Origin: Adineta vaga
Taxonomy: Eukaryota; Animalia; Rotifera
Length of the DNA stretch: 64,000 nt
Reading direction: 5' to 3'
NCBI GenBank assembly: GCA_021613535.1
Contig: CP075495.1
Span: 8,866,001-8,930,000, forward strand
In this document: positions 1 through 64,000 of the stretch, one piece after another
Layout of the letters: every line of letters starts with the position of its first letter
Position numbering within the stretch: the stretch's first letter is position 1
The notes under the pieces: model-generated
Told to the model about the DNA's origin: nothing
The model's database searches: none
Seen by the model: the letters and a program-made list of their open reading frames with translations, nothing else
Program-made: the position numbers and the translations under genes

Positions 1-2
1 AT

Positions 3-125
3 CAAACACAACATTCATCTGTCATTATTGATATGACCAATTCAGATGAATCGATATCGGGCACGAATAAAGATGATTTAAATCAACCATTCTTCGATAC
101 TGAACAACAGCAATCATCCTCATGA
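3..125 (+). CDS. 3' end of an unidentified upstream gene (partial)
   Basis: Frame 3 is open from the window edge: QTQHSSVIIDMTNSDESISGTNKDDLNQPFFDTEQQQSSS-TGA, followed by AATAAA at about 173. Confidence 0.5.
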   Translation, partial: QTQHSSVIIDMTNSDESISGTNKDDLNQPFFDTEQQQSSS

Positions 126-937
126 TCAACAAGACATTAGTTTTCTCTGTTTCACGTTCACTCACAATAAGAAATAAACTCAATCTCATAAATATTTGAT
201 TTCATTAATATTTTTTTCTGTATATTTTCTCTTTTTTTCTTTGCGAAAATTTCCATTGAATTTTGGAATTCATACATTTAATAATAGGATTTTACCATAA
301 TATTTTAGATAATAGACATTTTTTTTTGCTCTTGTTGATCTAAACAATGAAAATATCTTTAAATTTATCTCTATTAGACGCTTAGTTCTTTGGAATGTGT
401 TTTATTTGATTCTATAGATAAAGACAAAACTGCGCATTTCGATTATCTAATTAACTGATTCTATACATTGCATAGCATCACGTTCTTCTCATTCTTCGTG
501 TTTCTTTTTTCTTAATTGAATTGAAATCGTAAGCAATAATGTAGTACCCCTTTATCGAAAGAAAAAACGATTAAGTTTTGTCTAGTCATTTCTAAATATA
601 TATTTCTTGGTTTTTTTTTCAGTTTCTTATTTTATAATGCTCGTTTTGTCGTTAAATGATGACAGACAGAAAAGGAGAAGAAGAAGAAGATGAAAAGACA
701 TATATCTGAGGGTATTACAAGAACAATTCTTCATCTTATATAGTACTACTCAGATTGGCTCGTTGTTCAAAGTTCATCAGACAGCATTAGAAGAAAAAAA
801 AAGAAGAAAAAAGTTTTGAGAAAAAAAAAACGCTAAGAAGTACACATCCACTCACCATTCAGGTGGAAGAGAGAGAGGGAGAGAGAAAGATTGTACACAT
901 TTTCCATTCGTTCTTTACCGTTCTTTCGTGCTATACC

Positions 938-990
938 CTCTCTGTCTCTCTCTGTCTCTCTTTCTCTTCTTTCTCTCTTTCTCTCTCTCT
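938..990. repeat. CT-rich microsatellite in the MEX3 5' region
   Basis: ctctctgtctctctctgtctctc...ctctctctct is seen directly; a GA-rich tract lies at about 868-890. Confidence 0.8.
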
Positions 991-1187
991 CGCTCTACCA
1001 ATATATAGGAGAAGGGATCGAGCATGTAAGCGTTAATCATCACATTCACATTTCGTCGTCGACTGAACACACAGCGGTAAGTCAATGCGTACAATCATAA
1101 TGTTCATCAGACAATATTGTTGTTTCTGCTCACTAAATATCTTCAATATTTTTTTAGGTTAATTTTTTTTAAATATTTTTTACAATC

Positions 1188-2439
1188 ATGCCAAGTGCAT
1201 CGCTCATAAGTGATTTTCAACGTTCATCATCGAATTCATCCTTGTCATCATCACTTTTACTTGCAGCTTGCCAACAACAATATGATATCAACGATTTATC
1301 CTACTGTTTTGATCAACAACAAAAGCTATCTTCACCACCACCATCGTTATTATCTTCAACAACATATGATTCAATTGGAAAGAAAAGTCAAAATATGACT
1401 GAATGTGTCCCGGTGCCTAGTTCGGAACATGTTGCTGAAATTGTTGGTCGACAAGGTAAGAACGAAATGAATATATATATATATATATGATATATGAAAT
1501 CATGATTGTTTTGGTTTTTTTTATCTAGGTTGTAAAATCAAAGCATTACGTACTAAAACAAATACGTATATAAAAACTCCTGTTCGAGGTGATCAACCTG
1601 TTTTTATTATAACTGGTCGAAAAGAAGATGTATATCTAGCTAAAAAAGAAATTCTTTCAGCTGCTGAACATTTCTCTCAAATTCGTGCTGGTATTACCAT
1701 TATTTTCATTTGCTTCTATTGAAATCTAAATTTGATTTTTCTTTTTGTTCTAGCTCGAAAACAAAACAGTACGAGTATTTCATCCAATAGTAGTACAAGT
1801 AGTGGAAGTAATACAAATTTACATTATAATAGTTTAATCTATCCATCAAGCAATGTTCAACAAATAACAATTCAAGTTCGTGTACCATATCGTGTTGTTG
1901 GTCTAGTTGTTGGACCTAAAGGTGCAACGATTAAACGTATACAACAAACAACGAATACATATATTGTCACACCAGGTCGTGATAAAGAACCTGTATTTGA
2001 AATAGCAGGTTTACCTGAAAATGTTGAAGCTGCAAAAGCAGAAATTGAAAGTCATATCGCTGCTCGAACAGGTCAAACATCCGATATAGATGAAAATGAA
2101 TTTGATAAAGAATTATATTCAATTACTGATATGATTGATACAAATCAACAATGTTCAAAATGGATAAAATTAAATAATGCTTCATCATCATCATCAACAA
2201 CAAATACAAATGCAATGACAGGAACAACAAAATTTTCTCATCATTCATCATTACCATTTCCTCAAGATGATAAAATCAAACCAACTTATCGTAGTGTATC
2301 ACAATCATCATTTTTTTCTTCATTCAATGATCCATTAGATTTCAATTCTTCATTTGAACAAATTTCCGATGAAAATTTAGATTCCGTTTGGCCAAATTTC
2401 AATTTTATATCAATGAAAACATCCATGGGTTTTGCTTAA
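1188..2439 (+). CDS. MEX3: MEX-3 family tandem-KH RNA-binding protein, 3 coding exons (1188-1455, 1529-1690, 1754-2439); no C-terminal RING seen
   Basis: Spliced translation gives KH1 [22 protein letters not shown]|[20 protein letters not shown] and KH2 [33 protein letters not shown], both MEX3 signatures. The GT-AG introns keep frame. Confidence 0.95.
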
Positions 2440-3751
2440 TATATATATATGCAAATATACATATAGATTCTCTCAGGTTATTATCTTTAATTTATTTCTG
2501 TGTGTATTTTTTTACGTTACTGTTTCTATTTTCTGTACAGTTATCTTGATCAGGGATTGATGTATTAACCCGGAAGATAAAGAAATTCGATAGAAAACTA
2601 AGATGTTTATTCTCATTGTGAATGAGCATGTGTGACCCACTAGTCTAAATATGTTTCCCCATTGAAGATAAAAAAAAAGAAAAAGTCAAACTGCTCAAAT
2701 ACGAGGAGTGATTTTTTTGTTGTTTTGTTTATTATGTTCATGTCTGTTTTTTTTAGCTGTAGTTAACTATCTATCTATATATTTGTGTATGTGAGCTTTG
2801 AGCCTAACTTATTTTTTTTCTCTTCTTGTGAAGTTTAGGCATAACGTAGTTTTCTTTTCGGGAGTGTGATTAGTATAAAATACCTGTTTTGTGTGTGTGT
2901 GTACGTGTATATGTAGAGATTTTGTTGATGAAAATCTTCGACATACCTTAGTTGCTATTATTATTTTTTTTTGTGTGCGTAGAGAGAAAAAAATCTATAA
3001 TATAGAGAACCTTGTCTCAGGTATAAAATAAATCTATGTATACGTGCATGTAGTTTTTTTTATATTTTTTTTTTCGTTTTTTTTGCTCTTGAATAAACGT
3101 GCAGAGATAGAAAATGAACTTCGTTGTTTTTCTTTTTTTGTGGTGTCTGACTGTTGTTTGATCTAGTCTATGCACGGTACCGTATGTATATTTACACGAG
3201 TTCAACAAACGGTCAAAGTCAATTCGATCCTATTCTTTTTCTCTTCCTATTCTACAGCTGTTTCATTACTGAGATTTTTTTTATTCATGCTTGTTAAGAT
3301 GAAAAAATCTATAGATTGAAAGAAAGATTAAGTTTACTATCACTTAAGAGTGATATGAACGAAATTGATCGGCTGGTCAACGTACGTTTTTGTTGACGGT
3401 ACGTCATTCAATCTTATCAAACTGATAGAGAAATATGTTTAAACGTACATTTCACCAGATGTTCTTCTGTCTGAAAATGATTTCAAAAGAAACAAACGGA
3501 TTTCTGTCCGATAATGAGCAAACGTTGTTCGTTGTTCTTCTAATCAAAATAAAAAACTGGCAATCGTTTGTTATTTTTCTTCTTGAGTAAAACAAATATT
3601 AGTTCGAAAATCGAGATGGTTTCATATGTTTACTTCTATTGTACATTTTTAATGTACTTATACTTGTCTCAATATTTGTTTATAGAAACTAAACTATATA
3701 TTCCTAGGGTTTCTTCGCTGTTGTTACTGCTTCTGTCACTGATTATGTTGT

Positions 3752-3773
3752 TGATGATGATGATGATGATGAT
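3752..3773. repeat. (GAT)n microsatellite
   Basis: tgatgatgatgatgatgatgat seen directly. Confidence 0.8.
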
Positions 3774-6246
3774 TTGAACGTTGATGTTTTTGTTTATTAA
3801 GAAGACTGATTTGATTGTGTCATATCATATATACATACAAATGTTATGTGCGAAAAAAAAAGTTTGACCCCCTAAGGAGCACTCACATCATATCTCACAA
3901 AACAAAAATGATTTAGTGTTTTGATAGGTGAAGAGAATGATAAGGATTCGAGTTTGACACACTTGAATAAATGACATCACTGATCAAGATAACGGTTAAT
4001 GTATGTATATGGACTGTTCGTTTTTCTAAGGTGTTGAAGAGTGGAAAATAGCACAATGGCTAATGGACATAAAACAAGAGTAGTGATCGATGAGACGTCA
4101 TTTGCCTCAAGCTAAACTACTTCATTCAAAAGTTTGATCTTTTCTATAATGCATCTAAAAATAAAACTCTTTCTGTTTTTTTAATTTCGAAACAATACTT
4201 TAATTACTCACTTGCTTCAAGCATAGTCACATTATTATTTAAACAATACTTAAGAAAAATATTAGAATAAATAAAAAGAGACAATGACGAGGACAATGAA
4301 ATGCATGCTTAAAAATCTTTTCATAGTTATTTTGTTTTTTTTATCAAGAGAAAACGAAAGCGGCTGTCAAAGATCAAAGATTGTTATCACACACTTGACT
4401 GATTTTTTTCTTTCAAAGGAAAAAAAAGACTTTCGATAGATATAACACTTGAAAAGGAAAAATCAATCAACGATTCAATTTGTTCATCTTATAAACAATA
4501 AAAAAAACCAAGAAGATGAAGAAACAAGTAGTTTTCAACAAATCAATGATCATTATTCGATCTGTGTACCATATGGAATGACTGCCGACTTTAATAATTA
4601 TTACATTAGTGAATGCGAACAGCTGCAGATATACTCAATCAAAACATCTGTTTCGAACATGATGACTTTTTAGTTAGTCAAAAGATATAGTTCGTTTAGT
4701 AGTTGAAAAAGAAAACTACTTCAACATAATTGCTGATCGTTTTCTCTTACTTGCTCTTCAATATCATCGATCATTATTTTCATATTGCCAATGGGCAAAA
4801 GGCGTATACTGATGGTTCGTGTAAATTTATTCAGTGTACGCGTGCATATATTTACCATTTAAAAGTTTGCTAAAAATATATGTTAACGCCCTTCAATATA
4901 TACATGATGATCATCCATCCATCACATATGACAGAAAAAATTTCTTTTTGTGTTATTAACATAGTTGATAGTCAGGCAATACAAATATACGTGCATGCTT
5001 ATATCCTGTCGATTTAGACTAACAAAACGGTAAATACTCGTGCAAATGGGTGTCACATTCTGATACTTTCTCGTTTCATATTACATGTGCTCAACAGAAT
5101 TAACATCTGCTCATATGAACTGAAGTTCTAACGGTTGAAAGACACAAAAAAAACATGACGAGAATTATGAGGGTCGGCAAAACGATTGATGCATGTCATG
5201 CAAAGTTGATTGCGTTAAAAGAGTAAATGAATTTTTTCTTTCTAATGAACTCTTACACTCTCGTCGTCGTCGTTCTTCTTCCTCAATGCACACAGACGCA
5301 CATACGTTCCATTTCCTAATGATGATGAATTTTTTTCTCTTATTCAAGTGATGACCACATGAATCAATCTGCTGCTTCATCAGAAATTCATTTTTTTCGA
5401 TTATTCTATGCTGTCATCAGTAAACAATGATTAAGAAAACGTTCTGTATATATACGTCTGTCTATCTTGCAATTGCTGACAATCTGTGTCTGCCAATAAT
5501 CTTGATGTGAACTCAGTTGAACGTATATGAAGTGATATACTTCTCATTATCATTAATGTGAATGTTGAAATGAACACGCGCGTGTGTGTTCAGATAATTT
5601 CTTTTTTTATTCCTAGTTGAAATGTCTGTGATATTAATGATAGACAAGCATAGCGAAACAGCTGTTATGGTTCAATTTAGATTTTCAAACTAGACACACC
5701 CCATTTTTCATTCAATGATTGAGCATGACATTTGAATTCAGTGGTATACTCTAAATACATACATACATATATATCTTTAGAAAAAATATAGTCTTAGTTA
5801 TGCAACATGTTGAAATGGAATCATGCAAAGAATAAATTATATGACTACTGATCGGTAATAATAATAATACTACTTTATATCGAAGAATCCTGAAGTTTAT
5901 TCTCTCACTCACTCTCCTTCTCTTTCTATGTGAATAGAATATGTTGAATTGTTGATATGAAGAAGAGAAAAATGCTTTGCGATAGCTTCAACATCCATAA
6001 AACATCTCGATTTGATTACATGCAAACATAAAACTTGAGAACAATCATTATTTACTTTCTTTCTTTTTTCAATGAATAAGATATTGAAGTTGTAAAGATA
6101 GACCGCACAGTACATAGATTTGACTGAAGAGTGAATTCATAGAAGATATGTGATTGTCATGAACAAAAAAAGAAGAAACAAACTCATTTGAGTCAATTAA
6201 ACTTATGTATTACTGTTTCCTATCACGATTGCAAATGGAGATTCTT

Positions 6247-6277
6247 CTCTCTCTCTCTCTCTCACTCACTCACTCAC
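6247..6277. repeat. Compound (CT)n(CACT)n microsatellite
   Basis: ctctctctctctctctcactcactcactcac seen directly. Confidence 0.8.
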
Positions 6278-6883
6278 TTTTTTGATTACATACTCAAGTT
6301 GATTTGAAAAATTTTTTTCTTTTGAACTCATTTGAAAACGTGTTAATTGCTATAGAACGTGTGAATCATAGATGTTTAGACCAAAAAAAGAAGAAATGAA
6401 AAGAACGCAATTTTTTTTCTTAACAAAAATGGGCTTGACCAGCACGGTAGAATAATCTACAATAGGTATAATTGAAAGAGTTCAACTAGGTGTTTTTCCC
6501 ATGATGATATGTAGTGAAAGTTGTCAACTGTATACATATCAAATATCATTTGTTTAGGATTGAAAGAACATCAACTTAGTTTTGTATCACATTGATAGTG
6601 ATAAGTTATACTAACATGATAATTGTTAATGTGTTGCATCGAATCAATCATGAACATTGTATGTGTGAAAGCTTTTGTGCATCAAAATGCACGATTAACC
6701 AAGAATTTAACAAGGGAATTCATTATAAAGTACGTAAATCGTTGATATTAATGCCTAATGTTTAAATTAGTTTGATAAAGCTTGGTTAGGTATAGAAAAA
6801 TCATGAAGTTTTGTTTTTAAGATTTATTTAAAGTTTAAACGAAAGAAAATAAGGAAAAATGCTTGACAAAAAAAAACTATAAA

Positions 6884-9800
6884 TTAATGAGAGTTGAGTT
6901 TGACTTTAAATTCTCTATCAAATTTACTAGAAAACATAGAATGAATATCGGAGAATTTTTTACTTAATTGTTTGAAAAATGCCGAATCATTATTTGTTGC
7001 ATTTCGAATATCACTTGCCATTATTTCAGCAATCGATGTTGTAATTGATGTGAGTGTATTACGAAAATTTGATAGTAAATAATAAGTTTCTCCTCGATCT
7101 ATTTCATTTTCTGACATTAAGAATTTATCGGAACCATGTCGAAAGAAATCATATGCATAACTATTCATATAATAACTTGAATTTGTATGATCTTGTGCCT
7201 CAATCTCAACGAAAGGTACAATACGTGGTGATAAATCAAGATTGTATGCCAGATCCCATGAACTATTTGTTGGATTATAATTTGACATGAATTTTTCATG
7301 CGTAAGACCAGATGGACCAACAAATGGAGAGATTGATGGATTTTGTGTTTGTTGAGAAACATGATGATGAAGATTATACTCCAGTGTTCCATTATCATAA
7401 TCAGATGATTGATTAAATGAAATACTTGATAGAGGTAAAGTATATTCTTGCTCAGTATTTAATGATCGCATATATTTGATTACATTTTCTATATATGATC
7501 CATAGATTTCTTTTACTAATGAATTATATGATTGAATATGTTGACGAATTTCAGGTGAAAGTGGTCGAAGTGTAAATTTTGGATTGAATAATGATTGTCG
7601 TTTTGGTGAGGACGAATTATTTGGATATTGATGGATCTTTAATCTATACAAAAATTCAGAAATCAAATCATAATTTCAACTAAAACAATAGACTTACACA
7701 GGCGTATTTGTAAAAAGACAAGCTAATAAACTAACAATTTCTTCATCATTGTTCAATTTATGAAATAATCGATTATCCATTAAATAGGTAAATAAGAGAT
7801 TTGCTGGTTCTGTCTGATGTAAATGAATAAGAAAACCAGCTAAACCAATTAAAGTACCTTGTTCATTGATAAAATTTAAACGATAAAGAAAATCTAATGT
7901 ATGTAAACAATGAAAACGATTTTGTATATCAATTAATCGTTCTGCACGCGATATTTGTGCAGTAAAAGGACATTGTAAAGCGATTAGAGATCGATTAATT
8001 GCATCTTTTTTGTCTTCAGCATTGGCATTTAAGTAAAGTAAACGAATAAGAAATGTAACACTAGTTGGAATACGTGTTTGAATATCCGGAATATCGGAGA
8101 TTGTTAAATGACGAATTTTTGACATGGGAATATCAATAAAGACAATATTGCCTTGAACATCAAATCCACGACGACCTGCACGACCAGACGATTGTCGATA
8201 TTGTAAAGCATCGAGTTGAATAGAATCTTTGATAAAAGCGACAGTTTTCGTTGGCATATGAACACCCAAAGCTATATAAAGAAAAATATAAGAAGTAGAT
8301 TCGTGTTTTATTCTCGATTCAAAAGGAATTCGTTCTCATATACATACCGAGTGTCCATGTCGAAAAGACAATTTGAACATATCGATTACGGAAAAGACCT
8401 TCGACAGCTAAACGACCTCGATTATTTAATTGAGCATGATGATAAGCAACACCACGTTTCATATATCGAACTAATTTTGTGCTAACTGTTGATGCACGAT
8501 TCATTAACTGATCAACCATTTCTCGATCACAATGACGACGATTAGCTAATGTTCCTTCTTCTAAAACTCCATCCAATAATTCTTGTTCAATACCAGATAA
8601 ACGTAATTGACTTTGATCTTCTTCTTCCATTTGTACTAATTCCGTAGGTTTGTCATTGCCTTTTTCTTCGTCATCACCTCGTTTATTCGAACTTTTACTT
8701 GCTTTTTTTGTCTTAGCTGATTTTTGCATTTTTTCAATTTGTGCAAGACGTTTTTCTAAATCTTCAATTTGATATTTATATTTTGTTCGTCGTAATTCTT
8801 TTTCTAACTCTTCGAAGTATTGAGCAACACGTTCAGCTAATTCTTCACATAATGATCGACTGTCAGTAAAAACAATACATGGAAGAAGATCCTTTTCTTT
8901 TAATGTTAAAACAAATTCTCCTATTAATGATGCCATGGGTTTTAATTCAGGATAAGAGATTTCATTTGAACTTGTTGGTTTAAGTGATGTTGCTATGGAA
9001 TCAATCGTTGAGTTTTCTTTTCCATCAATTAAACTATTGAATTGTTTACAGACAAGTTGTGAATATTTATTACAAACATTACGTTCAGCAATCCATCCAG
9101 GAGAAAAATATTCTGTTAATGTTGGAATTGGTTGTGTTCGAGTACCGACTTTTTGCATAGCCTCGTTTAATCGAAGAGTTTCAAAGGGTGATAAAGAAAA
9201 ATCTTTTGGAATATTTCGTGCTGTTAATTGTTTAGCAGTCATAAGACTGACCGGATGAAGAGGATGGAGTTGTCGATTGGAATAGAGATATTTATTCAAA
9301 TCAGCTAAACGTTCATGCTGAACAATAAAACATACTGGATGTTGTTTGCCTGAATTAAATAATTTCGATCGTTTTTCTTCGACATACATGATCCAATCTC
9401 GAAGATTTTGACCATTTCTCACTGTTGCAGAAAGACCTATCATGGGGCAATTAATCAGTAACATCGCACGTTCCCAAACATCGGAATTCGTGTCACCAGA
9501 CATACAATGAATTTCATCGAAAATACAATATCGAATTCGTTGACACCATCGTTGATAATTAGGTGAAAGAAGAAGCATTTCAAGACATTCAGGAATTGTG
9601 ATTAAAATTCGACATGTTGGTAAACACATTCGAAAATCACTGGTAAATATGCCAAAGACAGGACCAAATTTTGTATGAATAGTACCTATAGAAAGTGAGA
9701 AAGTTATTTGAATCTTTTGTTACACAAAAAACAATCATTCTTACCTGCTACTTGATTGATTAATGCTTTTGTTGGTGCTACATATATACAGATACCATTG

Positions 9801-12800
9801 GCATCATCTTTATCTTTGACTACTTTTCCCATTGCATAATAAGATGCATAAGTTTTACCTAAACAAATTCAAAATCATCGAGAATATTAGTATAACTACT
9901 TAAAACAAAACTAACCAGAAGCAGTCGGTGCAACGATAATAATCGATTGTCGTTTATCGACAGCATCTAAAAATTCGACTTGCCATTTATCTGGAATAAA
10001 ATCTTGTATTCGAGAATCTTTTTCTCCATATTCACGTCTCGGTAATCGACTATTGATTTTTTCTAATTGAAAACGATACCATTTTTCTTGATCTAATGTA
10101 TTATCATCAACTAATTCTTTCATAAATTTTTCCTGTTCATGAAAGGCATCAGTAATATCTTTTAAATGCGTGATTTCACATAATGTAGCAAAGTAACCAA
10201 TTTGTAAAAGTTCGAATTTAGATTTTTCTTCATTAGTTGAATTAACTTTCTTTTTTAATGATCGTAAATATTTTCGTTGTAAATCAAATTTCTTTTCCAA
10301 CATTTCCAAACGTTTTGTTGATGTTTCAAAATGATGTAAACTTCTATCAATTAGATCAATCGCATCTTCATAATTAGTATTCGGAATTTGTTTCAATTGT
10401 GCTTCGACATTTTTCACTTTGTCAGCATCATCATCCGTACGTTTATCTAAGATTCTTTTCGTATTTAGTTCAATAATTTTTTCGGCTTTCGATGGTTGAA
10501 CTTTTTTGGGTTGATTTTTATGTTGTTGTTTTTTCTTTCCACTCGCTGCAGCAGAATCTCCTCGATTAGTAGAACTTTCTTCGTTTTGTTGTATAGGTGT
10601 AGAAGCCGTTGGAAGAGTAATTTGATATTGATTATCTCGTACATCACGTGTAGTTAAAGATTTACCATATAGACTGAAATAATCATATCTATTTAAAAAA
10701 ACATGGATCAATAAGAATGAATGAGTAAGGTATGTAAAGAAAATTCTTACAATTTTTGTAAATTTTTTGTTCGATAACGATGATTACTTATTTTTTTACG
10801 TTCAGCATCATTATCACGTATACGATCGATTTCTTCCCCAGTCTAAAAACGAAAAACAAAGTTTGAAAATATTCATCAGAATGAATAGACATACTTCTTT
10901 GTATATTCTCCAGATTGGTTTTTCTAAAAAAAATGAAAAAAAATCTTTGATAAATAATAAATTGAAATAGAAAAAAAAACGTTTACGTGAGGAAGGGATC
11001 AATTCGCTTAGATCTGGCTCGATGAAATCAAATGTTGAAGTATTATTATTTGAGGAGAGAATTGGTTTCAAATATGTATCAACAAATGGATTTGATATAC
11101 GAATAACTTTCTGTCGTCGAACATTGATTTTGTTTTCAGATGAATTTTCCGAAAAACTTATATGATTTGATTGAACTAATTGATCAACGATATCTTTGAA
11201 CATATTATCATGAAATTGTATGTTTAAGATTTCTAAACATTGTTTGAGAATATGATTTGTTCGTGAATCAAGTCGCAATGTTGATGATTGTGCGATTTGA
11301 TAGAGAGTAAAAGTAAATAGACGTCCATCGAATAGATCAGCAATTTTAGACCATGAAAATGTTGATGAACACGTTGATAAATTTAACGAAAGACGTTGTT
11401 GAAATTGATCGATAAATTGAGAAAATGTAGAATGAATCTGAATGGAAGGAATTACTGATGGTAAATGTCGATCAACGATAGAAAGACGTATGAGAAGAGC
11501 TAGATGAAGAATAAATAATGGATTGAGTAATTGAAGAAATGATTTTGAATTAGTTTCATCTTTCAGATCCATTACTGTTTTTAAATAGAGAAAAAGTCGA
11601 ATATCATTTTCACCAATTGTTTCACATAATTTTTTCAATTCACGAGAATCTTCTTCTTGAATATGATCATTTATATTCCTATCAAATGTTGCTATTGCCA
11701 TCAGATCATCAAGTACTTTCTTTGCACATAAGCGATTAAATTCAATTCGAAAACATTTAATTGTTGTTTCTGTTAATATAAATTTGTTCATCAAATAGAG
11801 TTGACATTGAACAACATATTGATGATAATTACCAAAGAAACGATACATACAAAGTAATTTTCCTAAAACATCTTTGGAAAGAAGATGATCATTTTCAATA
11901 TCGAATGTTGACATATCATGATAGAATATAAATGACGGTTTTTCTTCACAGATAAATTCTAAATAATCATTATTCAGCCAAGAAGAGAATTGTTTGACTT
12001 TGAGGTTGATTATTCCATTTATTTGAATATTTTTTGAGAGATGAGCAATTAAACAACTGCGAAGAAGATTCAGTATTGAATTTGATTGTTCATAGAGATG
12101 ATAATGGCAAGTAAAAAAGACTAGAGTATAATTGCACTGACTTGATTGATGAAAAAGTGTAAGAAGTAATCGTTCGATAACGAAAATAATATGAATAGTA
12201 TTGCCAAAATATGTATTCAGTTGAAGATTTATATGATGAGCAATCGACAAAAGTAAAGAATCTCCATCGATAAGATAATGAGCAGTATCACGAAATTCTT
12301 GACGAACATTAAGATAAGTAGCTGTATATGGATAGAGAATATCTATATGTTTTGAAAGGAAATTTGTTGTATGTACTTCAGTTTGATTTGTTGATAAAAT
12401 TGATTGAATTGTTGTTACAATAGTTTGAGCAGATAATTGATTCATTAAAGAAAGATTTTCAACTAAACGTTGTTGTTCACTTTCATCTCTTGTTCCTTCA
12501 AAAAGATGAGATGCTATTTGTTGTAAAACAACAAGAATGATTTTTTCATTCTCGCTTTTTCGATATTGTTCAAGTGTATCAAAATATAGATTAATAAAAT
12601 GAGTATAATTTGCTTGACAATAATGTAATAGTCGAAGTAATCGTTGACATTGACGAACAGGATCGACATAAATTTCCGTTGTTTTATTTGAAGGATTAAT
12701 CTAACGAAATTTTTTATTAATAATCAGAAATATAAAGTTTTAAGAGCTCTCCTATAACTTCGTGACAAGATATAGACCTCGCATTATTTATATGATAGAA

Positions 12801-13559
12801 ATTGAAGACTAGAATGACTGTAGCGAAAAGGATCTATTTACAATATCACTATTTCTCATATTTACTATTTTCAAATGCATTCGTTTAACGTATATTTTAT
12901 CTTAGTAGAAAAAATAGTTTCAAAAAATATCTTTACTTATTTCAAAGCCGTCAGATAGTGATCGTGATCAAATGTAATGCAACTTGTAAGAGACTTTTGA
13001 AAAGTACATTGCTTATTCCACAAAAATTCACTGTTCTATATGACCTTTAAGTACGTTTTTTATATCAAAAGAAACCAACAGAATAAATCGACTTATGGAT
13101 TCTAATATTAAAGTTATAAGAACGCTTTTACTTTTCTAACAAAAAAGAATGAAATAATTTTAAAACTAGTAAACTAATCTAATGAAGTTCAATTTTTTTT
13201 TTTCAAAGACTTTTTCATCATTTATTATATATACGTACATTTCCATTGGAAGATAATTTCTGATCTTTGTTATCTTCTCCATCTTCGTCATCATCATCAT
13301 CAGAAGATGTTATCGATGATTCTTCATCTTTGGAAGTAGTATCTTCCGATTTGTGGCCATCATCTACATTATTCGATGTAGAAACAATGGCATAACGATG
13401 CACCTGTTGTATTTTACGTAAAATCGTGAGTTCCCAATCCTTGAGATAATGTACTTGAAATAATTCGGGATATTTCGAAATATTTTCAATAAAAACTATC
13501 TCGGATGTTGTTTCCGTGTCCAGTAAATAATCAATAAAAGTTTCTAATTGGTTGTTCAT
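6884..13559 (-). CDS. DDX60: DDX60-like Ski2-family DExH RNA helicase, multi-exon (first exon about 13559-13239, spliced in phase 0 to 12700)
   Basis: Contains the N-terminal YLIDGDSLL motif typical of DDX60, FIPDKWQ, Walker A APTAS|GKT across an intron, [25 protein letters not shown] and motif [14 protein letters not shown]. ORFs 13218-13568, 10814-12445, 9911-10711, 8319-9629, 7694-8269 and 6884-7666 join through short GT-AG introns. Confidence 0.88.
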
Positions 13560-14033
13560 TTTTAACATATAAAGAAATAATGTTTGATAATATACTTATA
13601 TATATACCGCTTAAAGAGAAAAAACCCAGCTGAAGAAAAAAGTGCACTGACGTTCGTTTTTCTCTCGATGTAAGAAGAAACAAAACAAAGAACGCAAGAG
13701 AAAAACGGACTAATGTCATAACGACAATTTTTTCGTAATAACATGACTCATACTGATTGGATAAGAAGAAAGATAGTCTTCGACGTTTTCTGTTCGAAGA
13801 TTGTGTAGAATTTTAAACAAGACGATGCAAAGAATTTCTTACGGATAGATTTTTCATAAATGTCAAGAATTATTTCGCAAATTTTTCTTATGAAAGAATG
13901 ACGTAAAGTAAACCGAGCAATGACATCATTAATTCTCTTATTATTCATTTTGATGTATAATTTAACTTGTAGATTGATAATTTTCATGGCTAACGAATAT
14001 GTGTTTTTTTGTCAAGAAAAAGTAGATTTATAT

Positions 14034-15563
14034 TCAACGTAGAAGTACAAAAAGTTGCATTAAAGTTCGTCGTGAAAAGAATGAAGTAACAATCAAAAAT
14101 AGAGTTGCAAATATTACATAAAATATATACAAATAGAATGCTAGATATCTTCTTGGTGTTGAAAGAATGGTCACATGAGCAGTTTTACTTTCTAAATAAA
14201 AATTCAACGAATAATGAATTCTATATTTTTCTTTCTATAACATACCACTATCTAATAGAAGAACAACATATCCTACTCGATCAACACCCATTCGATATGA
14301 ACATGTTGGAACTGAGATTTCATATATTAAATTTTTTCCACCTAATTCCAATGTGTAAAATGATCGTGATAGATATTCTTCAGCAAGAATTGTATTCTTC
14401 ATTGCTATTCGATCATGTAATGTAATGGAAAACTAAGAAAGAAGTATAAGATTTATAGTTAATATAATGATATTCATTACATACATGATGACTATCACCT
14501 TTGAGAATAAGATTTGGTTCTAAATCATTGATAAATGGTTTTACAAAACGTGCTGTACGTTTTACTATTGGCCAATGATTTAAAACGAGACGAAATAGTG
14601 CTGTCATCGGATGAGTATGTATTTGTTCCATAATAGTATCACGTTTTCCATCTGTATAAGAATCAAACATATCGATATCTAACTGAAAACGCAAAAAAAA
14701 AGAGAAAGGATAAAAACTATTGAAAAGATAAAAATTACTTTAAGAAATTGAATATCATTTTGATGATATAGAGCAATAGTTCGACCGAAATAATTTCGAA
14801 AACGTTGTCTTAATAATGGTTGTTTATCACCATAATATTCTCCACCAACATCATTATCACCAGGAATAATAATATAACGTTGTTCATGATTTTTATAATC
14901 GAATATAGAATTAAATCGTTCAAAATATCGTTTGAATTCATCATCCGATGCTGATAAACCTTCATCGAATATATCACCCAGAAACAGTACCCAATGTGGT
15001 TTAACATAACTATTTACTTGAGCAAATGTTTTTGCGAGATATCTAAAAATAAAGTTTCATCTTATCATAAATTAATAAAATATCAATGAACAAACATACC
15101 GATCAGCATCACTTCTAGTGATAAAACCAAAGATACCTTCATCTTTTTCACCAATTAATTGAGGATCAGCAACAAGTAGAAGTTTTTCTACACTATGTCT
15201 ACAATGATATAATATTGCTAAGAAGTTCCAAAGTAAGAAAGTTAGTATTTCGCCGTTCTATTATTACCTATAGAATCTATTTTCTCTTACTTTTTAGCTA
15301 TTTCGTTAATATCTGTCCAATGTAGATGTGCCAATTGATAGAATAAACTTTCATTGATAAAAACTACAATCAATCCAATAATAATCAATATTCCCAAATG
15401 TTTGTATTTCCATCGTCGAAATCTTGATAAAATCAAATCATTTTACTATGAATCCATTCGTTTATCGATAAGAAAAGAAAAACGTGTCTCACTTTGAATA
15501 CCAATATGATCGAATATAAAAACTACAAAGTCTAAATGTTAATGATGTATTCAATCGACTCAT
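14034..15563 (-). CDS. Membrane-bound calcineurin-like metallophosphoesterase (MPPE1/PGAP5/Cdc1 family), multi-exon
   Basis: Spliced translation gives an N-terminal TM (LGILIIIGLIVVFI), LLVADPQLIG, LFLGDIFDEG, IPGDNDVGGE, LNHWP, GDSHH, EISVPTCSYRMG and a C-terminal TM. The start MSRLNTS at 15563 is inferred via a short first intron. Confidence 0.82.
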
Positions 15564-15740
15564 ATTATCTTATAAAACTTTCATTTGCAATCTGTTATCA
15601 TTATATTATCTGTAAATAGATTATACCTTCAAGTTTAAATATATATATAGAAAATAATTAAGACAAAAACAAACAAATGAGAAATATATTAAATTACAGA
15701 CAGAAAAAAACAAAAGAAAAACACGTTTAGTTGATTGAAT

Positions 15741-18700
15741 TTAATCACTGGTATTTTTTTCATAGATTTTCTTTAAACGTTCAATTGCATCGTATAAATC
15801 TCGTGGAAATGTTGATGCTGTATCATTTAATCGTAATGATATACTATACATTTCTTTATAATCTTCATAAAGTAATTTTTTATTAGTTGTCATTTTGAAG
15901 ATTTTAACAATTTCTTTGAGAAATGTTTGAATACGTCCATTTAATATCGCTAATAAACGTTGTGCTTCTTGTGCAAAATTATCATTATAATCATCTGAAT
16001 CTGAACTAGTACGATGTTGATCAATAATACCAACTGTTTCTTGACATTGAAATGATGCTCGTAGACCTTGTTGCGAATATTTTAATCGTGAAGAATTATC
16101 AGTTGCATCTAGAAAATCAAATAGAATTGTTTTCCAAAAGCACAAGAGAAAACAAACTATACGAACTTTGAAGTTCAAAATCAGCTAAAGCAACTTCTTC
16201 AACTAATAAACGAAGATATTCAAGAGGATTATCATGTGGTGAAAATAATTTCAAAGCTTTTTCATAATGTAATGAAGCTAATGAACGTAGATGTTTTCGA
16301 CGAATTTTATTTTCCTTAAGAAGTATATCAAAATATAAAGAGCTGATCAAACAATTCAACATACCTCAGTACGAAAGGCATTATGTAATAGAGATGCTAA
16401 ACGATGATGAATCGTACCAGCTCGATATTTCGCTAGACAATAACGATCAGAAGATGGATGATTAAGATCCGCATCAAGATATTTTAATGCACGTGTCATA
16501 CATTCGATAACTTCTTTTTCAATCTTAAAACAGTAAACAAATAAAAAGATACGATTCGTTTCGTAATCGAAATTACTCAATACTTACATCTTCTTGTGAC
16601 ATAGTACTCAATGGAGCATGATCTTGTAATGATGTTGCCATAGCAAAATAACTATTCGATAATTCCCATGATAATGTTCGATAAACTTCAAATAAATCAG
16701 AACGATGTTCAACTAATTTCAGTCCTCGTAGATAATATTCAAATGATTTATGATAACTTTGTCGTTCTTGTTGAGAAAATTCTTCTCGAATACCATTGAC
16801 AATTGGAGCATAGAATTGTGCATGATATCGCATTAAACGACCGAGATTAGAATTTAACAAGGCAATATTTGAAACATCATGAATCTTTTCAAAAGCTTGT
16901 ATGCCAGTATCGAAACTTTCGAAACTTTTTCGGAACAATTCTGTAATTTCCTGAGAAAAAAAATCAAACAATTAGTTTTCAAAAGTGAAAACACTAAAAT
17001 GAAGAGTTTATAATTATACTTTCGTTGTATCTTGATCATAAGTTTTTAATGCTTGAGCACATCGATTCATCCAATAAACTCCCATTTCATTTCGAACATT
17101 TCCTAAACGTTTTGTTAATAGATAAAAACGTTCTTTTTCTTGATCACCAAGATTACGAACGATATTAATCGCATATTCATATGCATTTGCACTAGCATAT
17201 AGATTACGTTCAATAACTGGTGTTAATTCAAATACCCAAGAAAATTCTATAATGAATATTAGAGAAAAACAAAATATTCAATTGATTAATCAAAACAATA
17301 GAATTTACCAGATGAATTTTCATCGATACCAATTTCATCAATTGTATTTTGAATTTCAATATCAATTTCATTGATAACTTGATATTGTTCACGAAATTTT
17401 TCTATTTCTTCAGTTGATATTATATGTGATAGCATTAAACGACAATCACCTGCGACACTCATTATCAGGGATAATAATTTTCTACATTCAATACTACTAT
17501 TATTTTGATCGATCGATTGAAGTTTCAACTCCGCAGCTTAATTGAAAAGAAAAAACAAAAGTGAATTTCAAAGTGAAGAAATTTCTTCTCTCTTACTATG
17601 ACAATTCAATGCTAAACGAAGATAACGTAAACACGATCCATAATTTTTCTCCTGTTCATATCGATGAACAAGTGCATAATAAGATGATGCTGCCTTATGT
17701 AAAATAATAGCTTTTAAACGTCGATCACCGGTTAGATGATTTTGATTATCGATTAAGAATTTACTACAATTTCGAGTTGATTGATAAGGTAATGGAATAA
17801 TCACTTTGGATTTGTTAATAGTATCGTTCGATGTTTGTTCAGCTTCATCAGAATTTGTTGTTGCTGATTGTGAACGACGATGAATTGCATTACTACGTAG
17901 TGCCTTTAAAAATAAAAATCATCGGATAACAAATGAATACATTAATTATAAAAGTTTTATTTACACCTGAAGATCACTGATTTTATTCGTTTATTTCAAA
18001 TATAGATAAATGATCTAACTATCCCTTCAGCAGATTATCTCAATCGTTCAAAATACTCTCACAACATTCATTAGACATGCTAATTATTGAAGATTAACTT
18101 ACTGCTACTAAATATTTCAATGCTTCTCGAGCTCGTCCATCAAGATTTCCATGTATTGGACCTAATCGTGGTACATCAGGAGTCTTTCGGTAACGATGTT
18201 GTTGTGGTTGTACCAATGATTTAATATCGACACATGCACATGTTACTGAATCTTTATCTCCTTCAAATGATAACTATAAAATAAAATCAATCGATCAACA
18301 AAGAATTCAAACTTCAATTCAAGTTTTCTTACATCATCTTTAAATAATTCTGATTCGAACATTGTTTCATTTCCATTAAAGAACCAATTTTGTTCACTGA
18401 TATTATCATCAATAAATAGATCCGACATCATATATGCAGCTGCACAATAATATTCTGGGAATTTTTCTGGATCAAGCATATCAAGACAATGTTTAAGTAA
18501 CGTACGAATTGTACCAGATTCTTTCAAACGTGTTTCATAGTCTGAATTCAACACTAAATTATGTGCCATTTTATACAGTAGACTAGCAACTGGAAGTGTA
18601 TATGGATTATCATCACGATCTGTTTCACATAAACTTGTTAGATCATATAATTTAACAATATCATCATCAGGACCTGAATATAACGAAAATTTAAAACATA

Positions 18701-20149
18701 AACAGAGATCAATTGATTTACCTTTAAATAACCAATATGTATGTCCTTCTTTTGTTGCATTTGCTTTAAGAAATGATAAAAGATTCGTTGCTAGATCACG
18801 AATAACACTTGGTGGAAATTGACATCCTTCACGATATGGTATGTCCTCTGTCTTCATGATTTCATACGATTGCACAATACCATCGACATGATAACACATA
18901 GCTAATTCTGGTACATTACACATTAAATTATCCAGCCAACAATCAATACCAGTTAGAACGTTAATTGGTTTATTCATATCTCTAGAAAAGTAGAAAATAA
19001 CAAAGGACTTTGATTTTGTTGAATATTTTTGTTTAGTCATAGTACCTTAATCGAAGACTAACAGCTGGATGTTGTTCATCACCAAATATTGGTAAATCTG
19101 ATCCAATTAACATTTTCATATTTTCAAATGTCCAATTAACCGTTCGTTGAAACGGTGATGAAGTAAAATTTGTCTGTTTATTTTCAGTAGTTTCATCTTC
19201 AAGATTATTATTTGCATTAACAAGTTCTTTGATTTGTTGAAGAAGTGCTGCTGCTGTTGGAGTGGTTGTCGTTGTTGGTTTCGATTCATCATTCTCTGAA
19301 TTTGCACGTGTTAATTGTGGAAATTCAACACTAACAAGAGATAAATATTTCATGATAAATGTTGACAAAGAAAACCTATCAATACCTTTGACATAAAAAT
19401 TTAACTAAACGATCTTTTCGTATTAGTTCATCACGAGTTTTATTTTTCTTATAGAAATGTTTAACGGAAATATTACGTAGAATTGTATCAAGAAAAAAAT
19501 CTCGAAACCATGTCCATTCATTCTAAATCAAACAAAAACTCGTAGACAAATATTCTTTTGACTTCTTCTTTCAACCATACTTTTTCCAAATGTAATAAAT
19601 GAGAATGAACATCGAATTCATCCAAAAGGATCGTTCGTCCAAGACGATGTACAATCATTGAAATTTGACTATGCTTATTAAATGGAACTTTTAATAATTT
19701 TTTTATATGCTTTTAGAAAAGAAAGGAAATGCAATTAATTTCTCTTTTGAGATAAGAAATTAACATACCTCTGCATCGGATATCACATCAACTTCACCTA
19801 AACTATCCGTATGTGCATCTGCTGAACGAAAACTAAAAAGAAAAACAATTTGTAATGATTTTAATCGATCTGAATATTATAAACGACGAATTTTTACTGT
19901 ACCTGCCAAATATATCATCATGATTCGTTCTTTGTTGAAGCCAATATGAAAGTAATAAAGCGATTTCATTGTTCCATACAGGTTTTTCGTCAAGATCTAA
20001 AAATAGATTGAGAATATTGAGGCAATTCTCAAACATTCCAGATTAAAATTCGTTTTACCTGTATCTTTATCCAGAAAATTACATTTTATATATGGTACAG
20101 TGGTCGGTGGACTAACTGAAACAAGGCTAGATGATGAAGGTTGCGACAT
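15741..20149 (-). CDS. EDRF1: Erythroid differentiation-related factor 1 homologue, multi-exon
   Basis: WTFENMKMLIGSDLPIFG..PAVSLRLR, PINVLTGIDCWLDNLMCNVPELAMCYHVDGIVQSYEIMKTEDIP, ATKEGHTYWLFKG and KLYDLTSLC are EDRF1 blocks; a helical C-terminal region follows. Confidence 0.92.
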
Positions 20150-20375
20150 GATGCAATCGATATTATGAAGGCAATAAAATTTCAAATGGAAAATTCGTTC
20201 GTCTTCTCGAAATAGTTATGGAGAGAAGAGAAGAGAAGAAAAAGGAGACAAGCAGCATGTGTAAGTAAATATGATTCGTACACGTCAAAAACCATACCAA
20301 TAATATTGTTCACTAGATGTCATTAGATGTTTTATCTCGGAAGAAGTGAATTTGTTTTTTTTATTGTTGTGCAAC
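20150..20375. promoter_or_regulatory. Probable bidirectional promoter EDRF1/NIT2
   Basis: Divergent start codons only about 226 bp apart. Contains a CRE-like cacgtca (20281) and CCAAT (about 20297). Function is inferred. Confidence 0.5.
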
Positions 20376-21221
20376 ATGGCGTCAAAATTAAAAGTAGCTT
20401 TAATACAATTTCTTGGTTCACCATCGAAACAACAGAATATAAAACGAGCATGTGAATTAATTCATCAAGCAGCATCGAAAGGTGCACGTCTAGTCGTTCT
20501 TCCTGAAATTTGGAACAGTCCATATGGTGTAAAATATTTTGCTCAATATGCTGAAACAATACCGAATGGTGAAACAATCGAAGCTCTTAGTACATGTGCA
20601 CGACAAGCAAATATTTATCTTGTTGGTGGTTCAATACCTGAACGAGAGGGTGATAAACTTTATAATACATCAACTATTTTTGATCCTAATGGAAATTTAT
20701 TAGGAAAATTTCGTAAAATACATTTATTTGATATTGATATACCTGGTAAAATAACTTTTAAAGAAAGTGATGCTTTATCTCCTGGTCAACAATTATTTAC
20801 ATTTGATATTGATGAAAAATATCGCGTTGGTCTTGCTATTTGTTATGATCTTCGTTTTTCATCTTTGGCATCATTATATGGTAATCGACAATGTCATATG
20901 TTACTTTATCCTGGTGCATTTAATATGACAACAGGTCCTGCTCATTGGGAATTATTATTACGTGCACGTGCATTGGATAATCAAATGTATGTTGCTGGTA
21001 TTAGTCCAGCACATGATGAACAAGCAGAATATAAATCATGGGGACATACAAGTTTAGTTGATCCATGGGGAACAGTTATTAGTACATGTGAATTAAATGA
21101 AGAGATTGTTTATGGAGATATTGATCTTGAACATTTGAATACCATACGAAAACAATTACCGTATTTATCACAACAAAGAAATGATATTTATACGTTGAAT
21201 GAAAAGAAAAATGAAGATTAA
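20376..21221 (+). CDS. NIT2: Omega-amidase NIT2 (nitrilase superfamily), single coding exon
   Basis: Glu-Lys-Cys triad motifs VVLPEIWNSPYG, FRKIHLFDIDIPG and AICYDLRF, plus YPGAFNMTTGPAHWELLLRARALDNQ. ATG at 20376 (MASKLK). Confidence 0.95.
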   Translation: MASKLKVALIQFLGSPSKQQNIKRACELIHQAASKGARLVVLPEIWNSPYGVKYFAQYAETIPNGETIEALSTCARQANIYLVGGSIPEREGDKLYNTSTIFDPNGNLLGKFRKIHLFDIDIPGKITFKESDALSPGQQLFTFDIDEKYRVGLAICYDLRFSSLASLYGNRQCHMLLYPGAFNMTTGPAHWELLLRARALDNQMYVAGISPAHDEQAEYKSWGHTSLVDPWGTVISTCELNEEIVYGDIDLEHLNTIRKQLPYLSQQRNDIYTLNEKKNED

Positions 21222-21470
21222 AAAACTGTTTTGTCTCTTGTTAGTCTTATTCATATCAGAAGTATCTGAGATGTTTATTTTAGATTTCTATCAACCATTT
21301 GCATTATTCATATGTTCGATGTTTTAGATAACGATTCTTAATTGATAACAAGCATTCAAATTTTTTGTCTTTCATTGTAGAATTTTGTTTTTAAATTAAA
21401 TGATTTCATCTATTTTTAAATAAAATATCAAATATTTCACAAGTCTTTCGTTTCTTCTAGATAAACACTT

Positions 21471-23256
21471 ATGGCGGCACCGAATACAGAAACTGAAATG
21501 CGTGATGCTAGTAACGATGAGACAATAGATGTCATTTCAGATAGTTCTATTCCTGGTGGTAATCCACAAACAGAATTAAAGGAAGATTCATCCACCGAAG
21601 GTGTGTATATCATTCTAATAATATATTTCAATAACTCTTAGAAGATATTTAGTTTCACCAAATAATTCAATGGGTATGTGGAATTGTCCTATTCTGAATG
21701 CTCAGTAACCTCTGTACATGAATCTTCTGCTTTGTCTTACCACATAGAGTATCCTTTTCTTTTGACAAAATTAATCTTCAAAATTACTGAAATTTTTCTG
21801 AGCGAAGAAATAGAATGTTACATTAGGGGATAAAAATGACTTTTGAACTATAGATTATAAACACTGCATATCATTGTCTATATTGTTGTTTTTTTAGCAA
21901 AGTTTTGGAATATATTTATCTATGATTTGATTTTAGGTTGTACGACATCAAAAGTAGAACATGAGCGCATGGACACCGATGAAAGTAAGAGAATTGTCTT
22001 TTTTCGTTCGTTAAGGATTATTGATTTCATTCATTTCTAAGACATATCTACAGATAATATGAAGCAAACAAAGATAGATGAGCATTTTTCAGTAGAGAAC
22101 AAGGCTGATACTAAACAATCGAAGACCAAGCAATCATCATCAAAAGTAAAAAGCAATAAATATTCCTCTTTGCATCAGCTATTATTTAATATTTTACAGA
22201 ATAAAAAATACAGTGATGGTGACGATAATGAGAATGATCATAAAAATCGAACGTCTAATCGTGTTACACGCTCATCCACTTCTTTATCTCCACTTCGTAT
22301 GAAGTTTGATGATAGTGATGACGAGGATGATCCACGTTATGCTTCATATTCTCAACGAGATATATCTGAATATCGTAATAATTATCCGAACACACGATCA
22401 AATTCGAAAATAACGGACAATTTAAAGTTCTACACCAATAAAATTCCTTCACATCCGGATGGAGATTATATTGATAATATTCATAAAAATTGGTATGGTG
22501 ATTATAGAAAATTAGAATTTCATCATGGTTATATTCAATGGTTATTTCCTTTACAAGAACGAGGACTAAATTGGTCTGCTGAACCATTACAAAAACATGA
22601 AATTGAATCAATTAAACAAGATTCGAAAGCATTAAAACGAATTTTGAAATCTTATAAAATGATGTGAGAAATTTTGATGGACTTAGAGTTTTGGAAATTA
22701 CTGATGACTATTTCTAGGCTCGACTTCTATGGCTTTGAACTAGTTGATGAAAAAACAGGTGAAATACGTCGTTCATCTGATGATTCTTATAGATCATGTT
22801 TTCGTAATCTTAATACGTCTTCCCATAATTATCTTCGAATAACTGTAAGTATGACACTAAAAAGCAATCATATATAATCATTTATGATCTTCGTTTTTTC
22901 TTCTTCCTCTTCTTTAGCGTATATTAAAATGTTTAGGTGAATTCGATTATGAACATTTGAAATTTCCTTTTCTCGAAAGAATTCTATATGAAAGTATTAT
23001 TGAAGATACTTTATCGAATTGTCTTCGATCATGTAAAGATTATTGGATTGAAACTTTACGTAGCCAAGATGAACGACGAGCTATTCGACGATATGCAAGA
23101 GAATTAATTGACTATCGAAATAAACAAATAACCCCACCATCATCACATCATGCTGAACGACCAGAACCACTACCGCCAACAACAACTACAACAACAACAA
23201 GACCTACAAAATCATCTAAATCCAATGATTCGAATGATGATAATATGACAAATTAG
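21471..23256 (+). CDS. Opioid growth factor receptor (OGFr) conserved-domain protein, multi-exon
   Basis: DNLKFYTNKIPSHPDGDYIDNIHKNWYGDYRKLEFHHGYIQWLFPLQERGLN, SYKMM|LDFYG and HNYLRIT|RILKCLGE match the OGFR/OGFRL1 domain. The low-complexity N-terminal exons starting at ATG 21471 are less certain. Confidence 0.88.
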
Positions 23257-23560
23257 AATTTTACTATCTGTGATAGCACATGTGAACTAGTTTCATAAAC
23301 GTCCAAAAAAAAAGTTTTTTTTGTCAATAAAATATAGTATTTAATTAAGAAAACGAATTAGTAAATAATGCAAAAACAAGCAAACAAATGATTTCTTGAA
23401 TACTCTCTAATTATCTACTGAAACACACATTGAATGACAAGATGAAGAGAAAAAAACAAGCAAACAGAATTTTAACAAACTGCAAACAGATCAGCTGATA
23501 TGGATACGAACGGTTGTTTTCTTTATTGAAGAAAAATTAAATAAATGAATAGAATTTCGT

Positions 23561-24831
23561 TCAAAGTTCACGACCAGCTAAATAACGAGTACAAAGTCGG
23601 TTTTTTTTTATTGAAAATGACAAATAAATTTCAACTTACTTTCAACAGAAACAATACATGATTTTTCGACTTTACCCAAAGTATTGCTAGCAACACATGT
23701 ATAAGTACCTTGATCATTATTTTGTAACGATTGAATTTGAAGCCATGATGTCAAAACGTGAGCATTTGGTCCACCACGAACTAATGTTGAAATGCGATCA
23801 TCATCAGCTAGATTAGATAATCTTCTATTAATTATATTCGATTATGATATAGATTTATTTACTTGGATAGACAATTTGTTTGCCATTCTGTGCTGTATAA
23901 ACCCACTCAACTACCGGTAATGGAACACCAGCAGCTTCACATGTAAGGAATACATTACTTCCTGTTTTGTTAGACACACTGACGGGTGGTAATGTTATTT
24001 CGGGCGCTAAAGGAAATAAAATTTGAAAAACAGAATAGAAGAAGAAATGAATTATATCATGATCATGGTTTTACCTGAATCGCATGGTTTACGTTTGAAA
24101 ACTTTAATAATAGGTTTTTGTTCAATTTTAGCAAGTTTACTTGATTCCATTAAATGACAATAATTACGATAAGTCTTACCATCCGAACTTTTTAAAAGAA
24201 CATAGTTAGAAATCTGTTGTAGTTAGTGATGATTTCAACTTACCCACACATTTCTACCTGATCATTACATTCACATCGGGCTTCACGTGGTGCGCCTCGA
24301 GTATCCGTACGAATGCTAGATATTAGAGAAAAAAAACGTTGTACTTAATATTTTCAGGATGCTTGCAAATTTAACGGTAGACTTTTTTCTTTGAGCTCAA
24401 ATTATCGAACTTGTTCATAAGAATGTACTTTTACTATGAATGTGATATGACTTACTTGCATTGAAGATTTTCACCACATGCTTCATATTGCTTGCTCGAT
24501 GGGATATCGGGATGATTGCATAGTTCACTCTACATGTGAAATAATTATCAACCAATGTTCTCTAAATAGATATTCTACAAACTTCGCGTTGAGCACAAAC
24601 TTGACAACAACCACAACGATCGAGTGTTAATCCGGCAAGACATTCTTTATCCGAGGTCTAAAAAACAAACCAAAGATATTTTTTTTATTCTAAAAGAAAA
24701 ATAATAAGTATTCATTCTACCAATGGACATTTGCTTGGATCGCATGGTTCACATGGCTTAGTTTGTTGAGCAAAAACTATTGAGTAGACGATAGCTAAAG
24801 TAAGTAATGTAAAAAGACGTCGAGTAGCCAT
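23561..24831 (-). CDS. Secreted IGFBP-Kazal-Ig protein (IGFBP7/IGFBP-rP1/KAZALD1-like), about 8 small exons; missed by the ORF track
   Basis: Signal peptide MATRRLFTLLTLAIVYSIVFA; IGFBP domain CEPCDPSKCP..CLAGLTLDRCGCCQVCAQ; Kazal CECNDQVEMCG|SDGKTYRNYCHL; Ig domain VFLTCEAAGVPLPVVEW...DQGTYTCVASNTLG; ends TGREL*. Confidence 0.9.
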
Positions 24832-27756
24832 CGTATATTATTGTTGTAAAAAAAAGTGGTAGATATGTTGTTTGTTCTTTCGTCGTTCTTTCTCACTATC
24901 GTTACTTTAGATATTATTTATGTCCGTTTGCGGTTATACAGGCGAACAGCGACGGCGACGACGACGATATATTGACAAGTCCCTTACTAATACAGCGACA
25001 GAGAGCGAGAAAAAAGAAGAGAAGAAAGAGAGTCAGTACATACAACGACGGTACAGTAAGATATACAGAGAAGAAGAAAAAAATACCAAGCGACAGATGG
25101 TTGTATTACCATACATCTTCCAGATCTATTCCATTCTAGCATATCTCTGTTTACTTTACTTATCAATCTGACCAAGAAATCTAACGTCCTTCTCTTCTAC
25201 ATTTTCTTTCCTATAGAAAAATTCTCTAGATATACAATTAATTCTTTTATCTATAGATAGTTGATGGTACTGTCTTATTCTATTGCATAAACTCTATATT
25301 TATATACCATCTCTCTCTCTTTCTTGCTGTTGATATTCTCATATACACATAGATTTGCTTGCTTGCAGATTATATAATCAACATATACATAGGAGAGCAG
25401 ACAGAAAAAGCTTGTACTATACATATAGTTACGAGAAGATGGATAGTAACGACAATCTTGATGTTGTCCTTCAATCATTTATAGAAAACGAAGGTTACTA
25501 TTATTGTTTGACAAGAAATATATTCATAAAAAAATATCAAATGCTACATTTTTATGCTAATCAATGATCTTTCGAAGCACTGAAAATGATTCCTAGGCGT
25601 TAAATTATTTGTATGCACCTCACAAATAAAACCTCAATTGTGTAGACCTTGTTTTCAATAATTGTTTATAACCACACCACCTACTTCTATGTATATTACT
25701 ACTTTATAGTTTTCATATTTATGGGCGTTTTTGAGAACTATATAAATTCAGAAGAACACTGATCAGATAAGATTTATATGGTTTTCTAATCATAAAATTC
25801 TTGTTTTCTATATCAAATATATTCAGAATGAACGTTTAGTTTTTATCAAGTATAAAGTAAGATTGGTAGAACCTATATTGACATTTTAAATTTAATTTTT
25901 CTCTAGAATAGATATTTATATATTTTCTTTTATTTATAAAAATTCATGAAAATCGAATTAAATTACGCATTTGAATATAATGAAAAGTTGCTCTGAGCTA
26001 AAGAACTTATTCAGATATAATTATTTCCAACAGTGAATCGTTTATAAAAATGATAAAATCTATGAAAAAAAAAGAATGAAATCAGTCTTCTGAAATACGC
26101 ACATTGAAATTATATAGTTTCTCTATCAAAATTGAGCTTAAGAGGTATTTTAAGTGTTATCGCATTAAACTTTCACGCTGGAAAATCATTTCATCATGTC
26201 GCTACACTTTATTTTCCTTTGAGGTATAGAATTGTGCATTTTTATCTGAAAAAATTGATTTTCGAAGTTTGACTTTATATTTTATTCAAGAATATCTCAA
26301 AAAGACAACACTTAGGCGAAGCAGATAGCGACCTTCACCAATTTTTAAATTCTCTTGAACTTATTCAGTGATTTTACAAATTGACGAGTGCAACACAAAA
26401 AAGTTTGTGAAAGATAGAGGTAGTGCAAACCACACAGCATCCTTTGAGACACAGTTCCTTTTATCTAGTATAAAATTATTTTTATACATCAATGATATCT
26501 GATGAATCAATTCATTAGTCATGTTTTTTTTATATATAATTATCTTGCGAAAATAAGATGCAACGTTCATCTAAGAGAGATTTCTACGGATGCAAATATG
26601 CTCATACTGATTATCATTAAATAATCTGTTTTTCAGGGCTTAGCTCTCATTTGTTTTATTTAATACTAAGTCATTGTTAATTATGTTTTTTTTCTCTTGT
26701 TTTTGCCTCCTGCAAAAAGACGGATATAAAAGAAAAGTACATTATATTATAGAATTTATTATATTCAACAACCATTATTTTTGTTTGATCGTTTCCTAAC
26801 ACATACCGGTAAGGATTTAATCTTTTTTCTTATACCATAACTGTTCATAATCTTTAGTTTGAGAAAGTTTTGTTCGATTGTCATTTTCATAGATCCTAGT
26901 TAAAATTTGTAAATTTGTCATTCAAGTACATCGAGATGCGAAGTTAATTAAAATGTTGACTTGTCCATTGGGACAAAAACAAGTACGAGAAAACAATTTG
27001 ATGAATATATTTCACAGGTTTCGATTGAAAACCCTAAATAGAGTTTATCTATGTCTACTACAAGGTTACTTCATTCTATTTAATGATAGGAATTGCTTGT
27101 CTATCAATTCATTATAGAGCTTTAACTTTTTTCAATTATAATAATCTAGACAGAGAAAGTAATTTTCATGTTTAAGACAAGTCGCATCGACTTATATATT
27201 TAATAAAAAATTACCTTTGTTAATTGAGATCTAATCCGTTATGTTTAATGATAGTTATTTCGTACAGGTTTTTCTACATTTAACTGATTTGGAGATAACT
27301 CAATTGAGAATTCAGATATAAACATTTTAAGTAGGAGAGAATATACTCTATATGCTTGTTCATTAAAAATTTCATATTGTGAAGAGAAATTCTAGTGGGA
27401 AATCAACAGACACATATGCAATTATAGGAGGAAACAAATCATCTTTCAATTCTTGACAAATATACTAGTGATAAAGGTGAATAGATAGAAACTCTTGCGA
27501 ACAAATAGAATGAGAATAGTTTCCATCATTCTATCACACTACAAAAATTTCATTTTACCGTGTCAAAAATCATTCATTTTTAAACCAATACGATATTTGT
27601 GTATATATACGACTGTGAAGATTAAAAAGAGCAAACATTTTATAAGGTAAGAATATAGATTTATATAATAACGGACAGAGTTTCCTAAGTTTTTTTATTA
27701 TATGCTTTCGGAATGGACGATTCATTACTTTTTCTTTCACTATTTCTTGTATTAAG

Positions 27757-28077
27757 ATGTCAACGTCATATAGCTTTTCATTTGGTCTTCTCATTTCATT
27801 ACTTGTAATTCTCTCAATTTCATCAATCTGTCGTCCTATCAATGCTGTTTCAATTCAAAAACGGAATAATCCATATTATGATAGCAGTGAAGACAACGAT
27901 ATTCGATTGATGATCTATCCGAAATATATCAATGTACCACGTCTTCAACGTTCGCCCAGTTATCCACCTCGTACAATTCGTAATTCCTGGTTTCGTGCAT
28001 CTACTTATCAACATATGAAACCAAATGGCGCCGCCGATGAAAAATCTGCCGGAGATAATCTCTTACGATGGGGTTGA
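27757..28077 (+). CDS. Neuropeptide precursor 1 (single C-terminal RWamide peptide), single exon
   Basis: Hydrophobic signal peptide, KR dibasic site, RxxR sites (RLQR, RTIR) and C-terminus GDNLLRW-G-stop (amide donor Gly). TATATAA at about 27662. Confidence 0.85.
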   Translation: MSTSYSFSFGLLISLLVILSISSICRPINAVSIQKRNNPYYDSSEDNDIRLMIYPKYINVPRLQRSPSYPPRTIRNSWFRASTYQHMKPNGAADEKSAGDNLLRWG

Positions 28078-28341
28078 TTAGGATTAATGTTCCAAAAAAG
28101 ATTCATTTTTTCTTTTGCTTTCTAATAAAAACACAAGTGACATCCAAATTAGGTCTATGTCATCTGAGAAGAAGAAGAAAATTTATTAAAATAATGAATA
28201 AATGTCATCTTAATCAACTCAGAATTATTTCAATATATCTAAACACCTACGCATGAAATAAAGTGTAGCTATATATAGAGGGAAAGTTTGATAAATTTAA
28301 TTCACTATGTATTAGAAATATAAGAAGTGATTGGAATCGAA

Positions 28342-28695
28342 ATGCATATCTTCAGTATATCGATTCTATTCTTTGCAATACTTATGCAATTGAATATCAC
28401 AATCATGTCTTTACCATTAGTGTATCATCGAATGAATAGAACTGGTGAAAATATTGAAGAAAACCTGAATATCAAACGATCCGATGATCATACTGCATGG
28501 ATTTTTAGAAGTAGTTCATCGATATGTGATTATCGTCTTCAATTTCGACCTATACCATTAACAGCAACTCATTGTGGATATGGTTCGTAATGAATAAATT
28601 CAGTCGAAGAGATTTTTAGAATCCTTTTCATTTGTTTAGGACATTACAATAAAGGTGATCATGAAAATCAAGTACATCCTTTTAAATATGGTTAA
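28342..28695 (+). CDS. Neuropeptide precursor 2 (C-terminal FKYamide), 2 exons (28342-28582, 28640-28695)
   Basis: Signal peptide MHIFSISILFFAILMQLNITIMS and a KR site. Removing the 57-nt GT-AG intron 28583-28639 gives ...HCGYGHYNKGDHENQVHPFKY-G-stop. AATAAA at about 28718; TATA-like element at about 28270. Confidence 0.8.
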
Positions 28696-29562
28696 TATTG
28701 TTCTTTTCTCAATGTAAAATAAAACAGAAAGAAATTCATTAAACGATCCAATATAATGTAAAATTAGCTCGAAGGTTGAATAAATTACGTTTTCAACTGT
28801 AAAATGCGTAGTTTAAGTTTAGATTTGAGTAACTACGTTTTTTTATCAGATTATTGAAGCTCATTTTTAATGAGTAAGATAAGAATTAGTTCATCTTTAT
28901 ACTCTTTACAGGTCATTTACTCTATATTTTTCTGCGTAAAAGAGCATGGAATAAATCATGAACGTTCATTACTCTACCGATTTCCTGTTTTATTCGTAAC
29001 AACTAGTTCTATTTATATAAAGACTTGAATATTTATTCATATCTCGATTAATCCAGTGTTTTCAATTTTCATATGGTTCTATTGAAAACCAAAACGAATT
29101 AAAATCTATTAAACATCAACAATTTAAATAAAGAAAAAGAAAGAACTGAAAGCAAACAAACAAACAAACAAATAAAACAGAATGTTTATCTATATGATTA
29201 AATATATCTAAAGGAATCTTTTCATCTCGAGAAACTTTCTTTATATAATGTTCTAGATCATAATACAAAGAAGACGAGTGGAACAAAAAAAAAAAGAAGA
29301 AGAAAAAAAAACATAAATAGCAACTAAATCAAGTGAATAAGGAAAAACAAAGATGAAGAAGAAGACAAGTATACAAGTGATTTGTTGTTGATGTTGTTAT
29401 TGTTTTCTTTTTCGTAAACATATACATACACAAATACATGTATATAAGCACTGACAAACAAAATGTGAATACAACAATGGTTGAAATCAAAGAAATGGAC
29501 AAGAAAAGCAATCATATATGTTCGGTTAGTAGATCAGATCATTTTGAAATGTTCGTTTGTTC

Positions 29563-36063
<6,501 letters not shown>

Positions 36064-38024
36064 AATAATAATCAATCTTATTCGTTTCTTTCAATTAGTT
36101 GACCATCATCTAGAGTAATTTGTAATAAATGAAAATAATCAACAAAAACAAAAGTACAACGCCGCCCACACACGAAAAATTTGTCCTCCCATCTTGCTTT
36201 TTTTTCCGTTCTTTCCTCTATACTGCCGTCTGTTTATTAATGATGATGAGTTAACTGACATTAATTGAACTCCTTCTATTATGGCAGAAATACTACTAGC
36301 GCAAGATGTCATCAATAAAGCGCTACATATGACAGATTTCATTCGATGCATGTAGCGACAATATAATTTACAATTGAATATACCCAATGAGTACATGACA
36401 TGACAATTGAAATAGATAGCGCTCGAGTACTAGTTAAGATTTTGTTTTAATTAAAAGAAATCGCAGTTCTCATTCTAAAGCAAAGTTTTAAATTGTATCA
36501 AAAATATTATTTACCTATTTTTGAATTGTTTTTATTTGATAGATCTTTTAATTAATAGAGTTTTTTCAATAGAAATATCGAGCAGAAATGATTAACACCT
36601 AAATGCACTCCACTGCCCTTACGACCCTTATTTGTATTTGTATAGTGGTAATGATAAAATATAACAAAAAAAGAGGAAAGAAAGAAGTGAAAATGAAAAG
36701 AGAGAGAGAGAGAGAATATTTGAGATTATTAATGATTATGAGAATCTATTTACTGCAAGCTATTTTTTTATCTCGAAAATCGTGTACGTAAAAGAGAATA
36801 CCTCGATTTCTTACTGCTGTACACAGTATTACGTAACTATATGACTTGAATATAATTCTTCAAACGTCATTGAATCGATAATGATTTCAAAACTATAAAC
36901 TTTCTAATGATATGAAAAGAACAATAAGATCCTTCTTCAAATGACATCTTGAGAGTGTTAAAATATGAAGTATTCATTATGTAAATTTTCTTTCGAGATC
37001 TTAAGTTAAATAGTAAATACAATCTATATGATTATTAACGGTGAAAATAATTCATGACAGTTATTCATTTTAAGCAAAATTTCCTCTACGTTTTCTTTTG
37101 CTTGGATAAAATTCCTCTACTGTTTTGATCTTCAAAAGATTTCTGTTTATTTCATTATTAATGAACATAGAAAAGCATCAATTACACAATTATAATCTAT
37201 CAAAGATCAATACAGTTTGATGAGAATACATGTCAATCATGTTGATCCATGCTCTTCAACATAAACTTTAGTAATGCTGCAATTCATCGCATAAATATGT
37301 TGTCAAAAAAACAATTCGAAACAACACGAAAAATTTCTCAATTAGATTTTCAATACAATATCTGTAGATTCAATTTTCTAAGTTTAATAGAAGTCTTCAG
37401 AACTATCATTCATATTCGACAAGAATTTAAATATTTGAGCAAGTTTATGAAAATTTAGACATATGTCTGATTGATAAAAAAATACCTAAATCGAGTTGAA
37501 TGAAATGCAAATAATCTATTTTAGAATACGAACGATCTGTTTTTATGTAGACTATTATTAAGTTCAGAAAATGGAACGAAAGTTAATGTTGTGTTACTCG
37601 AATAAACAATGAAAACAGCTCGACGAAATTTGGAAAAGAAGTTTGTTTCATAAGACGAAACGGAATCATTAATTTCCCATCCTATGGGATATAATGGTTC
37701 TATTCCATGTGGAGTGGTGATTTCGTCATTTGAATTTAGTTTGCTTCATTTACTTTCGATGGTAAAACTACGAAATTTAGTATTCATTTTCCTGTTACTA
37801 ATATGTATTGATGAGCGATATATTGATTTAACTCGAACAAATATCAATAGATTATTTTCATAAAATAAACACGAATTAGACTAACAATTCTAGTCTAATC
37901 TTCGTATAATTTATTGTCTAGAGAATATATGACATCAAATTGTCTTTCTTTCTTTCTTTCTAGCAAAATGAAAAATATATATATATATATATGTTAACAA
38001 AAATATTGAGAATGAAAACATCTA

Positions 38025-40162
38025 TTAAACAGTACTCTCAATACGATCAAGTGCTTCGTCTAGGTTGCCTCCTTGAGAACTGATGAGTTTTTGTTTTTGT
38101 GATAGTTCAATATAACTATTTCCGGTTGACATTGTTGTTGGTGTTAAACTCAAATAATTTACTTGCTGATTGTCATCGATAGATGTATCATGCTGTTGTT
38201 GTTGTTGTTGTTGTTGTTTTTCAGATTCGGTTTTCGTTTGTCGTCGATGATTGATACTATTTGTTGTTGGACGTGTAAATTTAAAATATTTTCGAAATGG
38301 TGTTTGTTGAAGAATTTCACTAATAACTTGATAAACTTCTTGACGAAATTTTTTTCCCGTTAGAAAATAAATATAAAATTCGAGAACCGTATCAATTAAT
38401 GTTAACATACGTAAGATAAGATAAACATTCGAAATTTTGATATCTTCAGTAAAACCTGAACTATAAGAACGACGACTTGATTTAACATAAACATAAGTAC
38501 TTGCAATACTGTTTGTCGTTAAAAAAACACAACTTGTTGTTAAAGTAATTGTCGTTTCATAACTAACATCTTTCTTTGTTATTTCTGTTGTTGCATGTTT
38601 TGATGATGATGATGCTGATGGATCTAAAGGTATGACATCTTTTGATACAACCGAATGTTTATCATTACGGACAGAATTGATTCGAGATAAACGATCAGGT
38701 GAAGGATTTTTGAGTACACGAACAATGATGATAACATTTGTTATAGCAACAATTGCAAATGGAATCAATGATGAAACAATAAAGTTAACTATTGGAGCAT
38801 TGTATGATAATTCTCCCATTGATTGAAAACCATTGTAAGAGAAATAACCCATTTGACGTCCGAATAAAACATTACAATAAGTAAATGTACTATTTTTATA
38901 GTCACTATCTATTGTTGTTACAAGATCAGGATAATAGAAAAGATGCCAATTATATAAAACACCACATATCATCATTAAGAGAATGAGCGCCGAAACATGA
39001 CGTGGTGTTGGTTGAGGTAAATATTTTGAATGTATGATAGTAGCAAGACGAATTGTACCAGCAAGAATAACAAAACCAACAGACCACGATACGAATATAT
39101 CACTACTACGTGATAGTATACAAATCACTCTTGATGCATTTAATTGTTCATCTTGAACGAAAATTTTTGTTTCAAATATAAATGTCCAAAGTAATGGAAC
39201 AAAATCAAAGATTGTCTTTAATAATAATAATAAACCAGTCGATGTACCACGAAGCTAAAGAACAAAATCAACTAGACTTCAACTTAAAACCAAACAGATA
39301 CAAACCGGTTTACGAAGAAAAATAATACAATTAAAAACTTTGCCAAACAAACCGAATGTAATAAGAACGATGCATATGATTTGAACTATTTGTGCATATC
39401 TAATAAGATAAAGATGTGTTTTTTATTCATATTTATACTGTAAATTCTAAGAAAATCAATTTCATTATTATTAACTAACATAATCTTGTCTATTTTTATA
39501 TCCAGTCGAATCAACAGACATTTTAAAAAAACTGCGTTTCAAACGATTTTCTGCCTGGATAGTTGTAACGTTGCACGGCAGCTGTAATAATACTTCATTT
39601 GATCGCATGTTTATGTGCATACAAATGATTTCGTTTGTTTTGTTTCTCTCGATTAAATATTCATTCTATCGCATTGACATATAATTAATTCAATATTCAA
39701 AATCTCTTCGAATTTCTGTATTCTTTTTTCTCATGGTTATATCTGATTCTTTCTTGTAAAAATTTGTTTTGATGTTAGATACATCTGATGCATTCGTAAA
39801 CATATTGTTTATATTTGAACGCATTGTTCGGTGTCATATGTATATGTCCTTTACTAAGCTGCTGTCAATCTTCTACGAGTATTGGAATATATAAGTAGAA
39901 AATCAAATCTCCGTTAATACATTTATCAATTGTAGAATAAATCTAAACAATGGAATTTCTTCTATTCCCATAAGACAATCTAATCTGATTGATGATTAAT
40001 ATTTGATTTTATATACTTCTCTGCAGTATTGTGAATTAATGTTGTACGACTTGCAGAACATTGATTTATACATTCAATATCATATGAATTATTTCCAACA
40101 CGTGCACCACTTGTATTAGTACTTGGACATGATTTAATACAATTAACAATATCGTCACCCAT
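38025..40162 (-). CDS. Divergent rhodopsin-class 7TM receptor (orphan), 3 exons (about 40162-40019, 39399-39306, 39255-38025)
   Basis: Seven hydrophobic segments, including TM1 IICIVLITFGLFGKVFNCIIFLRKP|LRGTSTGLLL, TM5 SSLIPFAIVAITNVIII and TM7-helix 8 EFYIYFLTGKKFRQE. Poly-Q C-terminal tail. Confidence 0.8.
38194..38217. repeat. (TTG)n repeat encoding poly-Gln in the GPCR tail
   Basis: tgttgttgttgttgttgttgttg on the + strand; reads as a Q run on the - strand. Confidence 0.8.
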
Positions 40163-42611
40163 TCATTCAATAAAATACAATTCTAATATACTTTATCATG
40201 AAGTAAAAAAAGATGCTATCTAGAAAGAGACGAAAAACGAATTAAAATTAAAAATTTATATAAAATCTTAAAGATGAATAAAATACACAAAAAGATAAAA
40301 GAAGAATTATCTTCAGCATTAGCGTGTATTTGTCTTAACGCTTCACTTTTATTAAATCGTATTTCCATCCTGACAACTCTTCGCTATTTTTCTTCTCTCT
40401 CTCTCTCTTCCTGTGGATGTATAAAAGAAGCATTGACTTAGAAAAAGCAACACGATTAGGAAACAGAGAGAGAGAGGAATAGAGAAAAAGAGAAAAAAAT
40501 CACTCTATACTGTCTGGCCTCCGTTTATTCGATAATTATGTCGATGACGAACAATATAATCTACAATTAAACTCAATTGGTAATAATTCGTTAATTAGTG
40601 TCTTTCAAAAGTAATTCCTATTTTGATATATATTAACAAATAATAATATTAGCTGACGTACATTTTATATCTAACAGATATTTCATTCAATACAAGAAAA
40701 AAAGAAGAAGAAGATTGTACTTATCTTTTGACGAATATCTATTAATAAAAATGAAGAAGAATATAACAATGCTAAAGAAATAGAAAGACAAGGAAATATG
40801 CTTCGACAATTTTTGTAGAGTTAACACTACTCAATAGATTGTTTCTTTTCTCTTTGTGTTGGTTAGAATAAATTACATTCAATCTTTATTCTCGACTATA
40901 AGCGTAATTTGCAAAGCAAAGAAAAACAAACTCGTATTCATATATCCAACGAAATAAAAGTCAAATAGATCTTAAAAAGTATTCGTGACAAGTGATTATT
41001 ATTTTTTATTCTTACGATGATCAAGAATCCATATGTTTGTATGTCAAACGCAAGTCACTCTCGATCTAACTAAATTGACCGAAAGATAATCTAATTAGAG
41101 CTTAATGTTTTCTGTCGCAAACTAAGATATATATATATATATATATGTAACTATCGAATTAATGTTCGTATACATATAAAATATTGAAAAATAAACAGAA
41201 AATTTTGTTTTTCTCATCTAATGATATTCCTATTTGTAATATAAAAACTCATCTGTCATTTCTGTCGTCTTAAATGTGCTTTGTCTTCTCCCACTAAGAA
41301 GTTAATTCAGTTTATATAAATACATGAAAAGTTCAGTAAATATGTCATCAAAAAGAAAATGTCATTTGTCATCTATTTATGATTGATATATAAGAAAGAT
41401 GATAAGCGATCAGGCTAAAGTAGTCTGTTTTGCTTCTGGTGAAACAAAATAATTCATATAAATTCAAATAATTACATCGCATATTTCTGATGAAAAAATA
41501 CCTATATATATATTCTTCTTCTTCTTCTTGATAGTCAAGCCAGGAAAGAATTGCCTGAGACTAACTAGAATATTGAAGTGTATCTTCGTCTTTTTCTTTT
41601 CGTCGACTTATCTAGTAAGTGGATCGATGCTACAGAAGAACTTTAAATGAATATCTTTTTTTTTTCTTTTCTTCTTTTCTTTTTCTTCTTCAATAGAAAA
41701 AAAAATGTATTATTAGTTTTTTTTTCATAATTAAAGAGAAACTATCTTTCTTCAACTATATCAGATGAATAGATAATACTAAGCTTTTGTAATCTTATTT
41801 TTTTTTTTGTAAATAGAACATTTATAATATAATCTGTGTTTTTTCCTGTGTTATTATCATTCGAGAAAAATGAAAAGGAAATTCTATTAATCGTAATTTT
41901 TCTGTTTCATCAAAAGAGTTTCTCACTTCATCGACAAGAAAAACAATTGTCTAATGTAACCGAGTGAAGACACTTATACTCATTCGTTTATAAAGATCTT
42001 CTATTTCTTCATTTTACTTCGTCGACTGTCTAATGATTCTAGAAAGAAGCATCAAATCTCTCTGAAAGATTCTTTTCTTTGTATCATTTAAGTGCGACCC
42101 TATCGATTACATTCATAGACTCAAAGACAATAGTGAATGGAAAGAAAGAGAAAAGAAATACAGTATTCTATTTCTCGTTAGATAGATTTCGATCGTCGTT
42201 TATTATGATTATTATTATGATTATTACTATTGTTGTTGTTATTATTGTTGTAAGAAGAATCTCTATTTCTGTCTAGTTTTCGATAATAGAGTTAAAATAC
42301 AATAGTTGATCGATGTCTGAATTGTTGATAATCGTTGCATGAAAAGAAGACGTTCAGTTCGGTGAAATATATTCATATTTTATTCAAATAAATATTGCTG
42401 ATTGATGTATGCACGAATACAAAATAAAAACATCAATTACAAAACAACGATGACTAGAGATTTCGTTTATGACTGAGCAAAGAAGAGATACATTAATATA
42501 TAGATATATATATATATATGTGGAAATAGAAAGAAAGAATGAAAATGACTCATAGACGAATACTGTTCATTGATATTTGATAATAGGATGAAAAATAGTT
42601 TTCATTCACAA

Positions 42612-44230
42612 TTAAGCCCATACCTATAAAAGATAGAAAGCATGAGATTTTTTATTAAGTTAGTATTGCAAGCTTACTCGAATTGTACAATCCCAAGAGC
42701 CAGTACCTAAAGCAGTACCATCTGGAGAAACTTTCAATGAACTAACACGATTTTCATGACCATATAGAGTTGCAACACGTGAACCTTTCAATGTATCCCA
42801 AACATTAATACAATAATCACTGTATCCACCAAAAAGAAGTCGACCTAAATAGAATAGAATTTATAGGAATATGATAGAAATAAAAATCTCTTTAATCAAT
42901 TCTTACCACTCAATGAGAAATCTATAGCATTACAAGAAAAAATGATTGATTCTTTTTTAAATATGGCAACTTGTCGATCAGCTCGTAAATCGAATAAGCG
43001 ACACTAATCGAAAAAGAATAGTAATAAAGAAAAAAAATCTATTTTTTATATATTACAGTTGCATCATCTGATGCTGAAACAAATGCATCACCACTGGGAT
43101 AGAATCGAACAGCATTTACATCAGATTCATGACCTTCAAATGTTTGAACATAAGCACCTGTTCGAATATCCCACACCATTGCTATATGATCAGAACTCTG
43201 AAGAATAACAAATAAGATAATGAGAAGAAAAGAAAAGAAAAGAATTATGCCATTTACTCCAGATACGAAGATATTTCCAGCTTCCGATGGTGATATATCA
43301 ATACCCATAACATCAGCTTGATGACCTTGGAATGTTTGAATAGCTACACTACTTTCAATATCCCATAATTTCGCTGTACTATCACCACTTGCTGTCAACA
43401 ACTAAAATAAAACATACATTCATTTCTTCGAAAATTTCTCGATCTAAATATCTTGTATATATAGAAAAGTCTTTAATCTATAAGAAGGTCATGTGTTACG
43501 TCTCTTACAATAGAAAAGTTTCAACAGTATTAATATACTGTAGGCGAAGATTTTTACCTGTTGATCCGAATGCATAAATTTACATGATGATATATAATTA
43601 GCATGTGTTGCAACAACTTTTTTCTGTTTATTCGCATCATCATCAGCCGATAATGGATATAACGTTAATTTATTATCTAATCCTCTAGAAAATCAATTAA
43701 ATTATTACACACTTCTGTCAAAATTGTTCTATTTTTTTATCAATAATACATACCCACAAGCCACAGTTGTTGCTGATGGTGAATAGGCACAGGCAAGTAC
43801 CCATGTTGTTGACATTGTAATAGCATGCTACGAAATAAAATAAAGTTTTCTTATGATTTTATTTTTTAATATGAACCTCTTTATTCGTTGTAAATGCATC
43901 CCAAACAATTAATTTTCCATCTTGCGATGTGCTAACCATATGTCGTTTGTCATTGGACCAATCAAGAGCTAAAACTTTTCCCTGATGACCTTTTAATATT
44001 CGTCGTGATTTTGTAGCAAATGGTGGTAATGAATCAAGTTTTTCGGCAATCGTTGTTACTGAAACGAAGAAAAAGATTTTCTTGAAAAAATGAATAAGAA
44101 AAAAAAGTAATTTACATTCCATATCATTAAATTTTGCTCGTTCTTCTTCTAGTCGAGATTTTAATGATTCAGCTTCACGAACAAGATCATCGATCGATTC
44201 AGTTCCATTACGTTCAACTACCATTGCCAT
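42612..44230 (-). CDS. GNB5: G-protein beta-5 subunit, multi-exon
   Basis: [47 protein letters not shown]|[23 protein letters not shown] and [11 protein letters not shown]|VWA*. The LEEERAK and GNIFVSG segments distinguish beta-5 from beta-1-4. Confidence 0.93.
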
Positions 44231-44413
44231 AATTATCAATGACAATCTGATCAGAAGCAAAATGAGAAGAAAAACAACTTATCTTCTTCACGACTCCATA
44301 GTTTATTCTATGGAATCTGACAGTCAACAGACAAAATCGTTGTCAAGTATGGCGATAACAACATACGATAGAGAATAGAATCAAGTATTCATTCATTCCT
44401 TTTTTCCTCAGAG
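44231..44413. promoter_or_regulatory. Probable bidirectional promoter GNB5/WDR92
   Basis: Divergent ATGs only about 183 bp apart, each preceded by a pyrimidine tract plus AG. Confidence 0.5.
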
Positions 44414-45847
44414 ATGGACAAGCCACAAATTATTTTACATAGTCAAAATCGGTTAATTATACTGTATTTGATGTCAAATGGATTCCAACATCGGCTAAAT
44501 TTATTTCTCTAGGAAATCATGCACGTGGAACAGGTGCTTTAGATATATTTGAAATAACACATGGTGATATTGCACTCGTTTCACAGGTATAAAAAACAGA
44601 AAAATCAAATTCGCAACTAGATTTTTCAAGGATTTTATTTTCTCTATATTTAGTATGAAAAACCTTCGGCTTTTAAATGTGGAACATTTGGAGCATCACC
44701 AACACGAGAGAAAAGACATTTAGCAACGGGAAATTTTGATGGTTATATTCAAGTTTGGTAAGAAAATTTGTATTTTTATTTTTTATAATTTTTCTATTGC
44801 TATCTAATCATTTTCAGGGATTTAGAAAAAATTGAAAAGCCAATTTATTCTGTCAAAGGTCATAAAGAAATTATCAATGCTATTGATGCAGCTGGAGGAT
44901 TAGGAATTGGTGAAGGTGCACCAGAAATAGCAACTGCTAGTCGAGATGGTATGATAGTCATTGATTGAACTTTATACATATATATATGTTTGTTTGTGTG
45001 TGTGTGCGTATTGATAGGAAGTGTTCATATATGGGATACAAGACAAGCAGATGCTGCTGTCGCTAGTATGGAACCCGCTGAAGGTGAAACAAAACGTGAT
45101 TGTTGGGCAGTTTGTTTTGGTAATGCGTTTAATTCCAGTGAACGTGTTGTTTGTGCTGGTTATGATAATGGTGATGTGAAATTATTCGATTTAAGATCAA
45201 TGTCTCTTCGATGGGAAACTAATATTAAAAATGGAGTAAGTTTATTAATGATATTTATTTAGATTATGAACGATTTTGTTTAGGTATGTTGTTTAGAATT
45301 TGATCGAAAAGATATTGAAATGAATAAACTTGTTGCAACAACATTAGAAAGTAAAATCCATGTATTTGATATGAAAACACAGCATAAAGAAAAAGGTTTT
45401 GCATCAGTAGTAGAAAAAGTAAACCAATCAATTTGAACTCATGTTCTTTCTAAGAAATATTCTTGTTCTCTTTCATTTTTTAAGGCTCATAATTCAACTG
45501 TTTGGATTGGTCGACATTTACCCCAAAATCGTGATGTATTTATGACATGTGGTGGTTCAGGTTCATACTATCTATGGAAATAGTAACTAAAAATAAATCA
45601 CTCTAGAGAATTAATACGTGCTTTTCTTTTTTTTCGTAGTAATTATCCTGAAAAACGTACTATGACTCAAACTGATAAAACGGAGGTTGGTGTAGCTGGT
45701 ACATTAACACTTCTTCAAAATATTGGCCTATCCACTCAACCAGCAAGTGCATTCGATTGGAGTTTAGATAAAGCTGGTTTGGCTTGTACATCAGCATTCG
45801 ATCAAACTGTTCGTGTATTGATTACTACTAAACTGAATTCCATTTAA
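44414..45847 (+). CDS. WDR92: WD-repeat protein 92 (dynein axonemal assembly factor 10), multi-exon; 1-nt frameshift at about 44445-44448 in this sequence
   Basis: [11 protein letters not shown] then, in a shifted frame, [26 protein letters not shown]. Also [65 protein letters not shown] and [12 protein letters not shown]. Confidence 0.92.
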
Positions 45848-46451
45848 TCTTAGGTTCTTTACTTGTATTTTCGCATTGTTACGCTTCGTTATATCTCACA
45901 TATCAAAAGCATAAACCTTTTCTCTCTTCGTTTTCATTCATTCACATTATTGATGCTTTTCGTTTTTTTTTATCAATTTTTGCTGTTTTTTGTTTTATTT
46001 CAAACGAGACAAAAAAGAACGAATAAAGACAGAAGAAAATCCATGGTTGTTGTGCAGTTCTGATCAATCTTATTACTAACATAGAGAATTAGAATAAAAT
46101 CTACTCAGACATAGAATAAAGATGTTTAAACATATACACATGAAATCGAACACAAAAGAAAGCACACGCATACATATATATATATAGGAATCATATGAAT
46201 GAGTTCAATACTGTCTACCGATGATCGCAGACAGAATAAAACAAACAAACAGATACACAGCAAGAAAAGAGTTAAAACATAACACCGGAAAGAAAAACAA
46301 AGAAGTCTCTTTCTTCTAGTTTGAATGATAGAGATGAATACAAGAACAACGTCAGTAAAAGAAACAAAGTTTTATTCTCAAACGCAAAAAAAGAAGTAGT
46401 AGTTTAAGAATATGGGAAACGAAAGAAAAACAAACAAAAAACAAAACTCGT

Positions 46452-48517
46452 TTATTGTTGTCTAGAATCACCAGTTGCCGATGATTGATTTGCTTGTTCA
46501 TCTACTGTTGATTTAGTTTGTTGACGTTGGGTATCACCGGCTGCGTTAGATTCTCCGTTTTTACCTTCTTCACTGTTATTTTGTTGATCATCCTGATGTT
46601 GTTGATTGTCTCTGTTACCTCCTAGAAATGAGCATCAATCACAAGGTAGTCTCAACGATATTCAAATCAAATAAACATACCTCGTTGACGAAATCGTCCT
46701 CGACCACGACCACGACCTTTGAAATAAAAAACAATAACTTATTTTTTTTAAACTCAACATATTTTCGTCTCAAATTACCACGACCACGAAATCCTCGTCC
46801 ACCATATCCATATCCATAATAGTTTCCATAATAATATGACATACCATAGGGATCATAATAACCTGATAGAAAATTCAAATGAAATAAATAGAAACATGTC
46901 GAAATCGATTCTACCTGGTTCCATGAAGTAACCATGGTTTTGATAGCCACCACCACGACCCCAACCACGTCGTGGATATCGTGTTTGTGTTTGATCAACG
47001 TTACCATCATCTTGATTATCTTGTTGATTATCATTATTTGCACCACCGTCTTTATTATTAGTTCGACTTCGTCGACGATTTCTTGGTGCTAGACGACGAG
47101 CTACTTTAATTACCATTTTACGAACAACATTTCTAACTATAGTTTCATCATCTTTCGGTTTTGGAGGTTGTCCTAAGAAAATTTAGATCGATATTAGAGA
47201 AAAAAAAATTCAATTTAGAAAAATACAAATATTGCTTACGTTCTTCAGTTTCTACACCACTTTGACTACCGTTTGTATTACGACGTCGTCTATTAGAGAA
47301 AATCAATCAATCAAGAGAAATAGCGATCGATGTAAGACACGTACCGACGATTAGATCGTTTACGCTGTTGATGACCAGGACCTTTATTTTCATCTTGTTG
47401 TTGATCATCAGTGACAGCTCTGAAAATTAAAATTCAAAGGAATTTCGATTATGATTTTCAAATCCTTCTACCCATCATTTTGTTGTTCGATGCCAGAAGT
47501 TTCATCATTGTTCTGTCTACGATGTTGACGACGCTTAGAATTACGTCGTTGTCGATTATTGTTAGTACTATTTTCATTATTATCACCTTGTTGTTGATAC
47601 GTATTATTTTCTTCTTCATTATTATAAGCACTACAAAAAAAGTGAGAGAATATTCATTTGAAAAAGTTTTCTTACACAAATGAAAACAAACTTGTCATCA
47701 TTTTGAAATCGTCTTTGTCCAGAACCACGACGGCCACCACGTCCACCACGTCCACGACCACGACGAAAACCTCGGAAACCACGCGTCGAAAAATCATTAT
47801 AACCTTCTTGTTCTGATAGGTCACCGCCTACTTGACCAAATCCACGACCACGCATTGGTGCACCAAAATATGCTTCAATAGAATAAGATCAATTTTGTAT
47901 TCAAATACTAAATGCACACAACTCACCTCCTGTTGGTGGTGGTCCATAATTGCCTCCTTGACCATTCATATAATTTCGATAAGGTGTAAAAGGTCGACCA
48001 AAATTTCCGTAAAATGGTCTACCACGACTGAAATTTCCTCGACCTAAGCAAGTAAACCATAGGAATTAAATAGTTATTGAAAATGTCTCTTTTACCACGA
48101 CCACGTCGAAAACCTCCTCTCCAACCACCACGTCCACGACCTATGATCGAACAAAACATCAAATAATATTGAAACTTTTTCATTATTTGTTTTTTTTGCA
48201 TACCACGAAAATTATTCATATTATCATTTTCTTGATTGTTATTATCATCAGAATTATTTGATCGTTGTGTGTCGTCATCATTTGAATAACGAATTTCATC
48301 TTCACCTAGATCTTGATTTTGTCGTCCACTACCTATTCAATATTTTCATTTAATCTGATTGATACATTAAGAGTAAATGAACATGATTATTCTTACCACC
48401 CGGTCGTTTACGATAGAAATGTCGTGCACGATGTTGAAAAGGTACTTGCTGTTGTTGATGTATTGGTCCTCGGCCATCATCATCTACTTGAACGTTATTA
48501 TTTCGTTGACTATACAT
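46452..48517 (-). CDS. RGG/Arg-rich, N/Q/D-rich intrinsically disordered protein, about 12 exons; no folded domain recognised
   Basis: Hand-splicing keeps one frame from MYSQRNNN to ...ATGDSRQQ*. Blocks GRGRGGWRGGFRRGR, RGFRGFRRGRGRGGRGGRRG and GRGRGRGRFRQRG alternate with acidic N/Q tracts. An additional upstream exon is not excluded. Confidence 0.75.
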
Positions 48518-49141
48518 GGAGAATATCTGAAAGCGAATCTATCAAAGAATATATTGATTTTTCTACAGATAAAAGAACATGATCAGTTGAGAATTTTCGC
48601 GCCGAAATTAAATAACTAAATTTTATTTGAATGTGAATTACATAGAGAATATATTTTATGTGGAAAGCAAATGAAGGAAAAAAAACATGAATAGATCTTG
48701 GTTGCCTCCACTTTTGTATCTTCGACATACTGACGATATAACGAGGGATAACTATATTTATCTTTCTTTCTCTTGAAATGTTCATGGAAAAACATGGACG
48801 AGACTATATATATATGTATAGATAGATAGATATGGACTTTTTTTTTCTTCGTCCCGAATTGTCTACATCGTGCGATGTATGCATATATGTATATCTCTAG
48901 ATGAAGCAAGAGAGAGAGAGAGAAAGAGAACGAGAAAGGAAAAGATGAAATTCGATATTCTTCTCTTCTCTTACTGTTTATAGTTAAAAATAATAGATTG
49001 GTAGAAAAAAAAAACAAAAGATGTCTTTTAGGAATTTTATGTTCATTAACAAGCAAAAACATAAACATGAGAAACTTTAAAAGAAAAAAAAAACACCGGT
49101 ATGTATAATAAACAAGTAGGAAGAAAGACGACTACTGTAGA

Positions 49142-51499
<2,358 letters not shown>

Positions 51500-51868
51500 T
51501 GTATATTTGTTGAATTAATTTTGTTTAAGACAATCACTCTAGTCTTCTTCAGAATATTTGTTTATTTGTTGGGAAAGAATACCTACGTATATGATTGGTT
51601 AGAATCTATTCAACATAAATAATAAATTATGAAATAAAATGTAATTAATAAGCAAAATGTTTTGCAATTATAAAAGATTATTTCTCAAAATCTGATGAAA
51701 TATATCTAACGAATCATTGATGGAATTGCATTGACCAATCAGAATTAATGAGATGCGTCATCGTATTCTGACACACACACACAAAAAGCAAACAGTTGTT
51801 TTTAAAAATTTTTTTCTTCAAAAACAAGATTGTACATATTCAAACGAGAATTAAAAATATTAATCTCA
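51500..51868. promoter_or_regulatory. Probable bidirectional promoter ELP3/MVB12
   Basis: Divergent ATGs about 370 bp apart, with opposed CCAAT boxes (attgg about 51594, ccaat about 51735) and a CRE-like tgcgtca at about 51754. Confidence 0.5.
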
Positions 51869-52985
51869 ATGAATGATACACAGTTACCGATAACAGGCAT
51901 TTGTTTAGTTTCGAAACCAAACAATGTTCCAACTGGTTATCTTTGTATTAGAAAAGGTAAAGAATGACACTATTTTTTTAATTGGATTTGAGATAGAATA
52001 CGTTCGAATAAGTCCTTCACATCAGCAGTAAGAGTTCGATAGAGTAACAGAAAATACCTGAATGTAACGATGTTGCATATAAACTTTATCGATTTTGAAG
52101 ATTGGAAATGTATGAAAATATCAGATGTTTCATTGTTCATAAATTTGTCAACTAAATATTTTTGATTATTCTTACCATGTTCTCTGTCATCTGTATTCGA
52201 TTTGTTTTGCAAGAAAAATTCTCTACTAAGCAGTTAACCAATAACTATTCATGGAATTTTTTTTAGCTTTTGATGATACGAATCGTGATGCTGATCTCAT
52301 GGCTGACTCATTACTTGAACGAAAAGATCGTTTTCTTTGTATAACACGTGCATGGCCATTAACTGACATGCGTACACTTGGAAGTGATTGCGCACGTGTT
52401 CTCGAAGATATTAAACTTATCAATGAACGTGATAATCCTCCACAAAATTATTCACCTTTAGCTTATACATCTGATACACGTGAAAAGGGTACAGCAAAAA
52501 GATTAATCTGTGTCAGAATGGTTGAAAGACAAGCAGGTATGAAATGTATATGTGATATTGTATTTCTTTATCGTTCAAAACGTCCACCTCAATTTTATAC
52601 ACTCATTGGCGATATAAATGGTTTACAAATGTGTGTAAAAGAAGGTACTGTTCCACCTTTACGTCCATCAGCAACTGTTGCATCACAACCTCAATCGAAT
52701 CTCTATCCAAATCCAATGGCTGATCAGTCCTTTCAAACATCACATCAACAAGCACCATATCCAACAGCTGATTATTCGAATACAAATACTCTTGGAAAGA
52801 AAAGTGATGAAAAAGAAATACTAGATTGTATTCCATTTGAAATTAATCCGAAATATTTAGCTGCACTGAGAAAGAATCCCAACGGAAATGATCTGACTGG
52901 TTTAGAAACTTTTCGAATTTTATCATCTTACGAAATTGATCAATATTATAATTATGATTTCAATATCGAACGATCAACTCTTTAA
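51869..52985 (+). CDS. MVB12: ESCRT-I subunit MVB12 (MABP plus UMA domains), 2 exons (51869-51956, 52267-52985)
   Basis: PITGICLVS...PTGYLCIRK|AFDDTNRDADL..RFLC, GDINGLQMCVK, LDCIPFEINPKY and the C-terminal UMA motif YNYDFNIER. Confidence 0.88.
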
Positions 52986-53382
52986 TAGCAATCTCGTAGA
53001 AAACGAAAATAGTTGTCGAATGAAGTCGTCCACATTCAACTTATGTGGACAATATCTAGATCTTTGATGTTTTTATCTATCAGTTTTTTCTTCTTCTTTT
53101 CTCATGTTTAAAACATATTCTTTGAATTCTTGGTTCACTTTTCTTTTCTCATTCTCTTCGCAAATATAAAAAACAAACAATATTTAGTTCTAAAGAAATC
53201 TGAAGTACTTCCATTTCATTTCACATGTAAAATATTCATTGAAATTGATTAATCGTCTGTTCACCATATACAATTTTAATTTCCGATTCATTTTATTCGA
53301 AGAGTTTTGCACAAAAAAAACTAATTTCCGAAAGAAAACAAGTTTCCATCGACAGTTAATTAATTAATAAAAATTTTTAGTT

Positions 53383-54613
53383 TTAAAAATGTGTTTTCAT
53401 AGCAATCATATGACGTTGTAATCGATCAGCATATTCACTTGCCCATGAATTTAATTGTGGTGCCATTGATTGAACTAATTCATCAATCGTATTGAAAACA
53501 TTCTTTATTCGAGCATCATCCATTAAATAAGTTTTCATTTCGTTTGGAAATGGCATAGGCAAACGATTACTATCATCTCTGATATAATGGCATGACGAGC
53601 TATATAAAGAATAATTGATGATAATAAACGAATATTTAACCATTGTGTATGATTAAGTTGTCCGCAGATTAAACGATATTTAATTGGTTTGAAGAGAAGA
53701 GTTTTAATCAATCCACGAAAGATAAAAATGGAAATAATAAGAAACTTTGTAGTAAAGTGATCTAATTGTCTTAAATGATTTTGTTTCATTTTAATATAGC
53801 TTATTGAAAGAAGATGTTTTTCAATCGACCAAAAATAATTCGTTGGATATTGGTCAAGTGAACAATTTGCAAGATAGATTAGAACAGATTCATAACTGCA
53901 CGTACCGATAAGTCCATCTTTTGGTATTAAATTTGTAATTTGATCAAAAATAACTTGAACACAATGAAATAATATTCTTTGATCTAATAATTGTATAGAA
54001 TTTCTAATGACATGTGATAGCGTTTGATAGATTGAACAATTCGGATCGAGATAAGCACGATGTACAACTGTTAATAGTTCGAAAAAACGTATACGATGAT
54101 AATCATATTCATAATAATTGAATTTCTTTTTTGTTAAACGTAAATTTTTCCTTAACATAAAATAGAATATGAAAATTGTTCCATAAATTTTCCAGCGTTG
54201 TTTCGCATTGAATCGTTTTTTTAAATAATGTCTTTGTGAATAGTATATATTGTAACTAATTTGTAAACGATAATCATCTTGTGCCGAACGAACATTCGAA
54301 GATTTGTGACTTATGGATTTTAAAGATGAAAAATCATGTTGAGGACAACTATTACAATGAAATGATGTTCGTTGATGAACACCTCGAACTAGTGGAAAAC
54401 TAATCGGAGTTTTAGATTTCGATGCAATAGGATTTGTATTCATAGAATTATTAATACTTAAAGTTGTTCTTGGCGGTAGTGATCGTAATGGTTTATATGT
54501 TGTTTTCCGAGAAAAGATGTCGATGCTAATAGATGCTGTCGATTAACACGCTTTGTAAGAATTTCTTGTACAGCTAGTTTTTCAATTTCAGCATCAATAT
54601 CAAACGAATCCAT
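53383..54613 (-). CDS. Uncharacterised intronless protein broken by two apparent frameshifts (about 54513 and 53585)
   Basis: Three overlapping coding-like frames: MDSFDIDAEIEKLAVQEIL..., ORF 53535-54443 and ORF 53383-53643. No usable intron lies at either switch. No family recognised. Confidence 0.6.
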
Positions 54614-54892
54614 TGATTTCTTAACAGAATCTGTTGGTGGCCAGTTACCAAGATGAAAATCAATACTTCACTGTATGTCGTTTCTTTCTTCTTATTCTCG
54701 TTTTTTTAATCAAAATAAATCTTACATTCCTGCTGTTCTCATTAAATCACCAACGAAATAAACACAAAAAAAACTGAATGAGAAATCTTTCAAATTATAC
54801 ACGAAACAAATAAACATGATACAACAATGTGCGAAGAACAAAGAACACACATATATATACGTATATGTATAAATTGATAATTGCTTTTGTAA

Positions 54893-55706
54893 TCAAACAT
54901 GTTGAAAAGGATTCATGAGACTTTGTAAAAATGGATCTCGTATTAAACCTTGAATAAATTCTTCTTTCGATATACATTGATCTTCATTGACATCGAGATT
55001 TTTCATAATTGTATCAGCACATTGATTATATGAAACTTTATGTGATTTTTCTTCACTCATTCCTAATAATTCAAACATTGCATGTAGAATGAAAAGAATT
55101 TCTGCTCGATCAATTGAACTATTTCGATCGATATCATAAACATTGAATGCATAACGAAGTTTATCTTCTAATGGTGCCTCAGTTGTTGAAACATAAGCAA
55201 CAAGAAACTAAAAATAAAACAGATATATATATAATTAGTTTTTGTTATGATGAAACAATTTCATCTTAAATATCCCCAAGGACCTCTTGACTAATTTTCA
55301 AGTACGGTTTTCTCTTCTAGTGAAAGAAAAACAACCCTATTATCTATTATAAAAGATGGCCTTCACACATTTTTGAATTGAAAAAACTTGTCGAATTCAA
55401 TAAGAAATTTCGGATAACAAAAATGATAGAAAATATTGATAAACTTACTTCCGAAAAAGTAATACCATGATCACCATTTAAATCAAAAGCACGAAAAACA
55501 TTTTCACTTAGACTTTTAACATTTTCGTTTGGACGAAGTTCTTGATAAAATTTACAGAATTGTTCCTTCGTCATGGTTGTTGAACCAGGATCACAATGTT
55601 GATTAAAACGTTGTTGCCATGCGAATATATCTTCACGTTTTAATTGAGAATGTTTACCGATTGTTTCATAAACATATTCTTCAATTTTAGTTTGATTCGA
55701 ACCCAT
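54893..55706 (-). CDS. Neuronal calcium sensor (recoverin/neurocalcin family) EF-hand protein A, 2 coding exons
   Basis: N-terminal MG (myristoylation candidate), VFRAFDLNGDHGITFSE|F, KLRYAFNVYDIDRNSSID and LDVNEDQCISKEEFIQG..DP. Confidence 0.88.
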
Positions 55707-56261
55707 TAGATAATCGTTTTTTTGTGTCAATCTAAAGACTATTTATATGCAAAATTTTTCTAATTCTTTACTCTATAGGTCGCTTCTATTCTTTTCTCTC
55801 TTTCTTGTCTGATGAATAATCTGCAAATATATATATATATATTTTTATCGACTGTTAGGTTTTTTCTTCTTTCTTTTTTCTCTTCTTTGATACGACAAAA
55901 ATAGAGAAGAAGAAAAAAAGCAATTGAGGTACCAATGCCTGCTCAAAAGTATTTTATCTAATCTATTTCTTTCCTCAGAAACGTTTCCTTTAGCTTTACG
56001 AACAGTCGAGCTAATATTGATTTGTTTCTATTTCTTTATCCACTATCCAGAGATTGTTTTCTAAGATAACTGAAGGAAACAAAGGCAGTCACCGTACGAA
56101 ATTAAAGACAGTCAACATTATGTTTATTTTTCCATCTTGATTATAATGTGACATATGATTCAAGAAGGCAGAAATTTTCATCTGATAAATATATCTATTC
56201 AAGTAAGAGAAGATTTTATTCAAGGTAGAAAGAAAATGAATGTTTGCATGATTAGATCAGT

Positions 56262-56808
56262 TCAGTGAAGTTCTGCAGGTGTTAAATTAGTTTTTTGGAT
56301 GTTATCTTGTTTGGTTAGAATGGTATTATTCAATCGTTGAATTAGATGTTGACGACGCTCTTGAGGTTCTTTAAGAGAAATAAAAAATCCACCGTTGATT
56401 CGAAATCGTACGATAAATTTTAGAATTAATTCATCCAGTGCCATGTTTTCTGTTATTCTATGTAACAAAAAAAAAGAAGAAAGGAATTGAATGTATATAA
56501 GAATGAAAAGAAGAATTATTACGATGAATATTTACTACATAATTTATCGAGTATATCAAAACATTGAATAGGATTAAGATAATCAAGTTTCGATGATAAT
56601 TCATTGAAATTATCATTTATGTCATTATCAGCTAATTGATTACATTCAGCAACGTTTTCGTCATTCATTGCTGTCAATCCTTTTCCAATACCTAAATCGA
56701 ATGGTACAATTAAATATCAACACCTATAATTATTCTACACTTACTTCCTGAACAATATGGACATAAACATTTTCCCGAGTTATTCGTATGTGAATTACTT
56801 TCACACAT
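56262..56808 (-). CDS. Small orphan protein (about 140 aa) with N-terminal CLCPYC motif, 3 coding exons
   Basis: Two GT-AG introns splice in frame: MCESNSHTNNSGKCLCPYCSG|SIGKGLTAMND...CSKYSS|ITENMALDEL...TPAELH*. Confidence 0.6.
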
Positions 56809-57294
56809 TGTTTTTCTTCTTTAGAAAAGAAAATAAAGGCTTTTCGTGTTTTGTTTTACCTGTGCATCCTTTCGCAAACGAAAATGAAATACTTGATAAG
56901 AAAAATATCAAACATATTTTTAATCTAAATGGTTGATGATGTCATTAGCAGAAATTTGAGAAACTCATCTATTAATCTTTAATCGAAAGAAATATTTATA
57001 TATTTATTACTTTAAAAAAATATTTTCATCATCAATATAGTCTCTAGATGTCAGTAATTGATTCAAGAATAAAGAAGTAAGTTAAGACTTTTTTATTATT
57101 ATCATGAATATTCTCGACAAAAGGAACACGCAAAAAAGAAAATAAATTTTTTTCATATCAGATCAATGCATTGTTAAAGAATAAAATTCTCCAATTATAC
57201 TTTGGCTTTTTTTTATGGCTATATATATATAGAACATACATATTTTCATGAACATGAAAAAGAAAAAAGAAAATAATTTTCAATGTATTTAAGA

Positions 57295-58599
57295 CTAGAG
57301 TTTATGTAAATTAACACCTCGTGCTGTTGATATAGCAAGCATATCTTGATCGAATACAGTCGCACAAAATGGTGGTGGATTATATGCAGTAGATGATTTG
57401 ACTTTGCCATCTTTTGATATATGAAATATTCGAGACGTATTTCGATCTACAACCAGCCATTCACTATGAGTTATTAAACAACATCGTGTTCGAATATTTT
57501 GACTATATGCAATATTTAATCGAACAGACCAAAGTCGATCTAATGTTGCCGACGATCTCATTTCAATATGTATCGTTTTTTCTGATGGATTTTTAATCAT
57601 CATACAAATTGTTCCATTATTATAAACAATACCATTAATAACTTCATCACGTGTACATGTATCCGGCGATTGCCATTGTTTAACAAGTTCAATTGTAGGT
57701 GATAAACTAAATTCCATAACTGATGATCCCCATACTTTCGTCGAAAGAAATAAAGATGTTTCAGATGTTGTACACGATAACCATTTACTCTTTTGTAATG
57801 TTTGAATATTTTCAATTGACATATGTTCTTCATCAACAAGAAAAATATCACTACCATTAATAACAATAAAACGATTTAATGTAGATGACCAACACATATC
57901 ATAAATTGTTCCATAAATCCATGAATTTTGTTTGATTATGGTTAAATCTCGATCAACAAGACAAAGATTTGGTTCTTGATGTATTAATAAATAACGATTA
58001 TTACATGCTAATGGTGCCCAATTTTCACGTGGATAATTGATTGATTTATTTATGGGTGTTAATGTTGATAGATCAAAACGATTCATATCTGAATCTTCAA
58101 TTTGAATTAAACTATCATCGAGTATTAATGGTTTTATTTCTACACGAAATGATGTTTGTTCAATTTTACTCATTTCTTGTTCAAGATCACGTACAGTAGA
58201 TGTTAAGGAATCAATATCTCGATGTGTTGCTTCTTGTTCTTGTATTAGTTCGGATAATTTCGTTCGCATTTGACTGATTTCTTGTCGTTGTTTTCCCATT
58301 TTTTTCGCAATAAATCGATCGATTTCTCGACATTTTTTATCAAAAAAATAATCAATCGTTTTATGACAATCACCACGCCATTCTTCTAATTTCTTACGTG
58401 AATCACTTATCGAATCATCTAAATGAATTGAATTCAATCGATCACCAATTGCATTGATTTCATCCGATAAAGGATTTAATTGTGAGTTCAATGATAAATC
58501 ATGTTCACGTTTATGCTCCCGACAAAAGTTTTGATTACATCCATAACATAATGTTTGTGATATTCGTCTACATGATTGAATCGCGCACGATTGAGGCAT
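57295..58599 (-). CDS. Intronless B-box-like zinc finger plus coiled coil plus beta-propeller-like protein (paralogue 1)
   Basis: 434-aa ORF: CAIQSC-x7-CYGC-x4-CREH-x3-H, a helical heptad region, then beta-rich repeats (IYDMCWSS, WLSCTTS, WLVVD). The fold assignment is inferred. Confidence 0.82.
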   Translation of the reverse strand: MPQSCAIQSCRRISQTLCYGCNQNFCREHKREHDLSLNSQLNPLSDEINAIGDRLNSIHLDDSISDSRKKLEEWRGDCHKTIDYFFDKKCREIDRFIAKKMGKQRQEISQMRTKLSELIQEQEATHRDIDSLTSTVRDLEQEMSKIEQTSFRVEIKPLILDDSLIQIEDSDMNRFDLSTLTPINKSINYPRENWAPLACNNRYLLIHQEPNLCLVDRDLTIIKQNSWIYGTIYDMCWSSTLNRFIVINGSDIFLVDEEHMSIENIQTLQKSKWLSCTTSETSLFLSTKVWGSSVMEFSLSPTIELVKQWQSPDTCTRDEVINGIVYNNGTICMMIKNPSEKTIHIEMRSSATLDRLWSVRLNIAYSQNIRTRCCLITHSEWLVVDRNTSRIFHISKDGKVKSSTAYNPPPFCATVFDQDMLAISTARGVNLHKL

Positions 58600-59803
58600 T
58601 GTCTATTGATTGAAACAAATAAAATACCTGCTGCCTTTTCTCTTATGGTAATTATTAAAGAAAAAATTGAAGAGAAAAAAATGAATATTTCGTACTCAAA
58701 GAAAATAAATACAATTGTTTGTTTGCAGAAAAAAGTAACCGTTGCTCGACACTCTCAAGTGATCAGGGGTGAAAGTGCAGTGTAAATGAATACGAAAACA
58801 ATTTTTATAAAAGAAAATTCTTTTTGGGCGGAGTTTTGAATGCAATATTTCTATTGAAATAACAAAAAGAAAACGAAGATGAAAAACATTTAATCACATT
58901 TTTTAAAAAGGTACGAAAGATCTAACTTTCTTTTAGATCGATCAACGACATCTTTCAAAGGTTTCATTCTTTCTTCACTCAAAGAAATTCTTGAAAAATA
59001 TGTTATTTTTTCTCCCTTCTTTTTTTTTATAAGCAGAAGACTGCAATGTTTTTTATTCGTATGCTCGATAAACAGAAAATTTCTCTCTTCGTCATCACAA
59101 ACTTGATTTATTTATTCTTTAAGAACATCCAATTAAGTTCATTGATGATATATACAACAACTCTATTCTTACACGTTTTTCTATTACAAAAAAAAACTTC
59201 GTTTCATCATGACATTTTGATGTAGATAATTATGGAGAGATAATAGATTTTTGGTTTAAGGAAATCATAACGATTTACCATTCATTATCAGTCATTGTTA
59301 ATATGGTAACAAAATGTCAATAGATTAAGGTCATGTTCTTACAGCAATCAATAATGACATGCAGTTCTTTCACATTTTTCAAATAAGAAGCCTATCAAAG
59401 ACTTTTTCTTGGTAAATACACTCTGAGTTTAAAAAAAAGAAGAGAACTCTTGAATGAAATCCAGTAAGATTCCAGATCAATGTTGATACAGTGAATTTTC
59501 GATAAGATGTTATTATGTCAATAGAATGAGACAATAAATGGACAGAAACTTTATATATGTCGACGAATATTCTATAGTTAAGATTTGAATTATTTATTTA
59601 CTAATTTTAACAAGTCGAACAGACGGCAACTAAAAAGTGTTAATCATATGACGTAGACTTTCTTTTTATAGAATTCAGATGACAATACAAATCTTTGATT
59701 TCTACACTTTGATAGAAAAGTTTTATCAATATATCAGTTGTTATTCTGTCACAAGTGAATTAGTAAATGACTCAAGTCATATATAGATAAGAAAATATCT
59801 CTA

Positions 59804-61097
59804 TTAAAATTTATGTAATTGAACTGCGAGTTTTGTTGATACAGCTAATATATTATTTCTGAATGTAGTTGTACAACATGGTGCTGGTCGATATTCAAAT
59901 ATTGCTTTCAATTTACCATCATTTGATATATGTAAAAGTCTTGAACTCGTATGATCAGCAATGATCCATTCATCACGATTAATCAAACAAAATCGATAGG
60001 CTTGTCTTTCATTATAAATTATATCCAATGGAAGTGACCAAATTCGAATTAATGTTGTTGCAGAACGTAATTCTAATCGAACAAATTTTCTTACATCATT
60101 ACTAATCATAATTGCTAATGTATCATTATGATAAAATATTCCATCAATCGCTTCGTCTTTCGTACATGTATCTGGTGATTCCCATCGTTTATGAAATGAC
60201 ATAGAATTGGTAAGATTAAATTCTAAAATTGAAGAACTATAAACTTTTGTTGAAAGATAAAGAATTGAATTTGAACATGTACAAGAAAACCAATGTTGAT
60301 AGGGAATTGAATGAACTTTATTTATAGTCATTGTTTCTTTATCAAAAAGAAAGACTTCATGTTCATTAATGATTATAAATTGTTTTAATACAGATGAATA
60401 ACACATATCATAAATAGGTCCATGTGTCCATGGAACATTTTTTATATGTGGTTAATAATTCGTCAACTAATAATAATGAATCTTGATGGTGTAATAATAG
60501 AAATTCATTATCAGTTGCTAATGATGTAAAACTACCACGACTTCGTTGAATAATTCGATAAGCAGGTGAAACATTTAAAATATTAAATAATTGTTCATAG
60601 GTAATCAGATTTTTATCAATAACTAATGGATTGATTTGAAGTTGAATATTACTTTGTAAAAGTCGATTTATATCATTTTGAAGTGATTGAATTTTGAATG
60701 TCAATAATTGAACTAATTCATGTGTTGTATCTTGTTCACGCATTGATGTCATAATTCTTGTACGAATATTCAGTAATTCTTGTTCATGTTGTTTGATCAT
60801 TTCCACAACATACGCATCTAATTCTTTAACTTTATCAGCACAATACGCATCAATTGCTTGATGAGCTTTTTGACGCCAATCTTCAAGTTTTTCAAATGGT
60901 AATCGAAGAATAGCAAGTTTATCTATGCCTTTTAATTGATCTTGAATTTGATTAACTTGATCAATTAATGGATTCAATTGTAAATGTGTCGATAATGAAT
61001 GTTCAAACATATGTTCTCGACAGAAACTTAATTTACAACCATGACATAGAGCATGTTGTAAACGTTCACATGTCTCAACTGAACAATTCCCTAACAT
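59804..61097 (-). CDS. Paralogue 2 of the B-box/coiled-coil/propeller gene, split by a 1-nt frameshift at about 60438-60443 (error or pseudogene)
   Basis: ORFs 60408-61097 and 59804-60406 align end to end with 57295-58599 (FCREH, QLNPL, KLE.WR, W.SPDTCT.DE.I.GI.Y, LAxST..xxLHK). Confidence 0.8.
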
Positions 61098-61682
61098 TTT
61101 GAAAATCTAAAACGGCACAAAAAATTTGAATTTATTTTGTAACAACAAAACTCGAATGGACTTTAATGCACATGGTTTCCTTTTTCTGTAGTATAAAATG
61201 ATTGAAAAAACAAATACAATAGAGTAAAGGAAGGAGAAATGTTGAAAATATTATTTATTTTCGTAAGAAGAATGTTCTGATAATTGAGAAATTGCTTGAA
61301 ATATGTGAGGATCGAGATTTGGATCTTAATTCTCGTATATATTATGCATCTGATGATTGACAAACACACTATGTAGGTTCACCTGATAATTTAAGATAAC
61401 TGTACTGTATAAGGTCTTGATCATCTGTCAGATGTCGCATACAGTCAATGTTTGGAATATATTCTAACATAAATTTATCGAAATATTTTCAAATAAAATT
61501 GATTTTTATTATTTAAAATGTTTCAATTTGTATCTTTCATTCGTCTATTATTTGATATTTTCTTGAAACTAAGCAACAACAGATGAAAATGACTTCTAAA
61601 ATGGCTTCTCTTCAAATCGATTGATTTTTGTTAAATCATGCATTTATCTGTCAACATCTTGTTTTGTAGATAATATTCAATA

Positions 61683-61862
61683 ATGGCTAGTACAAAAATG
61701 TTTACGAAGAATCATCATACATCCAATACATCTTCAACGTCTTTCTTTCAACAACAGCAACAACAAACATCATCAATGCCAAATTCAAATTTCGATGAGG
61801 AAACAACATTGACACAAGAAATGCATGTTAAAATGGCAAAAAAGATTGCTCAACTAACTAAA
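61683..61862 (+). CDS. FAM184: FAM184A/B homologue, first coding exon only (gene continues beyond the window)
   Basis: TQEMHVKMAKKIAQLTK followed by donor GTATGT matches the conserved FAM184 N-terminal motif (KMSKKIAQLTKVIYALN). Confidence 0.78.
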
Positions 61863-62071
61863 GTATGTATTTGACAAGTGAACTTCATCGTTTTGATCTT
61901 TTTCTTTATCTATTATTTGCAAATAAGAGAAGAAGAGAAGAAAAAAAGGAACGAGAGCACCATGTCTTTGACAAACAATATACATTGTGTAGTAAAACAC
62001 AAGAGAGAAAAACGAGAGATAGAAAAAAACGAAATTTGTCAAAAGAGAAACTGTTCATAAACTGTTCACGA

Positions 62072-62964
62072 TTAAACCGCTGCGCCCGTATCATTTATTG
62101 ATGTTGTTGTAGTTACTGGAACATTAGTTGTTGTATTTGACATTTGACCACCTGGTAAAAGTGCAGTATTAGGCGCAAGAATTTTACGTAAAAATTCATC
62201 TCGAAGACAACCTTGAACAAATTCATTTCGATGAACAACATCTATTATAAATAAACAAATGAAAAGCGAAGCTTTTTCTTTCATATCGAAGACACGAACT
62301 GACCATCTTTATCTTTATTTAAACGTTGCATAATCAAATCAACACGTTTATCGGGTGATTTATCACCACTACGATCTTCTTCATTAGCTAAATCATACAT
62401 AGCTTCGATGATTTTGGTCATATCTTTTCGATTAATTTCTCCATCTTTATTTTGATCTAAAATTTTTCAAATCAGAAAGAATTAACATCGAATGTAAATC
62501 TTACCATAGATATCGAACGCCATTTTTAGTTTTTCTTCGAGATTTCCGTGTTGAGATACTCCAACAGCGAGTCTATGAAAAATAGAATATCAACAATTGA
62601 AGATTCTCTCGATTGATGATGACTACTTACAAAAATTCAGTAAAATCAATCCAATTATTATTATCTACATCGAATGCTTTGAATACAAAATTACAGTATT
62701 TATCCGCTTTACCCTCCGGATAAAATTTCTAAGAGAAAAAGATATCAATGAAAGATTAATATCATTTGAATATTTACATACCTTATAAACATTAAGAAAT
62801 TGTTTCTTGTCAAGTTTACCCGACGGACAATCTTTTAGAAAACCTGTATGCCATGCTTGAATTTCTTCTTCACTATATTGTGTATTTAATTTTAATATTC
62901 GAATATCTTCATCAGTTAATATCGTAGGGTCTTTTTTTCCTTTACCGCTGGCTTTATTTCCCAT
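62072..62964 (-). CDS. Neuronal calcium sensor (neurocalcin/NCS-2-like) protein B, 5 coding exons
   Basis: MGNKAS, GFLKDCPSGKL, KFYPEGKADKYC.FVFKAFD, KLKMAFDIY|DQNKDGEI and EFVQGCLRD; extended T-rich tail. Confidence 0.92.
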
Positions 62965-64000
62965 AATTGTTTAACAAAAGAAATTATCTAAAACTATAAT
63001 ATTTTTCTCTTTCCTTTTCTGTTCTTTCTTTCATAGATAAAAATAAACTATACACACATCTTTATTACGAACATGTAAATATAAATCGTCAAGGTAGATA
63101 TAATATAAACAAATAAGACATACGGTTTGAAGTTTTCTTTTTTTCCTGAATCGAACATTTGTTAGGACGTCAGATTGTGTACAAGTCATTTACAGGCTAA
63201 AATAGCTATGCACAAAGTGTGCGACAAAAAAAATCGTTATAGCGAGTCTCGCGTGCACAACACATAAAGATGAAGAAAAGAAAAGAGCGTAGAAGAAGCG
63301 CATACATACACACGGAAAGAGGGAGAAAGAGAGCGAGAGAAAAAAGAAACAAGCGAGCGAGCGAGCGCGTAACGAACAAGTAAAAAAGAGAAATATTAAA
63401 ACCTTGTATATGTATTCAGCGTGGCAATAGTTGTGTTCTATACATATGAGGATTGTGGTTTGGTATGCGAGAGGTTGTACGCTGTGCATATGTATTACGC
63501 TCTTCTCTATTCTTTTTTCTCTCTCTACAGCGGCAGCAATGGATGAACATATCATAAGAATAAAAGTAAAACGAATGAAACGAAGTCAAAAGCGATAAAA
63601 AGAAAAGAATGAAAACTAAAAAATACTTCCTCTTCATATCGACCCAGAAAGATTATGTGTCAAAATAAGGATTTTCTTTTTCTTCCTCTCTTTTTTGTTG
63701 TTTCATATCGAATAGCTTGACCTTCTTGGGAATACTGATCATACTTGAGTAAAGAAGACGTTGCCCTTTTTACTTGTAAGCAATTCTTACCAGAGTCAGT
63801 TACACTAACAAAAAAAATGTTGTTATACTTCATACAAACATTGAAGATAACAATGCATATTCTGTTTTTTTTCTTTCTCTTTCGTTCGTATACGAGTATT
63901 TGTTTATGTGACAGTGTTTATTTGATCAGTACCAACATCAACGGTTGAAGGATCTTGATAAGAATAGTTCTATTCTTTCCACTTCCGTACATACATCTGA

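What the first reader, a model, noticed from the sequence alone, without database searches (positions are those of the whole stretch)
27757..28695. Tandem pair of unannotated amidated neuropeptide precursors (RWamide and FKYamide), candidate NKY/sNPF/PrRP-type system
Seen: two small same-strand genes about 265 bp apart. Each has a TATA-like element, a signal peptide, a KR site and a terminal Gly directly before the stop. Predicted products are NSWFRASTYQHMKPNGAADEKSAGDNLLRW-amide (after RTIR) and a longer peptide ending NQVHPFKY-amide. Both share a W(x)FR(A/S)S block upstream and a hydrophobic-basic-aromatic-Gly end, suggesting ancient tandem duplication. Known: lophotrochozoan NKY precursors carry one long C-terminal peptide with an N-terminal Trp motif and an RY-amide end, and are linked to the sNPF/PrRP receptor family. 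Inference: these are divergent members of that family or a lineage-specific family.
Basis: partly seen in the sequence, partly recalled or inferred. Interest (0 to 1): 0.8.

Follow-up and report, generated by a model that had tools for sequence, protein, structure and literature searches.

The report
Two rotifer amidated-peptide precursor genes

Summary
The window is Adineta vaga chromosome 2. Gene 1 (27757-28077) and gene 2 (28342-28582 plus 28640-28695) are 264 bp apart on the + strand.

Contigs from three RNA-type studies cover only these two units. They show poly(A) tails, removal of a 57-nt GT..AG intron in gene 2, and the rotifer spliced leader joined at the gene 1 ATG.

Both genes have orthologues in Adineta and Rotaria, and always as the same tandem pair. 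A second copy of the pair, with its CHD neighbour, lies on chromosome 5, so the pair predates the bdelloid genome duplication.

Conservation sits on the predicted mature peptides and their processing signals:
- Gene 1: RxxR, then 29-32 residues, then RW-Gly in 35 of 35 sequences.
- Gene 2: KR/RR, a Cys-x15-Cys loop, then PFKY-Gly.

The best reading is two precursors of long, C-terminally amidated signalling peptides.

The NKY/sNPF link is plausible from architecture and C-terminal motif, but unproven. A profile search of 1.84 billion proteins found only rotifer-type relatives. The claimed shared block and tandem-duplication origin are not supported. "Unannotated" is only partly right: GenBank holds hypothetical-protein models.

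The parts
27602..27669 (+). Two TATA-like elements upstream of gene 1 (TATATATA 27602-27609, TATATAAT 27662-27669). Promoter role unverified.
   Evidence: Sequence. No RNA contig covers this stretch, as expected for an outron removed by trans-splicing, but no transcription start was observed.
27755..27756 (+). Trans-splice acceptor AG of gene 1. The 23-nt rotifer spliced leader is joined directly before the ATG.
   Evidence: The X6 contig carries 20 loose letters that, with the next AG, give the Rotifera spliced-leader consensus (consensus in PMC3795323). All three RNA-type runs begin at 27755/27756.
27757..28077 (+). Gene 1 coding sequence: single exon, 106 aa plus stop.
   Evidence: 100% match to P0001, with orthologues P0002-P0009. 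RNA contigs cover 27755/6 to 28148-28217.
27757..27846 (+). Gene 1 signal-peptide region (approximate, residues 1-30).
   Evidence: A hydrophobic core is conserved in all full-length orthologues. Kyte-Doolittle maximum 3.13. No SignalP was available, so the cleavage point is not determined.
27970..27981 (+). R-x-x-R convertase-type cleavage site (R-T-I-R).
   Evidence: R72 and R75 are invariant in alignment A1. Across 35 sequences, Arg at -4 in 34 and Arg at -1 in 32.
27982..28071 (+). Predicted mature peptide 1: 30 residues, from N-S-W-F-R to L-L-R-W, with the C-terminus amidated.
   Evidence: Most invariant columns of A1 fall in this stretch. Length is 29-32 in all 35 relatives. dN/dS is about 0.12-0.20 here against 0.18-0.53 in the pro-region.
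28072..28074 (+). C-terminal Gly, the amide donor, directly before the stop.
   Evidence: RW-Gly in 35 of 35 sequences. It is followed by the stop (24), R (7), RRR (1) or RQEKH (1). The remaining two are run-on gene models.
28124..28217 (+). Gene 1 3' end: AATAAA at 28124-28129 and 28197-28202; poly(A) addition at 28148 and 28217.
   Evidence: Loose poly(A) ends in X3 contigs at 28148 and 28217; sequence.
28270..28299 (+). Gene 2 promoter: TATATATA at 28270-28277 and transcript 5' end at about 28299.
   Evidence: The X6 cDNA contig begins at 28299, preceded by a cap-switch-type adaptor ending in GGGG. No RNA contig covers 28218-28298, apart from a trace in X6.
28342..28582 (+). Gene 2 coding exon 1 (residues 1-80 and the first base of Gly81), including the signal-type N-terminus.
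   Evidence: Model P0010.
28474..28479 (+). K-R site (residues 45-46), the only dibasic site left in this copy.
   Evidence: KR, KQ or RR at this column in orthologues, so it is semi-conserved. The family's main site, W-x-x-[KR]-R, reads W-I-F-R-S here.
28525..28575 (+). Cys62 to Cys78: predicted 17-residue disulfide ring with the invariant core C-D-Y-R-L-Q-x-R-P.
   Evidence: Invariant columns C62 D63 Y64 R65 L66 Q67 R69 P70 L73 T74 C78. The same core occurs in 71 database relatives.
28583..28639 (+). Gene 2 intron: 57 nt, GT..AG, phase 1.
   Evidence: Skipped in contigs of X3 and X6 and present in the DNA run X12. An intron sits at the same codon in the C5 copy, A. ricciae, A. steineri and R. 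sordida.
28640..28695 (+). Gene 2 coding exon 2: the tail ending P-F-K-Y, Gly98 (28690-28692) and the stop (28693-28695).
   Evidence: P-F-K-Y-G-stop is found in all examined loci, and F-K-Y-G ends all 15 complete database models.
28718..28751 (+). Gene 2 3' end: AATAAA at 28718-28723, poly(A) addition at 28751.
   Evidence: Loose poly(A) end in the X3 contig at 28751.

Best explanation
These are two separate genes. Each encodes a small secreted prepropeptide that is processed into one long, C-terminally amidated signalling peptide, in other words a neuropeptide or peptide-hormone precursor.

Gene 1: signal peptide, variable acidic spacer, cleavage after R-x-x-R, then a 30-residue peptide ending L-L-R-W-NH2. 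The final Gly supplies the amide.

Gene 2: signal peptide, spacer, basic cleavage, then a 41-51-residue peptide with one Cys-x15-Cys disulfide ring and a tail ending P-F-K-Y-NH2. Other bdelloid species cleave at KR/RR directly before N-x-x-L-C. In this copy cleavage is probably at K45-R46 or at the single R56.

Shown here:
- The reading frames, separate polyadenylated transcripts, the splice, and trans-splicing of gene 1.
- Conservation across Adineta and Rotaria and across both genome-duplication copies.
- Purifying selection focused on the mature parts.
- Invariant processing signals.
- Genes with peptidylglycine-monooxygenase-type and convertase-type domains in the genome.

Inferred, not shown: actual cleavage, amidation and disulfide formation, secretion from neurons or endocrine cells, and action on G-protein-coupled receptors.

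Their ends (hydrophobic-hydrophobic-basic-aromatic-amide) and one-long-peptide-at-the-C-terminus layout work like the spiralian NKY peptides and share the pharmacophore of sNPF-type peptides. I put true NKY ancestry at about one in three.
For: Organism and copies: Adineta vaga chromosome 2, with a second pair on chromosome 5.

Transcription:
- Contigs of three RNA-type runs from three studies cover only the two units, while a DNA run covers the whole stretch.
- Poly(A) ends at 28148, 28217 and 28751.
- The intron 28583-28639 is removed.
- Spliced leader at 27755/6 (consensus checked).
- Cap-switch adaptor at 28299.

Conservation:
- Alignment A1 and alignment A2.
- 22 clusters of gene 1 relatives in 1.84 billion representatives.
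- 71 gene 2 relatives.
- Family counts: RW-Gly in 35 of 35; after it only the stop or Arg residues, apart from one model ending RQEKH and two run-on models; gene 2 dibasic site KR 61, RR 7.

Selection: dN/dS is lower in the mature parts than in the pro-regions for both genes.

Synteny:
- Gene 2 follows gene 1 in A. ricciae, A. steineri, R. sordida, the chromosome 5 copy and a metagenome contig.
- The CHD neighbour is also duplicated on chromosome 5.

Processing enzymes: Cu2_monooxygen and P_proprotein domains are present in the genome.

Language-model neighbours of gene 1 are mostly peptide-hormone precursor clusters. This is a weak lead only.
Against: - No mature peptide has been detected and no expression site is known. 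The RNA data are whole-animal contigs whose library type is only guessed, although splicing, poly(A) tails and the spliced leader show they are RNA.
- The signal peptide is judged only from hydrophobicity and conservation.
- Pfam, PDB sequences and the ESM Atlas give no family.
- The A. vaga chromosome 2 copy of gene 2 lacks the family's main dibasic site, so its product is uncertain, and it is the most divergent copy (28-48% identity to its relatives in exon 1).
- Three Rotaria magnacalcarata gene 1 sequences have His in place of the -1 Arg.
Confidence: 0.8

Rival explanations
1. The two genes are the rotifer counterparts of the two spiralian NKY paralogues. Gene 1 would correspond to NKY-2 and gene 2 to NKY-1, kept here as a tandem pair. 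Gene 1 would have changed Tyr-amide to Trp-amide, and gene 2 would have gained a disulfide ring and Lys in place of Arg. This refines the best explanation rather than excluding it.
For: - Same precursor layout: one 30-43-residue peptide at the extreme C-terminus after a basic site, ending hydrophobic-R-aromatic-Gly with or without basic residues (NKY sequences in the supplement of PMC8557429).
- The Phoronopsis harmeri NKY starts N-S-F-W and ends I-R-W-G-R-R, so a Trp-amide NKY exists.
- Nemertean NKY-2 ends G-K-L-M-R-Y-G, against G-D-N-L-M-R-W-G in gene 1.
- The oyster NKY ends N-L-L-R-Y-NH2 (10.1101/712687), against N-L-L-R-W in gene 1.
- Nemertean NKY-1 has P-L-P-V-E-T-R-L-S-S-F-G and ends K-P-F-R-Y-G. 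Gene 2 relatives have P-L-P-L-T-S-x-L-C-G-[FY]-G and end N-P-F-K-Y-G, at nearly the same spacing (27 against 25 residues), by eye.
Against: - The profile search found no NKY sequence at E up to 0.001.
- The published NKY core motifs, FW[RQ]P[LM]G[YG] and G[YF]WIWMPAQG, and the diagnostic N-terminal Lys (PMC6425005) are absent.
- No NKY has cysteines.
- The resemblance rests on short motifs compared by eye, and no statistical test was run.
- Ends of the type hydrophobic-basic-aromatic-amide recur in several unrelated families.
Confidence: 0.33
2. They are lineage-specific peptide families of bdelloid rotifers (or of Gnathifera). They are unrelated by descent to NKY, and their RW-amide and KY-amide ends arose independently.
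For: - All named relatives are Adineta or Rotaria; the rest are unnamed metagenome contigs with the same pair.
- No hit in Pfam, PDB sequences or the Atlas.
- The signature strings are absent from the held supplements of two surveys that covered rotifers and from the main text of the paper library.
Against: - Short peptides routinely escape profile searches across phyla, so absence of hits is weak evidence.
- The layout and the several motif matches to NKY-1 and NKY-2 would then all be coincidence.
Confidence: 0.45
3. Gene 1 and gene 2 are ancient tandem duplicates of each other.
For: - Adjacent, same strand and same general layout, both ending aromatic-Gly.
- In this one copy, N-S-W-F-R-A-S resembles A-W-I-F-R-S-S.
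- A Trp lies near the N-terminal cleavage site in both families.
Against: - hhalign gives 4% probability over 4 aligned columns.
- The shared block is specific to the A. vaga chromosome 2 copy. In 68 relatives the position reads W-x-x-[KR]-R.
- Gene 2 has an intron and two cysteines; gene 1 has neither.
- Any duplication would predate the bdelloid genome duplication, so little signal would remain.
Confidence: 0.15
4. They are secreted amidated peptides with a non-neural role, for example antimicrobial, defensive or gland products.
For: The tissue of expression is unknown. Amidation and disulfide rings also occur in antimicrobial peptides and toxins.
Against: - The mature parts are under strong purifying selection and are nearly invariant between genera, while the rest of each precursor drifts. 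This is the pattern of receptor ligands, not of fast-evolving defence peptides.
- There is one copy per subgenome and no expansion.
- The peptides are not notably cationic or amphipathic.
Confidence: 0.08

Closest known systems
Spiralian neuropeptide KY (NKY-1 and NKY-2) precursors of annelids, molluscs, nemerteans, brachiopods and phoronids
   Same: - Signal peptide, long spacer, basic site, then a single long peptide at the very C-terminus.
- A Trp near the peptide's N-terminus (gene 1).
- The end is hydrophobic-Arg-aromatic-Gly with or without basic residues.
- A known NKY ends in RW-Gly (Phoronopsis).
- Two paralogous genes exist per species.
- Several short motif matches: N-L-L-R, L-M-R, P-L-P...F-G, P-F-[RK]-Y-G.
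   Different: - No N-terminal Lys.
- The core motifs FW[RQ]P[LM]G and WIWMPAQG are absent.
- Gene 1 is shorter (29-32 residues) and always Trp-amide.
- Gene 2 has a Cys-x15-Cys ring and Lys-Tyr instead of Arg-Tyr.
- No profile-level homology was detected.
sNPF-type peptides (spiralian LFRFamide/RYamide group) and their PrRP/sNPF-type receptors
   Same: The C-terminal pharmacophore is hydrophobic-hydrophobic-basic-aromatic-amide. Brachiopod precursors filed as sNPF or RFamide type contain copies ending L-F-K-Y-G and M-L-R-W-G. The Platynereis receptor activated by NKY groups with the sNPF receptors.
   Different: sNPF precursors carry several short (5-8 residue) copies. Here there is one long peptide per gene. 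No receptor data exist for rotifers.
Luqin/RYamide precursors
   Same: RW-amide ends occur in ambulacrarian luqins (my own knowledge; the term MRWamide occurs in a crinoid neuropeptide paper, which was not read). Luqin precursors also carry a two-cysteine motif (my own knowledge).
   Different: Luqin is a short peptide placed directly after the signal peptide, with the cysteine motif in the same precursor. Here the peptides are long and C-terminal, gene 1 has no such cysteine motif, and the cysteines of gene 2 lie inside the amidated peptide.
NPY/NPF and PrRP precursors
   Same: Long (about 30-40 residue) peptides with an amidated aromatic end preceded by a basic residue.
   Different: In those families the peptide follows the signal peptide directly and is followed by G-K/R-R and a C-terminal extension. 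The R-x-R-F/Y motif and the proline-rich N-terminus are absent here. Rotifer NPF has been reported separately (10.1101/2024.07.20.604414).

Membership tests
Amidated neuropeptide / peptide-hormone precursor (generic kind) | N-terminal signal peptide | tested here: inconclusive
   A hydrophobic core is conserved in all full-length relatives. Kyte-Doolittle 10-residue maxima are 2.6-3.3. No dedicated predictor was available.
Amidated neuropeptide / peptide-hormone precursor (generic kind) | Conserved basic cleavage site flanking the conserved peptide | tested here: met
   Gene 1 across 35 sequences: Arg at -4 in 34, Arg at -1 in 32. Gene 2: KR 61, RR 7; this copy alone reads RS but keeps an upstream KR.
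Amidated neuropeptide / peptide-hormone precursor (generic kind) | C-terminal Gly (amide donor) followed by a stop or basic residues | tested here: met
   RW-Gly in 35 of 35 gene 1 relatives, followed by the stop, R or RRR in 32. FKY-Gly-stop in all 15 complete gene 2 models and in every locus read.
Amidated neuropeptide / peptide-hormone precursor (generic kind) | Mature peptide more conserved than the rest of the precursor | tested here: met
   Most invariant columns lie in the predicted peptides. dN/dS is lower there.
Amidated neuropeptide / peptide-hormone precursor (generic kind) | Gene is expressed as mRNA | tested here: met
   Spliced, polyadenylated contigs in runs of three studies; gene 1 is also trans-spliced.
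Amidated neuropeptide / peptide-hormone precursor (generic kind) | Processing enzymes encoded in the genome | tested here: met
   Cu2_monooxygen domain, best 143 bits, and several convertase P-domains. Orthology to PHM or PC2 was not resolved.
Amidated neuropeptide / peptide-hormone precursor (generic kind) | Mature amidated peptide present in neurons or endocrine cells and acting on a receptor | not testable with these tools
   Needs mass spectrometry, in situ hybridisation and receptor assays.
NKY | Single long peptide at the C-terminal end of the precursor | tested here: met
   Both genes, compared with the NKY precursors.
NKY | C-terminal hydrophobic-Arg-Tyr-Gly end | tested here: inconclusive
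   Gene 1 has [LM]-R-W-Gly; RW-Gly occurs in one published NKY (Phoronopsis). Gene 2 has F-K-Y-Gly, with Lys in place of Arg.
NKY | Core motif FW[RQ]P[LM]G[YG] (NKY-1) or G[YF]WIWMPAQG (NKY-2), and Lys at the peptide's N-terminus (PMC6425005) | tested here: not met
   Gene 1 starts N-S-W-F-R-A-S; only the Trp matches. The gene 2 peptide has no such motif. Position 1 is Asn in 32 of 35 gene 1 relatives and Lys in one.
NKY | Sequence homology detectable by profile search | tested here: not met
   hmmsearch of the A1 profile against 1.84 billion representatives found 22 clusters, all of the rotifer type.
NKY | Activates the NKY/sNPF-type receptor | not testable with these tools
Luqin/RYamide | Short peptide directly after the signal peptide plus a C-terminal two-Cys motif in the same precursor | tested here: not met
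   The peptides are C-terminal and long. The pro-region of gene 1 has only one, non-conserved Cys.
sNPF | Several short copies ending hydrophobic-R-[FY]-amide | tested here: not met
   There is one long peptide per gene. Only the last four residues resemble sNPF-type copies.
NPY/NPF and PrRP | Peptide directly after the signal peptide, R-x-R-[FY]-Gly-basic, then a C-terminal extension | tested here: not met
   A 45-50-residue spacer precedes the peptides, there is no extension after Gly, and no R-x-R motif is present.

The most novel reading that the evidence does not exclude
The pair is the gnathiferan form of NKY-1 and NKY-2, still sitting side by side. That would show three things:
- The two NKY paralogues arose by tandem duplication before rotifers split from other spiralians.
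- Trp-amide and Lys-Tyr-amide are tolerated variants.
- One paralogue acquired a disulfide ring.

It would also supply candidate ligands for the rotifer sNPF/PrRP-type receptor and help settle the open question of what the true NKY receptor is.
Probability: 0.3. Interest if true: 0.6.

Novelty: new member of a known kind. Interest (0 to 1): 0.45.

Why it matters
Rotifers and other gnathiferans are the least sampled spiralians for peptide signalling. Thiel et al. 2021 call them the next frontier. The only broad rotifer survey in the library used arthropod-derived models and does not list these peptides.

This work defines two well-conserved, expressed, long amidated peptides with exact processing sites. 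That gives ready targets for mass spectrometry, in situ mapping of the small bdelloid nervous system, and receptor deorphanisation.

If the NKY link holds, the tandem arrangement would inform the origin of the NKY paralogues and the unresolved pairing of NKY and sNPF peptides with their receptors. If it does not hold, these are two new rotifer-specific peptide families. Either way the kind of system is well known.

Tried and rejected
Searches that gave nothing useful:
- Pfam scan of both proteins: no family.
- Rfam on the whole window: nothing.
- PDB sequence search with both profiles: only chance-level hits.
- ESM Atlas. Gene 2 neighbours were uninformative (trypsin-like and unnamed clusters, low shared features). 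Gene 1 neighbours were a mix of peptide-hormone precursor clusters with no agreed family, taken as a weak lead only.
- The bacterial-type promoter and terminator scan is irrelevant for this eukaryote and was at shuffle level.
- Earlier findings of the scan: none near this place.
- Text search for the signature strings in the paper library and in the held supplements of two rotifer-covering surveys: none found. Some supplement files were cut when stored, so this is not proof of novelty.

Families rejected on precursor layout: luqin, sNPF, PrRP, NPY/NPF, and myoinhibitory peptide (several short W-x6-W-amide copies; my own knowledge).

Readings rejected:
- One dicistronic unit. There are separate poly(A) sites and a separate, adaptor-tagged 5' end for gene 2, and no RNA coverage between them.
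- The alternative gene 2 donor (GTAATG at 28587). It would give a short non-amidated end, and no RNA contig uses it.
Full report
**Where we are.** The window has about 30% G+C. Gene 1 matches itself on contig C2 of a 100.8-Mb, six-contig genome. Its closest named relatives are from Adineta ricciae, A. steineri and Rotaria. The spliced gene 2 model is GenBank 'hypothetical protein I4U23_008543 [Adineta vaga]'. The organism is therefore the bdelloid rotifer Adineta vaga, chromosome 2.

**The observation.**
- Gene 1 runs from 27757 to 28077 as one exon of 106 codons.
- Gene 2 starts at 28342, which is 264 nt after the gene 1 stop, and ends at 28695.
- Both start with a hydrophobic stretch and end in Gly directly before the stop.

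**Transcripts.** I laid contigs of four public runs on 27300-29300.
- A DNA-type run covers the whole stretch.
- Three small assemblies from three different studies cover only two blocks: 27755/6 to 28148-28217, and 28299/28346 to 28751.
- Loose poly(A) ends sit at 28148, 28217 and 28751, each downstream of an AATAAA.
- Two of the three runs skip 28583-28639 (57 nt, GT..AG).
- One gene 1 contig begins with 20 letters that, with the next AG, spell the Rotifera spliced-leader consensus (PMC3795323). They are joined directly in front of the ATG.
- One gene 2 contig begins at 28299 behind a cap-switch cDNA adaptor, 29 nt after TATATATA (28270-28277).

So the runs are RNA. The two genes give separate, mature mRNAs. 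Gene 1 is trans-spliced and gene 2 has its own TATA promoter. The refutation test 'no transcripts' fails.

**Conservation of gene 1.**
- The word-index search found eight relatives.
- The exhaustive profile search of 1.84 billion representatives found 22 clusters. All are of the same type, and the named ones are only Adineta or Rotaria.
- In 35 sequences the peptide is 29-32 residues long.
- It is preceded by Arg at -4 (34 of 35) and Arg at -1 (32 of 35).
- It ends in R-W-Gly in all 35.
- After the Gly comes the stop (24), R (7), RRR (1) or RQEKH (1). Two more are run-on gene models.
- That is the expected signature of a convertase site and an amidation signal.
- Most invariant columns lie in the peptide and its cleavage site.
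- dN/dS against A. ricciae, A. steineri and R. sordida is 0.12-0.20 in the peptide and 0.18-0.53 in the pro-region.
- The Q-K-R site near the signal peptide is not conserved.

**Conservation of gene 2.**
- The single-sequence search found only the A. vaga model.
- A profile of exon 1 from five loci (A2) found 71 proteins.
- All carry the core C-D-Y-R-L-Q-[FL]-R-P-L-P-L-T-x-x-L-C-x-[YF]-G.
- The 15 models that include exon 2 end in F-K-Y-G.
- The intron sits at the same codon in the chromosome 5 copy, A. ricciae, A. steineri and R. sordida.
- Directly before N-x-x-L-C, 61 relatives have KR and 7 have RR. The copy in this window alone has R-S (W-I-F-R-S-S-S-S-I-C).
- In this copy cleavage must therefore use the upstream K45-R46, giving 51 residues, or the single R56, giving 41 residues. 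This copy is also the most divergent.

**The pair.**
- In every locus fetched, gene 2 lies a few hundred bases downstream of gene 1 on the same strand. This holds for A. ricciae, three A. steineri contigs, three R. sordida contigs, the A. vaga chromosome 5 copy and an unnamed metagenome contig.
- In Adineta the flanks are also kept. Upstream lie an OGFr-like gene (seen in A. vaga and A. steineri) and an IGFBP/Kazal/Ig gene. Downstream lies a CHD3/4-type helicase on the other strand.
- The CHD gene has an 82-88% identical copy next to the chromosome 5 pair, in the same relative orientation.
- The metagenome contig shares the kinase neighbour of the chromosome 5 pair.
- The pair therefore existed before the bdelloid genome duplication, and both copies have been kept.

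Elsewhere the position is the cleavage site W-x-x-[KR]-R. Profile-profile comparison gives 4% probability over four columns. I do not consider the duplication shown.

**What it most likely is.** It is two precursors of long, C-terminally amidated secreted peptides. One is linear and ends in L-[LM]-R-W-amide. The other has a 17-residue disulfide ring and ends in P-F-K-Y-amide. The genome encodes copper-monooxygenase-type and convertase-type domains, so the processing route is available. Cleavage, amidation, disulfide formation, cell type and receptor are all inferred, not shown.

**Comparison with known families.**
- Pfam, PDB sequences and the ESM Atlas give no family.
- Luqin, sNPF, PrRP and NPY/NPF fail on precursor layout.
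- The closest known system is spiralian NKY. Its precursors (supplement of PMC8557429) also carry one long peptide at the very C-terminus.
- The Phoronopsis NKY starts N-S-F-W and ends I-R-W-G-R-R.
- Nemertean NKY-2 ends G-K-L-M-R-Y-G, and the oyster NKY ends N-L-L-R-Y-amide. Gene 1 ends G-D-N-L-[LM]-R-W-G.
- Nemertean NKY-1 contains P-L-P-V-E-T-R-L-S-S-F-G and ends K-P-F-R-Y-G. Gene 2 relatives contain P-L-P-L-T-S-x-L-C-G-[FY]-G and end N-P-F-K-Y-G, at almost the same distance.
- Brachiopod precursors filed as sNPF or RFamide type hold copies ending L-F-K-Y-G and M-L-R-W-G. Both ends therefore fall within the known range of this pharmacophore.
- Against membership, the published NKY core motifs and the N-terminal Lys are missing. 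No NKY has cysteines. The profile search did not reach NKY.
- These motif matches were made by eye.
- I therefore say the genes work like NKY-type precursors and put true NKY descent at about one in three.

**Novelty.** The gene models exist in GenBank as hypothetical or unnamed proteins, so 'unannotated' holds only for function. The two surveys that covered rotifers do not contain the signature strings in their held supplements. These are De Oliveira et al. 2019 and the NP-HMMer preprint, which lists 20 families. The main text of the paper library has no hit either. This is a new member, or pair of members, of a well-known kind of system in an under-sampled phylum.

**Method note.** I never joined the gene 2 exons myself. 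Searches used exon 1 by reference, separate exon alignments, or the database model P0010.

Noticed in passing
window 27755-27757: The gene 1 mRNA carries the 23-nt rotifer spliced leader joined directly to the ATG, so its whole 5' UTR is the leader. Gene 2, 264 nt downstream of the gene 1 stop, is not trans-spliced in the one tagged cDNA contig and has its own TATA box and start.
   Followed up: partly
window 28501-28524 (W53 to I61 of gene 2): This A. vaga chromosome 2 copy is the only one of 69 scored relatives that has lost the KR/RR site before the Cys ring (R-S-S-S-S instead of [KR]-R-N-[SP]-x). It also has T-H-C where most others have A-L-C. It may make a longer peptide or be drifting, although it is transcribed and spliced.
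   Followed up: partly
G000:C5:9714203-9719529 (L002, L005): A second pair lies on chromosome 5, with a gene 1 type ending V-M-R-W-G-R and a gene 2 type with L-Q-L-R-P. It has a duplicated CHD neighbour and a protein-kinase gene upstream. The metagenome contig L013 has the same kinase, gene 1, gene 2 order, so both duplication copies are conserved between species.
   Followed up: partly
window 27948, 27954, 28476, 28519, 28539, 28552: The runs differ from the assembly at single letters.
- Four differences are synonymous (Q64 and S66 of gene 1; K45 and L66 of gene 2).
- Two change gene 2 residues: S60A in the variable spacer, and I71L, which moves towards the family consensus P-L-P.
These are probably alleles or strains.
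   Followed up: no
window 22059-23754 and 29670-35780: Neighbours are an OGFr-like gene (+), an Ig-domain exon of an IGFBP/Kazal/Ig-type gene (-), and a CHD3/4 (Mi-2)-type helicase with PHD, SNF2, Helicase_C and CHDII_SANT-like domains (-). In A. steineri the OGFr, IGFBP/Kazal/Ig, peptide-pair and CHD order is the same. A. ricciae shows it from the IGFBP/Kazal/Ig gene onward.
   Followed up: partly
P0099 and P0088 (Logan assemblies): Two database proteins are run-on gene models that read past the RW-Gly end. P0099 continues into a divergent gene 2-like core (C-D-Y-R-L-L-F-R-P-W-P), which shows the tandem order in a more distant, unnamed organism.
   Followed up: no
P0081, P0102, P0103 (Rotaria magnacalcarata): These gene 1 orthologues have His instead of Arg at the -1 position of the R-x-x-R site (P-R-N-I-H before N-S-W). 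That raises the question of how, or whether, the peptide's N-terminus is released in that species.
   Followed up: no
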